Below, piece by piece: positions 1 through 48,158 of a stretch of DNA of 48,158 nt (positions within the stretch are counted from its first letter, which is position 1; each line of letters begins with the position of its first letter). The DNA lies in assembly GCA_046540175.1 (NCBI GenBank), contig JBKHFO010000002.1, forward strand, positions 1 to 48,158, written 5' to 3'. A model generated the notes under the pieces. It ran no database searches. It had not been told where the DNA came from and was given only the letters and a program-made list of their open reading frames with translations. Made by a program: the position numbers and the translations under genes. Source of the DNA: Candidatus Hydrogenedentota bacterium (GTDB lineage Bacteria; Hydrogenedentota; Hydrogenedentia; Hydrogenedentales; SLHB01).

Positions 1-1
1 G

Positions 2-2866
2 TGGGACCACCTCACGGGGCATGTCAAATACGGCCGCCCCAGCAAGGCTAGAAAACCGGCCCAAATGCGGCGGGTGATGGACCATGTCACCAGCGAAAAT
101 GATTACGAGGAAGAACTGGAGAATATTCCGCTGTGGAATGAACTCCCCTTCTTTAATGGACAGAAGAAAGTAGTATTGCGCAATTCGGGTTTGATCAATC
201 CAGAAGACATCGAAGAATATATCGCCGTGGGCGGGTATTTTTCGCTCTGGAACGCCCTCAATATGCCCGAAAGAGAGAAGATTATTGAGGAGGTCAAGAA
301 ATCGGAACTTGGCGGCCGCGGGGGGGCCGGATATCCCACCGGGGTGAAGTGGGCCATGCTCCACAAGGCCAAAGCCGAGAAAAAATACGTGATCTGCAAC
401 GCCGACGAGGGCGACCCCGGCGCGTACATGGACCGAAATGAGATTGAGAGCGACCCGCACATGCTGCTGGAAGGCATGTTGATCGGCGCATACGCCACGG
501 GCGCCACGGAAGGCATCATCTACGTGCGCCACGAGTATCCCCTAGCGGTGCGGCGGCTCGAAAAGGCGGCGGCGGCGGCCCGGAGGGCGGGTCTGCTGGG
601 CGAGGACATACTGGGCATGCCTTTTGAGTTCAACGTGCGAACGTTGGAAGGCGCCGGCGCCTTCGTATGCGGGGAGGAAACCGCTATGATCGCCTCGCTG
701 GAAGGCCGCGCGGGCCGTCCGCGGCCCCGGCCGCCCTTTCCCGCCCAATCCGGGTTGTGGGGCCGGCCGACCAACATTAACAATGTCGAAACGTTCTGCA
801 ACATTCCCGTGATCATCGCGCGGGGCGGCGCGTGGTTCAACGACATTGGTTCACGCGACAGCGCCGGCACCAAAGTCTTTTCGTTGGTGGGCAAGGTCCG
901 CAATACCGGCCTGGTTGAGCTGCCGCTTGGCACGCCGCTCAAGGACATCATTTACGGCATCGGCGGCGGCAGCCCGGGCGGAAGGCCCATCAAAGCCATC
1001 CAGACCGGCGGCCCGTCGGGCGGCTGCATCCCGGCCGAACATTTTGATACACCCGTCGATTACGACTCACTCTCCGAACTCGGCGCCATCATGGGCTCGG
1101 GGGGCATGGTTGTGATGGACGAGGACAATTGCATGGTGGACGTGGCGCGGTACTTCCTGGAATTCACCCACTCCGAATCCTGCGGCAAATGTATTCCCTG
1201 CCGCGCGGGGCTGGACGAATCCGTGCGGCTGCTGCGCAGGATCTGCAATGGCGAGGCGGACGAATCCGACATGGTCGAACTCGAGAGACTGGTCCCGATG
1301 ATCCGGGATATGTCTCTGTGCGGTCTCGGCCAGACGGCTCCCAACCCCGTCGAGACCACGCTGCGGTACTTCCGTGATGAGTACGAAGTGCACATCCGCA
1401 GACGCCGGTGCATGGCCAGCGTGTGCGAGAAACTGTACCTGTCCCCGTGTGAGAATAGCTGTCCGTTGAACATGCGGATCCCGGGCTACCTTCAATTGGT
1501 CAAGGAGGATCGCCTTGAAGAAGCGGCGGAGATGATCTGGCTAGACAATCCCCTGCCCGCTTCCACCGGGCGTATCTGCCAGCACCCCTGCGAAAACCGG
1601 TGCCGCCGCGCGGACGAGGACGCTCCCGTGAACATGCGCGAGGTGCACCGGTATGTCGCCGACGTGGCGTTCTCCGGCGACATGCTCGAGCGTGTCAAGA
1701 CGCGGCTCAAGCAGGGCAAGCTCAAACCCAGCGGGAAGAAGGTCGCTGTTGTCGGCGCTGGCCCTTCTGGCTTGTGCGCGGCGTTCTATCTCAGCATGAT
1801 GGGACACGAGGTGATGGTTTACGAGGAACGGGAAAAGCCCGGCGGCATGTTACGCTACTCCCTGCCCGACTACCGGTTGCCCAAGGACATGATCGACGCC
1901 GAGTTGGGTGTGCTCGAACACATTGGCGTGAAGTTCACCTGCGGTCAGCGCCTTGGCGCTGGTTTGGCCGCGGATCGGCTTACGAAAGAGTATGATTCGG
2001 TCTTCCTGGCCACCGGGACGTGGAACGAAACCAGCGTTGGCATACCTGGAGAGGACGCCTCGGACGTTTGGCATGCGATCGCGTTTCTGGAACAGGTCAA
2101 TCGGGGGAATCCGCCGCTGATGGGGGAACGCGTGGTTGTGATCGGGGGTGGCAATGCCGCCGTGGACGCCGCCCGCACGGCCACCCGGCTGGGCGCCAAA
2201 GTGACCATCGCCTACCGCCGCGACCGCGGCGACATGCCCGCCATTGTCGAGGAAGTCGAGGACGCGGAGGCCGAAGGCGTCGAACTCATCTTCTTTGCCT
2301 CGCCGCAGCGAGTCATATTCGATGAGCTTGGACGCGTCTCCGGGATGGAGGTGCGCAAAACCAAGCCTGGCGAGTTTGACACCTCGGGCCGGCGCACGCC
2401 AGTGTCCACGGACGAATTCTACACCCTGCCTTGTAATTCGGTTATCATGGCGGTTGGCGAAAAGCCGGATGCGGACCCAATGCGCCGGGCCGGGATTCAA
2501 GTGCGCAGGAACTTCACGGTCGCCGTCAATCCGGCCACTTACGAGACGAACGTGCGCAATGTATACGCGGGCGGCGACCTGGTGACGGGCGCATCCAACA
2601 TCTCCGCGACCATGTCGACCGGAAAGTCCGCCGCGCGCGCCATGGACCGCGTTTTGTCGGGCGAGGATCGGATGAACGTCATACTCAAGACCTTTACTTA
2701 TGAAAACGTTGCCCCCAAGCAACCCGAAGGCGGACCGCGCAACACCTGCCCGCATTTGGATCCCCAGAAGCGCCGCGACAACTTCGACGAAGTGATGCTC
2801 GGATTCGATGCCGAAACCGCGCTGCTGGAGAGTCAACGCTGTTTGCGGTGTGACGTCAAGGAATAG
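2..2866 (+). CDS. hoxF: NuoF/HoxF-type NAD(P)H flavoprotein (hydrogenase diaphorase subunit) fused to a GltD/NfnB-type FAD/NAD(P)H oxidoreductase domain; possibly 5'-truncated by the window edge
   Basis: 933-aa ORF from ATG 65. The frame stays open back to nt 2 and no clear Shine-Dalgarno precedes 65, so the gene may begin upstream of the window. N-terminal half shows NuoF hallmarks: [14 protein letters not shown] (FMN site), [42 protein letters not shown] (4Fe-4S). C-terminal half shows GltD-type Cys clusters ([17 protein letters not shown]) and two Rossmann motifs ([23 protein letters not shown]). Confidence 0.85.
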
Positions 2867-2887
2867 TGAGCCGCGCAACAACCGGCC

Positions 2888-3616
2888 ATGGAAGGAAGCA
2901 ACATGAAGGACGAAACCATTCTCATCACCTTGAATGGAAAGACGGTAACCGCGGCGCGGGATGAGACCATTCTGGACGCTGCGTGGGCGAACGACATCGA
3001 CATTCCACGCCTCTGTTTCCTCAAGGGGTTGAGTAGCGTGGGGGCGTGCCGCCTCTGTATGGTGGAGGTTGCGGGCGTGCCGCGGCTGTTGGCCGCCTGT
3101 GTGACGAAAGTCACGGACGGCATGGAAGTCACGACGGATTCCCCCAGACTCCAGTCCCACCGCAAGATGATTGTGGAGCTGTTGTTCGCGGAACGGAATC
3201 ACATTTGCGCCTTTTGCGTCTCTTCTGGGCACTGTGAACTGCAGGATCTCGCTCAAAAACTCGGGATCACCCACATTCGCTACCCCTATCGGTTCCCGGA
3301 AGAGGAAGTGGACGCCACGCATAGCCGTTTTGTCCATGACCCGAACCGGTGTGTCCTTTGCACTCGCTGCGTGCGCGCCTGCGGAGAGATAGAGGGCGCG
3401 CGGACATGGAACGTAAAGAATCGCGGTATCCAATCGCGCGTGATGACGGATATGGATCAGCCCTGGGGCGATTCGCAGACGTGCACGAGCTGCGGCAAGT
3501 GTGTACAAGCGTGCCCCACCGGCGCCTTAGCGGAAAAGGGATTGGCGACCGGCGAAAACGTCAAAACGCCGAGCATCTTCCCCCACTTAGCCTCCATGCG
3601 CGACTCGCGGATGTAG
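2888..3616 (+). CDS. hoxU: HoxU/NuoG-N-terminal-like iron-sulfur subunit of the diaphorase module (2Fe-2S plus 4Fe-4S clusters)
   Basis: 2Fe-2S ferredoxin pattern CFLKGLSSVGACRLCMVEV...AAC. His/Cys cluster NHICAFCVSSGHC. Two 4Fe-4S motifs, CVLCTRCVRAC and CTSCGKCVQACP. GGAAGGAAG precedes an internal ATG at 2903, which may be the true start. Confidence 0.85.
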   Translation: MEGSNMKDETILITLNGKTVTAARDETILDAAWANDIDIPRLCFLKGLSSVGACRLCMVEVAGVPRLLAACVTKVTDGMEVTTDSPRLQSHRKMIVELLFAERNHICAFCVSSGHCELQDLAQKLGITHIRYPYRFPEEEVDATHSRFVHDPNRCVLCTRCVRACGEIEGARTWNVKNRGIQSRVMTDMDQPWGDSQTCTSCGKCVQACPTGALAEKGLATGENVKTPSIFPHLASMRDSRM

Positions 3617-3686
3617 GGAGTAGTTTGAACGAAACGGCGTCCAATAAGATGGCGCCGCCACAAGACACAGCACGAGCGGGTACCGC

Positions 3687-4211
3687 ATGCTTAAGGACAA
3701 TACGCCCATCACCCTGTTTGGCGTCGGGAATGCCCTGCGCGGGGATGACGGGGTAGGCCTTTTGCTTGCTCGCTTGGTACGAGCGCTTTCCCCCCGCCGG
3801 TTCACCGTGCGCGAATGCACGGGCGAACCGGCGGCCTTGCTTGAGCAATGGTCCGGGCTGGCCGCGGCCATGTTGTTTGACGCCGTCCATTCCGGCGCCG
3901 CCCCAGGCGCCGTATTCCGCGTGGATGTGATCGCGAATCCCCTGCCCGATGCGTTCAAGCAGACCTCGACCCACGGCTTTGGCGTCGCGGAGGCGGTGGA
4001 GCTTTCCCGCGCATTGGGCGTCTTGCCCGCCCGGATGCTGGTCTACGGCGTCGAAGCGGCTTCGTTTGATTACGGCGCGGAGATGAGCCCGGAAGTGGCG
4101 GCCGCCATCCCGGAAGTGGTTGGGATGGCGTCGCGGGACGCCACGGCCTGGACCGGCGAACAGTTTCCCTCGGACCCGGAGACGGATTCAGCATGCACGA
4201 ATACAGTTTAG
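3687..4211 (+). CDS. hoxW: [NiFe]-hydrogenase maturation endopeptidase (HoxW/HybD/HycI family)
   Basis: N-terminal LFGVGNALRGDDGVGLLL signature, conserved DA and H residues, ~170 aa. Overlaps hypA by 19 nt. Confidence 0.8.
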   Translation: MLKDNTPITLFGVGNALRGDDGVGLLLARLVRALSPRRFTVRECTGEPAALLEQWSGLAAAMLFDAVHSGAAPGAVFRVDVIANPLPDAFKQTSTHGFGVAEAVELSRALGVLPARMLVYGVEAASFDYGAEMSPEVAAAIPEVVGMASRDATAWTGEQFPSDPETDSACTNTV

Positions 4212-4537
4212 CGCAGTCCATCGTTGACATAGCGGTGGCGGTGGCCCGGGAACATGGCGGCCAGCCCATCGAGCGCGTTAGCGTGGATATTGGCGCCATG
4301 CGGGCCGTTTGCCCCGAGCTTTTGGTGGAGGCGTTCGCTCACACGGCGGAGGACACGCTGGCCAAGGGTGCCGAGCTTGATTGGACCGAGACGCCCATGG
4401 AATTTGTGTGCGGCGAGTGTGAAGCGCGCTATACGGCCGGGGAATTGCTGGAGCCGTGCCCTCAATGCGGAGGCCATGCGGGGCGTCTCGTCAGCGGCGA
4501 CGAGTTGATGGTCCGGAGCGTGACCTTGGCTGACTGA
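4193..4537 (+). CDS. hypA: hydrogenase nickel-insertion protein HypA
   Basis: MHEYSLAQSIVD N-terminus (Ni site MHE) and Zn-finger CGECE...CPQCGG; 114 aa. Confidence 0.9.
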   Translation: MHEYSLAQSIVDIAVAVAREHGGQPIERVSVDIGAMRAVCPELLVEAFAHTAEDTLAKGAELDWTETPMEFVCGECEARYTAGELLEPCPQCGGHAGRLVSGDELMVRSVTLAD

Positions 4538-4564
4538 ATGCGGCGGAGCCGCGCGATGGGGTTA

Positions 4565-4598
4565 ACATTCCCCTTGATCCCCCTTCAGAAGGGGGAAT
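4565..4598 (+). repeat. copy 1 of a dispersed ~32-nt hairpin repeat (ACATYCCCCTTGATCCCC-TTCAnAAGGGGGAAT)
   Basis: ACATTCCCCTTGATCCCCCTTCAGAAGGGGGAAT contains the hairpin CCCCCTTC/GAAGGGGG. Near-identical copies occur at 29585-29616 (+) and 29655-29685 (inverted). Confidence 0.65.
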
Positions 4599-4634
4599 AG
4601 GACCACGGATAGACACGGATAAACACGGAAACAC
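4599..4634 (+). repeat. three tandem ~10-nt CACGGA units (gaCCACGGATA gACACGGATA aACACGGAAA)
   Basis: Read directly from the sequence. The same CACGGA core recurs at 10498-10584 and 11226-11264. Confidence 0.6.
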
Positions 4635-4796
4635 AATATTCCAAATATTAATTATTATACTAAATTAGTACAAACATAAGCTGAATTGTAAGTGGTCGCT
4701 ATTGCCGGGAAATGTTAATCCGGCGTTGTCCCAGAGTTTGGCCGCGCCGCGTCCCAGGATGTATACTGCCTCCGATGCTAGGGCTTGGTCCGCCCT

Positions 4797-4933
4797 AAAT
4801 TTGTGGGTAGTGCACCCCCCCGGCCGTCATCCCCGCGAAAGCGGGGATCCACAGGGCGTGTGTTGCTCTCCGGGATTGGGATCCCCTTCCGCGGGGATGA
4901 CGGTGGCAGCGGATAGGATTACCCACAATTTTG
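4797..4933. repeat. nested palindromic (MITE/REP-like) element in the hypA-hypB spacer
   Basis: Outer inverted repeat AAATTTGTGGGTA (4797-4809) / TACCCACAATTTT (4921-4933), 12 of 13 matching. Inner inverted pair CCGTCATCCCCGCGAAAGCGGGGATCC (4824-4850) / GGATCCCCTTCCGCGGGGATGACGG (4879-4903). Confidence 0.55.
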
Positions 4934-5026
4934 GAATGGGCCGGATGCCCGCTCCGGGAAGTAGAATCCTCATCCAAGTGTTACCCCTAAAGATGCCGTG
5001 TAGTTGTTCAAATAGGAGAGTCTGCC

Positions 5027-5692
5027 ATGGAAGTGCCCGTGGTGCAACGCGTACTGAAAGTTAACGACGAATTGGCCAACCAGGTCCGGGAACGGCTTCG
5101 GGGCGCTGGCGTTGTGGCGGTGAACATTATCAGCGCGCCGGGATCGGGTAAGACCACCCTTATCGAGACGGTGCTGCCCTTGTTGCGGGACCGTGTGCGG
5201 GTAGGGGTCATCGAGGGCGATCCCGAGACGTCGCTTGACGCCGAACGGATCTCCAAACACGATGTGCCCGTCGTGCAAATCGAGACGGCGGGCGGGTGTC
5301 ACCTCGAAGCCAACCTCGTGAATCGCGCCCTGGATTCATTTTCGTTGGAGGAGCTGGACCTGGTCATCATAGAGAACGTGGGCAATTTGGTGTGTCCGGC
5401 CGCCTTTGATCTCGGTGAATCGGCGCGGGTGGCGATAGTAAGCGTGCCCGAGGGACACGACAAACCGGCGAAATACCCCCGCTTGTTCAAGGACGTTGAC
5501 CTAGTCATTCTTAACAAGACCGATCTCTTGCCGTATATCCCCTTTGATCGTGAACTCTTCATTACGTATCTCGATAAACTTCAGCCGGGCGGTTCCCTTA
5601 TCGAGACGGCTTGTCCGCAAGGGCAGGGCATTGAGGAGTGGGCCGATTGGCTCGCCGCCGTCGCCCAGGGAGCGCCCGCGCAGAAAGCTTGA
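5027..5692 (+). CDS. hypB: hydrogenase nickel-incorporation GTPase HypB
   Basis: P-loop SAPGSGKTTLIE, ENVGNLVCP and NKTDL GTPase motifs; 221 aa; RBS AGGAGAG upstream. Confidence 0.9.
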   Translation: MEVPVVQRVLKVNDELANQVRERLRGAGVVAVNIISAPGSGKTTLIETVLPLLRDRVRVGVIEGDPETSLDAERISKHDVPVVQIETAGGCHLEANLVNRALDSFSLEELDLVIIENVGNLVCPAAFDLGESARVAIVSVPEGHDKPAKYPRLFKDVDLVILNKTDLLPYIPFDRELFITYLDKLQPGGSLIETACPQGQGIEEWADWLAAVAQGAPAQKA

Positions 5693-5704
5693 TCGGAGTA
5701 TGTC

Positions 5705-8080
5705 GTGATGACGCCCGCCCCTCAAGGCCAGCGCGCCGAAGCCGGAATGCGAATCCGGGCTGAGGTGGACGGGTGCGTCCAAGGCGTGGGGTTTAGGCCG
5801 TACGTTTACCGGCTCGCCGTGGAACTTGGTCTCGCCGGCTACGTGACCAATACGCCGGCGGGGGTCACCGTTGAGGCGGAAGGTCCCAAGACGGATGTTC
5901 AGGCGTTTCTCGACCGCCTTCCGCGCGAAAAGCCGCCCTTGGCGGAGATACGCTCGTTGGATTGGCGGGAGATTCCCCCGCAATCCAGCCCCGGTTTCGT
6001 GATTGAGAAGAGCGCGGCCGGCCCAGATCCCGTGGCGCAGATCCTCCCCGACATGGCCACCTGCCCGGACTGTCTGCGCGAAATCCTGGACCCCGGGGAT
6101 CGGCGATACCAGTATCCCTTCACCAACTGCACCCATTGCGGCCCCCGCTATACGATCATCCACGGTTTGCCCTACGACCGGCCCCGCACCTCGATGGCGG
6201 GTTTCCCCATGTGTCCGCAATGCCGGCGGGAATACGAGGACCCCATGGATCGCCGGTTCCACGCCCAACCCGTGGCCTGTCCCGCGTGCGGGCCCCACGT
6301 CCAGCTCTGGGACGGCGAAGGCCGCTGCCTGTCGGCAGAAACCGCGGCCCTGGACGAGACCGCGGAACGCATCCGGCAAGGGGCCATTGCGGCGGTGAAG
6401 GGACTCGGCGGATTTCATCTCGTGTGCGATGCGCGCGACACGGCGGCGTTGGAGCGGCTTCGTGAACGCAAGGCCCGGGAGGAAAAACCCTTCGCCGTGA
6501 TGGCGCCGCGCTGGGAGGAGTTCGCGTCAGCGTGCCGGATAGACGCCGTGGCGGTCAGCGCGCTGGAATCGCCGCAAGCCCCGATTGTCTTGGTTCCGCG
6601 CATCCCCGGCGCGGATGATGGCCTTTCCCGGCTTGTGGCGCCGGACAGCCCCGCTCTCGGGCTCATGGCGCCGTACACGCCGCTGCATCATCTGCTCCTG
6701 GCCCGGCTCGGTTTTCCCGTGGTGGCGACGAGCGGCAACCTGCGGGATGAGCCCATCTGTATCGACGAAAACGAAGCCCTGCGCCGGCTGACGGGCATCG
6801 CCGATGTATTCTTGGTGCATAACCGGCCCATCGTGCGGCCCGTGGACGATTCCGTCGTCCGCATCATCGGCGAAACGCCTGTGCTTCTCCGGCGGGCGCG
6901 CGGGTACGCCCCAGCCCCGATTAGCATCGAGCATGGCTCGGAGCATTCCGTGGTGGCCATGGGCGGCCACCTCAAGAACACGGCGGCGTTGACCATGGGC
7001 CACCGCATCATGTTGAGCCAGCACATCGGAGACCTCGAAACCCCGGAAGCGCGGGACGCCGCCGGCGCCGCCATCGCCAGTCTCCGCTGCCTCTACCGCA
7101 TTACACCGGACGTGGCCGCGTGCGACATGCATCCCGATTACGCCAGCGCCCGCTCGGCCCACGATTCCGGCCTGCCGGTGTATCCGGTGCAGCACCATCA
7201 CGCGCACATCGTAGCCTGCATGGCCGAGCACGGTCTCGAAGGCCCCGTGCTGGGCGTTTCGTGGGATGGAACCGGTTACGGACACGACGGAACCGTGTGG
7301 GGCGGGGAATTCTTGACCGCCACCGAGACGGCGTATCAACGCATAGCCGCGCTTCGGCCGTTTCCTTTGCCCGGCGGCGAGCAAGCCATGCGGGAACCCC
7401 GGCGCAGCGCGTTGGGGCTCTTGTACGCCCTGGACGGAGGCCGCCAGCCCTTGGACAAGACCGCGGCCCCTTTGGGGCAGGGCGTCTTCCGCGAACGCGA
7501 GTTGAAGGTGCTGGATGCCTGGTTGCGCCGTCACGGGGACGGGGTGTTGACCACGAGCGCCGGCCGGTTGTTTGACGCCGCCGCCTCCCTGTCGGGCTTG
7601 CGCCAGTACGCGGGCTACGAGGGCCAAGCAGCCATGGCCTTGGAAGCGGAAGCCGCCACGGAAACTGCGGAGCCGCCGCTTTATCCCATGCGTTTGCGAA
7701 CCGAACACCGTCCGGCCTGGCTGGACTGGGAGCCGCTCATCAAGGGATTGCTCGCGGAGCAGAATAGCGGGGCCGTGCGTCCTACATTGTGCCGGGCCTT
7801 CCATCGCAGCCTGGCCGACGGCGTACGCCAGGTGGCCGAATGGGCGGGCTTCGAAACCGTGTGTCTTGGCGGCGGCTGTTTTCAGAACGCCCTGTTGACC
7901 GAGTTTATCGTTGAACTGCTGACGCGCCAGGGGTTTGCCGTATACTATCCCCAGCGCATCCCCCCGAACGATGGGGGGCTCGCCCTTGGACAGGCCTGCT
8001 GCGTGTTGCGGCGCCTGTCCGTTACGTCTACAGCGCAAAAGGAGGGATCATGTGCCTTGCCGTTCCAGGTGAAGTCCTGA
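5705..8080 (+). CDS. hypF: carbamoyltransferase HypF
   Basis: Acylphosphatase domain (VQGVGFRPYVYRLA), two Zn-finger pairs (CPDCLRE...CTHCGPRYT, CPQCRRE...CPACGP), then YrdC-like and Kae1-like domains; 791 aa. The GTG at 5705 is followed immediately by ATG 5708. Confidence 0.95.
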   Translation: MMTPAPQGQRAEAGMRIRAEVDGCVQGVGFRPYVYRLAVELGLAGYVTNTPAGVTVEAEGPKTDVQAFLDRLPREKPPLAEIRSLDWREIPPQSSPGFVIEKSAAGPDPVAQILPDMATCPDCLREILDPGDRRYQYPFTNCTHCGPRYTIIHGLPYDRPRTSMAGFPMCPQCRREYEDPMDRRFHAQPVACPACGPHVQLWDGEGRCLSAETAALDETAERIRQGAIAAVKGLGGFHLVCDARDTAALERLRERKAREEKPFAVMAPRWEEFASACRIDAVAVSALESPQAPIVLVPRIPGADDGLSRLVAPDSPALGLMAPYTPLHHLLLARLGFPVVATSGNLRDEPICIDENEALRRLTGIADVFLVHNRPIVRPVDDSVVRIIGETPVLLRRARGYAPAPISIEHGSEHSVVAMGGHLKNTAALTMGHRIMLSQHIGDLETPEARDAAGAAIASLRCLYRITPDVAACDMHPDYASARSAHDSGLPVYPVQHHHAHIVACMAEHGLEGPVLGVSWDGTGYGHDGTVWGGEFLTATETAYQRIAALRPFPLPGGEQAMREPRRSALGLLYALDGGRQPLDKTAAPLGQGVFRERELKVLDAWLRRHGDGVLTTSAGRLFDAAASLSGLRQYAGYEGQAAMALEAEAATETAEPPLYPMRLRTEHRPAWLDWEPLIKGLLAEQNSGAVRPTLCRAFHRSLADGVRQVAEWAGFETVCLGGGCFQNALLTEFIVELLTRQGFAVYYPQRIPPNDGGLALGQACCVLRRLSVTSTAQKEGSCALPFQVKS

Positions 8081-8313
8081 GTATTGAACCCGGCGATTCG
8101 CTGGGCCGTAAAGCCCGGATCCAATACGGGTCCATTGTGAAGGAGGCCTCGCTGGCCCTGGCGCCCGAAGCCAAAGAAGGCGACTACGTCTTGGTTCACG
8201 CGGGCGTCGCCATCACGGTGGTGTCGCCCGAGGAAGCCGAGCGGACTTTCGCGTATCTAGACGAAATCGGGGCAATCGAGGAAGAACTGGGGGAAGAAGG
8301 TGTTGGATCATGA
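8050..8313 (+). CDS. hypC: hydrogenase assembly chaperone HypC
   Basis: Starts [10 protein letters not shown] (essential Cys2); 87 aa. Overlaps the hypF end and is coupled to hypD by a 4-nt overlap. Confidence 0.9.
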
Positions 8314-9425
8314 AGTATGTCGACGAATTCCGCGATCCCGGGGCCGCCCGGCGGCTGGCCGAACGGATCCAGACCATAACCACCCGGCCGCACACGCTCA
8401 TGGAGATTTGCGGCGGTCAAACCCACGCCATCCTACGCTTCGGGATTGACGAACTCCTTCCCCCGGAGGTCTCCCTCATCCACGGGCCCGGCTGCCCCGT
8501 CTGTGTGACGCCGACGATTCTAATCGACAAAGCCATCGCCCTTGCCCGGCGGCCGGGGATCATCATGTGCTCCTTCGGCGACATGCTGCGCGTGCCGGGC
8601 TCCGAGACCAGCCTCTACGGGGCCAAGGCCGAGGGCGCGGACGTGCGCATCGTCTATTCGCCGCTCGACGCGCTCCAACTCGCCCAGACGATGCCGGACC
8701 GGGAGGTGGTGTTTTTCGCGGTCGGATTCGAGACGACGGCGCCCGCCAATGCGTTGGCGGTCTACCAAGCCCATCAGCACGGCGTGGAGAACTTCTCGAT
8801 CTTGTCCAGCCACGTCCTAGTGCCGCCGGCCATCGAGGCGATCATGCAAGCGCCCGAATGCCGCATCCAAGGGTTTCTCGCGGCGGGCCACGTATGCACC
8901 GTGATGGGCTATCACCAATACGAGCCTCTCGCCAAGCGTTACGGGGTTCCTTTTGTCGTGACCGGGTTCGAGCCCCTCGATTTGCTCGAAGGGGTGTACC
9001 GGTGCGTGAAGCAGCTCGAGGAAGGCCGCGCGGAGGTCGAGAACGCCTACAGCCGTTGCGTGGAGCGGGAAGGCAACCCGTCGGCGCAGAAGCTGTTGGA
9101 AACCGTGTTCGAAGTCTGTGACCGGCCCTGGCGCGGGCTTGGCCCCATTCCCGCCAGCGGGCTGGCCCTGCGTCCGCCCTATGACCGCTACGACGCCGAG
9201 GCGCGCTTTACCGTGGAGACGCCCGAAGGCGGCGACGATCCCGAGTGCATGGCGGGCCAGGTGCTGCAAGGCCTCTTGAAACCTTCCGAGTGTCCCGCGT
9301 TCGGCGTGCGGTGTACGCCCACTTCGCCCTTGGGCGCGCCGATGGTCTCCGGCGAAGGGGCCTGCGCGGCCTATTACCGTTACCGGGGCCAAGCCGCGGC
9401 GGGCGCGCCAGCGGAGAAGGCTTAA
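8310..9425 (+). CDS. hypD: hydrogenase formation protein HypD
   Basis: MKYVDEFRD start, [15 protein letters not shown] and FETTAP motifs; 371 aa. Confidence 0.95.
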
Positions 9426-10483
9426 TGGACAACAACAACCCCATGCACATGAGTTGTCCGCTGCCTCATGCGCCGAACGGGCAAATCACCTTGGCCCACG
9501 GCGGAGGCGGGTCGCTGATGCACGAGCTGGTCCAGAATGTGTTCTTCCGCACCTTGGACAACCCGAAGTTGGATGGCAGCTCGGACAGCGCCGTCTTTGA
9601 AATCAACGGTCAACGCCTCGCGTTCACGACGGACTCTTTCGTGGTGCAACCCCTCGAATTCCCCGGCGGCGACATCGGTAAGTTGGCCGTGTGCGGGACT
9701 ATCAACGACTTGGCCACATCGGGCGCCCGGCCGTTGTATTTGAGCCTGGGCATGATCCTTGAAGAAGGGCTCAGCGTCGCCCTGCTCCAGCGCATTGTCC
9801 AGACTATCGCGGACACAGCTAGGGACGCGGGGGTGGAAGTGGCCACGGGCGACACAAAGGTCATCGAACGCGGCAACGGCGACGGCGTGTTCATCAACAC
9901 GGCCGGGATTGGCGTCATCGAACACGATCTCACCCTCGGGCCGCGCCAGATTCAGCCCGGCGACGCCATCCTGGTCAACGGAAGCCTGGGGCGCCACGGC
10001 ATGGCCGTCATGGCGAAACGCGAAGGGCTCGCGTTCGAGAGCGCGCTCGAAAGCGACGTGGCCCCCTTGCACGGGCTTGTGCAAGCCCTGCTCGGCGCGG
10101 GCATCACGCTGCGTTGCGCGCGCGACCTCACCCGGGGCGGCTTGGCCAGCGCGCTCAACGAAATCGCCCAAACGGCGGGCAAAACCCTGCGCGTTTCCGA
10201 GCCGGCCGTCCCCGTCGACGCGGAAGTGCGCGACGCCTGCGAAATACTCGGCTTGGATCCCCTCTATGTGGCGAACGAGGGCCGCATGGCGTTCATCGTG
10301 CCCGGCGGGGAGGCGGCTCAGGCCATGGACGTGCTCACGGGCTGGGCGGACGCCGGCATGACGCCCGCCCACATCGGAACGGTGACGGACGAACCCCGCG
10401 CCCGCGTCTTGCTGGAAAACGCCTTCGGCTCCTCCCGCATCCTCGACCTGCTCAGCGGCGAACAGCTCCCGCGGATCTGCTGA
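9425..10483 (+). CDS. hypE: carbamoyl dehydratase HypE
   Basis: In-frame ATG at 9425 overlaps the hypD stop (TAATG). AIR-synthase-like fold motifs LAHGGGG and TTDSFVV; C-terminal PRIC with the terminal Cys. The track ORF start at 9245 lies inside hypD and is rejected. Confidence 0.95.
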   Translation: MDNNNPMHMSCPLPHAPNGQITLAHGGGGSLMHELVQNVFFRTLDNPKLDGSSDSAVFEINGQRLAFTTDSFVVQPLEFPGGDIGKLAVCGTINDLATSGARPLYLSLGMILEEGLSVALLQRIVQTIADTARDAGVEVATGDTKVIERGNGDGVFINTAGIGVIEHDLTLGPRQIQPGDAILVNGSLGRHGMAVMAKREGLAFESALESDVAPLHGLVQALLGAGITLRCARDLTRGGLASALNEIAQTAGKTLRVSEPAVPVDAEVRDACEILGLDPLYVANEGRMAFIVPGGEAAQAMDVLTGWADAGMTPAHIGTVTDEPRARVLLENAFGSSRILDLLSGEQLPRIC

Positions 10484-10497
10484 GCGGACAAGGAAAA

Positions 10498-10584
10498 GAA
10501 CCACGGATTGAACCAAGAATAACCACGGAGAGCACGGAGGACACGGAGTGGGCTTTCTCCGTGAACTCCGTGCTCTCCGTGGTT
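10498..10584. repeat. CACGGA-family repeat forming a long hairpin just downstream of hypE
   Basis: GAACCACGGATTGAACCA (10498-10515) is followed by a perfect 19-nt inverted repeat, AACCACGGAGAGCACGGAG (10521-10539) / CTCCGTGCTCTCCGTGGTT (10566-10584). An inner CACGGAG/CTCCGTG stem sits inside it. No T-tract follows. Confidence 0.65.
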
Positions 10585-10681
10585 CAGGACAAACGTTCCC
10601 AGCCACCCGAACGCGCATTTCGGTCAGGTCCCGGTCGATTTGCTACACTGAAGGTGGTTCATTATTGAGGAGGATACGCGT

Positions 10682-10930
10682 ATGAAAGAGTTGACATATA
10701 CCATCGTGCTCGAACCCGCCGAGGAAGGCGGTTACAACGTGTCTGTTCCCGCGCTGCCGGGCTGCTTCACTCAGGGCGAGACCTACGAAGAGGCGTTGGC
10801 CATGGCCGAGGACGCCATCAAGTTATGGCTTGAGACGCTGGCCGCGGACGGTCAACCAATCCCCCAAGAAGAATCGGCGCCAGAGGTGCGGTTGGCCCGC
10901 GTCCAGGTGGCGGCGCCTGCTAAAGAATGA
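10682..10930 (+). CDS. hicB: HicB-family antitoxin (type II TA)
   Basis: YTIVLEPAEEGGYNVSVPALPGCFTQGETYEEALAMAEDAIKLWLE is the classic HicB/UPF0150 N-terminal fold signature. Strong RBS GAGGAGG; ATGA overlap with the downstream hicA frame. Confidence 0.85.
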   Translation: MKELTYTIVLEPAEEGGYNVSVPALPGCFTQGETYEEALAMAEDAIKLWLETLAADGQPIPQEESAPEVRLARVQVAAPAKE

Positions 10931-11149
10931 GCCGGTTACCCGCGTTATCGGCGCAAGAGGCCGTGGCCGCGCTCAAGAAAGCCGGATATTCTCCAGCCAG
11001 ACAGAGCGGCAGCCACCTCACGCTGAAACAATCCTTCGCGGCCCACGGTGATTGTGCCGATGCACGGGGGCAGCCTGCATCGCGGTCTCTTGATGCGGAT
11101 CGTTAAGCAAGCCGGCTTTAGTACCGAGGAATTCTTGGAGTTGCTATAA
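10927..11149 (+). pseudogene. hicA: hicA mRNA-interferase toxin interrupted by a frameshift (or sequencing error)
   Basis: The frame from ATG 10927 gives MSRLPALSAQEAVAALKKAGYSPARQSGSHLTLKQSF, then runs into unrelated sequence and stops at 11104-11106. The +1 frame from ~11042 gives PTVIVPMHGGSLHRGLLMRIVKQAGFSTEEFLELL*, a typical HicA C-terminus ending at 11149. The frame shift lies near 11030-11045. Confidence 0.7.
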
Positions 11150-11225
11150 GGGTATAACCTCCCACAATCTTGCCTAAACCGTGGCCTTGGGGCCTTTCTG
11201 TATGTAGCTTGGCGGTTGGTGAGAT

Positions 11226-11264
11226 GAACCACGGGCAGTTTTTCCGTGGTTCAATCCGTGGTTC
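11226..11264. repeat. CACGGA-family hairpin; right arm of the 18-bp inverted repeat bracketing hicBA
   Basis: Hairpin GAACCACGG (11226-11234) / CCGTGGTTC (11244-11252). TGGTTCAATCCGTGGTTC (11247-11264) is the exact reverse complement of 10498-10515. Confidence 0.65.
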
Positions 11265-11275
11265 TGCGGTCACGA

Positions 11276-11549
11276 TTACAGGTAGGGGGTGAACAGGCGG
11301 GCGACTCCGTCCCGCAGTTTTAGGGGGAGAGGACGGTTCGCGAGTTCTTCCTTGGTCACTTGGCGGGCTTGGCGCAGCTTGTCGTCGATGTGCAGGTTCA
11401 GGGTTTGCGCGAGTTCGGCGTCGTAACACTCCACATTGAACTCAAAGTTCAAGCGAAGGCTGCGGGGATCCCAGTTGACCGAGCCCAACAGGGTCCAGGT
11501 GTCATCCACGATCATGAGCTTGGTGTGATCAAAGGGCGGCGGCGCGCGC
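11276..11549 (-). pseudogene. C-terminal remnant of a cardiolipin synthase / PLD-family gene (second HKD motif only)
   Basis: FDHTKLMIVDDTWTLLGSVNWDPRSLRLNFEFNVECYD...RLFTPYL matches the C-terminal HKD region of ClsB-type enzymes. Homology begins right after the stop of the upstream ARH gene. The first HKD motif and the N-terminal ~300+ aa are absent. Confidence 0.7.
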
Positions 11550-12503
11550 TTACTCCGTGGTATTCGCGCCGCCGGTGGCCAGCGTTTCGGCGAGTTCCAG
11601 GGCGTCCGTGGGCCAAAGGCGTTCTGGACGCGGCCGCTTGACGCGGGGATTGTCCGCGCTGGGCCGGCAGTTGAGCACCGCCTGCTCCCATTGCGTTGGG
11701 ATGGCCTCCCGCCCGTGGACCGAGCCGAGCAGCGCGCCGCAGATGGCCGCGTTGGTGTCGGTGTCACCGCCGCACATCACCGTGTCAACGACGCCGCTCT
11801 CCAGGTCCGGCGCATCGACGAGCCGCCAGAAGGCGTTGCGGAAAGCGATGAGCACCCAGCCTTGCCGGTCAAGGAAGTCCGGCGGCGGTCCGTCCGCGGC
11901 ATTGTCCACGGTCTCCCGCAATGCCGGTTCCACTTCCAACTCCGCCGCCCATTCGCGCACGCGATCATAGACTTCACGTGGTTCGGCGCCAGTGTGGACG
12001 GCGTGGGCGATCGCCATGGCGTACAACGCGTTGGCTTGGAGGCAAATAGGGTTGACGTGCGTGATTAAGGCATCCTGCCTTGCCCACTCGGCGGTTTGGA
12101 CAAGACCATGGCGCGCGCCGAATACGCCCAAGGGGCTCACGCGCATCAGCGCGCCGTTGCTTTGGCTTTCGGGATTTGGCTGACCGCGCAACGCCGCCGA
12201 GACCGTCATGCCGGCGTCAAACGGGCCGGACGCCAGCCACCATTCGTAGGCTTCCCGCGCTTTGGCGGGGTCATATCGCCCGTTCCCGGCGAGGCAGCGC
12301 GCCAGCAGCAGCGCCATCTCCGAATCGTCCGTGGGCTGCCCCGCCAGCGTGTTCCACATACCGCCATCGGCAAGTTCGCGCACACCCTCCGGGTAATCGC
12401 GCTGGATAGCGCCGGGCGATTGAAACTCGACAAGGCTGCCCAGCGAATCGCCCGCCAGTTGGCCCAGCAAACAGCCTTGCGCGCGGCTAATCAGCGTGGT
12501 CAT
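11550..12503 (-). CDS. ADP-ribosylglycohydrolase (ARH/DraG) family protein
   Basis: GCLLGQLAGDSLGSLVEF, PTDDSEMALLLA and GGDTDTNAAICGALLGSVHG motifs. ATG 12503 is preceded by GGAAGGAA. The longer track start at 12557 is a TTG. Confidence 0.9.
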   Translation of the reverse strand: MTTLISRAQGCLLGQLAGDSLGSLVEFQSPGAIQRDYPEGVRELADGGMWNTLAGQPTDDSEMALLLARCLAGNGRYDPAKAREAYEWWLASGPFDAGMTVSAALRGQPNPESQSNGALMRVSPLGVFGARHGLVQTAEWARQDALITHVNPICLQANALYAMAIAHAVHTGAEPREVYDRVREWAAELEVEPALRETVDNAADGPPPDFLDRQGWVLIAFRNAFWRLVDAPDLESGVVDTVMCGGDTDTNAAICGALLGSVHGREAIPTQWEQAVLNCRPSADNPRVKRPRPERLWPTDALELAETLATGGANTTE

Positions 12504-12537
12504 GGAGTAGTTCCTTCCGGCGGCATGGATGGTCCCT

Positions 12538-12741
12538 CTATCGAAGCCACTCTTCAATTTCGTTCACGGCATCCTCGAACGGAATCGCTTCATCCCCCGA
12601 TGATCTGGCCTCGTCGTGGGCGCGGATGGACTCCAATTCTTCCAATTCCGCCAAGAGTTTCTTGTATTCCTCGACATCAAGCAAGACCGCCGTCCGGCGG
12701 CCGTCTTGATCAACAAGAAAGCGTGGATGCAGAGAAATCAT
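12538..12741 (-). CDS. Phd/YefM-like type II antitoxin (orphan; no recognisable toxin partner)
   Basis: MISLHPRFLVDQDGRRTAVLLDVEEYKKLLAELEELESIRAHDEA...; a small acidic protein with antitoxin-typical architecture. GAGG lies 8 nt upstream of ATG 12741. An alternative start exists at 12771. Confidence 0.6.
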   Translation of the reverse strand: MISLHPRFLVDQDGRRTAVLLDVEEYKKLLAELEELESIRAHDEARSSGDEAIPFEDAVNEIEEWLR

Positions 12742-12897
12742 GACTTCTGCCTCGTTTGTGGGTTCGGACATCCACTGATCGGGATAACAGGAACGTAATG
12801 CGTCCCCGCCTCCGCTGACAGGCTCACGGCGGTGGGGACGCAATCCGATCCCGTATCGAATGTTGAAGAGCCGTACTAGGGACTTCTTCGCGTTGTC

Positions 12898-14211
12898 TCA
12901 GACGGTATCTGGCAGTTCGTAGCCCGCGCGGCGGGGGTAATCGAGGAAGTTGTTGGCCACTTCGCTATTCGTGAAGCGTTCCGCCTCGGGATCCCACGCG
13001 AGCCGTTCGCCGGTCTCCTGATTGATCTCGCTCACCCACCGGGCGATGTTGGCGAGGTGGCATACGCTGGCCGAGCGGTGTCCCGCTTCGACATGGGCGA
13101 CGGGATCCGTTCGATCGCGTATGCAATCCAGCCAGTTCTGGTAATGGTTGGTGCTGTGATAGACCTCGACCTCGGGATCCTCGGGAAGCGCCTCTGTCAA
13201 CTCGGGCGGATCGGCCTCAAACTGGTTACGCGCCATGGTGATGGAGCCTTCCTCGCCAATGAACCGCACCCCGCTCTCGCCCGGGCCGCCTTCAAACTCC
13301 ATGACGATGTCACCCGCGTAGCGCATGAGAACCTTCGGCGCGCGCGGGCCTTGATGCCGCCCGCCTGGATCCTCGGCGGTGCTATAGAACCGCACAAAGG
13401 GCTCGCCCTCCGTCCAGATCTCAATCGGGCCGCTATCGTCCATGCCCAAGCCCCACTGGGCCATGTCGAGGCCGTGACTGCCCCAATCGGTCATGTCCCC
13501 GCCCGAGAAGGGCCGCAGCGAAACCCAGCTTGGATTCTGGCCGTTGTCAAACACACTCATGTTAAAGGGATACAATTCGACCGGACCGCACCACGTGTCC
13601 CAATTCAGGTACTCCGGAATGGGCTCGGCCGGTTGGGCGAACTCCATGGGGCTATGGTAATTCTGGGCCAAGACACGCGTCACCTTGCCGATGGACCCGT
13701 TGCGGACATGCATGCACGCCTCGTATTCGCGTTGCCCCGAACGTTGTTGGCTGCCCGTTTGGAACACGCGCTCGTACTTCTTCACTGCTTCGGCCATCAA
13801 CCGCCCTTCGGGGATAGTCAGGGAGGCGCATTTCTCGCAATAGATGTCCTTCCCGGCCTGCGCCGCGTGGATCGTGTTCAGGGCGTGCCATTGAAGGGGC
13901 GTCGCCACGATCACGGCGTCAATGTCGTCGCGATCCAAGACCTCCCGGTAATCTTCATACACCTCCGCGTCGACATCAGCCGCCACGGCTTCCGCGGCGT
14001 TGCGGTCCACGTCGGCGATGACCGCCACGTCGGCGCCGTCCATTCCGTTAAACCGCCTGGCGTGTCCGCTGCCCATGTTCCCCACGCCAAAGCTAGCGAT
14101 GACGATGCGATCATTGGCGCCGAACACCGTGCTCTTCGCCATGGTCCCCGCCACGACCGCGGCCGCGGCGCTGCTTCCCAAGAATTGCCTTCGTGTTACT
14201 TTGCCCACCAT
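12898..14211 (-). CDS. Gfo/Idh/MocA-family oxidoreductase with Tat signal peptide
   Basis: Twin-arginine leader VTRRQFLGSSAAAAVVAG and an N-terminal Rossmann segment (IASFGVGNMG); 437 aa. Confidence 0.9.
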   Translation of the reverse strand: MVGKVTRRQFLGSSAAAAVVAGTMAKSTVFGANDRIVIASFGVGNMGSGHARRFNGMDGADVAVIADVDRNAAEAVAADVDAEVYEDYREVLDRDDIDAVIVATPLQWHALNTIHAAQAGKDIYCEKCASLTIPEGRLMAEAVKKYERVFQTGSQQRSGQREYEACMHVRNGSIGKVTRVLAQNYHSPMEFAQPAEPIPEYLNWDTWCGPVELYPFNMSVFDNGQNPSWVSLRPFSGGDMTDWGSHGLDMAQWGLGMDDSGPIEIWTEGEPFVRFYSTAEDPGGRHQGPRAPKVLMRYAGDIVMEFEGGPGESGVRFIGEEGSITMARNQFEADPPELTEALPEDPEVEVYHSTNHYQNWLDCIRDRTDPVAHVEAGHRSASVCHLANIARWVSEINQETGERLAWDPEAERFTNSEVANNFLDYPRRAGYELPDTV

Positions 14212-14362
14212 AACAACTCTCCTCTACGTGAACCTTGTTTCGCGGACGTGCAGCACGCTGACAGAGGAATACTCCTCTCGCCTCTTTCGCGTCTGCGTAT
14301 AGATTATCCTCGTTTGGTATCCACCCGCCGGCGCGGCGCCCAGGCGCCCGTGGTCAACTCGC

Positions 14363-14405
14363 GCCCCGGACCGCATAACTGAAACGGTCCGGGGCTTCGC
14401 TTTTC
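14363..14405. terminator. GC-rich hairpin between two minus-strand genes (terminator-like)
   Basis: Perfect 11-bp stem GCCCCGGACCG (14363-14373) / CGGTCCGGGGC (14385-14395). The T-rich run TTCGCTTTTC lies on the plus-strand side only, so the orientation does not suit the flanking minus-strand genes well. Confidence 0.35.
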
Positions 14406-14442
14406 ACCTGTCACGATACCTTTTAGCGCACAGGGCGATCAA

Positions 14443-15528
14443 TCAGCCACCGCTAATGTATGGCATAAGCAAGTGGGCTTGCGTGCCCATGGCGTGGGGA
14501 TGTTCCGATTCGTTCAACCACTCAATCGGATAGCCTTCGTTGTAGCGGACGAAGCGGACATGGCCGTCCATGTACAGCACGCTGGACCCGCCGGGGACGT
14601 GGTTGAAGTTGGCGATGCTGGCGGCGTCGCGCCCCCACGCTCCATGCCCTTCCGCCTGCGCCTTCTCGCCAGGGCTCCAGGAGTCGAACATCACAGCGAT
14701 GCTGCTCTGGGCTTCGGCGCCGGCGGCAGGGTTATTGATGTCGGTGATAAAGAATCGCTCAATGCCCTCGCGCAACCGGGGATAGCTCATCGGAAGCATG
14801 GAACCATCGTCGTCCAGATAGTAGGTGCTCGTGTCGATTCCGCCGCTATACGAAATCGTGTAGGGGCGCTGCGGGATGTTGATGTCCATCATTCCTCGGG
14901 GACTAAACTCAACGCGGAGCCATTCCTCGGGCGCGCCGTACTCCTGAACGTTGCCGTAGTTCTCCTGTACGATGTCTTGTCCCCAATTGGTGCCCCAGCG
15001 TTGCGAGAGGACGATCAGATACAGCGCATCCATCATCTGAGACGTGGTCCGCGTGGCGTAACCGGGGTAAACGTACGACACGGGGTGGGACAGGAAGGCG
15101 GCCTGGACCATTTTGGCCACGTGGTGGTCTTGCAGGTCCCTTTGTTGTTGAAACTGGATTATGTCGCGGAATTGCTCGCTCAAATCCTCTTCCAGTCCCA
15201 CATCGTGGGCCGTGCGGGGGTCGGAGGGGCAAATCTTCAGGTTGATGTCGGTCCAGTAATCCGGGTACAAGTGCTCGCCCGCGAAGCCCGCTGAGGTGCC
15301 TGTCGTTATTCGGGCGTTCTGCTGAGGCGGAAAATACTCGCCCTTCGTTTCGTTGGCATACATCTTGAAGATTTGACCGAACTGGCGCAGATTGTTGGCG
15401 CAACTTGCCCGCCGCGCGGCCTCCCGCGCACGGGCCAACGCCGGCAGCAAAATCGCCGCCAGGATGCCGATGATGGCGATTACCACCAACAGCTCGATCA
15501 AGGTGAAACCGTTCTTTCTTGTGCGCAT
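14443..15528 (-). CDS. DUF1559 / prepilin-type N-terminal cleavage-methylation domain protein (H-X9-DG type)
   Basis: [47 protein letters not shown], with C-terminal [15 protein letters not shown] 15528 is preceded by AAGGAAGAAG. Confidence 0.9.
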
Positions 15529-15952
15529 TGTCTTCTTCCTTATTGGGTTAATCTGAGTCGTGGACAACCAAAGGGTCTATGCTTCAGGTGCACAAAACAA
15601 TGGGGCGCGAACCCTTACAATGCGCGTAGCGAATCTCCCTAGACTTATAAGAGCTTAACTTGATTTAGGAATATACTATATCATTAATGTAAGTATGTCA
15701 ATACCCATTTTTGTCAGTCTAGTACTGTGACTACATGGCTCTGTCCCCGGCGCCTTTCCATATTAATAAGGTCCCAAGCGCTTGATTTGAATGCCGCAGG
15801 GCGATGGATAAAAGACAGCTCGAGTTGGCCATCGGCTCGTCCATTCGGGTAGGGGAAGGGCGCGAACAAAGCCGTCCCGCCGAAGCCGCGCCATGCGAGG
15901 CGGATTCGGCGGGACGGGTGTTGAAACACGTCCAGTATTTCGGATGCTTGTG

Positions 15953-17152
15953 CTACGGGAGCGGCGTGTTGGGTTCGACAGCGTCCTCTGGATACGGGTT
16001 ATCTGGGCCGAACACGAGCATTTCTTCGCGGCTTTCGATCGTCACGAAGGACTCGTCGACCCGGTTGTGCTCGTCATCCGCCCATGGCGCTTCGCCGTCC
16101 AAGCCCAGGTGCTGGATGAAGAACGGATAGGCCGCCATGCGTTTGGACGGACCGTAGTCGTGGCCTTCGTTGGGGAAGTGGGCGTTGTGGACTTTGTCCG
16201 TGGCATCGTACAGGCTGTAGACGTACTGGATGTAGGGGAACTCGGTCTCCGGCATGAACTCCGTCCAGTCGTTGCCGTTGGAGAGCAGGAGCTGGGGCCG
16301 GGGCGCGGTCAGGGCGGCTATCTCGGCATTGTTGGTCTTGTGGTTAGGGCCCCAATGAATGGGCATGCCGCTTTCGCACACGCATCCGCCGAAGAAATGG
16401 GCCGAGACCTGACAACTGGGCACGGCCACCTTTACACGGTCATCAATGGCCGACAAGATGAAGGTTTGAGACGCTCCGCCGGAATTGCCCGTCATGCCGA
16501 TGCGCTCGGTGTCCACATCGTCCATGGAATGAAGGTAATCCATGCAGCGGATGCTGTTCCACGTTGTCAGGCGGAGCACCTCGGGGATATCCCGGTGGCC
16601 CCAGCCGGCTTCCTCGGAGTCGCCGTAGCCCGGCATGTCGTAATGGAAGACCACCGCGCCCATGCGGGCGAGCACCGCGCACCGGATTTGCCTCGACGCC
16701 CGGAACCGGCCGCCGTGACCGTGCGCCGACAGGATGCCGGCATAGGGCGGCTCCAACTCCGTCGGGCGGTAGAGGGTGCCAGTCACGTAGAAACCGGGCC
16801 AACTCTCGATGGCGGCGCTTTCGGCCGTGTAGCCGTCGTAGGTTCGCTTGTTGAAGTATTGGGGGTTGAGCGGAGTCTTCTCGGGCATGGGGTCCAGCTT
16901 CGCGCCTTCAAGTATGCCCTGCTGGATGCGGCCCTTGCGCTCTTCCCATTCCTCCAAGGTCGAGAAACTCGCGCGAAACTCCTCGAGTTCCCGCTCGGCT
17001 TCCTCGGGCGTTTGGGCGTGCCCCACGCGGAGTTGAGGGCCTTCCTCGTCATCAGCCAACGCCGCCCCGAAACCATGCAACGGCCCGGCCACTGCGGCGC
17101 CCGCCGCCATGCTTCCCGCTGTTTTCAAGAACTCCCTGCGTGTCTTTCGCAT
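15953..17152 (-). CDS. secreted alpha/beta hydrolase (acetyl-xylan-esterase / dienelactone-hydrolase-like), Tat signal
   Basis: [23 protein letters not shown] leader and nucleophile elbow MTGNSGG. Paralogous to 19852-21903. The track start at 17185 is also possible. Confidence 0.8.
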
Positions 17153-17396
17153 CGCTTCCGTTTCCTTTTTGTTCGGGACGTCCATCCCTCCTCAAGCAGC
17201 CCGCCAGCTAACGGCCTGAATCATGGAGCCGCCATCCCATTTTGACAGGCCTCCATTATTGCCGCAACGGCGTCCCCAAAAGCCTGCTTCATGTTGACCA
17301 TGCTACCTCTTTGGCACAACTTTCGGAAGGTGTCCTTTCCAAGCCTTGTCCGATGAAAGCCATCATGGCGTCCATGATGTTGGTTGATACGCGCTC

Positions 17397-18434
17397 CTAT
17401 CGCTTACGGCCCTTCGTTGCCGCCCGTACCCCGGATCTCGGTTGCTCGTGAGCATGTATTTCCTTCTCTATACGTTCCGCCAGGTCCTTGAAGTCCCCGC
17501 CCGCATGCCGGGCCGCGCTAAGGTGAGAGCCGATAGCGCCATCGGCGCTTCTGAGATGAAACATGGGCTTACGGTTTTCGTGCGCCATGGCCATGAGGCT
17601 GCGGTAGTGCTTGAGCAAAGCCAGGCATTGGGGGTCGTCATTCACGCTGTAGCCGGCGTCTTCTTCCTCTCCGAGCACGTCTTGATGAAACGCGGAAGGA
17701 ATACGCTCGATCCAGCGCTCGTACGAGCGGACGGGCCGGTCCAGACGAATAGAATGCTGCATGACAATGTAGCCCAACGGATGCATCTGGCCAAGTGGCA
17801 GGGAGAGATCTGGCGCCCGGCATTCCTCAAGGCATCGCTTCCACCGGCTTCTCCATTTCCTCAAGCGAGGCCCGAGGTTGTGCAAGCCCTGCAGTGAAAA
17901 AAGATCCGCTTCGAGAGGGACCACCACATAGTCGGTGGCGAGCAGCGCCGCCCTGTTGATGGCGCCCAGGTTCGGGCCGAGATCAAGTAGAATGAGTTCG
18001 GCATCGTGGCGTTCGCCGGCAGCTTGTACGATGCGCCAAAACGCGGATGTAACTCGAAAGGCCCGTTCCTCGCCGCCCAGGCATTTGGGCCAGGCCTCCG
18101 ATAACTGATCCTCGTACTCAGATAGACTCAGATCGCCAACAACCAACGCCAACTCGGAATCAAAGATCTCTAGCGTGGGAACATTGATATCTCCCTTTCC
18201 GGTCATGATAGGCTCAACAGATCGATAAATAGTCTGAAACGAGCTACCCCCAGCCCATATCTCTTCCAAACGATCTTCCTCGAGAAAAGAAGAGGTCAGA
18301 TTGGCTTGAGGGTCTAGATCCGCAGCGACAATCCGCTTGCCCGTATCCGCATACATCCAAGCGAGATGATAAACCAACGTGGTCTTACCCACGCCTCCCT
18401 TGTTGTTAAAGAATCCAACAGTTGTAATGCTCAT
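17397..18434 (-). CDS. ParA/MinD-superfamily P-loop ATPase (345 aa)
   Basis: Deviant Walker A FFNNKGGVGKTTLVYHLA and DLDPQANLT; C-terminal third is longer than in canonical ParA. The start codon overlaps the upstream gene's stop (ATGA at 18431-18434). Confidence 0.85.
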   Translation of the reverse strand: MSITTVGFFNNKGGVGKTTLVYHLAWMYADTGKRIVAADLDPQANLTSSFLEEDRLEEIWAGGSSFQTIYRSVEPIMTGKGDINVPTLEIFDSELALVVGDLSLSEYEDQLSEAWPKCLGGEERAFRVTSAFWRIVQAAGERHDAELILLDLGPNLGAINRAALLATDYVVVPLEADLFSLQGLHNLGPRLRKWRSRWKRCLEECRAPDLSLPLGQMHPLGYIVMQHSIRLDRPVRSYERWIERIPSAFHQDVLGEEEDAGYSVNDDPQCLALLKHYRSLMAMAHENRKPMFHLRSADGAIGSHLSAARHAGGDFKDLAERIEKEIHAHEQPRSGVRAATKGRKR

Positions 18435-19624
18435 GACGGCCTCCTGAGAATCGCCAGCACATGAGACGTTTCGATTGTGAATTCAATATCGGGATTTCCG
18501 TTCTTGCTCATTTCCTCCCGAGCGATCTGGATGCCCAGACCGAAGCGCTGGACGTAACCAAGGGTTTTCAGGGCCTCGGCAAGATGGGGATTGCGATAAT
18601 CAATCATGCCGGGTTGACCGAAATTCTCCCGCGTAACCTGGCCGAAAGGCCCGCCGGGGTTTTGTATCTCGATTCGGTCACTGAACCAGAGGATCCTCAC
18701 CGGGGCGTTTGTGGCTTCATAGGTCCGATGAAGTATGGCGTTGCGCGTGATTTGCTGAAGCGCGGGCATTGGATAATCGGGGCCGCGAACCTCCGTCTTG
18801 GTCTCCGCAAAAGCCGTGAAAACCGTCCTATGGGCTTTAAGAACGTCGTCCAACTCGCTCAAAACATGATCGATTCGTCCCGAGAGAGACTTCTCATCCT
18901 TAATAGGATCGGTCAATTGATCCCCGTCGAAACGCAGAAACTGAACATACGCGCCGGGTATGTAGGTGACGGGATCATATCCAGCCACCAACATACCAAG
19001 CACCGTGGGCTGGTGTTCCGGAGATGGAGTGACAAACCGCAGGGATGCCAGTTTGTCGGGGGAAGTCCTATCATTCGATGCCAATTCGGCTTCTCCCACA
19101 GCCGAAGGCAAATAATCCGTACGGAACCAATCGAGATCCAGATCATCAAGAGTCGCGGTGGTAAGTGGGTGGAGGTCATAGGGAAGGTCCCACGCGCGCC
19201 GCTTCTCGGATAACACTCTCACTTCAGCTTCCGACGCCACCCGGTTTGAGCTTCCAACCCGGACATAAGGGGCGCCCTTGTAGCGTACCGGAGGAGTGGA
19301 TGACGGGTGAACCAGTACTACCGCGAGATCGCAACCGTTGAGTGTCTTGCGTTCCACCGATAAACGCGGCATGGGGAGTATATTCCCATCCGAACGCATA
19401 TCGGCAAGGATCCTGACGAGTTCATCGGTAATTTCTATGCCGGCGCATGTCCCGTCGTCATTTAATCCCACAAATATCGTGCCTGGTTTTCGATGGTCAT
19501 CCAGGTCATTTGCAAATGCACAAATGGCTTTTCGGATGGATTCGCTCTGTTTTTCGGAGGGCTTGCGTTCCGTAAGAGGCGACTCTATATCTGTCATTCT
19601 TCTCAAGAGTTCAGCTTCATCCAT
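18431..19624 (-). CDS. AlbA_2 (Schlafen-like) DNA/RNA-binding domain protein with C-terminal HATPase_c_4-like domain
   Basis: N-terminus LTERKPSEK...IRKAICAFANDLDDHRKPGTIFVGLNDDGTCAGI (AlbA_2 pattern). C-terminus RNAILHRTYEATNAPVRILWFSDRIEIQNPGGPFG...YRNPHLAEALKTLGYVQRFGLGI (HATPase_c_4 pattern). Confidence 0.8.
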   Translation of the reverse strand: MDEAELLRRMTDIESPLTERKPSEKQSESIRKAICAFANDLDDHRKPGTIFVGLNDDGTCAGIEITDELVRILADMRSDGNILPMPRLSVERKTLNGCDLAVVLVHPSSTPPVRYKGAPYVRVGSSNRVASEAEVRVLSEKRRAWDLPYDLHPLTTATLDDLDLDWFRTDYLPSAVGEAELASNDRTSPDKLASLRFVTPSPEHQPTVLGMLVAGYDPVTYIPGAYVQFLRFDGDQLTDPIKDEKSLSGRIDHVLSELDDVLKAHRTVFTAFAETKTEVRGPDYPMPALQQITRNAILHRTYEATNAPVRILWFSDRIEIQNPGGPFGQVTRENFGQPGMIDYRNPHLAEALKTLGYVQRFGLGIQIAREEMSKNGNPDIEFTIETSHVLAILRRPS

Positions 19625-19782
19625 CCAATTAGAATCCCTCGATTCACACTAATGCTGATTCTGTATCGCTGTTGAATATACCACATCGACGTAGGGACCG
19701 TACAAGATTAGCGGACGCGGATTTGTGAAGCGGCGCCCCCGGTGAGAGCGTAAGAACGATTGAGGTTTGTCCCAGACCCGCA

Positions 19783-19826
19783 GCGGAAACCGGAACCAGG
19801 CTCTCCAAACAAGTTCCGGTTCCCGC
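19783..19826 (-). terminator. hairpin downstream of the large esterase gene (terminator-like, no clear U-tract)
   Basis: 14-bp stem GCGGAAACCGGAAC / GTTCCGGTTCCCGC with one mismatch, 26 nt after the stop at 19852. Confidence 0.4.
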
Positions 19827-19851
19827 AGGGGGTGCGTATACCCGCCAGTAT

Positions 19852-21903
19852 TCACTCCAACGTCAGTATATCTCCCACGGCCTCCCGCAATAGAGGCAGA
19901 TCGTACACGTCCAAGGCGCCATGCACCGTGTGGACGAGCATGTCGTCCGCGAGGGGTTGCTCCACAATGCTCACGAAGGACTCGACCTCGCCGTTCAAAC
20001 GCGCCTCGGCGAACAGGTCCTGCTCCAGGGCGGCGGCGTGCAAACCCACCACGGATACGATGGGGCCCTCGGCCACCAAACGAACGGGGGCTTCCGTATC
20101 CAGCAGGTCTCCCGCCATCAACCCCACGCCAATCAGGTCCGCGGTTCGCATGCCCACGTAGGACCGGCCGATGAGGTAAGCCAGCATCACTTCGCGTCCG
20201 TCGGGGCCAAATTGCTCGCGGTAGAAATCCCACGACCCCTGGGTTTCGCCGAGTCCACGAAGGTCCACGGCGAGCACCGCGTGACCTTCGTTTGCGTAAT
20301 CGGTAAGGGCTCCGTCGGCGCCGGCCTCGGATCCAAAGCCGCCGTCATTGAGATAGAGTATCACGTCGTCGAAGCCGTCATCCGGAACCATGGTTACCGC
20401 AGGCAAGACGATGTCTTCCTCGGGCCAGAGAAGGAGCTTGCGCATGGTGTAGCCGTCGCGCTCTTCTTCGCCCAGATCCTCGATTTCGAGTTCCGGCAAG
20501 GCGCCGCGCTCGGGCACGCCAAGCACTTCGCGGACCTCCGCAAGGGCCTGCTCGGCGCCGATGTCGGCCCAGCGCGCCTCCGCCTCCGCCGCTTTTTCGC
20601 GGGCCCATTGCGCGTTGATGTCAAAGACCGAGCGCGCGCCATCCAGCTCCAAAACTTCGCCCTCTGGCGTAGCCAGGATCTCTTCCTCGGTAAGCACTTC
20701 GAGATCCTCGGGTTCTTCCACCGTGGTTTCCTCGTCCTTGAGCCAGCGCAGCATCCACTCCACGGACGCCTCGCGCAGGGGCTGATGCCAGCCATGCGAG
20801 CCCTCGGTCTCCGTCAGAGCCAGGCGGTCCTCATGGCCGAGCGCCTCAAAGGTCCGGCGGGCGCGTTCGACGGAATCGTGGGTTCCCTGATTGTCAAAAA
20901 AGTCGTCCGCGGCGGCGCACACCATCACCGGCCTGGGAGCGCGCATGGTGAGATACTCGGCGTGGTCCATGCCCCAGGCGAGCTGACCGAAGATGTTCTG
21001 CTCCGCGTCTTGCGGACCGATGGTGTTGACAAGGCGCTCGAAACTCGTGATGTAGCAAGAGGGCGCGGCCGCCTTGATGCGGTCATCCAGCGACATGATG
21101 TACGAGGTCTGCGTGCCTCCGCCGCTATTGCCCATCGCGCCCAGCCGGTCGCCGTCGATGTCGGGCCGTTCCTCCAAGTAGTCGAGGGATCGGATCATGT
21201 CGTGGATCATGAATCGCGCCGTGTTATGACCCAGCAAGATGGCTCCCACGCCCAACGCGCTGTGCGCGTGCGTGCCCCAGAAGATGGAATCACCGTCTTC
21301 GTCCAAGAGCTGATGGCGCTCGCCTTGGTCAATGGGATCAAAGACCAGCGCGGCCATGCCATGGAGCGCGGCCAGCGCGGCGCCGCTTTGATAGAGCTCG
21401 CTCCCCTTGCCGGTCTCCGAATGGCCGCACGGCAGCAGAATGCCCGGATAGGGCGGCTCGAATTGGGGATCGTCTGGCAGAAAGAGGGCGGCGCTGACGT
21501 AAACCCCTGGCATGGATTCGTAAACCACCTTCTCGACAATGAACCCGTCCCGTTCGATGACCTCCGTGACTTCCGCGTTGAGCGGCGTATCCGCGTCGGG
21601 CAAACCGCCGAGGGCCTCAATAAACTTCTCCTGGAGATCGGCCTGCCACGCCTCGATGGCGTCGGCGTCCACGGGTTCGGCGAGGCGCTCGTCTTCCGCT
21701 TCGTGGAGTTCATCCAGATGACGGTCGATTTCGTCGAGCAAATACTCGCGCATCATGGTCTCGCCATCGAGCCGGTCTCCGATCAGATCAAGATCATCGC
21801 CCATCGCGGGCGGCGCAAAGAATAGCCCCGTTACCAGGGCGCACGTGATGGCGCCTGAGACACTCAGTGTGTGGATTAGCTTGGCCCAACTGTGTTCTTG
21901 CAT
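19852..21903 (-). CDS. large secreted alpha/beta hydrolase (acetyl-xylan-esterase-like), paralog of 15953-17152
   Basis: Likely start MQEHSWAKLIHTLSVSGAITCALVTGLFFAPPAMG (signal/anchor) at 21903. Motifs PYPGILLPCGHSETGK, AMGNSGGGTQTSY and AAPSC. The track ORF extends to 22038. Confidence 0.8.
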   Translation of the reverse strand: MQEHSWAKLIHTLSVSGAITCALVTGLFFAPPAMGDDLDLIGDRLDGETMMREYLLDEIDRHLDELHEAEDERLAEPVDADAIEAWQADLQEKFIEALGGLPDADTPLNAEVTEVIERDGFIVEKVVYESMPGVYVSAALFLPDDPQFEPPYPGILLPCGHSETGKGSELYQSGAALAALHGMAALVFDPIDQGERHQLLDEDGDSIFWGTHAHSALGVGAILLGHNTARFMIHDMIRSLDYLEERPDIDGDRLGAMGNSGGGTQTSYIMSLDDRIKAAAPSCYITSFERLVNTIGPQDAEQNIFGQLAWGMDHAEYLTMRAPRPVMVCAAADDFFDNQGTHDSVERARRTFEALGHEDRLALTETEGSHGWHQPLREASVEWMLRWLKDEETTVEEPEDLEVLTEEEILATPEGEVLELDGARSVFDINAQWAREKAAEAEARWADIGAEQALAEVREVLGVPERGALPELEIEDLGEEERDGYTMRKLLLWPEEDIVLPAVTMVPDDGFDDVILYLNDGGFGSEAGADGALTDYANEGHAVLAVDLRGLGETQGSWDFYREQFGPDGREVMLAYLIGRSYVGMRTADLIGVGLMAGDLLDTEAPVRLVAEGPIVSVVGLHAAALEQDLFAEARLNGEVESFVSIVEQPLADDMLVHTVHGALDVYDLPLLREAVGDILTLE

Positions 21904-22099
21904 GACATCTCTCCTCGTTGGTTGCCCTTGTCTTTCCGCCCCGGGCGCGCTGGCAATCGCCCACGTATGCGCCGCCGGCCGGTCTCGAGTACACCCCTCA
22001 TTATTCCGCAACGAGGCGACATAATCCAAACACCTCAATCGCCGGTTGAGGATTCGTGTCCAGAGCCAAATTCGTGAATGCCTCGTAACGCCGGCAGCC

Positions 22100-22159
22100 C
22101 CCCAAACAAAACACCGGTCCCCCCTGCCTTCCCTACGGAATCAGGGCACAGGGGACCGG
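22100..22159 (-). terminator. intrinsic terminator of the aldo/keto reductase gene
   Basis: On the minus strand: CCGGTCCCCTGTGCCC ... GGCAGGGGGGACCGG, followed by TGTTTTGTTTGGGG. Confidence 0.6.
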
Positions 22160-22182
22160 CGAACCGCGATAAGCGGAGAGAG

Positions 22183-23154
22183 CTACACCCGGAACAGCGG
22201 ATTGTAGTCCTGGGCCATGGCTAACATCTCTTCCTCTTCGTCTTCGGTCAAGGGCGTGTAGTCCTTCGCCAACTGCACGGCCAATTCATACAAATCCGGA
22301 TCGCCCGGGGGCATGGCCGAGGTCACGCCCGGTTTGCTGAGGGTCCACCGTAAACCGAGACTGGCCAGTTCTGGTTCGTACAATGGCTCGTACCACAACC
22401 GCGAGAACATCTGACGAATCTCGGAATCGCTTTCGCCCCGCTGGCGCACCATGGGCTTCAAGGCGAAAATGGCCATCTCCTTTTCGCGCGCTTTCTCGAT
22501 CAAGCGGGGACCAAATCCGCCTTGGTACTCGGACACGAAGTTGATCGGAAACATGGCGGAGTCGAAGTCGTACAACTCCATGGCCCGCAGAGCAGCCTCT
22601 TCGGTGTGGGCGGAGAAGCCGAGATACTGGACCTTGCCAGCCTCTTTGGCCTCCAAGAGGACCTCCATGGCCCCGCCAGAGGCGAAGGCCGCTTCCACGT
22701 CGTCTTCAATGTCTTGAAGGTTGTGGAGTTGATACAGATCCAGGTGGTCCGTACGCAGCCGTTCCAGCGACTGCTCGAATTCCTCCCGTGCGCCTGCTTC
22801 GTCCCGAAGGGCGGTCTTCGTGGAGAGAAAGATGTCGTCGCGATAGGGTTCGACCGCTGGTCCCGCCAGTTCCTCGGCATTGCCGTAGCGCGGTGAAACG
22901 TCCACGAAGTTGATGCCTTGCTCGACCGACTCCGCCACGAGCCGGTTGATCCGGTCCTGTTCCACGTTGCGCATACTCATGCCGCCAAAGCCGATGATCG
23001 ACAGCTCGACATCGGTCTTGCCGAAGCGGCGTTTGGGGACCGTATCCGCCGAAGCGGCCGCTGGCCGCATTTCCGCCACGCCGCCCAAGGCTAGGGCGGC
23101 CGAGCCCGCGCCAGCCCATCGCAAAAAGTCCCGCCGATTTCCTTCCATAGCCAT
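22183..23154 (-). CDS. aldo/keto reductase with Tat signal
   Basis: NRRDFLRWAGAGSAALALGG leader; AKR motifs GINFVDVSPRYGNAE and DLYQLHN; 323 aa. Confidence 0.9.
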   Translation of the reverse strand: MAMEGNRRDFLRWAGAGSAALALGGVAEMRPAAASADTVPKRRFGKTDVELSIIGFGGMSMRNVEQDRINRLVAESVEQGINFVDVSPRYGNAEELAGPAVEPYRDDIFLSTKTALRDEAGAREEFEQSLERLRTDHLDLYQLHNLQDIEDDVEAAFASGGAMEVLLEAKEAGKVQYLGFSAHTEEAALRAMELYDFDSAMFPINFVSEYQGGFGPRLIEKAREKEMAIFALKPMVRQRGESDSEIRQMFSRLWYEPLYEPELASLGLRWTLSKPGVTSAMPPGDPDLYELAVQLAKDYTPLTEDEEEEMLAMAQDYNPLFRV

Positions 23155-23661
23155 CCTTTTTCATCTCCTGTGGTTATGTTTTCCGCTACATAGCCCCAAT
23201 AACATATAGTTCCACAAACTCTCACACTGTAACACATTACATTTTTGAGGCCGCGATAATTCCCGGCCGTCTTTGGGAGGCCACGGCCGTCTCCGCCCGG
23301 AAATAGAATCGGGGAGCATGATGCCTGGGCTGCTGCAGGGTTGTAAAGCCGCTTCCCATAACGATATCCTTTCACTTCACGAACTGCGATAGATCGCCCA
23401 TGGTCACCTGGAAACTTTGACTTGAGGGGGGACCCTAGGGCTACGATAAAGGGTTACATGGCGAAAGGCGGAATTGATGGTGTATGCTAAGGAAGACCTC
23501 TTGACCCTGGGCTCGGGAGGGGCGCCGTCATGAGTTCATTATTTCGCCCCGGACGTGTGCGGCCGGGCATCGCGCGTCTCGCCAGGAACGATTGCGCCTA
23601 ACAAACACAAGAGCTGGGAGGAGAAGGCCAGAGCCCAGTTTCATATGGGGAAAAACGATTT

Positions 23662-26600
23662 ATGCTGGAAGTGTACTTAGACGAAACGCAGGAACCCTAT
23701 TTTCCTTTCGGATTTCATCTTTCCAGGGAGGCTTGGGAGACCTACGGCATCAAGGAACTCCTGCAAAGAATGCGGGAGACGGGCAACCGGAACATGAGCG
23801 GCGCCGTGCGTCAAGTGGCGAGCGCGTTCAATACGCGGCGGGTGGAAAAGGATCCCTTGGCGCAGCCCATCCGTGGCGGTTCGCTTATGGCGGCGGGGCT
23901 CCTCACCGAAGTCTTATACTATGTGGCGCACCACTATTGCACGCAACAGTGCCGGGGGGTGATGGAGCGGGCGCTAATGCAGGTCCGGGACGCGAAGGGC
24001 TTTTCATCTGTAGACCGGCCGATACGCGGCTTCGTCGAGCTATTTCCGCCCACCCCTATCATGATGGGCGAAGTGACCCCGGAACGTTATCTTGAAAAGT
24101 GGACGGCGGGGATGCCCAACGACTGCCGGACCACGGTGGAAATGGCGCTCCTTCATCTAGCGCTTAACAATCCCGCGATGAAGCCTTTCCACGATTTGTT
24201 TGATGACACGGAGCTTCGCCGCCGAACCAACTACCAAGAGCTGGTGGGGCAGCTCGACGAGTATTTCGAAACCCAGGAACCCGTCGCCCCCTTTGAGCAT
24301 CGGCTGTTCTCTTTGTGGCGGCTGCCCAGTGAAACAGCTCCGGAATCGCTTGAGGATCAACTTCAATACATCGCAGACCATTGGAGCGAGGTGTTACCTC
24401 CAACGTTGTTACAGCGGCTTTTGGTGACGCGCGACATCATCCGCGAGGAAACCCTTATGCGCGGGATGGGCCGCGGAGAGAACCAGGCGCCCCGGTTTGG
24501 CCGCGGTAAAACAGAAGGGCTGGATGAGACCTATCCCGAGCCGGAGCGATTCACGCAGGACGCCGACTGGATGGCGAACGTGGTGCTGTTGGCCAAATCG
24601 GTCTACGTATGGCTGGACCAACTCTCCAGAAGGTATCAGCGGACCATCGCGCGGCTTGATCAGATCCCGGATGAAGAACTGGATCTCCTCGCGCGATGGG
24701 GCATTACCGGCGTGTGGCTCATCGGCGTATGGGAGCGGTCCCAAGCCTCGGCCGAGATCAAGCGGCAGATGGGCAACCCCGAGGCCATGGCCAGCGCCTA
24801 CTCCCTGCACGATTATGTTGTGGCGGAGGACCTGGGCGGAGAGGCGGCTTGTGACAACCTGCGTGAACGGGCGTGGCGCCGGGGCATCCGCTTGGCCAGC
24901 GACATGGTGCCGAACCATGTGGGCCTGTATTCCCGCTGGGTCATAGAGCATCCCGATTGGTTCGTCCAAAGCTCCCACCCGCCCTTTCCTGGCTACAGTT
25001 TTACTGGCCCCAACCTGTCGCCGGACGGTCGCGTGAGCCTGTTCATTGAGGACGGGTACTGGAACCATAGCGAGGCGGCGGTGGTGTTCAAGCGGGTGGA
25101 TAATCACACCGGGGATGTCCGCTACATTTATCATGGCAACGACGGCACCAGCATGCCTTGGAACGACACGGCCCAGCTCAATTTCCTCCTCCCCGAAGTG
25201 CGCGAGGCGGTCATCCAGACCATTCTCCATGTCGCCCGCCAATTCTCCATCATTCGGTTCGACGCGGCCATGACATTGAGCAAGAAGCATTTCCAGCGCC
25301 TCTGGTATCCCAAGCCGGGCGAGGGCGGCGCCATCCCCTCCCGGGCCGAGCATGGCATGAGCCGGCAAGAGTTCGACCAGCACATGCCGGAGGAGTTCTG
25401 GCGCATGGTGGTCGACCGGGTGCAGGAAGAACAACCGGAGACCCTGTTGTTGGCGGAGGCGTTCTGGCTGATGGAGGGCTATTTCGTCCGGACCCTCGGC
25501 ATGCACCGGGTTTACAACAGCGCCTTCATGAACATGCTCAAGATGGAGGAGAACTCAAAGTACCGCGACACAATGAAGAACATGCTCGAGTTCAGTCCCC
25601 AAATCCTCAAACGCCTCGTGAACTTCATGAACAATCCCGACGAACTCACCGCCGTCGAGCAATTCGGCAAGGGGGACAAGTATTTTGGCGTGTGCGCGAT
25701 GATGGTGACCATGCCCGGCCTGCCCATGATCGGCCATGGCCAGATCGAGGGGTTCACCGAGAAGTACGGCATGGAGTACCGGCGGGCTTATTGGGACGAG
25801 CGCCCCGACGAAGGCCTCATCCAACGCCACGAGCAAGAGATCTTTCCGCTGATGCGCCGGCGTTATCTGTTCAGCCACGCCGATCACTTCGCGCTTTACG
25901 ATTTCTATACGCCGGACGGGCATGTGGACGAGAACGTCTTCGCCTATAGCAATCGGGCTGGAAATGAACGGGCCGTGGTCATCTACAACAATGCCTACAA
26001 TACCACCAGCGGGTGGGTACGGACTTCCACGCGGATTAACAAGGGATCCACGGATTCGCCGGAGTATTACACCACGACGCTGGGGGAAGTCCTTGGCATG
26101 CGGACCGAAGAGCCCTACTACTACATGTTCCGCGACCACAGAACGGGGCTTGAGTACATCCGGCATGGGGTTCAACTCATGGAACAAGGGCTCTTTGTCA
26201 GTCTTCAGGGCTATCAGTACCACGCCTTTCTCGACTTTTGCGAAGTGTACGACCACGACGGGACGTGGGGCCAACTCACCGCCCACCTCGCGGGGGCGGG
26301 CGTCCAAAGCGTGGACAACGCCCGGAAAGAGTTGCTGCTCGCGCCCGTTCTCGAACCCATGCGGAAGGCCCTCGGCAGCTATGTGTTGACAGAAACCGCC
26401 AAGGCCGCCCAAGGCCTGACCACCCTCGCAAGCCTGGAGCATCGCCTGCTCGCCCCGCTGGCCGATGCGCTACAGGACGTATGCCGCGAAGTGGGCCGGC
26501 GGGACAACCGCGAGATCGATGGCCAGGCGTTGGTGGCGGCGGTTCGCGCCGACCTGAACACCATGCTAACGCTGGAAGAACGCATCCAGACCTTGAATGA

Positions 26601-27222
26601 CTCAAGCGAGGCGCACGCCTTTCTCCGCAAGCAGATTGAAGAAGCCCGCCAGACCCCCGACACGTGGCGGATACTCACGGCCTGGATTGTACTCGGCAAT
26701 TTGGGCAAGGCGCTTTATGCTGGCGAGGAAGACGGGGCGGCCCCCCCGGGTTGGCTCGAGAACTGGCGCTTCACCACGGTGGTGCGAGAGAAAATGATTG
26801 AGGCCTCGGGAGACGAACAGCGGGGCATCGACAACAGCCTCGCCGCCCAACTGCTAGTGGAACATGACGATGCCATGAGGGCGGCATTGGCCAAGCCGCC
26901 GCGACGGGCCAAGGCCCTGTCTGATTTGTTCAATGCTTCGGCCGCCCAACAGTTTTGCCGAATTCACGAGCACGAAGGCGTCGTGTGGCTGAACAAAGAA
27001 CAAACGGACAAACTCATGCACTGGTTCTTCGTCGCGGAGACGATTGACACGTTGACGAGGCAAACCGGGACGGAAGAGGTTTCCACGCTTTATGCGGGCA
27101 TGAAAGACGTCTTGCGAAAGGTCGAGCAAGCCAACTTCCAGGTGAAAACATTACTAGAGCTTATGGAAGAGCCCGAAACCACCAGCGCTAGCTCGGAACC
27201 CGTAAAGGGCGAAACCCAATAA
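23662..27222 (+). CDS. giant GH13 (alpha-amylase family) protein with long N- and C-terminal extensions
   Basis: GH13 conserved regions: I DMVPNHVG, II FSIIRFDAAMTL, III LLLAEAFW, IV NFMNNPDE. 1186 aa, of which roughly 250 N-terminal and 400 C-terminal residues carry no motif I recognise. Confidence 0.8.
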   Translation: MLEVYLDETQEPYFPFGFHLSREAWETYGIKELLQRMRETGNRNMSGAVRQVASAFNTRRVEKDPLAQPIRGGSLMAAGLLTEVLYYVAHHYCTQQCRGVMERALMQVRDAKGFSSVDRPIRGFVELFPPTPIMMGEVTPERYLEKWTAGMPNDCRTTVEMALLHLALNNPAMKPFHDLFDDTELRRRTNYQELVGQLDEYFETQEPVAPFEHRLFSLWRLPSETAPESLEDQLQYIADHWSEVLPPTLLQRLLVTRDIIREETLMRGMGRGENQAPRFGRGKTEGLDETYPEPERFTQDADWMANVVLLAKSVYVWLDQLSRRYQRTIARLDQIPDEELDLLARWGITGVWLIGVWERSQASAEIKRQMGNPEAMASAYSLHDYVVAEDLGGEAACDNLRERAWRRGIRLASDMVPNHVGLYSRWVIEHPDWFVQSSHPPFPGYSFTGPNLSPDGRVSLFIEDGYWNHSEAAVVFKRVDNHTGDVRYIYHGNDGTSMPWNDTAQLNFLLPEVREAVIQTILHVARQFSIIRFDAAMTLSKKHFQRLWYPKPGEGGAIPSRAEHGMSRQEFDQHMPEEFWRMVVDRVQEEQPETLLLAEAFWLMEGYFVRTLGMHRVYNSAFMNMLKMEENSKYRDTMKNMLEFSPQILKRLVNFMNNPDELTAVEQFGKGDKYFGVCAMMVTMPGLPMIGHGQIEGFTEKYGMEYRRAYWDERPDEGLIQRHEQEIFPLMRRRYLFSHADHFALYDFYTPDGHVDENVFAYSNRAGNERAVVIYNNAYNTTSGWVRTSTRINKGSTDSPEYYTTTLGEVLGMRTEEPYYYMFRDHRTGLEYIRHGVQLMEQGLFVSLQGYQYHAFLDFCEVYDHDGTWGQLTAHLAGAGVQSVDNARKELLLAPVLEPMRKALGSYVLTETAKAAQGLTTLASLEHRLLAPLADALQDVCREVGRRDNREIDGQALVAAVRADLNTMLTLEERIQTLNDSSEAHAFLRKQIEEARQTPDTWRILTAWIVLGNLGKALYAGEEDGAAPPGWLENWRFTTVVREKMIEASGDEQRGIDNSLAAQLLVEHDDAMRAALAKPPRRAKALSDLFNASAAQQFCRIHEHEGVVWLNKEQTDKLMHWFFVAETIDTLTRQTGTEEVSTLYAGMKDVLRKVEQANFQVKTLLELMEEPETTSASSEPVKGETQ

Positions 27223-27246
27223 CCGCGCGTCGCCCGCTCTCACGCG

Positions 27247-29502
27247 TTACGAACCCGCCTCCTTGGACACGGCGAAGCGGAGCCCTTTCGCCATACTCTG
27301 GTGAAAGGCTTTCTCGATGAAGGTGGCCAGGGCGGCGGGCTCCATGTCCTCGCTGGGGAGGTGGACCGTCACAAACGCGGGTTCGGACAGGGCCGCGTGC
27401 AGGCTCCCCTCCATGCGCACGCGCTCCATCGGACTGACCGGCGCATCCCCGGCCAGGCGCGCGCCCGGCGGGTACGCGATGGACGTATCGTCCGCCATGC
27501 CGGAGAGCGTTTGCCGTAAGGCTTCACCGCCCTGCACGAGGTCTTGCTTCGCCAAACGGCGCCGGCACTCTATGTCCTCCGTGAGGCCCAGCACAAGGTC
27601 GAGGGAACGCTCGTTGCTTTTCTCCGCCAGGAGCCCGGCCAAGTGTTCGACGATGCGCCGGCCCATGTCCAAGGCTTCCTCGCAATGCAGCGGTTCTTGC
27701 AAGATAAGCTGGGCGCACGCGTCCAGCCCAAGCACGCGCACCGCGTACCGCGCGGATTCGGGGTCGGCATAAGGCGCGCCATCCCATTCCCGCGCAAGGA
27801 ACCCAAGCGGGCCCAAATCTTTCCAGGCCATCAGCCGCGTCAGGAAGGCCCGCTTCTCTTCGTGCGCCTGGACCGCGAGGTCCACCAAACGGTCGAGCCG
27901 CCGGAAGAAGGGCTCCTCGGTGGCGGCCGCGGCGCGGGGCAGATTGAGCGTTACGGCGTGCGCAAGCAGCCCTTGCGCGGTATCATCCCCCTCCCGCTCG
28001 AACCGTATCCGCACGGGCGCGCCCGCGAGAATGGCGCTGGCGGTCCGCTCAAGGCAACGCTCGCGGCCGGGGGCCTTAAAGAAACGCGCATCGGCCACAA
28101 ACTCCAAGCAGGGGGCCTGAAACGGCGTGAAGCCGGTGGGGCCGCGCCACGCCCCGTCGAGAAGGTTGAGCATGAAGCGCTGCGCCGCGCCCTCGAACGC
28201 CGCGTGTATCTCGCCCGCGTACGCGCCGCCCGGTCCGATCGCCTCGGATTTCCGCATGGCCTCGGGCGTGGTCCATCGCAGACTCAAGACCGTGGACGGC
28301 GCGCAGCGGTGAGCCAGTTCATTCAGCAACGCGTGCGCGGCGTATTCGCTCTCGGCGGCCGGCTGCTCAGCGATGAACGGGGCGAAATGGACGTTGAACG
28401 CGTCCCACACGGTCTCCCCGGCGAAATGCCGTTCGAGTCCCGCCGTGAACGCGGCTGTTTGCGCGACGAGATCCATGGCGTGAGCGGGTTGCCCGCCCAC
28501 GGGATGGCCTTCGATGCTTCTGGCGCCGAAGCGTTGCACGAACCCGAGTCCGTGCCCGCCCGCCGCGAACCGATCCACCGTATCAAGGCCATGAAGATGA
28601 AGCGCGCCGCCGAGGTGTGCGTCCGCCACTGGTTGGGAGAAGACTTGCGCCAACGCGAATTCCTTCTTGACGCGGCCCGCCAGAATCGCGTCGCTCGTGG
28701 CGGGATCGGCGTGCGCATGGCCGCCGGCCTCGTTGGAGACGCAGATGATTTTTTCCGCGTCAAACAGCGGCACGCCAAGGCGCATGTGGCGGCGGTAATG
28801 CTTTTCGAGTCCGTGCTCGATGAGCTTGGCGCCCACCAATTCCCGGATGAGGGGCGCCGTGAGCGTGGCCACCTGCGCATCGAGAATCTGCTGCTCGACT
28901 TCCCGGGCGATGATCCCGGCGGTGGCTTCATCCAGCGCCGTCTCCCGCACAAGGGCCTCCACGATGCGGCCCCGCTCCCACGTCATGAGCCGCTCGTCGC
29001 TCGTGCGGACAAAAAGCGAGAGGCCTTCCCCGGCGTGGGCCGCTTCGCGCTGTTCCGCCGCTTCGGTCTCTTCGACGACAGCCTGCACGTCCCCTTCCCG
29101 GAGCTTGCGCAAGCGCTGACGGCGATCGCGGTACCGCGCATATGCGAGGGCGGTGCGGCCGTGCCCCAGCTCGATGAGCACGCGTTCCACCGCGTCGTGA
29201 ACTTGATCCACGGTCACCGCGCCGCCGTTGAGCTGCTTCGCGAGATACAGCGTGACGGCCGACGCAAGGCTCTCCGCCCGGTCGCGATCCCCAAGACCGA
29301 GGGATTGCGCGGCCTGGTAAATGGCTTCCGCGATCTTTCGCCGCTCGAATGGGACCTCGCGCCCGTCGCGTTTGGTTATGGTCTCGATCGCCGAGGGCGC
29401 CTCGGTGAACGGGATCGGAAACGACAACTGCGCGTCGAAGACCCCTTCGCGCGGGTCCCAGGAAAACGGCTCGGGTTCGGGAGAAGGTTCGTTCGTGGTC
29501 AT
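27247..29502 (-). CDS. NrdD-like (class III ribonucleotide reductase fold) protein with two N-terminal ATP-cones, lacking the glycyl-radical C-terminus
   Basis: ATP-cones ITKRDGREVPFERRKIAEAI and VRTSDERLMTWERGRIVEAL. NrdD-like blocks ADAHLGGALHLHGLD and AVTLNLPRAA. The protein ends without an RxCGY glycyl-radical motif or C-terminal Zn-ribbon. Start placed at ATG 29502; the longer track ORF reads through a repeat element. Confidence 0.65.
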   Translation of the reverse strand: MTTNEPSPEPEPFSWDPREGVFDAQLSFPIPFTEAPSAIETITKRDGREVPFERRKIAEAIYQAAQSLGLGDRDRAESLASAVTLYLAKQLNGGAVTVDQVHDAVERVLIELGHGRTALAYARYRDRRQRLRKLREGDVQAVVEETEAAEQREAAHAGEGLSLFVRTSDERLMTWERGRIVEALVRETALDEATAGIIAREVEQQILDAQVATLTAPLIRELVGAKLIEHGLEKHYRRHMRLGVPLFDAEKIICVSNEAGGHAHADPATSDAILAGRVKKEFALAQVFSQPVADAHLGGALHLHGLDTVDRFAAGGHGLGFVQRFGARSIEGHPVGGQPAHAMDLVAQTAAFTAGLERHFAGETVWDAFNVHFAPFIAEQPAAESEYAAHALLNELAHRCAPSTVLSLRWTTPEAMRKSEAIGPGGAYAGEIHAAFEGAAQRFMLNLLDGAWRGPTGFTPFQAPCLEFVADARFFKAPGRERCLERTASAILAGAPVRIRFEREGDDTAQGLLAHAVTLNLPRAAAATEEPFFRRLDRLVDLAVQAHEEKRAFLTRLMAWKDLGPLGFLAREWDGAPYADPESARYAVRVLGLDACAQLILQEPLHCEEALDMGRRIVEHLAGLLAEKSNERSLDLVLGLTEDIECRRRLAKQDLVQGGEALRQTLSGMADDTSIAYPPGARLAGDAPVSPMERVRMEGSLHAALSEPAFVTVHLPSEDMEPAALATFIEKAFHQSMAKGLRFAVSKEAGS

Positions 29503-29584
29503 GAATAATACGCCATTGAGGTCTATAGTAGGGTCCGAATAGGTTCCTTCCTCGAATCGCCGGATGAGAGGGCGGCTGTGGGAG

Positions 29585-29685
29585 ACATCCCCCTTGATCC
29601 CCTTCAAAGGGGGAATTGCACATGAAAGCCGGCAAGAGGCCGGCGGCACGAATGATTCCCCCTTTGAAAGGGGTGCAGGGGATGT
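29585..29685. repeat. inverted pair of the GGGGGAAT hairpin repeat (copies 2 and 3)
   Basis: ACATCCCCCTTGATCCCCTTCAAAGGGGGAAT (29585-29616) is paired with the reverse complement of 29655-29685 (ACATCCCCTGCACCCCTTTCAAAGGGGGAAT). The pair is bracketed by the 10-bp direct repeat ATTGAGGTCT at 29515-29524 and 29718-29727. Confidence 0.7.
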
Positions 29686-29845
29686 AAAACACGCGCCGCC
29701 GCCTGTGCAACGCGGCGATTGAGGTCTCCAACGCCGCCAGTGTACCCGGCGCTAGCCGCTGAAACAAATGGCCGCGCTTGAATCCGGGCGCTGTGTCGTG
29801 TTGAATACGGGCTTCACCCCAGTCAGCAACGAAGGACAAACGCCG

Positions 29846-30802
29846 ATGAAAGCGCTTGAATTGGATCGCGCGGGTCAGACCGTGCGCGCCGTGGAGAAGC
29901 CGAAGCCCGAACCCGCGGAAGGCGAAGCCCTGGTCCGCGTGCTCATGGCGGGGATCTGCAACACGGATCTCGAGTTGGCCCAGGGCTACATGGACTTTAG
30001 CGGCATTCCCGGCCATGAGTTCGCCGGGGTGGTCGAGGAATGCGCCAACGGCCACCTCCGGGGACAGCGCGTGGTGGGCGAAATCAATTGCGTGTGCCAC
30101 GAATGCGCGTACTGCCGCATGGAAATGCCCAACCATTGCCTCAACCGGACGGTGCTAGGCATCCTGAACCGGGACGGCGCCTTCGCCGAGTATATCACGC
30201 TGCCCGAGGAGAACCTGCACATCATCCCCAAGCGCATGCCCGAGGAGGTGGCGGTGTTCGCCGAGCCCGCGGCCGCCGCGTTCCGCATCCTCGAGCAAGC
30301 GCCCGTCGAGGAGGGGCAGCGCGTGCTGGTCTTGGGCGACGGCAAACTCGGCCAGCTCATCGCCCAGGTCCTCTGGCTGCGCACCAAGCAGCTCGTATGC
30401 GTGGGCCGCCACCGCTGGAAACTGAATCTTCTCGCGCCGCTGGGCATCGCCACGGCCCTTGACACGGATCCCATCGAACCGGGCGCGGACCTCGTGGTGG
30501 AGGTTACGGGAACGCCGGAGGGGCTCAACCGCGCGCTCGAACTTGTCCGGCCCGAGGGGACCGTCGTGCTCAAGACCACCGTCGCCCAGGGCGCTCCCAT
30601 TGACATGAGCCGCCCCGTCATCAACGAAATCACCATCCTGGGCTCCCGCTGCGGCCCCTTCCGCCCGGCCGTCGAGGCGTTGGCCCTGGGTAATGTCGAG
30701 GCGTGGCCCCTGATCAGCGCCACCTACCCCCTGACCGAGGGACCCGCCGCCTTCGAACACGCCCGGCGGAAGGACGCCATGAAGGTGTTGCTTCAACCCT
30801 AA
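29846..30802 (+). CDS. zinc-type medium-chain alcohol dehydrogenase/reductase
   Basis: MKALELDRAG...GEALVRVLMAGICNTDLEL..GHEFAG and the structural Zn site CHECAYCRMEMPNHC. GAAGGA RBS before ATG 29846. Confidence 0.85.
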   Translation: MKALELDRAGQTVRAVEKPKPEPAEGEALVRVLMAGICNTDLELAQGYMDFSGIPGHEFAGVVEECANGHLRGQRVVGEINCVCHECAYCRMEMPNHCLNRTVLGILNRDGAFAEYITLPEENLHIIPKRMPEEVAVFAEPAAAAFRILEQAPVEEGQRVLVLGDGKLGQLIAQVLWLRTKQLVCVGRHRWKLNLLAPLGIATALDTDPIEPGADLVVEVTGTPEGLNRALELVRPEGTVVLKTTVAQGAPIDMSRPVINEITILGSRCGPFRPAVEALALGNVEAWPLISATYPLTEGPAAFEHARRKDAMKVLLQP

Positions 30803-30813
30803 TCCCGAGCCCC

Positions 30814-31677
30814 ATGACCGACTCGAACCCCATCTGCCCGCGAACGCTTTTCATCCATGCCGGCGGCATCGGTGATTTCCTGCTGGCGTGCCCGGCATTG
30901 GCGGCGCTGGCGCGCGAGGAGACCGTCGATCTGCTCGGCCGGCCCGAGCGCCTCAAGTTGGCCGTGGAGGCCGGCATTGCGCACGCGGCGTATTCCCTCG
31001 ACGCCGCCGATTTCGGCTCCGTCTTTCACGCGCCAAGCGAGCATCTCAAGGCGTTTCTCGCTCCATACGACCGGGCCATCGTGTGGTTGCGCGACGAAGA
31101 CGGAACCCTGGCGGCGAATTTGCGCGCATGCGGCGTGGAGCGGGTGGACGCGTTTCCGGGCCTGCCGCCGGAGGGCTGGGAGCGTTCCGCGGCGGAGTAT
31201 TACACGGAATGCCTGGGCTACGGCGATCTGCCGCCATTCCGGCTCAAGCTCGCGCCCCTCGACCCGCCGGGCGACGTCATCATCCATCCCGGAAGCGGCA
31301 GTCCCCACAAGAACTGGCCGTTCGAGCGGTTCCGCGCCGTCGCGCACGATCTGCAAGACCTGGGCCTTGCCGTGGCCTGGTGCGTGGGGCCTGCCGAACT
31401 CGAACAGGGCGTGGACCTGCCCGGCCGCCCCTTGCAGGAGGATTCCCTCGTAACCCTGGCGCGGCGCTTGGCGGGAGCCCGCCTCTACCTCGGCAACGAT
31501 AGTGGCGTCACCCACCTCGCCGCCGCGGCCGCCTGCCGCACCATCGCCCTCTTCGGCCCCACGAACCCCGCCGTCTGGGCGCCGCGCGGAAGCAACGTCC
31601 ACGTGCTCCAAGGCCACCCTTGGCCCAGCGTATCGGAGGCGCGCGGCCTCCTGTACCGCTTGCTTCCGCCGTGTTAA
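30814..31677 (+). CDS. glycosyltransferase family 9 (heptosyltransferase-like)
   Basis: LFIHAGGIGDFLLACPALAAL, IIHPGSGSPHKNWPFERF and YLGNDSGVTHLAAAAACRTIALFGPT motifs; 287 aa from ATG 30814. Confidence 0.85.
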   Translation: MTDSNPICPRTLFIHAGGIGDFLLACPALAALAREETVDLLGRPERLKLAVEAGIAHAAYSLDAADFGSVFHAPSEHLKAFLAPYDRAIVWLRDEDGTLAANLRACGVERVDAFPGLPPEGWERSAAEYYTECLGYGDLPPFRLKLAPLDPPGDVIIHPGSGSPHKNWPFERFRAVAHDLQDLGLAVAWCVGPAELEQGVDLPGRPLQEDSLVTLARRLAGARLYLGNDSGVTHLAAAAACRTIALFGPTNPAVWAPRGSNVHVLQGHPWPSVSEARGLLYRLLPPC

Positions 31678-31736
31678 GCGCCATCCCCCCCCGTGACGCG
31701 TTACCCCAGGTAATCTACCTCCAAATCACTTCCACC

Positions 31737-34331
31737 CTATTGACTGACGCGATATGGCCGGGCCCCGCTTACAATCCGAAAGTCCCTAATGTGAGCCTTG
31801 CCTTCGCCTTGCCAAATACCGCAGCGAAACGTCACATTTCGAGCCCCTGACGGAATGGTGTGTCCTTCTTCCAACAGAAAGGATTGTCTATGCCAATCCC
31901 TTGAGCCGTACGATCGATGCAGTTCGATCCAGTAGTTCTCTCCCCTTTGATCCACACCCGATATATTTGATCGGAACACCCGGGAGGGATACTCGCCAGG
32001 CGACACGTCCTCAAGTTTCACATCCATCGCAACAGTCCACTGCTCAAACCAGGTTAGTCTGCGCTCTGGATTATCCACATACACTTTCACGTCATCCAAC
32101 CGCACATATCCTTCTTCACTCTCCCCCACTTCAACACCTAGTTGAACACCCCCCTGGCGCAACCCTTCTCTCACCGGCCATTCAATACGAAACTCCTCCT
32201 GTCCCGGCTCCATAACCTTTCTAATGGCGGCTTCTTCACTTCCCCTGCTTGGGCGAACATACAAAGCGGCCTTTACATCCTCAGTGACCGATGCGCTTAC
32301 CTCTATTTCCACCGTTACGCCCTCGTGCAGGACATCGAAATAGACATCTTTAGACACTATGGCTTTAGCCTCATCTCCCCGGACTATCGCGCTGTCCGTA
32401 TACTCGTTCTCTCCTCTAACGATTTGCTCTTCACCGCCTTTGAAGCTCCATGATGAAGGAATACCCTCCGTCCAACGCTCAAACCGGCTGTTCGATAGGG
32501 GGACTTCAAAGCGTTCAGGGAAGCGCACTCGAACTATTGCGCGCTGGTCCTCTCTCCCTTCAAAACTCACTGTACGCTTTGAAGGAGCTAGCTCGACTTT
32601 CCCCTCGGGACTCCAGGCATCCAACTCGTTTTCGATATATTCATACGACGTCACTTCATGCTGGGAAGACGCATCGGCAAAAACCACCACATCCCCGAAC
32701 TCCTCATACACAGAAAACGCTCGCTTTAGCGTCTCCTCAAACCCCTCCCCATATTCCTCTAGACTTGTCTTGAGTGTGACCAATTGCTTCGCCGCGTCAC
32801 GATCCGACGACATAACTCTCGCCAAATCTTCCTCTGTCTCTATTCGCTCTTGAAGAGGCAGTTCCGGCCAAGGCGCCCCGGGGATTTGCCGGAGATAATG
32901 GTCCACTCCCCTTTCCACCAGTAGAAAAGAGCCTCTATGTTCCGCGAACAGGAGAACATCTTCCGGATGAAGATCTTGAGCTATGAACTCCGCCGCGCCT
33001 CGCCAGTCCTGTAGCGGACGATCCTCATAGTACGCTTGCAACGCCTCCACTGCGCCATGGTACGGAATCACGCCAATGACCAATACGCCTATCATTCTGC
33101 TATATCTAAGCGCGCTCGCCGGCGCCCGCCAATACACACCAGCCCTACACCTTTTGACACAAGCGCCGCCGCAAGCGCAGAGAACGTTTAGCAGCCAAGA
33201 TACCCCCACCGCAAACCCGATGACATGAAGCGCATAGTTTCCCACAAAATAGCGGGCCGTATACCAATGAAAAGCCGTTATCTGCGTCAGCGCGAAAGGA
33301 AAGACAATCAACATCCCCAGGCAAGCTAGCCCTACATGCGGTGTATTATACGCAAGGATCACACATCCAAAGACCGATACAGTAATCATTCCCCAAAACA
33401 AGTAGGGGTCATATATGCCGCTAAGTTTCTTAACGTAACGTACATAGTCATCCAAATCTAGTGTATAGCCGCTGTCCTCGGTATCTTCTTCTTCGGTTTC
33501 GCTAAGCGATTCACTCGCGGCGAAACCCGCGAGAGGTCCTATCATAATTGTTTCGCGAAGATTCCTTCCGGTGTCTTGCATGCTATCCGTTACAAGAAAG
33601 GCGCTAAAACCGCTTGCCAAGGCTAGGGCCAAGGCTAGGCTTCGAATCGTATGACCGTGACTGTGACTCCAAATGAAGAACACGCCGGCCAATCCGGCGC
33701 TCACGGCGAAAAAGACAACCGCGAATGGAACGAAAAAGAGATGCGTCAAACAGCCCAGAAATACGGCCCCGGCAGCCCCAATATACGCGAAAAGATTGTT
33801 GGAGCAGCGCGCATAATCAACAAGAACAGCTACCAGCAACACGAAAAAGACTATATGGCTATAGTAGCGCGCCTCTTGGCTATATTCGACAAGGGACACG
33901 GATACCGCCACAAGGAGAGCCGCGAGAAGGCCTGCTCGCCAATCGGCGGCTCTACCAGCTAGAACAAACCCTAGACCAATAGAGAGGACCCCCGATATCA
34001 CGGACGGCGAGCGTAGAATCCACTCGCTATCTCCTACTTGGCGGGCAAAATGGGCAAGCACATTGATAAGAGGATAACTCGTTACGTTAAGACTGAACAG
34101 AAAAGATCCGCCGCCTCTATCGAAGGTATGCATCTCATCCGTCCATAGAGATGCGTTTAATTTGTAAATCCTAAGGCCTATACCCAGAAGCACGATAACG
34201 AAAAGCGCAACCAAGGCCAATCGCCTAGTGTTCTTGTTATCGGGTAGAAGGCGTGGATAAAGTGCTTTGGGAGTTGTACTCAAACCGGCAACCTCGCAAA
34301 GGCCAATGGGGTTAAACAAACAGCACGCCAT
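31737..34331 (-). CDS. polytopic GT-C (ArnT/PMT-like) membrane glycosyltransferase with a large soluble C-terminal domain
   Basis: The N-terminal ~430 aa carry many hydrophobic helices, with an early loop LWTDEMHT and an ArnT/PMT_2-like layout. The C-terminal ~430 aa are soluble with no motif I recognise. Noticeably lower GC than the surroundings. Confidence 0.7.
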   Translation of the reverse strand: MACCLFNPIGLCEVAGLSTTPKALYPRLLPDNKNTRRLALVALFVIVLLGIGLRIYKLNASLWTDEMHTFDRGGGSFLFSLNVTSYPLINVLAHFARQVGDSEWILRSPSVISGVLSIGLGFVLAGRAADWRAGLLAALLVAVSVSLVEYSQEARYYSHIVFFVLLVAVLVDYARCSNNLFAYIGAAGAVFLGCLTHLFFVPFAVVFFAVSAGLAGVFFIWSHSHGHTIRSLALALALASGFSAFLVTDSMQDTGRNLRETIMIGPLAGFAASESLSETEEEDTEDSGYTLDLDDYVRYVKKLSGIYDPYLFWGMITVSVFGCVILAYNTPHVGLACLGMLIVFPFALTQITAFHWYTARYFVGNYALHVIGFAVGVSWLLNVLCACGGACVKRCRAGVYWRAPASALRYSRMIGVLVIGVIPYHGAVEALQAYYEDRPLQDWRGAAEFIAQDLHPEDVLLFAEHRGSFLLVERGVDHYLRQIPGAPWPELPLQERIETEEDLARVMSSDRDAAKQLVTLKTSLEEYGEGFEETLKRAFSVYEEFGDVVVFADASSQHEVTSYEYIENELDAWSPEGKVELAPSKRTVSFEGREDQRAIVRVRFPERFEVPLSNSRFERWTEGIPSSWSFKGGEEQIVRGENEYTDSAIVRGDEAKAIVSKDVYFDVLHEGVTVEIEVSASVTEDVKAALYVRPSRGSEEAAIRKVMEPGQEEFRIEWPVREGLRQGGVQLGVEVGESEEGYVRLDDVKVYVDNPERRLTWFEQWTVAMDVKLEDVSPGEYPSRVFRSNISGVDQRGENYWIELHRSYGSRDWHRQSFLLEEGHTIPSGARNVTFRCGIWQGEGKAHIRDFRIVSGARPYRVSQ

Positions 34332-34635
34332 TTCCAGATAGTCTTGATGCTGGCGCGCATGAAGTCAGACATCTCCTTAGCGTCCTGAAGTTTAGTAGGG
34401 AAAGGTCTTGTTTCGTGCACAGCTGGACAGCCTCCCCGGGGGACGGCAGGCGCAGCCACTGGCGGGCATTGTACTGCCCCCCTATACGCGGCCTCAAGAC
34501 GCGCCCAACCCTCCACAACGCTAGGCCGGGCGGGAACTTCTCGTTCCCCGTTGGGTTACACTAACCAAAGGCGCGATGTGGATCGCGGCAAGGCTGGAAT
34601 GGCGACAACGCCGTTACAAGAAAGAGGACCATGTC

Positions 34636-35526
34636 ATGACGAAAAGCATTATAGTGGCCATTGTCACCCTATCCCTGGGCGCCATCGCAGGGACGATAGT
34701 CACCCAAACTCGTTTGAGCGGCGAAATGGAACAGCTTCGGGGGGAGCACCGGGAAAGCCTGAGACTCGCCAACGAGACCCAGGAGGCCTTGGCTTCAACG
34801 GAGCGGCGGGCCGAGCGGCTAGCCCAACAAAACACCCATCTCGAGGATCGCTTGGACCGCCTCCACGCCACACTCGAGGACGCCCAGGGCGGGGCTGGCG
34901 CGGTTGACGCGCAAGACGAAGGCGAATCCCTGGACGGAGAGGCCTTGGCTGGGGTCGAAGATGCCCGGATGGAAATGCCGCAGGGGGCAAATGCCCCCCA
35001 GCGGGAGGCCGCCATGGATTGGCGCGAGGAACTGGCTAGAGAGCGCGAAGAGGACGCCGAAGCAACCGAGGAAGAACGCGAGGCGAGACGAGAGGAGAGA
35101 CGGCAAGAGTGGGAGCAGCGCGCGCAGCAGATGCGGGATGACATGCGGGAGCGCTTGCAGGAGGCGATCCAGACCGCGGAGGATCCGCAGTCGCGTGACC
35201 GCATGACAGCCGTGGCGGAATACAGCGAATATATCATGGAACTGCGCGAGCAGATGCGCGACGCTGGTGACGACGAGCAACGTGAAGCATTGGTTGAAGA
35301 GATGCGCGAAGCCGGCCGCGAGGTGCGCAATCTTGTCGAAGAGCAGCAAGAACATAACCTGATGAACGTCGCCGAGCAATATGGCATCACCGACGAGGCG
35401 GAGGCGCGCGCGTTGATCGAGTCGCTAGACGAAGCCCGGTCCGATGGTATCTTGGGCGGCGGCCGGCGCGGCGGCATGCCCGGCGTCATGGGCCGGGGCG
35501 GCCCGGGTGGCGGCCGGGGCCGGTAA
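34636..35526 (+). CDS. membrane-anchored, highly charged coiled-coil protein with Gly/Arg-rich tail (function unknown)
   Basis: ATG 34636 preceded by AAGAGGA. N-terminal TM helix IIVAIVTLSLGAIAGTIV, long E/R/Q-rich heptad-like region, and C-terminus GGGRRGGMPGVMGRGGPGGGRGR. Confidence 0.6.
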   Translation: MTKSIIVAIVTLSLGAIAGTIVTQTRLSGEMEQLRGEHRESLRLANETQEALASTERRAERLAQQNTHLEDRLDRLHATLEDAQGGAGAVDAQDEGESLDGEALAGVEDARMEMPQGANAPQREAAMDWREELAREREEDAEATEEEREARREERRQEWEQRAQQMRDDMRERLQEAIQTAEDPQSRDRMTAVAEYSEYIMELREQMRDAGDDEQREALVEEMREAGREVRNLVEEQQEHNLMNVAEQYGITDEAEARALIESLDEARSDGILGGGRRGGMPGVMGRGGPGGGRGR

Positions 35527-35912
35527 GACAGACCGCCCGCCGACACTGGGCAAATAACGGATTCCCCCCAAGAGAGTACGAGACTAGAGAGGGAGGAGGG
35601 TTCCTTGCGAAGGAGTTATCTGACAGAGGGGGTAATACTATTCCGTTCCACTAGATAGCGCCTGGATATACCCGTAGCGTATCCCATTCTCTGCGCATCC
35701 CCGCGCATTGAAGGTTGGCGGCGACCGCTTTCAATGCGCGGGCTCTCTCCAAAACCTTCCGCGAATAAGCCACTGCTGGCGTCTTCTACATAGAAACTTA
35801 ATGCAATATGGCCGAGCCTAATGAAGCTGGCGGCGAGGATACCGTTTAGAGCAGGAGTTTGTAAGGGAGGAGGAGCGGCGGGCCTTGGGAACCCGCCGCT
35901 CCGATGCGGGGA

Positions 35913-36103
35913 GTGTCTGAAATCGGGGCTCCGTGTAGGTTAGGTGCAAGAGGGTCACGGACTATCTGAGGGTCGAGGCGCTTGACTTGGGCTAGCCAAG
36001 GCCTCCGGGCGTTTTGGGGGAGCTACCGGCTTCTTGGGTTGCGGTGCGAACTAGATGGAGACGAGCGGCCGGTCCCCTAAAACGCCCCGGTGATTTCAGA
36101 CAC
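35913..36103 (+). ncRNA. candidate structured RNA or palindromic element (~190 nt multi-stem junction); class unknown
   Basis: Closing 12-bp perfect stem GTGTCTGAAATC (35913-35924) / GATTTCAGACAC (36092-36103). Internal stems: TCCGTG/CACGGA (35930-35935/35956-35961); GAGGC/GCCTC (35975-35979/36001-36005) around CTTGG/CCAAG; GGCGTTTTGGGG/CCCCTAAAACGCC (36008-36019/36074-36086) continued by ACCGGC/GCCGGT. Strand assignment is tentative and rests on a T6 run at 36143-36148. Confidence 0.3.
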
Positions 36104-36741
36104 CGACCGTAGTCTACCACATCCTGTGGGTGATGTCAAGGGTTTTTTCAAAAAAGTTGAGGGATTGGGGAGAATTCATTGCTCATATGGTGGGGAGACC
36201 CTGCAAATGCCTTTATATTGTGGCCACACTGCATTCACCGTCCGCACGCTCAGACCATATATTGTGGTTTGCGCAATCACCTTTCCTCTCGCCATGGGCC
36301 GCTTGTATATCTCCAGACCCATCCCGCCGGCTGACTCACCCCCACGCTATTCCGCATCTCTACAGCCCGAAACTTACCGTTCAACGCGTTCCCCAATCAC
36401 CGGATAGGGATTTGCAGGAACCGTATCGCCGCCTTCCAAGCGGCTCATGGATGCCGGTGAGACGCCGGCGGTACGTGCTCACCCATTGGGTGAGGATAAC
36501 CTTTTGTTTTCGGCGCTACCAATAGGGACGGCAAGATAGATTGCGCTGAGTGATCCGGCGATTGGGGCGGGGTTCCCTTTTCTCGCCGTTGCGTGCTACG
36601 ATAGGTGTTATTGGGAAAGTGTTCAAAGCTAAACAGGGCAGTTCGTTGGGCGCTGCTTGGGCGCTCCAATCTTCATTTGGCGGAAGGGGCCCGAGAGGGG
36701 CTAAACACGGTTGAACACAAAACCGAAGGAGAACACGCACC

Positions 36742-37716
36742 ATGAGAACAAATGTAGCGCGTATCGCAACACCGTTGTTGGCGTTGGGGTTTGCCTTGGC
36801 GTCAGTGACGGCCGCTGGGCAAGAGGCGCAGTCCGTTGGCGCGTCAATGGAAGACGACCAGATTGTGGTGACAGTGGATGGAGAAGAGTTCACGGCCTAC
36901 AAGTTCGGCGAAGAACACAAGTATCCCTTCTTTTATCCCGTGAATGGGCCGGCGACCGGAGAGAGCGTGACAGCGTGGGATCAGGAGCCGTACCCGCATC
37001 ACAGTTCCCTGTACGTCAGCCTGGACTCGGTGCGCTCGGAAGGCGTGGAGCGCGGGAATTACTGGCAGCCCCGGCATGAACTGGGGACGGGCCAGGTCTT
37101 TTCGCGCAACCCGGAAATCGTCGAGGATACTGGCGATGTGGTCGTATTGCGGGATGAGTGCGATTGGATCGTGCCAGACGAGGACGCCCACCAGCTCCGC
37201 GACACGCGGACGGTCACCATCTGGGCGCCTTCGCCGGACGTGCGCATTCTGGATTTTGAATTCCAGTTTGAGGTTCTGACGGATCTCGAAGTGGGACCCA
37301 CGGGGCACTCGTTCTTCAGCGCACGGATGCGCCCCGAACTCGCGGTGGGCGATCCCGATCGAGGCCCGGATCAGGCCCCGCTGGGTACGGGGACCATCGT
37401 GGATTCCGAAGGGAACCAGGACGAGGAAGGGACGCGCGGGCGCAGTGGCGCGGCCTGGAACGCCTACTATGGCGAACATCAGGGCGAAACCGAGGGCCTG
37501 GCCATCATCCAGCACTCGGATAATCCCGGGTATCCCGCGCCGTGGTTCAACCGCAACTACGGGTTCATGTCCCCCACTCCATTCGATTTTATTGACGATC
37601 CCGTGTCGTTGGAGGAGGGGGAAATCCTAAACTTCCGCTACCGCACGGTCGTCTTCACGGGCGACCATGAAGAGGCCGGCATCGCGGGCTGGCGCGAGGA
37701 TTTTGAACAGCAATAG
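36742..37716 (+). CDS. secreted PmoA-family / DUF6807-like protein
   Basis: Signal peptide MRTNVARIATPLLALGFALASVTAAG. Motifs KYPFFYPVNGPATGESVT, PYPHHSSLYVSLD and GNYWQ are typical of the family. RBS GAAGGAGA. Confidence 0.75.
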   Translation: MRTNVARIATPLLALGFALASVTAAGQEAQSVGASMEDDQIVVTVDGEEFTAYKFGEEHKYPFFYPVNGPATGESVTAWDQEPYPHHSSLYVSLDSVRSEGVERGNYWQPRHELGTGQVFSRNPEIVEDTGDVVVLRDECDWIVPDEDAHQLRDTRTVTIWAPSPDVRILDFEFQFEVLTDLEVGPTGHSFFSARMRPELAVGDPDRGPDQAPLGTGTIVDSEGNQDEEGTRGRSGAAWNAYYGEHQGETEGLAIIQHSDNPGYPAPWFNRNYGFMSPTPFDFIDDPVSLEEGEILNFRYRTVVFTGDHEEAGIAGWREDFEQQ

Positions 37717-37769
37717 ACTGGCTGCGAGACGCCGTTGTCCACTCCGCCGCCGCGAAAACAATGGCGCCA

Positions 37770-37798
37770 TTGACTTTGGCGGCGGGGTTTGGCAGCAT
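37770..37798 (+). promoter_or_regulatory. possible sigma70-type promoter of the ZTP riboswitch-purH unit
   Basis: TTGACT (37770-37775), 17-nt spacer, CAGCAT (37793-37798). This lies ~25 nt upstream of the aptamer. Confidence 0.35.
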
Positions 37799-37822
37799 AG
37801 GCCTCGGACAAGACTGGCTACC

Positions 37823-37936
37823 GCGCCGTGACTGGCGACGCGACGTGGAATGGACCACGGGGAAGCGGCGCGGAGACGCAATGCCGCTCGCCTGGGCGCC
37901 GGAGGGAAGATACGGCCGCCCAGGCGTGTTTTTTTT
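37823..37936 (+). promoter_or_regulatory. ZTP (pfl-motif) riboswitch with terminator expression platform, upstream of purH
   Basis: P1 GCGCCG (37823-37828) / CGGCGC (37866-37871); conserved TGACTGGCGA (37829-37838); P2 GTGG/CCAC (37845-37848/37855-37858); GGGGAAG. 3' sub-domain CCGCTCGCCTGGGCG (37884-37898) carries the hallmark CGCCUGGGC pseudoknot segment. That segment overlaps the 5' arm of the terminator CCTGGGCGCCG (37891-37901) / CGGCCGCCCAGG (37913-37924) plus T8 (37929-37936). The downstream gene is an AICAR transformylase, the classic ZTP regulon member. Confidence 0.8.
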
Positions 37937-37968
37937 CCGGAAAGACGGCATTGGAAAGGTTTAGTATC

Positions 37969-39087
37969 ATGGCTGACGACGATATCAAAAAAATGTACCG
38001 CACCCGCGCCAAGGGCGATTTCCCCGACGGCTTTGAGCTGCTCGGACGGCGCTATGAAAAGGTCGAGGATCTCCGCTACGGCACCAATCCACACCAGCCC
38101 GCGGCCTTTTACCGGCCCGCGGATCGGGAAGGACTTGTGCTGGGAGACTACGAGGTCCTTAAATCAGGCAAGAGTGGTCTCTCCCAGACCAACATTGAGG
38201 ACATGCATCACGCCGTGGGGATCCTGAAGTACATGCCCACGCCGGCCTGCGCCGTTATGAAACACTGCAATCCGTCGGGCGTGGCGATGGAGGTGGACGG
38301 GATGGCGTTGGCCGAGGTGTACCGGCGGGCTCGCGACGCGGACGCCCAAGCGGCGTTTGGCAGCGTGGTGGTCTTCAATACCGAGGTGGACGCCGCCACG
38401 GCGGAGGCCATCATGGAGACCATCGTGGAAGGCGTGGCCGCCCCGGCGTTCACCGGGGAAGCCTTGGCGGCGTTGAAGGATTTCGAACGCTTCGGCCGGA
38501 ACAAGGAACTTCGCGTCATCCGCCTTCCCGAGTTCAGCCGCCTGCCCCGCTATGTGGGCGACCCCTGTGAGACGAGCGAAGTCAAGATGTTCGACGACGG
38601 CAGCCTGGTGCTGGCGAAGCCCTATCTTAGCCGGATCACGTCGCCCGAGGATTTTGAGCCCGCGTACAACGAGCACCGCAAGAAAGGCCGCATCGACATC
38701 GAGCGCCAACCCACGGAACGGGAACTCGACGACCTGCTCTTCGCGTGGTATGTGAATATCCACGTGCGGTCCAACGGCTGCGTCATCGCCCGCAACGGCC
38801 AAACGCTGGCCGTGGGCACGGGCGAGCAAGACCGCGTAGGCGCCGTGGAGCAGGCCTTGGTCAAGGCGGGTCAGAAGTATAAGGGAACGGAGTCGCTCGA
38901 AGGAGCCGTGTTGTCGTCCGATGGCTTCTTTCCTTTCCGCGACGCCGTGGACGTGGCGGTGAAAGCTGGCGTAAGGGCCTTTGTGCAACCCGGCGGAAGC
39001 GTCAACGACTACGACGCCATTCAGGCCTGCAACGAAGCCGGCGCCACCATGGTGTTCAGCCTTGAACGGTGCTTTTCGCACCACTAA
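37969..39087 (+). CDS. purH: AICAR transformylase-only PurH (no MGS-like IMP cyclohydrolase domain)
   Basis: ATG 37969 preceded by GGAAAGG. RYGTNPHQPAAFY and C-terminal SDGFFPFRDAVDVAVKAGVRAFVQPGGSVNDYDAIQACNEAGATMVFSLERCFSHH match the AICARFT half of PurH. 372 aa is too short to hold the IMPCH domain. Confidence 0.85.
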   Translation: MADDDIKKMYRTRAKGDFPDGFELLGRRYEKVEDLRYGTNPHQPAAFYRPADREGLVLGDYEVLKSGKSGLSQTNIEDMHHAVGILKYMPTPACAVMKHCNPSGVAMEVDGMALAEVYRRARDADAQAAFGSVVVFNTEVDAATAEAIMETIVEGVAAPAFTGEALAALKDFERFGRNKELRVIRLPEFSRLPRYVGDPCETSEVKMFDDGSLVLAKPYLSRITSPEDFEPAYNEHRKKGRIDIERQPTERELDDLLFAWYVNIHVRSNGCVIARNGQTLAVGTGEQDRVGAVEQALVKAGQKYKGTESLEGAVLSSDGFFPFRDAVDVAVKAGVRAFVQPGGSVNDYDAIQACNEAGATMVFSLERCFSHH

Positions 39088-39117
39088 CAAGCCGCTTAAA
39101 TGCAAGGAGGATGCGTC

Positions 39118-39996
39118 ATGAATCTAGTGCGTAGTCAATTAGGGGTGCTCTTGGCGTCGATACTCTTGGGGGCCATCCCCCTCGCGCACGGAGAGGAGGC
39201 CCCCTTCGAATTGGACGTGATGTCGTTTAACATCCGCTACGGAACGGCGGACGACGGGCCGGACAGTTGGCCCCATCGCAAGGCGATGGCGGCGGATATG
39301 ATCATTCAGTATATGCCCGACATCATCGGCATGCAGGAAGCCCTGGAGTCTCAGGCCGCTTACCTGGAAAAGACCCTTCCCGAATACCGCTGGTTCGGGA
39401 CGGGAAGGAAAGCCGATCTCACGGGAGAACAAACGGCTTTTCTTTATAACCACGAAAAGGTCCGGCCCATCACAATCGGAAACTTCTGGCTCTCGGAAAC
39501 GCCCGAGATCCCGGGGTCGCAGTCCTGGGACTCGTCGCTTCCCCGGATGGTGACCTGGGCGCGGTTCTATCATCTCGATTCGCAAGAGATGGTCACGGTG
39601 TACAACACGCACTTCGACCACCGGGGCGTGAAAGCGCGCGAGGAGAGCGCGGCGCTCATCCGCGACCGTATCGAAGAACACGCGGCGGACGAGCCCATCA
39701 TCGTGCTCGGCGACTTCAATGCGCAAGCCGAGGAAGACCGCCCCTGGCAGCTCCTGGTCGAGGGTTCGCGGATGGAAGACGCGTGGCTGATTGCAACTGA
39801 AACGGAGGGCCCAGCTGGAACTTGGGGCGGCTTCGCGCCTCCCGACCCGGATTCGCGCCGCATCGATTGGATACTTATAAGCCGCCATTTCGACGTGGCG
39901 TTTTGCGAGACCGTGCTGTACAACCAAGACGGCCGGTATCCTTCGGATCACTATCCCGTGTACGCCCGCCTGCAATGGCGTCCAGCGCAGGATTAG
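39118..39996 (+). CDS. secreted endonuclease/exonuclease/phosphatase (EEP) family protein
   Basis: Signal peptide; motifs DVMSFNIRYG, IIGMQEA, VLGDFNA and SDHYPVYARL. AAGGAGGA RBS before ATG 39118; the track start is 39100. Confidence 0.85.
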   Translation: MNLVRSQLGVLLASILLGAIPLAHGEEAPFELDVMSFNIRYGTADDGPDSWPHRKAMAADMIIQYMPDIIGMQEALESQAAYLEKTLPEYRWFGTGRKADLTGEQTAFLYNHEKVRPITIGNFWLSETPEIPGSQSWDSSLPRMVTWARFYHLDSQEMVTVYNTHFDHRGVKAREESAALIRDRIEEHAADEPIIVLGDFNAQAEEDRPWQLLVEGSRMEDAWLIATETEGPAGTWGGFAPPDPDSRRIDWILISRHFDVAFCETVLYNQDGRYPSDHYPVYARLQWRPAQD

Positions 39997-40152
39997 ATTG
40001 GTACTCGTTCCGCCTTTGAATTGTGGGTAGCCGTTATTCTTGGCGGGGAATTGGTACGGGTACTTGGAGTCCACGATACCACCAGACCTTTGTCTCGCGC
40101 GGGGGCGCCTACTCTATTGAGACCTGGTTAACGAAAGGAATGCCACGAATCC

Positions 40153-40551
40153 ATGCGGAGCATTGACGTTAAGACAAGCAAACACACCGAGTTTGTCGTG
40201 CTTGACCGCCACGTGCAGAAGGTCATCGACGAGGCCGGGTTTACCAACGGCGTGGTCCACGTCTACGTGCCTCACACCACGGCGGGCGTCACCATCAACG
40301 AGAACGCCGACCCCGACGTGGTCAAGGACATGACGCATATCCTGGACACGCTTGTCCCGTGGCGGGGCAATTACGCCCACGCCGAGGGGAATTCCGCCGC
40401 GCACGTCAAGGCGAGCCTCATGGGGTTCAGCCAGCAAGTACTGGTGCGCGAAGGCCGGCTCGCGTTCGGGACCTGGCAGTCCCTCTACTTCTGCGAGTTC
40501 GACGGGCCGCGCCAGCGCAAGGTATGGGTCAGCTTCACGGCGGAGGCCTGA
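40153..40551 (+). CDS. yjbQ: YjbQ/UPF0047 family protein (secondary thiamine-phosphate synthase-like)
   Basis: VHVYVPHTTAGVTINENADPDVVKDM and GNSAAHVKASLMG motifs; 132 aa. Confidence 0.9.
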   Translation: MRSIDVKTSKHTEFVVLDRHVQKVIDEAGFTNGVVHVYVPHTTAGVTINENADPDVVKDMTHILDTLVPWRGNYAHAEGNSAAHVKASLMGFSQQVLVREGRLAFGTWQSLYFCEFDGPRQRKVWVSFTAEA

Positions 40552-40561
40552 GGGCGCATCC

Positions 40562-41740
40562 TCACGGCTTGGCGGGGCGTCCCGTCAACCAGCGGCGGAC
40601 CTGTTCCAGCGCGATGACCGCCGTGCGCACGGCGTAGAGGGATTCGCTGGGGGGCATGCCGCTTTCCCACGCGTGCCGGCCTTCCGGGCTCAGAAAGACG
40701 CCCGCCGTGACGCCGCCCTCGTCCACGGGGGACAACGCGAGGCCGCATTCCGCGCTAAACGCTTGCCGGACCGCCTCCGCCAACGCGGCCGCGTCTTCGT
40801 GTCCCGGTGATTGGGCGGGCGCATGCCGGGGCAGCGTCCAGCCGCCCGCGAAGGAGCGGGCGTTCGCGTGGGCCAAGCGTTGCGCGAGCAGGCCGCCGGT
40901 CGCGGTCTCCGCCACCGCCAGGGACCAGCCCCTTTCTTGCAACATCCAGTCAACGGCCGATTCCAGGGTATCCTCATCCGCGCCCAGGATCAGGCCCTCC
41001 AATCGGGCGCGCAGCTCTTGCTCCACGGGCTGAACGAGCGCCGCCGCCTCGGCTTGGCTGTCCGCCTTGGCGCTGATGCGTATGCGCACGGCGTCAGGCG
41101 AGGCCAACACACCCACGGTGGGATTCGCCCCGTCCCGCATCAAATCGCCGATACGCTCATCAATGCGCGACTCCCCCACTCCGGCGACCTTGAGCACACG
41201 CGACCAGAGCACGCCCGTTACGCCGAAGCGTTCGCGAAGCCGGGGAATGACCTCGGCGTTCAACATGGCCTCGAGTTCATGAGGCACGCCGGGCATACAG
41301 ATGATCACCCCGCGCTCGTCATCCACCAGCAGTCCCGGCGCGGTTCCGTTGGGATTGGAAATGGGCCGGGCCCCGCGGGGCAGCATGGCCTGCTTCCTAT
41401 TGTTTTCGCTGACCGGGCGCTTCATGCGGGCGAAGCGCTCATGCAAGTCCTCCAACAAACCAGCATCCAGCTCCAGGGGACGATCCAAGAGATGGGCCAC
41501 GGCTTCACGGGTCACGTCGTCTTCCGTGGGTCCAAGGCCGCCCGAAGTTAGCACTACATCGGCCCGTTCCAGGGCGCGCGCCAGCGTTTCTTCAATACGG
41601 GCCTGGTTGTCTCCCACCGTGGACTTTTGGAAGAGATTCACGCCGTGGGCCGCTAACGTCCGGCCCACAAGCGCCGAGTTGCTGTCCACGATCTGCCCGA
41701 GAAGCAGCTCGGTGCCTATCATCACGATTTCCGCGCGCAT
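40562..41740 (-). CDS. cinA: CinA-family competence/damage-inducible protein (MoCF-binding plus PncC-like nicotinamide-nucleotide amidase domains)
   Basis: MRAEIVMIGTELLLGQIVDSNSALVGRTLAAHGV and TSGGLGPTEDDVTREAVA motifs; 392 aa. Confidence 0.9.
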   Translation of the reverse strand: MRAEIVMIGTELLLGQIVDSNSALVGRTLAAHGVNLFQKSTVGDNQARIEETLARALERADVVLTSGGLGPTEDDVTREAVAHLLDRPLELDAGLLEDLHERFARMKRPVSENNRKQAMLPRGARPISNPNGTAPGLLVDDERGVIICMPGVPHELEAMLNAEVIPRLRERFGVTGVLWSRVLKVAGVGESRIDERIGDLMRDGANPTVGVLASPDAVRIRISAKADSQAEAAALVQPVEQELRARLEGLILGADEDTLESAVDWMLQERGWSLAVAETATGGLLAQRLAHANARSFAGGWTLPRHAPAQSPGHEDAAALAEAVRQAFSAECGLALSPVDEGGVTAGVFLSPEGRHAWESGMPPSESLYAVRTAVIALEQVRRWLTGRPAKP

Positions 41741-42047
41741 AAAGGGGATGCTCCATGAAAGTAAGGGGTAGGGCGGTTCTTCAGTTGCGATCTAAGCCTA
41801 TCAAACGGCTCCCCAAAGGTACAGCCGCTGGCGTAATTCGCGGGCTGGGGGCGAAAACACATACTAGAAACTTCTCCGCCAAAAATGCATAATGCGGGCC
41901 GCACTTTCGCGTTCGGAACGCGCCTTCCTTGGTCATGGGCGCCGCAAAAGAATACTTCATCACCGCCTATCCATGGAACACCCGCCGGCGGCGAGAACCG
42001 CATCCTGACCCTTTGCACTAAACCGAAACATAACCGGAGAGCGATCC

Positions 42048-43247
42048 ATGTTTGAAACGCTTGACAATGCCCCTCCCGACCCTATTATGGGACTGACCGA
42101 GGCCTTTCGCCAAGATCCCAGCCCGCACAAGATCAATTTGAGTGTCGGCGTGTATCAAGACGCCAACGGCCGTACACCCATTCTGGACACGGTCAAGAAA
42201 GCAGAGCAACGCCTGATCGAGAAACAAACCAGCAAGAGCTATCTCCCCATTAATGGTTCGCCAGAGTACGCCGCCGCCGTCAAGGAGCTGGTCTTCGGAG
42301 CGGGCTCGGCCATCACGGCGGAGGACCGGGCGGTTACGGCGCAGACCCCTGGGGGGACAGGGGCCCTGCGGGTCGCGGCCGAGTTCCTTCGCCGCAAGTT
42401 CCCCGGGAGCCGAATCTGGATGAGCGATCCCACGTGGCCGAACCACCCCAAGGTGTTCGACGCGGCAGGCGTGGAAACACAGACCTATCCCTACTTTGAC
42501 GCATCCGCCAACGCGCTCGACTTCGATGGCATCCGGGATGCGCTAGCCAACGTGAAGGAGGGCGACGCCGTGTTGCTGCATGGCTGTTGCCACAATCCCA
42601 CGGGGGCCGACCTTACCCCTGCGCAATGGGACGAAGTGGGCGCAATCCTCGCCGATCGCAAGGCCATTCCGTTCGTGGACTTTGCGTATCAAGGGTTTGC
42701 CGATGGGCTGGAAGCGGACGCGGAGGGCGTGCGGGCGCTTTGCAAGCGCGCGCCCAACGCCTTGATCGCCAGCTCCTTTTCCAAGAACTTCGGTCTTTAC
42801 AACGAACGCGTGGGCGCCTTGACCATCGTGGGAAGCTCCGCGGACGCGGCGGACAAGGCCCTGAGCCACGTGAAGCAGTGCATTCGCTCGAATTACTCCA
42901 ATCCCCCCGCCCACGGCGGCGCCATCGTCACCACGATTCTGGGCAGCGCCGAACTTCGTGCGGAATGGGAAAACGAGGTGACGGCCATGCGGGAGCGCAT
43001 CATGAAAATGCGCACGCTCTTTGTGGATACCCTGCGCGACAAAGGCGCGCCGCAAGATTTTTCGTTTCTTAAGGAGCAGCGTGGCATGTTCTCTTTTTCA
43101 GGCTTGTCCAAGAGCCAGGTGGATACCCTGCGCGAGCGCTACTCGATTTATATTGTGGGGTCCGGCCGCATTAATGTCGCGGGCATTACGGAGGCCAATA
43201 TGGAGCCCCTTTGCACCGCCATCGCCGATGTGTTAAGAAGCCCATGA
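42048..43247 (+). CDS. aspC: aspartate/aromatic amino acid aminotransferase (class I)
   Basis: By eye, collinear with E. coli AspC along the whole length: MFE...APPDPIMGLTEAF, TAQTPGGTGALRV, HGCCHNPTG, SFSKNFGLYNERVGA (PLP Lys), SNPPAHG and MFSFSGL. Confidence 0.95.
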   Translation: MFETLDNAPPDPIMGLTEAFRQDPSPHKINLSVGVYQDANGRTPILDTVKKAEQRLIEKQTSKSYLPINGSPEYAAAVKELVFGAGSAITAEDRAVTAQTPGGTGALRVAAEFLRRKFPGSRIWMSDPTWPNHPKVFDAAGVETQTYPYFDASANALDFDGIRDALANVKEGDAVLLHGCCHNPTGADLTPAQWDEVGAILADRKAIPFVDFAYQGFADGLEADAEGVRALCKRAPNALIASSFSKNFGLYNERVGALTIVGSSADAADKALSHVKQCIRSNYSNPPAHGGAIVTTILGSAELRAEWENEVTAMRERIMKMRTLFVDTLRDKGAPQDFSFLKEQRGMFSFSGLSKSQVDTLRERYSIYIVGSGRINVAGITEANMEPLCTAIADVLRSP

Positions 43248-43271
43248 TTCTCTTTGCGGCGCGGCGCGGCT

Positions 43272-43325
43272 GTAATCCGCTAGTGGCGCGGCCGTAACCC
43301 GCTAGTGGCGCGGCCGTAACCCGCC
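43272..43325 (+). repeat. 22-bp tandem repeat, ~2.5 copies
   Basis: GTAATCCGCTAGTGGCGCGGCC / GTAACCCGCTAGTGGCGCGGCC / GTAACCCGCC, immediately downstream of aspC. Confidence 0.7.
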
Positions 43326-43414
43326 AAAAGAAAAAAACCGGAGCCCCGTCAGCCGCCGCATTCAGGACTGAGCGGGCGCCCGCCAGGTTACCCCCGCCGC
43401 TCCGCTCCGTGGCG

Positions 43415-43463
43415 GAAACGTAGAAACCGCCCGGCGGCCTCTTGAGGAGGGCGCCGGGCGGTA
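43415..43463 (-). terminator. intrinsic terminator of the OmpA-family gene
   Basis: 11-bp perfect stem ACCGCCCGGCG (43427-43437) / CGCCGGGCGGT (43453-43463). On the minus strand it is followed by TTCTACGTTTC. Confidence 0.6.
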
Positions 43464-43497
43464 AACGTGTGCGTGGATTGCGTGTGGGGTGGAGGCC

Positions 43498-44157
43498 CTA
43501 GTCCCCAATCTGGTAATTGAACACCACGCGGCGGTTTTGCGCCCGTTGGGCAGGCGTGTCGTTGGGCACCGCGGGTTCCTCCTCGCCATAACTCACGGTC
43601 TCAAGCCGATCGGAGTCAATCCCTTGCTCGACCATGTAGTCATGGACGCTTTCGGCGCGGCGTTCTCCCAGTCCCATGTTGTACTCCTCGGTCCCGATGT
43701 TACAGGTATGCCCTTCGATGGCCAACGTATCCTCGGGATGGGCTTCCAGTTCATCGATCACCTCTTCTATGACCTCAATGCCTTCCGGCCGCAGCTCGGA
43801 TTTATCAAAGTCAAAGAGCACATTGTCCAGAACCGGCGTGTCCCGCTCAACTTCCGGTTCCGGTGGTGGCGGCGGGTCCGGTGGTTCGGGCGGTTGGGGT
43901 TCAGGTTCGGGCTCTGGTTGCTCCCATTGGCTATACACCAAACCCTGGTTGCCCCACACTTCGTCTTCGGCCGGTTCGGGATCCTGCGGCCACCACCAAT
44001 ACCCGTCACGTGTGGCGTCGGGCTGGGGTTCGGGGGTCGCCCCCGTGTTACCCCACCACGTTAGATCGTCCCACTGGGTAGCCGATGTCTGGGCCACCGC
44101 TTGTCCGCCCATGGCGAGCAAGGCCAGCACCAGCACCCCTGCCAATACCTTTTTCAT
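43498..44157 (-). CDS. OmpA/MotB-domain peptidoglycan-associated protein with Pro/Glu-rich linker
   Basis: Signal peptide MKKVLAGVLVLALLAMGGQAVA; linker EPEPEPEPQPPEPPDPPPPPEPE. OmpA_C motifs FDFDKSELRPEG, GHTCNIGTEEYNMGLGERRAESV and NRRVVF. Confidence 0.9.
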   Translation of the reverse strand: MKKVLAGVLVLALLAMGGQAVAQTSATQWDDLTWWGNTGATPEPQPDATRDGYWWWPQDPEPAEDEVWGNQGLVYSQWEQPEPEPEPQPPEPPDPPPPPEPEVERDTPVLDNVLFDFDKSELRPEGIEVIEEVIDELEAHPEDTLAIEGHTCNIGTEEYNMGLGERRAESVHDYMVEQGIDSDRLETVSYGEEEPAVPNDTPAQRAQNRRVVFNYQIGD

Positions 44158-44505
44158 ACTGGTCTTCTCCTTCTCCGCGTCAGTTTTTGTTGCCTAAAGG
44201 GTCCACTATGTCACACTCCGTCAGGACTGACCATGCTTTGCCCGCGGCCTCCTCACCCAACTTCGCCACGCACGAACAGGTCACACAAGATCCGCGGATA
44301 TCCTTGTCGGTAGTGCCACTGGCATTCTACCATGGGTTCCGCAGGCTTTCAAGTATGTTTATAGCATATTCGCATCAACACGACAAGAAAAAGACAGCCA
44401 GCCTGAAGTACTACCATACCATAGGCGGAATCCTGACGCGAAATCTTTAGCCCCCCATAGGACCGGGACGAACCCCTTGGGCTACGGCCATGGAAGCGGC
44501 GTATA

Positions 44506-44601
44506 CCCCAGCAGCTTGGGCAAAATGATGTGGGCGCTGTTTCAAGGGCGTCAACCTGCGAGGCGCAAGTCCGGGGGGAGCATGGGCCCAAGCTGCTGGG
44601 G
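44506..44601. repeat. perfect 16-bp inverted repeat enclosing 64 nt (stem-loop or miniature palindromic element)
   Basis: CCCCAGCAGCTTGGGC (44506-44521) / GCCCAAGCTGCTGGGG (44586-44601). Confidence 0.6.
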
Positions 44602-44648
44602 GCCTATATCTTTATGTAAGCTCAAGGGGGCGCATTGCGATACGCTGG

Positions 44649-44677
44649 TTGCGCCTGTTCCGCACTGGGGGTATACT
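44649..44677 (+). promoter_or_regulatory. putative sigma70-type promoter for the 44732 oxidoreductase gene
   Basis: TTGCGC (44649-44654), 17-nt spacer, TATACT (44672-44677); ~55 nt upstream of the ATG. Confidence 0.4.
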
Positions 44678-44731
44678 CTTTGCCGTAGTTTGCGCTGAAC
44701 GGAGAAACCAACGTATGGGGGAACCAAGACT

Positions 44732-45982
44732 ATGGAAACATTGCGAGTAGGATTCATTGGCGCCGGATTTATCGCGGGCTTTCTCGGAAAAGCGCTTAAA
44801 TCCGTGCGCGGCGTCCAGATCTCGGCCGTGACCGCTCCGGAAGGCGCGGAAGCCTTGGCGAACTGGGCCACGAAAGAAGGGCTTGGCCCTTGCAAGGTGT
44901 GTTCGACGGTGAAGGAGCTGTGCGACAGCTGCGACGCCGTGGCCATCCTTGCGCCGAACTTCGCGCGGGTCGAACGCGTGGGCGAGGTAGCCGAGGCGGT
45001 GAAGGCGGGCGCGCAGCTCAAGGGGCTCATCTGCGAGAAGCCGCTCGGCCGCACCGTGGCGGAGGCGGAGCAGTTGGTCAAGCTCGCCAAGGAAATGAAG
45101 CTGCCCACGGCCTACTTTGAAAATCAGATCCACATGAAGAGCATCCAGATGCAAAAGGCCCAGTTGGCTCCGCAGGAGGCCGCCATGGGGCCGATCGCCT
45201 TGGCCCGCTCGGCCGAGGAGCACGCGGGACCTCACTCGCCCTGGTTCTGGGATCCGACCCGCCAGGGAGGCGGCGTGCTCTCCGACATGGGGTGCCACAG
45301 CATCGCCGTCTCGTGGTACGTGCTCACGCCCCACGGCAAGCCCGCCACCTTTTTGAAGCCGACCGCAGTAAACGCCGAGACCGCCTTGCTCAAGTGGGGC
45401 CTGCCCCGTTGGCGCAAGAAGCTGCTCGGCGCGCAGGGCGTGGACTACGCCAAGACGCCGGCGGAAGACTTCGCCACGGGCATGGTCACCTTCGAGAATC
45501 CCGATACGGGGCAGCTCGTGAAGGCGCAGTTCACCAATTCGTGGATGTACGACAAGCAGGGCCTGCGTCTCATGATGGACGGACTTGGACCAGGCTACGC
45601 CTTCGAGGTGAACACGCTCCTGTCGCCGATGACGCTGTTCGTGGGCGATGAGGCGGCCGAGGCCGTGGCCGACGCGGAAACCGCGCTGGAGAAGTCGACG
45701 GCGTCGCGGGGGCTCTTGACGGTCCATCCCAATGAGCCGGATCTCTACGGGTATAACGACGAGTTCGCGGATGCGCGGGCGGCGTTTCTCGAAGGCCGGG
45801 ACGCCCTGTTGAATTGGGAATACGGCCTTGAGGTCACCAAGCTGGTCCAAGCCGCGTACATGGCGGCCGAGGAAGAGAAGACGCTTGATCTGACCGATCC
45901 CTCGGTGCAGAACAGCCTCAAGACCTACACCTCCGCCATCGCCCAAGGCAAGGGCCACGATGTGCTCAAGGTAAAGAAGTAA
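44732..45982 (+). CDS. Gfo/Idh/MocA-family oxidoreductase (cytoplasmic)
   Basis: N-terminal Rossmann LRVGFIGAGFIAGF and an EKP motif (LICEKPLG); 416 aa. Confidence 0.9.
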   Translation: METLRVGFIGAGFIAGFLGKALKSVRGVQISAVTAPEGAEALANWATKEGLGPCKVCSTVKELCDSCDAVAILAPNFARVERVGEVAEAVKAGAQLKGLICEKPLGRTVAEAEQLVKLAKEMKLPTAYFENQIHMKSIQMQKAQLAPQEAAMGPIALARSAEEHAGPHSPWFWDPTRQGGGVLSDMGCHSIAVSWYVLTPHGKPATFLKPTAVNAETALLKWGLPRWRKKLLGAQGVDYAKTPAEDFATGMVTFENPDTGQLVKAQFTNSWMYDKQGLRLMMDGLGPGYAFEVNTLLSPMTLFVGDEAAEAVADAETALEKSTASRGLLTVHPNEPDLYGYNDEFADARAAFLEGRDALLNWEYGLEVTKLVQAAYMAAEEEKTLDLTDPSVQNSLKTYTSAIAQGKGHDVLKVKK

Positions 45983-46011
45983 ACGCCTGAGCGATCGCAA
46001 GAGAAAGCCCA

Positions 46012-46060
46012 AGCGGCGCGGAGGGGAAGCAAGCCTCCCGGTCCGCGCCGCTTTTTGTTG
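46012..46060 (+). terminator. intrinsic terminator, probably bidirectional between convergent genes
   Basis: AGCGGCGCGGA (46012-46022) / TCCGCGCCGCT (46042-46052), followed by TTTTTGTTG. Confidence 0.7.
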
Positions 46061-46076
46061 TCTCGATGGACCTCGC

Positions 46077-47588
46077 TCAGTACCGGCGCAACAGCTCCAG
46101 GAACGCGCGGTCGAGCTGATGGCCGTGAAACTCCTCGTAGTCCACATCTTCCCGGTTGGAATCGATAATGCCGAAGGAGCCCCGCAGGTTCCAGAGCGCC
46201 CAGCCCACGCCGGCGTCTCGCCACACGGCGAGCTGGTCCTCCGCCCACCGCAACACCACCTCGTGCGGCGTGTACCGGTGCGCCCCCCATTCGCCAACAA
46301 AGACGCCCATCCCGCTCTGCGCAAGCGCCTTCCACGGCTCGAAATTCTGGGCCAGCCACTCCCGGTCCATCATGTCAGGGCCGGTGAAGGGCCTGCCGGA
46401 CTCGCCGCGATCATAGTGCACCACGCGTTCCCCGGGCTGCTCGAAGTCCTGTGCGGGCAACGTCAACACATGCTCGCCGCCGTTGTCCGCTGGCCGAAGC
46501 CCCAGTTCGGAGAGGGTCATCCAATCGCCCTCCTCGTTCCGCAACTCGATTCGCTCCGTCCCGGCGGGGACATCCACCGTATAGTCGCGATTGTAGATGT
46601 TCTGGTAGATGTCCCATTCCTGGGCATGGATCACTTCCTCCCACTCGCCTTCGCCGGGACCGGGCTCGAAGGAATGCTCCAATAAAGTCTCGCCATTCGC
46701 GCGGATCACCAGCCGGGAGTGATTCGATACTTGCCGGACGCGCACGCGCAATTGCGTGGGCTCGTCGAACCCGCCCTCAATGACAATGGGCTCGGTCCAA
46801 TCGGGCCGTTGGGGGCCAAACAGACGGCCGTTCAATTGCAAGGCCGGCCAAGCGGGTGTGGGATACGTGTCCGCGCCGCTGACCCATGTGGCCCGGTAAT
46901 GCGTTAGCTCCATGGGATTGTAGCCGCGTGTGGATTGTGCTAGCTGGAGTTCCTCCGCGGCGTCAACGGGCTCCCGGCCCCACCCCAGCGCATCGGTAAT
47001 GATGAGATGCCCGGGATCCGCCTCCCGGATGGCCTCAATGGCGCCCATCACGGCATTGAGGTAGGTTTCTTCATCCACGTTGGCGGGCTCGTTCACGAGA
47101 TTGAAGCTCACTTGTTCCGGCGGAATACCGCGATAGCGCCGGGCGAGCGTTTTCCACTGATAGGCAAACTGTTCTTGCGCCTCGGCGTCTTCCCACAGGT
47201 TTAACTCATGATCGATGGCGGAGTTCACCGTATAGCCGGGCGCGTTATGCAGATTGAGCGACACGTGAACGCCATATCTTTCGCCCAACTCGACGGCCTC
47301 GTCCACGTGTTCCAGCACGGCCTCGTCGAGATTCTGTGGGTCGTTGGCGTCTGTCCACTGCTGATAGTCCATGGGCAGGCGGACGAAATCGAAGCCCCAA
47401 TCGCTGACCCACTGGAAATCCTGTTCGCGAAACCGCTCGTTCCGGTAGAACTTTTCGAGCAGGTTGAAGCCCCGCCATCTAGGCAGCGCCCGCCACGAAG
47501 GGGCTGCGTCCGCCGCTCCAGCCCCGCCCATTCCCGCCGCGGCCATACCGGCCGCCGCCATACTCGCCAGAAACGTGCGTCGCTTCAT
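46077..47588 (-). CDS. secreted glycoside hydrolase family 5 (cellulase/mannanase-type), Tat signal
   Basis: MKRRTFLASMAAAGMAAAG leader; FDFVRLPMDY; acid/base motif FNLVNEP; nucleophile region GVFVGEWG. 503 aa with an extra C-terminal beta-rich region. Confidence 0.85.
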   Translation of the reverse strand: MKRRTFLASMAAAGMAAAGMGGAGAADAAPSWRALPRWRGFNLLEKFYRNERFREQDFQWVSDWGFDFVRLPMDYQQWTDANDPQNLDEAVLEHVDEAVELGERYGVHVSLNLHNAPGYTVNSAIDHELNLWEDAEAQEQFAYQWKTLARRYRGIPPEQVSFNLVNEPANVDEETYLNAVMGAIEAIREADPGHLIITDALGWGREPVDAAEELQLAQSTRGYNPMELTHYRATWVSGADTYPTPAWPALQLNGRLFGPQRPDWTEPIVIEGGFDEPTQLRVRVRQVSNHSRLVIRANGETLLEHSFEPGPGEGEWEEVIHAQEWDIYQNIYNRDYTVDVPAGTERIELRNEEGDWMTLSELGLRPADNGGEHVLTLPAQDFEQPGERVVHYDRGESGRPFTGPDMMDREWLAQNFEPWKALAQSGMGVFVGEWGAHRYTPHEVVLRWAEDQLAVWRDAGVGWALWNLRGSFGIIDSNREDVDYEEFHGHQLDRAFLELLRRY

Positions 47589-47890
47589 AGCCTTGTATCC
47601 TCCATCCTATCGACCGAAACCACAAAGTGGGAAATCCTGAGACGCACTATGCCATAAGGCTGTGTTCTCTTACAATGCGGCGGTGTTGGCACAATAGAAG
47701 GGCCAAGACGCGCTCTCAGGGGAGCCGGATCGTAGCGCCAACGAAATAAGAATAAAATGCAATCCACTTTTGAAGAGATCGGGACGTCAACTCAGGGGTG
47801 GGCGGAGGCGTTAACGCAATGAAATTAGGTTCCGGGGAGCCGGTTTAGATGGCTCGGCCAGCAAATCAAACCCGAGGGGAAATCGCGCCT

Positions 47891-48158
47891 ATGTCTATTA
47901 GAATGAGTCGTTTCGCAATCCTTTGCACAGCAACAGTGTTCCTGGGCTCATTAGCGGCGGCGGGAACGTTGCGGGTGGGATCGCCTTCGTTTCAAGGTTC
48001 GGACGTAACAGTACCCATTCTTTTGGAGGGGTCAGCGGACCAAGGGGTTTCCGCCCTTGATTTTCGCCTGAATTACGACCCCGAGGTTTTTCAGCCTGTG
48101 TCAGCCAGCACCGGCGCGGCTGCGTCTGACGCCAACAAACAGGTCCAAGCGAATTCCA
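47891..48158 (+). CDS. secreted cohesin-domain-like protein, 3'-truncated by the window edge
   Basis: My own translation from ATG 47891: MSIRMSRFAILCTAATVFLGSLAAAGTLRVGSPSFQGSDVTVPILLEGSADQGVSALDFRLNYDPEVFQPV... This shows a signal peptide and a cohesin-like LDFxLxYDP pattern. The frame is open to the end of the window. Confidence 0.5.
   Translation, partial: MSIRMSRFAILCTATVFLGSLAAAGTLRVGSPSFQGSDVTVPILLEGSADQGVSALDFRLNYDPEVFQPVSASTGAAASDANKQVQANS

Follow-up and report, generated by a model that had tools for sequence, protein, structure and literature searches.

Known Schlafen and ParA-Type Systems

In animals and, as of 2025-26, in prokaryotes too, Schlafen nucleases act as effectors of innate immunity, and the known roles of ParA/MinD ATPases lie in the positioning of DNA and protein cargo. 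In the defence systems PARIS (the ABC-type ATPase AriA and the Toprim tRNA nuclease AriB) and Septu (PtuA/PtuB), the ATPase, a scaffold or sensor, keeps a nuclease in check and frees it when triggered. A connection between a ParA-type ATPase and a nuclease was proposed for dyads of ParA/Soj and HEPN (MAE_18760) proteins, for which a toxin-antitoxin function was predicted, the ATPase being the antitoxin (Anantharaman et al., 2013, Biol Direct 8:15; PMC3710099). This system is a computational prediction only, and the paper was the only one that we located in the literature on pairs of Schlafen and ParA-like or SIR2 and ParA-like proteins.

Schlafen nucleases of prokaryotes defend by cutting tRNA (PMC13462974; bioRxiv 10.64898/2026.05.29.728809). 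The CRISPR-associated Schlafen Cash is kept inactive until a signal arrives, with a cA4-activated Csx15 sensor in type III CRISPR, and the tRNA nuclease CbCash has an E17-D22-K24/Mg2+ centre (PMC13462974). In the Schlafen-Argonaute RzAgo, binding of ATP by its GHKL domain and oligomerisation are required for an active nuclease, and mutation of E314 of the N-box pair E314/N318 kills ATP hydrolysis but not ATP binding; for the SLFN-pAgos no conserved partner was reported and ParA is not mentioned (bioRxiv 10.64898/2026.05.29.728809). According to published surveys, Schlafen-ATPase proteins are associated with BREX and BREX-related loci and with restriction-modification loci. The pair described here suggests a candidate mode of control for the very common stand-alone Schlafen-GHKL proteins, namely a dedicated ParA-like partner.

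Gene Organization and Surroundings of the Pair

The window, i.e., the whole stretch of DNA that was analysed (48,158 nt of contig JBKHFO010000002.1 of a Candidatus Hydrogenedentota bacterium), encodes a Schlafen-GHKL protein (Schlatpase) directly followed by a ParA-like ATPase. The locus contains the following features:

18431..19624, minus strand: gene 1, Schlatpase, 397 aa; predicted AlbA_2 nuclease domain at the N-terminus, middle domain, C-terminal GHKL ATP-binding domain
17397..18434, minus strand: gene 2, ParA-like ATPase of the long '3PG5-like' subfamily, 345 aa; Pfam AAA_31 and CbiA
18431..18445, minus strand: translational-coupling junction; AGGAGG at 18445-18440, ATG at 18434-18432 overlapping TGA at 18433-18431
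19562..19585, minus strand: codons of the predicted Schlafen catalytic centre E14-x4-E19-x-K21, spaced as in CbCash
18740..18754, minus strand: codons of the GHKL N-box Q291-x3-N295, Gln at the position of the catalytic Glu
18381..18407, minus strand: deviant Walker A, N10-NKGGVGKT-T18, with signature K12 and catalytic K17
17445..17882, minus strand: C-terminal extension specific to the ParA-like subfamily, residues 185-330 of the protein
19625..19851, minus strand: upstream intergenic region, presumed to hold the pair's own promoter

Both minus-strand ORFs and their ATGA overlap at 18431-18434 lie where the preliminary description had placed them. The AGGAGG is found 5 nt ahead of the ParA-like ATG, within the final codons of the upstream Schlatpase gene. 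With two genes in about 2.2 kb the pair is compact and would be suited to mechanistic work. The upstream region 19625-19851 has no match to the sigma-70 consensus on the pair's strand, and a promoter/terminator scan gave no signal beyond shuffled expectation. An inverted repeat upstream of the pair at 19776-19833 (21-nt arms, 86% complementary) probably serves as terminator for the upstream esterase gene.

The two genes have a gene-level GC of 0.534 and 0.562 (neighbouring genes, 0.59-0.63; whole window, 0.611), and their GC3 of 0.57 (Schlatpase) and 0.62 (ParA-like) compares with 0.74-0.85 in real host genes. The cassette had been called low in GC; the dip is real and clearest at third codon positions, but it is smaller than the earlier sampled lines of 50-52% implied. 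The flanking genes, said to be paralogs, encode alpha/beta-hydrolase esterases that are indeed distantly paralogous (30% identity over 285 aa, E 1e-27). Thirteen large ORFs were annotated between 5.7 and 35.5 kb, and these encode HypF, HypD, an ADP-ribosylglycohydrolase, an oxidoreductase, a DUF1559 prepilin-like protein, the two esterases, an aldo-keto reductase, an amylase-like protein, NrdD, an alcohol dehydrogenase, a glycosyltransferase-like protein and one protein without family match. As had been noted before, no parB, replication gene or integrase is among them. The annotated neighbours in the window also include no restriction-modification, BREX, Hma, Drm or cas genes, and the window has no tRNA gene. 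No flanking repeats or attachment sites were found around the cassette and no centromere-like repeats, only short ones at chance level.

In a close relative (L081) the DNA similarity spans 17370-19643, i.e., the cassette, at 83% identity, and the upstream intergenic region does not align. Within the window's own lineage the identity is 89-90% for the pair versus 90-95% for the flanks, and judged by these values the pair is vertically inherited in this lineage (Hydrogenedentota), at the same rate as its neighbours.

Predicted Properties of the Two Proteins

The domain assignments of the preliminary description were borne out by HMM searches, in which PF04326, PF13749 and PF13614 all scored above the Pfam cut-offs. 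Schlatpase contains SLFN_AlbA_2 (PF04326; residues 18-130, E 4.6e-15, 56.6 bits against a cut-off of 25.3) and HATPase_c_4 (PF13749; residues 307-392, E 1.4e-16, 60.7 bits against 26). Its AlphaFold2 model (pLDDT 86.9) matched 3LMM (DIP2311), SLFN11/12/13/5 and the GHKL domains of histidine kinases and PDK in Foldseek. More than 7,900 homologs were found, the best 120 of which share 56-85% identity with it and have lengths of 392-410 aa. In 115 aligned ParA-linked homologs, E14 is present in 103 of the 103 sequences with a residue at that position, position 19 is E in 105 and D in 1, and position 21 is K in 96 and T in 10. The spacing of E14-E19-K21 is identical to that of the CbCash centre. 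Schlatpase is predicted to be nuclease-competent. AlbA_2 had earlier been described as the domain of nucleases and binders; with its catalytic residues conserved, Schlatpase fits a nuclease better than a binder.

The GHKL domain has kept its G-box residues (D316, G324, G325, G328, G362 and G364), and N295 is present in 114 of the 115 ParA-linked homologs. Position 291, which aligns with a Glu of 3LMM/DIP2311, carries Gln in 103 and Glu in 11 of them. Since the catalytic Glu is lost, the domain is expected to bind ATP and hardly hydrolyse it.

The ParA-like protein matched AAA_31 (PF13614, E 1.9e-27) and also CbiA, the latter likewise above its Pfam cut-off. It matches PDB 3PG5 (DIP2308) over its full length by sequence (E 7e-30), and in Foldseek its AlphaFold2 model (pLDDT 89.7, pTM 0.89) matched 3PG5 (1e-17, TM 0.65-0.73), followed by Soj, ParA, McdA and delta. 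K17, D39, D41 and D151 never vary in the alignment, and K12 is kept in at least 90% of the sequences; the residues of Walker A, A' and B are all invariant or nearly so. The C-terminal extension contains many invariant aromatic and Gly residues, among other conserved positions (e.g., W194, W198, G221, Y222, H227, W241, D298 and G299), and occurs also in 3PG5 and in a SIR2-linked clade. As sole query against 1.84 billion proteins, the extension retrieved, as representatives of clusters at 50% identity, 771 proteins at E<=1e-3 and 466 at E<=1e-10. The scores to the NCBIfam models ParA_partition (57 bits against a cut-off of 180) and RepA (59 bits against 348) lie far below these cut-offs.

Since the closest solved structures of both proteins are from C. 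diphtheriae, a linked pair was suspected there. This linkage was rejected, as DIP2311 (3LMM) and DIP2308 (3PG5) are about 7 kb and 7 genes apart in a C. diphtheriae contig and do not share an operon. The Corynebacterium ParA-like member has no adjacent effector, its nearest AlbA_2 gene being about 7 kb off, and the occurrence of such members implies that the ATPase may have a role of its own.

Conservation and Spread of the Pair

In 79 of 80 genomes, all of different species, the gene next downstream of the nuclease gene is the ParA-like one. These cover at least 10 phyla, including Cyanobacteria, Acidobacteriota, Desulfobacterota, Planctomycetota, Chloroflexota, Nitrospirota, Elusimicrobia and Actinomycetota, and two archaeal lineages (Methanothrix-type archaea and Nitrososphaera). 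The 4-nt overlap NTGA is kept in 69 of the 79 orthologous junctions, with AGGAG within terminal Arg codons. This synteny is decisive for the suggestion that the two genes form an obligate pair. In a collection with one genome per species, at least 584 matching stretches from bacteria and archaea were confirmed. In a metagenome sample that was not selected by the nuclease, about 40 of 80 ParA-like genes were immediately preceded by a Schlatpase gene, and the 4-nt overlap was present at nearly all of these. The identity matrices of both proteins correlate (r = 0.53, versus a maximum of 0.23 in 500 label permutations), and one database protein (P0414, 731 aa) is an in-frame Schlatpase-ParA fusion.

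The proteins of the pair are 55-65% identical across phyla, and among the 80 reference-genome loci the closest one is archaeal, at 60% identity. The patchy cross-domain distribution together with the atypical GC3 points to horizontal spread. The horizontal acquisition proposed earlier agrees with this GC3 and with the 55-60% identity across phyla and domains. No pair match was found in 72,556 plasmids and only one in 2.9 million viral contigs, and since these searches were essentially negative, both a partition and a phage-borne reading were rejected.

A sister clade of the ParA-like protein, resolved as one of two clades, is 27% identical over the full length (E 6e-40) and shares the FFNNKGGVGKT motif with the Schlafen-linked clade. 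Here a SIR2_2 gene directly follows the ParA-like gene, for all four distinct proteins looked up and at about 21 metagenome loci, and the SIR2 partners match models from known defence systems, namely ThsA, LmuA and Dsr. The ParA-like subfamily thus exchanges effectors, either Schlafen or SIR2. No name for the pair of ParA-like and SIR2_2 proteins was found in PADLOC v2 or the literature searched. Among ParA-like loci without assigned effector, a check for HEPN partners gave an Rx4H motif at one (L161), as a motif alone.

Genomic Contexts of Related Pairs

Some pairs are embedded in defence operons. Three loci (L006, L017 and L030) have the order HmaA-[pair]-HmaB-(HmaC), and in L053 the pair lies inside DISARM (DrmMI ... 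[pair]-DrmA). A HmaB/DUF1156 methylase is the immediate downstream neighbour in four genome loci, and DUF1156 methylases directly follow the pair in L132 and L141. Defence genes are immediate neighbours in roughly 15-20% of the loci, and neighbours from Hma, BREX-related, DISARM or similar restriction-modification-like systems occur in roughly 10-20%. Most loci, including the window, lie among housekeeping genes and not in defence islands, which refines the earlier expectation of mobile or defence neighbourhoods.

In about ten species of cyanobacteria, which belong to several orders, the pair begins 28-37 nt downstream of uvrA and in the same orientation; the linkage is confined to cyanobacteria. 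A universal third gene was sought and none was found, the UvrA cluster being specific to cyanobacteria, and the 'mad3/mad8' PADLOC matches near the pair turned out to be UvrA false positives. A PemK/MazF toxin gene adjoins one locus.

Proposed Function and Alternative Explanations

On balance, we think that the cassette would be a conflict module of two proteins, complete in itself and of the abortive-infection/defence or toxin-antitoxin type, a view held with moderate confidence. The earlier suggestion of a sensor/effector module for defence or addiction has gained strong circumstantial support from the catalytic residues, the SIR2 sister clade and the embedding in Hma and DISARM operons, and its function is what we infer from these. 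In this module, the Schlafen/AlbA_2 domain would be the effector, a metal-dependent RNA endonuclease that most likely acts on tRNA. Binding of ATP to the GHKL domain would lead to the oligomerisation needed for an active Schlafen nuclease, as in RzAgo, and with Q291 the ATP would hardly be hydrolysed. The ParA-like ATPase would be the hydrolysing switch, an ATP-dependent and probably DNA-associated dimer that keeps the nuclease silent or, alternatively, licenses it. An invader or a perturbation of nucleoid or DNA, for example, would trigger a change of state in the ParA-like protein, leading to RNA cleavage and growth arrest. The RNase activity and its substrate, the complex formation, the direction of the regulation and the trigger are all inferred.

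Several observations count against a conflict module. The placement after uvrA in cyanobacteria looks like long vertical retention, unlike the turnover of defence genes. Vertical inheritance with the neighbours in the window's lineage and the position of most loci among housekeeping genes likewise speak against it, as do the ParA-like members with no adjacent effector, and the effector-first gene order is unusual for toxin-antitoxin systems. The uvrA linkage, the vertical inheritance and the housekeeping surroundings suit a physiological role instead, in which the pair would be a housekeeping RNase module for stress or DNA damage: the ParA-like protein would monitor nucleoid or DNA, and the Schlafen protein would trim tRNA or other RNA so that growth slows. 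The conservation of sequence and length (55-65% across phyla) is unusual for a conflict system and would fit such a module too. Still, we consider it unlikely, given the patchy cross-domain distribution and atypical GC3, the coupling of the sister clade to defence-type SIR2 effectors, the pairs inside Hma or DISARM operons and the restriction of the uvrA linkage to cyanobacteria. Human SLFN11 acts in the DNA-damage response, a loose parallel, and if the pair were a DNA-damage or stress RNase module, as the uvrA link hints, this parallel would be notable.

Alternatively, the pair could be a purely selfish toxin-antitoxin cassette, with a Schlafen toxin and the ParA-like protein as enzymatic antitoxin, that persists by post-segregational killing without defence benefit. 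Its two-gene autonomy, tight coupling, horizontal spread and presence at many unrelated chromosomal sites are in line with this, as are the ParA/Soj-HEPN prediction of 2013 (PMC3710099) and the PemK/MazF neighbour. The pair is, however, missing from plasmids, where addiction modules thrive; the proteins are large, the ATPase is apparently a stable enzyme rather than a labile antitoxin, the effector is encoded by the first gene and some pairs lie within restriction-modification-like defence operons. This makes a selfish cassette improbable, and its mechanism overlaps with that of the conflict module, from which it differs in selective benefit only.

The embedded loci and the downstream methylases, together with the published links of Schlafen-ATPase proteins to BREX and restriction-modification loci, could also imply that the pair is an accessory or back-up effector of Hma/DUF499, BREX-related or DISARM systems, of which the window would hold an orphan copy without partner system. 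Since such neighbours occur in a minority of loci, the stand-alone pair is equally conserved and the annotated neighbours in the window include no restriction-modification or BREX gene, we give this explanation little credence. Lastly, a partition or positioning system, in which the ParA-like ATPase moves cargo and the AlbA_2 protein is a ParB-like DNA-binding adaptor, would agree with the ParA fold, its intact ATPase motifs and the ability of AlbA-type domains to bind nucleic acids, but is highly improbable in view of the plasmid and viral searches, the lack of parB among the annotated neighbours and of centromere-like repeats, the gene order reversed relative to par operons, the strictly conserved nuclease residues, the SIR2 partners of the sister clade and the low NCBIfam scores. 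The preliminary description's alternative of an orphan partition-like module finds no support here.

If the conflict module is viewed together with the sister clade, a wider and more tentative proposal can be made, which we regard as possible though doubtful. The long '3PG5-like' subfamily of the ParA/MinD class (SIMIBI) may be an unrecognised class of immune switches in bacteria and archaea with clade-specific effectors: an upstream Schlafen RNase, a downstream SIR2 NADase and possibly also HEPN. Bound to the nucleoid, the ATPase would detect foreign DNA or a perturbed nucleoid and license the effector, and in the Schlafen branch the GHKL domain would be disabled (E to Q), with hydrolytic control moved to the ParA-like partner. 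If the ParA-like protein is a switch of a nuclease or NADase, it would represent a new NTPase class for prokaryotic immunity or toxin-antitoxin biology.

Comparison with Known Systems

The preliminary description did not recognise the pair as a named defence system, and PADLOC v2, which does not contain the pair, gave only partial weak matches for both proteins. The ParA-like protein matched PDC-M28B in the Walker A region only (residues 4-44, 28.6 bits) without a match to PDC-M28A, and the pAgo and Aga models matched only in their Schlatpase part (profile positions 52-431 of 1121 for pAgo). Membership of any PADLOC v2 system was therefore rejected. The order of an Hma or DISARM accessory gene is found at L006, L017, L030 and L053 and not in the window.

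With type I partition ATPases of ParABS systems (Soj, SopA, ParF) the ParA-like protein shares the deviant Walker A (KGGxxK[ST]) and the dimerising ATPase core. It differs by its C-terminal extension and its scores far below the NCBIfam partition cut-offs, and ParB, parS and plasmid matches are lacking. PARIS and Septu are analogies only, since they have ABC/SMC-like ATPases and Toprim or HNH nucleases, in contrast to the SIMIBI-class ParA and the Schlafen nuclease of the pair. Cash has the same E-x4-[DE]-x-K tRNA endonuclease centre (PMC13462974), but no GHKL domain or ParA, and the Csx15 sensor and CRISPR locus are missing at the pair.

The Schlatpase supradomain (SLFN AlbA_2 and GHKL PF13749) is present with the same domains in the same order and with its catalytic and ATP-binding motifs (bioRxiv 10.64898/2026.05.29.728809). 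The pair's protein lacks the Argonaute, NACHT, HTH or restriction-modification fusions of this group, the sensor role would fall to the separate ParA-like protein, and the catalytic Glu of the N-box is Gln in about 90% of the ParA-linked members. SLFN-pAgos (1,071-1,187 aa) have PAZ, MID and PIWI, which are absent from the 397-aa Schlatpase. The ParA-like and SIR2_2 pairs share the long ParA-like subfamily with its C-terminal extension and the tight two-gene coupling; there the effector is a SIR2 protein (predicted NADase) located downstream of the ATPase, and the ATPases form a separate clade.

The closest precedent for the pair is the ParA/Soj-HEPN dyad. The effector of the pair is Schlafen plus GHKL, with a C-terminal GHKL fold and no HEPN domain with Rx4-6H (Pfam). 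Both, however, combine a ParA/Soj-class ATPase and an RNase-type effector in one operon, with the ATPase proposed to control an RNase toxin, and some MAE_18760 proteins are fused to Schlafen domains.

Gene Pair and Genomic Surroundings

The cassette consists of two overlapping genes, and both minus-strand open reading frames as well as the ATGA overlap of the preliminary description were recovered:

Gene 1, 19624-18431, minus strand, ORF of 397 aa, Schlafen-like protein
Gene 2, 18434-17397, minus strand, ORF of 345 aa, ParA-like ATPase

The ATG of gene 2 (18434-18432) overlaps the TGA of gene 1 (18433-18431), and an AGGAGG sequence (18445-18440) lies within the Arg codons at the end of gene 1. 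Pfam agrees with the domains named earlier, i.e., SLFN_AlbA_2 (residues 18-130, E 4.6e-15) and HATPase_c_4 (residues 307-392, E 1.4e-16) in gene 1, and the ParA-type domains AAA_31 (E 1.9e-27) and CbiA in gene 2. The low GC content noted from sampled lines is real but milder than estimated: it is 0.534 for gene 1 and 0.562 for gene 2, versus 0.59-0.63 in neighboring genes and 0.611 in the window. The dip is clear in GC3 (0.57 and 0.62, respectively, versus 0.74-0.85 in host genes), and third codon positions clearly carry the main compositional signal. A second low-GC gene (31737-34331, minus strand; GC 0.52, GC3 0.525, strongly negative GC skew on the plus strand) may also have been acquired horizontally; its 864-aa product weakly matches the PMT_2 glycosyltransferases.

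The surroundings of the cassette are ordinary chromosome. The esterase (alpha/beta-hydrolase) genes on both sides are indeed paralogs (30% identity, E 1e-27). Other large ORFs between 5.7 and 35.5 kb encode HypF, HypD, an ADP-ribosylglycohydrolase, an oxidoreductase, a DUF1559 prepilin-like protein, an aldo-keto reductase, an amylase-like protein, NrdD, an alcohol dehydrogenase and a glycosyltransferase-like protein; ORF 34576-35526 gave no match in the family search. No parB, replication gene or integrase occurred among the large ORFs annotated in this region, as had been remarked before, and the window contains no tRNA gene. A hydrogenase-maturation cluster at 5705-10483 (HypF, HypD and probably HypE) fits a chromosomal Hydrogenedentota context. 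Lastly, an inverted repeat at 19776-19833 (21-nt arms, 86% complementary), 19 nt beyond the stop codon of the esterase gene upstream, is probably the terminator of that gene, in which case the pair would be a separate transcription unit.

Predicted Properties of the Two Proteins

The AlphaFold2 model of the gene 1 protein (pLDDT 86.9) matched 3LMM (Corynebacterium diphtheriae DIP2311), the nuclease domains of SLFN11, 12, 13 and 5, and the GHKL domains of histidine kinases and PDK in Foldseek. The protein is a Schlatpase, the supradomain of an SLFN AlbA_2 nuclease and a GHKL ATPase as defined in bioRxiv 10.64898/2026.05.29.728809. CbCash is a Schlafen tRNA nuclease with an E17-D22-K24/Mg2+ center (PMC13462974), and the gene 1 protein has the motif E14-x4-E19-x-K21. 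In 115 homologs linked to ParA, with sequences gapped at a given position left out of its count, E14 (103/103) and D40 (107/107) are invariant, position 19 is E in 105 and D in one, and position 21 is K in 96 and T in 10. The GHKL domain of these homologs retains the Mg-binding Asn (N295) and the G-box residues with few or no exceptions. The position of the catalytic Glu, assigned by alignment and motif spacing, is occupied by Gln (Q291) in 103 of the 115 and by Glu in 11; DIP2311 carries Glu there. In RzAgo, a Schlatpase fused to an Argonaute, mutation of the GHKL Glu (E314) abolished ATP hydrolysis and left binding intact (bioRxiv 10.64898/2026.05.29.728809). From these residues, the gene 1 nuclease is predicted to be active, and the GHKL domain likely binds ATP and hydrolyzes it poorly.

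The model of the gene 2 protein (pLDDT 89.7, pTM 0.89) matched 3PG5 (C. diphtheriae DIP2308) along its entire length, followed by Soj, ParA, McdA and delta. Walker A K12 and K17, A' D39 and D41, and B D151 are conserved. A C-terminal extension (residues 185-330) marks a subfamily: used as sole query, it retrieved the representatives of 771 clusters (50% identity) with E<=1e-3, 466 of them with E<=1e-10. Some members have no effector gene beside them; in Corynebacterium, for example, ~7 kb separate the ParA-like gene from the closest AlbA_2 gene. The closest solved structures to both window proteins thus come from one organism; in the C. diphtheriae locus L083 (4170-5279, 12329-13774) the two genes are ~7 kb apart with seven unrelated genes between them, and the ParA-like gene of this type is a conserved orphan across Corynebacterium species.

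Conservation and Spread of the Pair

The family of each protein is very large. The top 120 homologs in either family, from unrelated phyla, are 56-89% identical and vary little in length (gene 1, 392-410 aa; gene 2, 327-355 aa). A scan with one genome per species confirmed at least 584 matching stretches, of which the best 80 loci were analyzed.

Taxonomic distribution of the best 80 loci, as given by record titles

Cyanobacteria, 30/80
Acidobacteriota, 12/80
Deltaproteobacteria / Desulfobacterota, 11/80
Planctomycetota, 7/80
Archaea (Methanothrix-type, Nitrososphaera), 7/80
Chloroflexota, 5/80
Others (Nitrospirota, Elusimicrobia, Actinomycetota, Entotheonella and more), 8/80

The ParA-like gene directly follows the Schlatpase gene on the same strand in 79 of these loci, and 69 of the 79 have a 4-nt NTGA overlap, with AGGAG within the last codons of gene 1; the obligate pairing proposed from the window alone is thereby upheld. 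The only unpaired locus, L058 (8001-9763, Candidatus Aminicenantes), has the ParA-like gene replaced by one for a 190-aa YqiA-like alpha/beta-hydrolase (esterase), which again overlaps the Schlatpase gene by 4 nt. The pairwise-identity matrices of both proteins correlate (r = 0.53, versus at most 0.23 when labels were permuted 500 times). Furthermore, both proteins are joined in frame, through a linker of ~14 residues, in the database protein P0414 (731 aa), which represents a 50%-identity cluster. Such a fusion argues for their physical cooperation; the Schlatpase part of P0414 retains the GHKL Glu. No universal third gene was found beside the pair in the loci examined. The two genes form a conserved unit that is mobile and spreads horizontally.

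The closest relative of the window locus, L081, is in a Candidatus Hydrogenedentota metagenome-assembled genome and has the same flanking genes (90-95% identical; pair 89-90%) and the same low GC3. This indicates that the cassette was acquired before the lineages split and inherited vertically since. In Nostoc, Desmonostoc, Symploca and related cyanobacteria, a full-length uvrA gene precedes the pair on the same strand by 28-37 nt (L010, L012, L014, L020, L021, L028, L036, L044, L052) or by larger gaps (L016, L026), which suggests that the pair is co-transcribed with uvrA and has long been retained vertically there. This adjacency hints at a link to DNA damage and prompted the alternative of a stress or DNA-damage RNase module, which we regard as unlikely.

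Defense Neighborhoods and Exchange of Partners

ParA/Soj-like ATPases also form dyads with HEPN (MAE_18760) proteins, some with Schlafen fusions, for which the ATPase was proposed to be the antitoxin and the RNase the toxin (Anantharaman et al., 2013, PMC3710099). A purely selfish toxin-antitoxin cassette seems equally unlikely for the present pair.

Associations of Schlafen-ATPase proteins with BREX, restriction-modification and CRISPR loci have been noted in recent surveys. In L006 (2645-13029), L017 and L030 (4002-16800) the pair separates HmaA from HmaB of the DUF499/DUF1156 Hma system, with HmaC following in some cases; in L053 (234-13473) it is located between DrmMI and DrmA within a DISARM locus. 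Helicase or DUF1156 methylase neighbors resembling Hma loci occur in L080, L015, L079 and L132/L141, the methylases following the pair in the last two. Other members of the ParA-like subfamily neighbor Mrr, YhcG, DUF3427-helicase and N6/N4 methylase genes. A role as accessory of restriction-modification-like systems is nevertheless quite improbable: a defense gene is the immediate neighbor in roughly 15-20% of genome loci, and the rest lie among housekeeping genes.

Distant members of the subfamily (27% identity to the window protein over full length, E 6e-40) are directly followed by a SIR2_2 gene in all four distinct proteins looked up, and these SIR2 proteins match models for the SIR2 components of known defense systems (ThsA, LmuA and Dsr). 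A metagenome scan seeded with the distant ATPases yielded 80 loci, ~21 with SIR2 directly downstream and ~40 with a Schlatpase directly upstream. The SIR2-linked ATPases (L085-L089 and ~21 of L091-L116) and the Schlatpase-linked ones form separate clades, demonstrating exchange of the effector within the subfamily. The ParA-SIR2 junction is a 4-nt overlap or a gap of at most 21 nt in most loci, the SIR2_2 product has 260-290 aa, and the unit had no full-length match in PADLOC v2. In L104 (3820-6900) and L106 (1711-4407) an N6/N4 DNA methylase gene overlaps the ParA-like start by 22-25 nt, followed by SIR2. A third sub-cluster of ~8-11 genes (L118, L119, L121, L133, L135, L143 and others) has neither neighbor; in single loci the upstream gene encodes an Mrr_cat endonuclease or an HTH_3 protein, and in L161 the 306-aa downstream protein has an Rx4H motif and might be a HEPN protein.

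Functional Interpretation

Given the established domain architecture, residue conservation, gene coupling, fusion protein and defense contexts, we consider it somewhat probable that the pair is a conflict module of an RNase effector and a ParA-like ATPase switch or sensor. The Schlafen domain would be an RNA endonuclease, probably acting on tRNA, and the GHKL domain an ATP-binding oligomerization module no longer capable of hydrolysis. The role of a hydrolyzing switch or sensor, which keeps the nuclease in check or licenses it, would fall to the ParA-like ATPase that is translationally coupled to it; in this scheme a complex of both proteins, the sign of the regulation and its trigger are inferences. 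Effector exchange, defense contexts and gene coupling strengthen the defense-or-addiction reading of the preliminary description. Several caveats apply to the conflict module: most loci are outside defense islands, retention in cyanobacteria and Hydrogenedentota is stable and vertical, some members of the ParA-like subfamily stand without an effector, and L058 has a Schlatpase gene with a different partner. A partition or positioning system, kept earlier as an orphan-partition alternative, is disfavored and very improbable, since the pair is absent from the 72,556 plasmids searched and present once in 2.9 million viral contigs; phage records contain only weak relatives of it (24-27% identity).

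Besides being very widespread and tightly conserved, the pair is small enough to be tested directly by experiment. Neither the Schlafen-GHKL and ParA pair nor the ParA and SIR2 pair is described in the papers that the literature search retrieved. As judged from its sequences, the former is best described as a putative two-gene conflict module of ATPase and nuclease, with the 2013 computational prediction of the ATPase-HEPN dyads and the 2026 work on Schlatpases as its closest precedents.

Follow-up and report, generated by a model that had tools for sequence, protein, structure and literature searches.

A conserved candidate small RNA gene of the Hydrogenedentota, with a loop complementary to the clpX mRNA tail in many relatives

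What does a hairpin-dense, ORF-poor stretch of 1.2 kb encode in an uncultured Hydrogenedentota genome? The stretch (35527-36741) lies in a 48,158-nt window of Candidatus Hydrogenedentota bacterium (GCA_046540175.1, contig JBKHFO010000002.1, positions 1 to 48,158), and all coordinates below refer to this window. A first-pass annotation had proposed one or two structured ncRNAs, or a decayed mobile element, matching no recognizable RNA family. Its observation holds: we found all three perfect stems (35700-35712/35730-35742, 35872-35882/35892-35902, and 35913-35924/36092-36103), the 10-bp direct repeat TATATTGTGG at 36214 and 36258, and the CTCACCC/GGGTGAG hairpin. No ORF of the region has a Pfam match. 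The 291-nt core folds better than shuffled sequence on both strands, with z of -3.9 for the plus strand and -5.3 for the minus strand. Several details needed correction. The GC content is 54-60% rather than about 52%, the multi-stem element belongs to the minus strand, and the "weak hairpin plus T6" at 36143-36148 is the A/T-rich tract just upstream of the minus-strand -35 box rather than a terminator. The interpretation is supported in both of its halves, since the region is a mosaic of an ncRNA gene and a MITE. The dispersed copies that the annotation had named as a possible refutation were found only for 36391-36567, whereas the multi-stem element is single-copy. No evidence for a second ncRNA was found in 36150-36520.

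Architecture and conservation of the RNA gene

The RNA gene spans about 243 nt on the minus strand (36104->35862), from a predicted start at about G36104 to the pyrimidine tail behind the 3' hairpin. The match of our covariance model (R1) extends over 35862-36106 with 155.9 bits (E 4e-41). A promoter scan identified a near-consensus promoter at 36139-36111 with 10 of 12 matches, composed of a -35 box TTGACA (36134-36139), a 17-nt spacer, and a -10 box TAGACT (36111-36116) preceded by TGTGG, an extended -10. The -35 box is invariant in 24 of 24 aligned relatives, the promoter is conserved in all of them and in every family, and the spacer of relatives carries the conserved block ATATnTTGTGKTA. 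The A/T-rich tract TCAACTTTTTTGAAAAAACCC (36140-36160) lies upstream of the -35 box, and A-rich tracts sit at the same place in relatives; its action as an UP element is an inference. Further upstream, three CCAC(A/C)ATAT boxes (36184-36267) are the reverse complements of 36184-36193, 36214-36223, and 36258-36267, the last two being the TATATTGTGG repeat. The boxes are invariant between the window and the same-genus genome G003 while their flanks differ, and we infer that they may bind a transcription factor.

The 12-bp stem of the first-pass annotation is helix P1, a 13-bp helix which joins the 5' and 3' parts of the RNA and closes a four-way junction with three arms. The 5' strand of P1, GGUGUCUGAAAUC (36092-36104), pairs with the 3' strand GAUUUCAGACACU (35912-35924), and ten of the 11 core pairs show compensatory changes across 71 sequences. 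The long arm P2 (36007-36087) is variable in length or absent in short forms, its two helices covary, and its internal loop carries CCGCAACCCAAG (36033-36044; consensus CCGCAGCCCAAG). The P3 hairpin (35975-36005) carries GCUAGCCCAAG in its loop (35986-35996; consensus GACCGCAGCCCAA), and 8 of 8 pairs of its helix show compensatory change. The P4 hairpin (35930-35961; UCCGUG/CACGGA) displays a 20-nt loop at 35936-35955 (ACCCUCUUGCACCUAACCUA; consensus ACCCUCUUGCGCC plus a variable part), which is invariant across families. A conserved single-stranded linker CUCCCCGCAUC (35903-35913) leads to the terminator-like 3' hairpin GGAGCGGCGGGUU/GGCCCGCCGCUCC (35872-35902), a 13-bp hairpin whose loop UUCCCAAGG is conserved order-wide and in which 8 of 12 pairs show compensatory change. 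This GGAGCGGCGGG hairpin had been taken as a separate element but is the 3' domain of the RNA. The pyrimidine tail is CUCCUCCUCCCUU (35863-35875), whereas relatives have CCCUCCUUUU. Most relatives have a U-run after the 3' hairpin, but the genus of the window does not. Another 13-bp perfect hairpin (35700-35742) lies in the spacer between the upstream coiled-coil gene (stop at 35526) and the 3' end of the RNA. It is conserved only in G003, at 79% identity, and no T-run follows it on either strand.

The RNA is single-copy in its own genome. The covariance model finds one copy in 116 of 135 genomes of the phylum, covering all 13 families of the order Hydrogenedentales, and in 77 of 86 high-quality genomes. 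An exact-pattern scan of 185,579 species genomes returned 44 loci, of which 36 are labelled Hydrogenedentota, Hydrogenedentes, or Hydrogenedentales. The other eight carry no competing well-supported taxon (five "uncultured Nitrospiraceae", one "FCB group", two "uncultured bacterium"; one further record is titled only "metagenome genome assembly"). On the sequence-only MAFFT alignment, 90.9% of cells are paired against 33-46% when partners are slid, and 29 of 49 pairs show compensatory change. On the 72-sequence alignment, which is fitted to the model, the values are 94.1% against 34-48% and 40 of 49 pairs, and none of 500 shuffles reached them. The paired columns hold 297 G.U cells against 46 A.C cells, which together with the promoter assigns the element to the minus strand.

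No Rfam family matches this locus. Among the 4227 covariance models of Rfam 15, none reached its gathering score in the region, and with a permissive E-value threshold only mir-624 (E 0.78; 19.7 bits against 100) and RNaseP-T (E 5.2; 12.9 bits against 60) appeared. Six homologous loci also gave nothing. The plus-strand string GAAATCGGGGCTCC recalls the RNase P CR-I region, but a canonical RNase P RNA (303.9 bits) lies on another contig of the genome (C70) and the element is on the other strand. The SRP RNA (contig C278) and tmRNA are likewise found on other contigs. The 6S model RF00013 matches contig C23 at 10869-11054 (68.9 bits) and one locus in each of 25 of 26 genomes searched (own plus 25 relatives), 23 of them above the family cut-off, and never this locus. 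As for bacterial Y RNA (YrlA), which is marked by linkage to an rsr (Ro60) gene and a tRNA-like domain, the observations are limited to the absence of an Rfam hit and the variable neighboring genes.

A neighboring 177-bp MITE

The segment 36391-36567 is a MITE-like dispersed repeat of 177 bp, delimited by 15-bp terminal inverted repeats CCCCAATCACCGGAT (36391-36405) and ATCCGGCGATTGGGG (36553-36567). It contains the CTCACCC/GGGTGAG hairpin and TTTTGTTTT, so that the hairpin with its T-run at 36478-36510 lies inside the repeat. The own draft genome gives 55 BLAST hits (about 50 copies), about 20 of them full-length, and many copies occur in the same-genus genomes G001-G003. The aligned copies show sharp ends at the inverted repeats, and no Pfam match was found. 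The flanks of 12 copies show no clear target-site duplication.

A possible base-pairing role and alternative explanations

The P4 loop suggested a possible function. In relatives (designated by G numbers), the site GGCGCAAGAGGGTC lies 35-58 nt after the clpX stop codon, and the identity of ClpX was confirmed. It matches 14/14 in G011, G018, and G008, 13/14 in G010, and 11-12/14 in G014, G013, G006, G021, and G007, while the surrounding UTR sequence is not conserved. Loop-to-UTR duplexes reach -27 to -36 kcal/mol, with z of about -3 to -9 against shuffles, although the pairs in the variable part of the loop come from RNAduplex, which maximises pairing. Changes between the two RNAs are compensatory: G018 has GAAAC with GUUUC, G010 has GAAGC with GCUUC, and in G013 the loop A->U change goes with UTR U->G. 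The seed-plus-terminator pattern occurs in 22 of 133 genomes against 3 control hits, and 21 of the 22 belong to the family of the window (f1). As a negative control, fliQ leaders show no such pairing. In contrast, the site is absent from the window's own genome and from G003 (best match 8/14; duplexes of -8 and -10 kcal/mol, z > 0), from several f1 genera, and from all other families. Yet the P4 loop is invariant in those lineages, so clpX cannot be the ancestral or only partner. Genome-wide, perfect 12-mer complements of the P4 loop are not clearly commoner than the control pattern. In the own genome a 12-mer complement sits at the rpsQ ribosome-binding site, but it is not recurrent in relatives. 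A 14-nt perfect complement lies at C189:5580 of the own genome. A search of 20 genomes revealed no recurrent complement of the CAGCCCAAG loops. Single-query tblastn searches with E. coli Hfq and ProQ, without profiles, gave no hit in this 91%-complete genome.

Taken together, we consider two points shown with high confidence, on sequence evidence alone: a free-standing gene for a structured ncRNA with a sigma-70-type promoter, kept once per genome throughout the Hydrogenedentales, and an unrelated MITE beside it. Transcription of the gene, delimitation of the transcript by its 3' hairpin, and any function remain inferred in the absence of expression evidence. That the RNA acts in trans by base pairing is an inference that we hold only slightly more likely than not, and the explanation as a whole is held with fairly good confidence. 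In this view, the invariant C/U-rich P4 loop (GACCCUCUUGCGCC plus about 6 variable nt) would be a seed for G/A-rich sequences. In at least 12 genera of f1, the partner would be a 13-20-nt, perfectly or near-perfectly complementary site in the clpX 3'UTR, about 10 nt before the clpX terminator. The clpX mRNA tail, or an sRNA cut from it, would either be regulated by this RNA or titrate it, which would link the RNA to the clpX-lon proteostasis locus. In the genus of the window the site is missing and the loop has drifted (GCACC). The other invariant loops (CAGCCCAAG twice, and the terminator loop CCCAAG), without an identified partner, may bind a protein.

The last possibility leads to an alternative that does not exclude base pairing but seems rather unlikely as the main role, namely a protein-binding or sequestering RNA, an RNP scaffold or a sponge in the manner of CsrB or 6S, in which clpX pairing would be a secondary, lineage-specific addition. 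The motif (C)AGCCCAAG or CCCAAG is displayed three times in unpaired positions (P2 internal loop, P3 loop, and terminator loop) and is conserved across all families, without a recurrent RNA complement. The depth of conservation, single copy, and near-consensus promoter resemble housekeeping RNAs, and the sequence of the terminator hairpin, including its loop, is conserved far beyond what termination needs. However, no candidate protein was found, neighboring genes are not conserved, and the P4 loop does show conserved RNA-RNA complementarity. The conserved loops (CAGCCCAAG, CCCUCUUGCGCC, and CCCAAG) hold no GGA, so it is not a CsrA sponge, although a CsrA homologue exists in the genome (contig C97). 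A broader version of this idea, which we regard as unlikely, is a housekeeping-grade regulatory hub specific to Hydrogenedentales that would form a new functional class. An unknown protein would read the three CCCAAG loops, P4 would cross-talk with the clpX-lon transcript, and transcription would be tied to the flagellar export operon through a shared promoter block. The block TTGACA-N6-ATATnTTGTGKTA indeed occurs about twice per genome, at the RNA gene and upstream of fliQ. Membership in a flagellar regulon was nevertheless rejected, because the RNA does not track FlhA: the non-flagellate family f11 and G010 keep both the RNA and its promoter, while the flagellate genomes G062, G063, G030, G041, and G042 lack a detectable RNA.

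The remaining readings are very unlikely. One is a cis-acting leader (riboswitch or attenuator), in which the P1-closed junction would be an aptamer and the 3' hairpin would be the terminator of an expression platform controlling a downstream gene on the minus strand. A junction closed by P1 and followed by a terminator-like hairpin resembles transcriptional OFF switches, and the unpaired junction and loop nucleotides are conserved. Across 64 loci, however, there is no conserved downstream gene, and the next gene is often convergent, as in this window, where the next minus-strand ORF is more than 1.5 kb away beyond a plus-strand gene. The high conservation of the terminator sequence and loop is also unusual for an expression platform. 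Decayed mobile DNA or a degraded protein-coding gene could be suspected from the MITE 290 bp away, the good folding on both strands, and the GC content of the surrounding tract, which is lower than in the flanking genes. The single copy, the presence in 116 of 135 genomes in differing contexts, the covarying helices, the promoter kept in all families, and the lack of Pfam matches speak against it.

Relation to known systems

Hydrogenedentota are an uncultured candidate phylum, common in sediments, groundwater, and wastewater or anammox reactors, and our literature search found no non-coding RNA described for them beyond the universal ones. The present RNA adds a fifth near-universal structured RNA to their gene set, with a covariance model that can annotate it. 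It also yields a concrete prediction that is testable without culturing the organism, a 13-20-bp duplex with the clpX mRNA tail supported by compensatory changes. In addition, the result shows that a hairpin-dense "empty" region can be resolved into a true RNA gene, its promoter boxes, and an ordinary MITE. The RNA family is uncatalogued, whereas trans-acting sRNAs, to which we provisionally refer it, are an established type.

The MITE resembles bacterial elements such as Correia/NEMIS of Neisseria, RUP of Streptococcus, and ERIC in its length of about 177 bp, 13-15-bp terminal inverted repeats, non-coding nature, internal hairpins, tens of copies at 75-87% identity, frequent position at contig ends, and confinement to one genus. 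It has no similarity to named MITE families and no identified partner transposase, neither of which was the object of a dedicated search, and target-site duplications could not be resolved. Like 6S RNA (RF00013), RNase P, SRP RNA, and tmRNA, the ncRNA is single-copy, conserved across the lineage, strongly promoted, and closed by a helix of its 5' and 3' parts, but its fold is a branched junction rather than a rod with a central bubble, and the canonical genes are present elsewhere in the same genome. The C-rich-loop sRNAs, namely 6C RNA of Actinobacteria (RF01066), RsaE/RoxS of Bacillales, and LhrC of Listeria, also display C-rich motifs in several hairpin loops, including the terminator loop, and in a linker. 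They pair with G-rich, Shine-Dalgarno-like sequences, and 6C shows that such an sRNA can be conserved across a whole phylum. The present RNA is larger (155-259 nt) and lacks an Rfam match, its motifs are specific (CAGCCCAAG, CCCUCUUGCGCC) rather than simple C-runs, and the only conserved putative partner found is a 3'UTR, not a ribosome-binding site. With GcvB and its mRNA-derived sponge SroC of Enterobacteria (PMC4474525) there is no sequence or structural homology. The proposed seeds are C/U-rich here but G/U-rich in GcvB, the fold is a P1-closed four-way junction rather than a row of hairpins, no Hfq was detected in the search above, and which RNA would regulate which is left undecided by sequence alone. 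The two nevertheless resemble each other in a free-standing, broadly conserved gene (here predicted) of about 200 nt with its own sigma-70 promoter, a 3' hairpin, and invariant single-stranded regions, which here are putative seeds. In f1 relatives the putative partner site, too, matches perfectly and is carried at the 3' end of an mRNA next to a terminator, the situation expected for an mRNA-derived sponge or a 3'UTR target.

Composition of the region and the dispersed MITE

The sequence features recorded in the first-pass annotation were re-examined, and its observation is confirmed: the three perfect stems, the 10-bp direct repeat and the downstream hairpin all lie where it placed them. Only short ORFs are found in the region, and none of them has a Pfam match. 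A search against Rfam 15 gave nothing at gathering score, and permissive settings added only noise (mir-624 at E 0.78 and RNaseP-T at E 5.2). The 291-nt core folds better than shuffled sequence on both strands (z -3.9 and -5.3), while the GC content is 54-60%, slightly above the 52% estimated initially. The region is flanked by two plus-strand genes, an E/R-rich coiled-coil protein with one transmembrane helix and no Pfam match (34576-35526) and a secreted DUF6807 protein (36742-37716; E 8e-51), neither of which is linked to the RNA in other genomes. Further along, a ZMP/ZTP riboswitch (37818-37904, plus strand; RF01750, 57.7 bits against a gathering score of 39) lies at the start of the purH-like ORF 37828..39087.

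BLAST against the window's own assembly and 40 relatives revealed that the region is a mosaic. Window ~35863-35964 and its surroundings are single-copy in the own genome and recur once per genome in other genera and families, whereas window ~36390-36567 is a dispersed repeat with many copies, found only in the same genus. The latter is a 177-bp MITE (36391-36567) with terminal inverted repeats CCCCAATCACCGGAT and ATCCGGCGATTGGGG, and about 20 full-length and about 30 partial copies were identified in the own draft genome, often at contig ends, with more in the same-genus genomes G001-G003. It contains the CTCACCC/GGGTGAG hairpin and the T-run noted initially, and a diverged copy sits at the orthologous site in G003. 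A perfect 13-bp hairpin (35700-35742) lies between the coiled-coil gene and the 3' end of the RNA; no T-run follows it on either strand, and it is conserved, at 79% identity, only in G003 (contig C549).

Strand, predicted fold and distribution of the RNA gene

Alignment of 24 homologues shows conservation from end to end, and all of them carry on the minus strand an invariant TTGACA, a 17-nt spacer and TAnnnT preceded by TGTG. In the window, the -35 box is at 36139-36134 and the -10 box at 36116-36111, scoring 10 of 12 with TG. The predicted start, about G36104, is the first base of the 12-bp stem described in the first-pass annotation, and the T6 tract recorded there is the A/T-rich tract upstream of the -35 box. 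The GGAGCGGCGGG hairpin (35902-35872) is the predicted 3' end; most relatives follow it with CCCUCCUUUU, whereas the window's genus has CUCCUCCUCCCUU with no U-run. The paired columns hold 297 G.U cells and 46 A.C cells, which fixes the strand.

Helix P1 (13 bp; 36104-36092 with 35924-35912) closes a junction of three arms. P2 is a long arm, variable in length and nearly absent in the short forms of 155-190 nt, P3 is a hairpin, and P4 is a hairpin with a 20-nt loop. On the sequence-only MAFFT alignment of 24 sequences, 90.9% of cells are paired against 33-46% when the partners are slid by 1-3 columns, and 29 of 49 pairs show changes on both sides. We further built a covariance model, R1, and on its 72-sequence alignment the figures are 94.1% against 34-48%, with 40 of 49 pairs, and none of 500 shuffles reached the observed values. 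Since the latter alignment is fitted to the model, the MAFFT result is the more conservative one. R1 finds one copy in 116 of 135 genomes of the phylum set, and in 77 of 86 high-quality genomes, covering all 13 families of the order, while neither of the two genomes from other orders has a hit. The lengths run from 152 to 259 nt. An exact-pattern scan of one genome for each of 185,579 species, using the most conserved block, returned 44 loci, of which 36 are titled Hydrogenedentota, Hydrogenedentes or Hydrogenedentales, and the rest carry vague or probably mislabelled titles (uncultured Nitrospiraceae, FCB group, uncultured bacterium, or 'metagenome genome assembly').

Conserved unpaired elements were identified along the RNA, including (C)CGCAGCCCAAG in the P2 internal loop and again in the P3 loop, ACCCUCUUGCGCC in the P4 loop, the linker ACUCCCCGCA, the terminator loop U(U/A)CCCAAG, and a pyrimidine tail. 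All are C-rich and none is complementary to another, so their partners must be external. The window's genus has drifted copies, CCGCAACCC, GCUAGCCC and GCACC.

The promoter block TTGACA-N6-ATATnTTGTGKTA occurs about twice per genome, at this RNA gene and upstream of fliQ-fliR. In the own genome the fliQ-fliR operon promoter (contig C92:4269-4297, plus strand; L141:570-598 in the extracted locus) carries the same TTGACA-N6-ATATGTTGTGGTA-nnnT block, as do loci L144-L164 in relatives, and in 12 genomes perfect matches occur essentially only at these two loci, against 0-1 control hits. In the relative G013, two copies of the fliQ-type promoter with identical 60-nt upstream sequence lie 1.27 kb apart (L149/L169; contig C10:207738 and 209007), one driving fliQ and the other an unrelated ORF. 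The block is kept at the RNA gene in every family, including the non-flagellate family f11, and the presence of the RNA does not track the presence of FlhA. The TATATTGTGG direct repeats are two of three CCAC(A/C)ATAT boxes upstream of the RNA promoter, invariant between the window and G003, and are plausible, putative binding sites for a transcription factor.

Complementarity between the P4 loop and the clpX 3'UTR

To look for a partner of P4, we searched 20 genomes for the perfect complement GGCGCAAGAGGG. Although the counts were close to the control, four of the hits lay in the same place, the 3'UTR of clpX. The ClpX identity was confirmed by NCBIfam equivalog models, and lon follows clpX. 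We then read the clpX 3'UTR in 29 relatives plus the own genome. The site lies 35-58 nt after the stop codon and about 10 nt before a terminator whose stem (GCCGGAAGGG/CCCUUCCGGC) is itself conserved. The match is 14/14 in the relatives G011, G018 and G008, 13/14 in G010, 12/14 in G014, G013 and G006, and 11/14 in G021 and G007, while G020 has a shifted variant; the rest of the UTR is not alignable. The terminator stem GCCGGAAGG/CCTTCCGGC is conserved in sequence across many genera (L204-L232), including the own genome (contig C1:53155-53240, plus strand), where it reads CGCGCCGGAAAGG..., which is unusual for a plain terminator and would fit a functional RNA derived from the 3'UTR.

The loop-to-UTR duplexes are -27 to -36 kcal/mol, with z of about -3 to -9 against shuffles, and the same holds in 11 further genomes. 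The pairing extends into the variable 3' part of the loop and changes in step: G018 has GAAAC with GUUUC, G010 has GAAGC with GCUUC, G113 forms about 20 bp broken by a single unpaired position on each strand, and in G013 the loop A->U change is matched by UTR U->G. The composite pattern of seed plus terminator occurs in 22 of 133 genomes against 3 hits for the control pattern, and 21 of the 22 are in family f1, the window's own family; for G111-G134 the assignment rests on sites near-identical to those with a verified upstream gene. In contrast, the own genome and G003 lack the site, as do several f1 genera and all other families. The fliQ leaders, used as a negative control, show no such pairing.

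In the own genome, the best non-self match to the lineage-specific P4 loop is a perfect 14-mer, GGTGCAAGAGGGTC, on contig C189:5580-5593 (plus strand); about 0.03-0.05 such matches are expected by chance. It lies about 140 nt upstream of a membrane-protein ORF (start at 5733), inside a long inverted repeat (CCACGGATGAACGCGGATAAACACCGATGG ... CCATCGGTGTCCATCCGTGG) that looks like another repeat family. Furthermore, GGCGCAAGAGGG, the complement of the consensus P4 loop, is found on contig C33:13594-13625 (minus strand), followed by a 15-bp hairpin in an intergenic-looking stretch, and would pair at 12 of 14 positions with the own loop. A 12-nt complement of the consensus loop on contig C150:4875-4886 (plus strand) overlaps the ribosome-binding site of rpsQ (S17) at the rpmC-rpsQ junction, but this was not seen at that place in relatives.

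Possible identity and mode of action of the RNA

The RNA is neither a known RNA nor a leader. Canonical RNase P, tmRNA, 6S and SRP RNA genes lie elsewhere in the genome, and the flanking genes vary between genomes, comprising a heptosyltransferase-like gene, pntAB-like genes and others, with a downstream gene that is often convergent, as it is here. The literature searched, including the paper reporting 224 candidate structured RNAs, contains nothing on RNAs of this phylum. The CCCAAG loops may bind a protein; they hold no GGA motif, so CsrA is unlikely, although a CsrA homologue exists, and tblastn with the E. coli proteins found no Hfq or ProQ in this 91%-complete genome.

Collectively, the interpretation of the first-pass annotation, which allowed for one or two structured ncRNAs or a decayed mobile element, is supported, with a new RNA family lying next to an ordinary MITE and offering a specific testable interaction. 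The analysis establishes the gene, its fold, its conservation, and the complementarity with clpX in a subclade. That the RNA is expressed and acts in trans through P4 on G/A-rich sites, and that the clpX mRNA tail, or an sRNA derived from it, is a target or a sponge, are inferences from sequence alone. For such an arrangement, the closest precedent is GcvB with SroC (PMC4474525).
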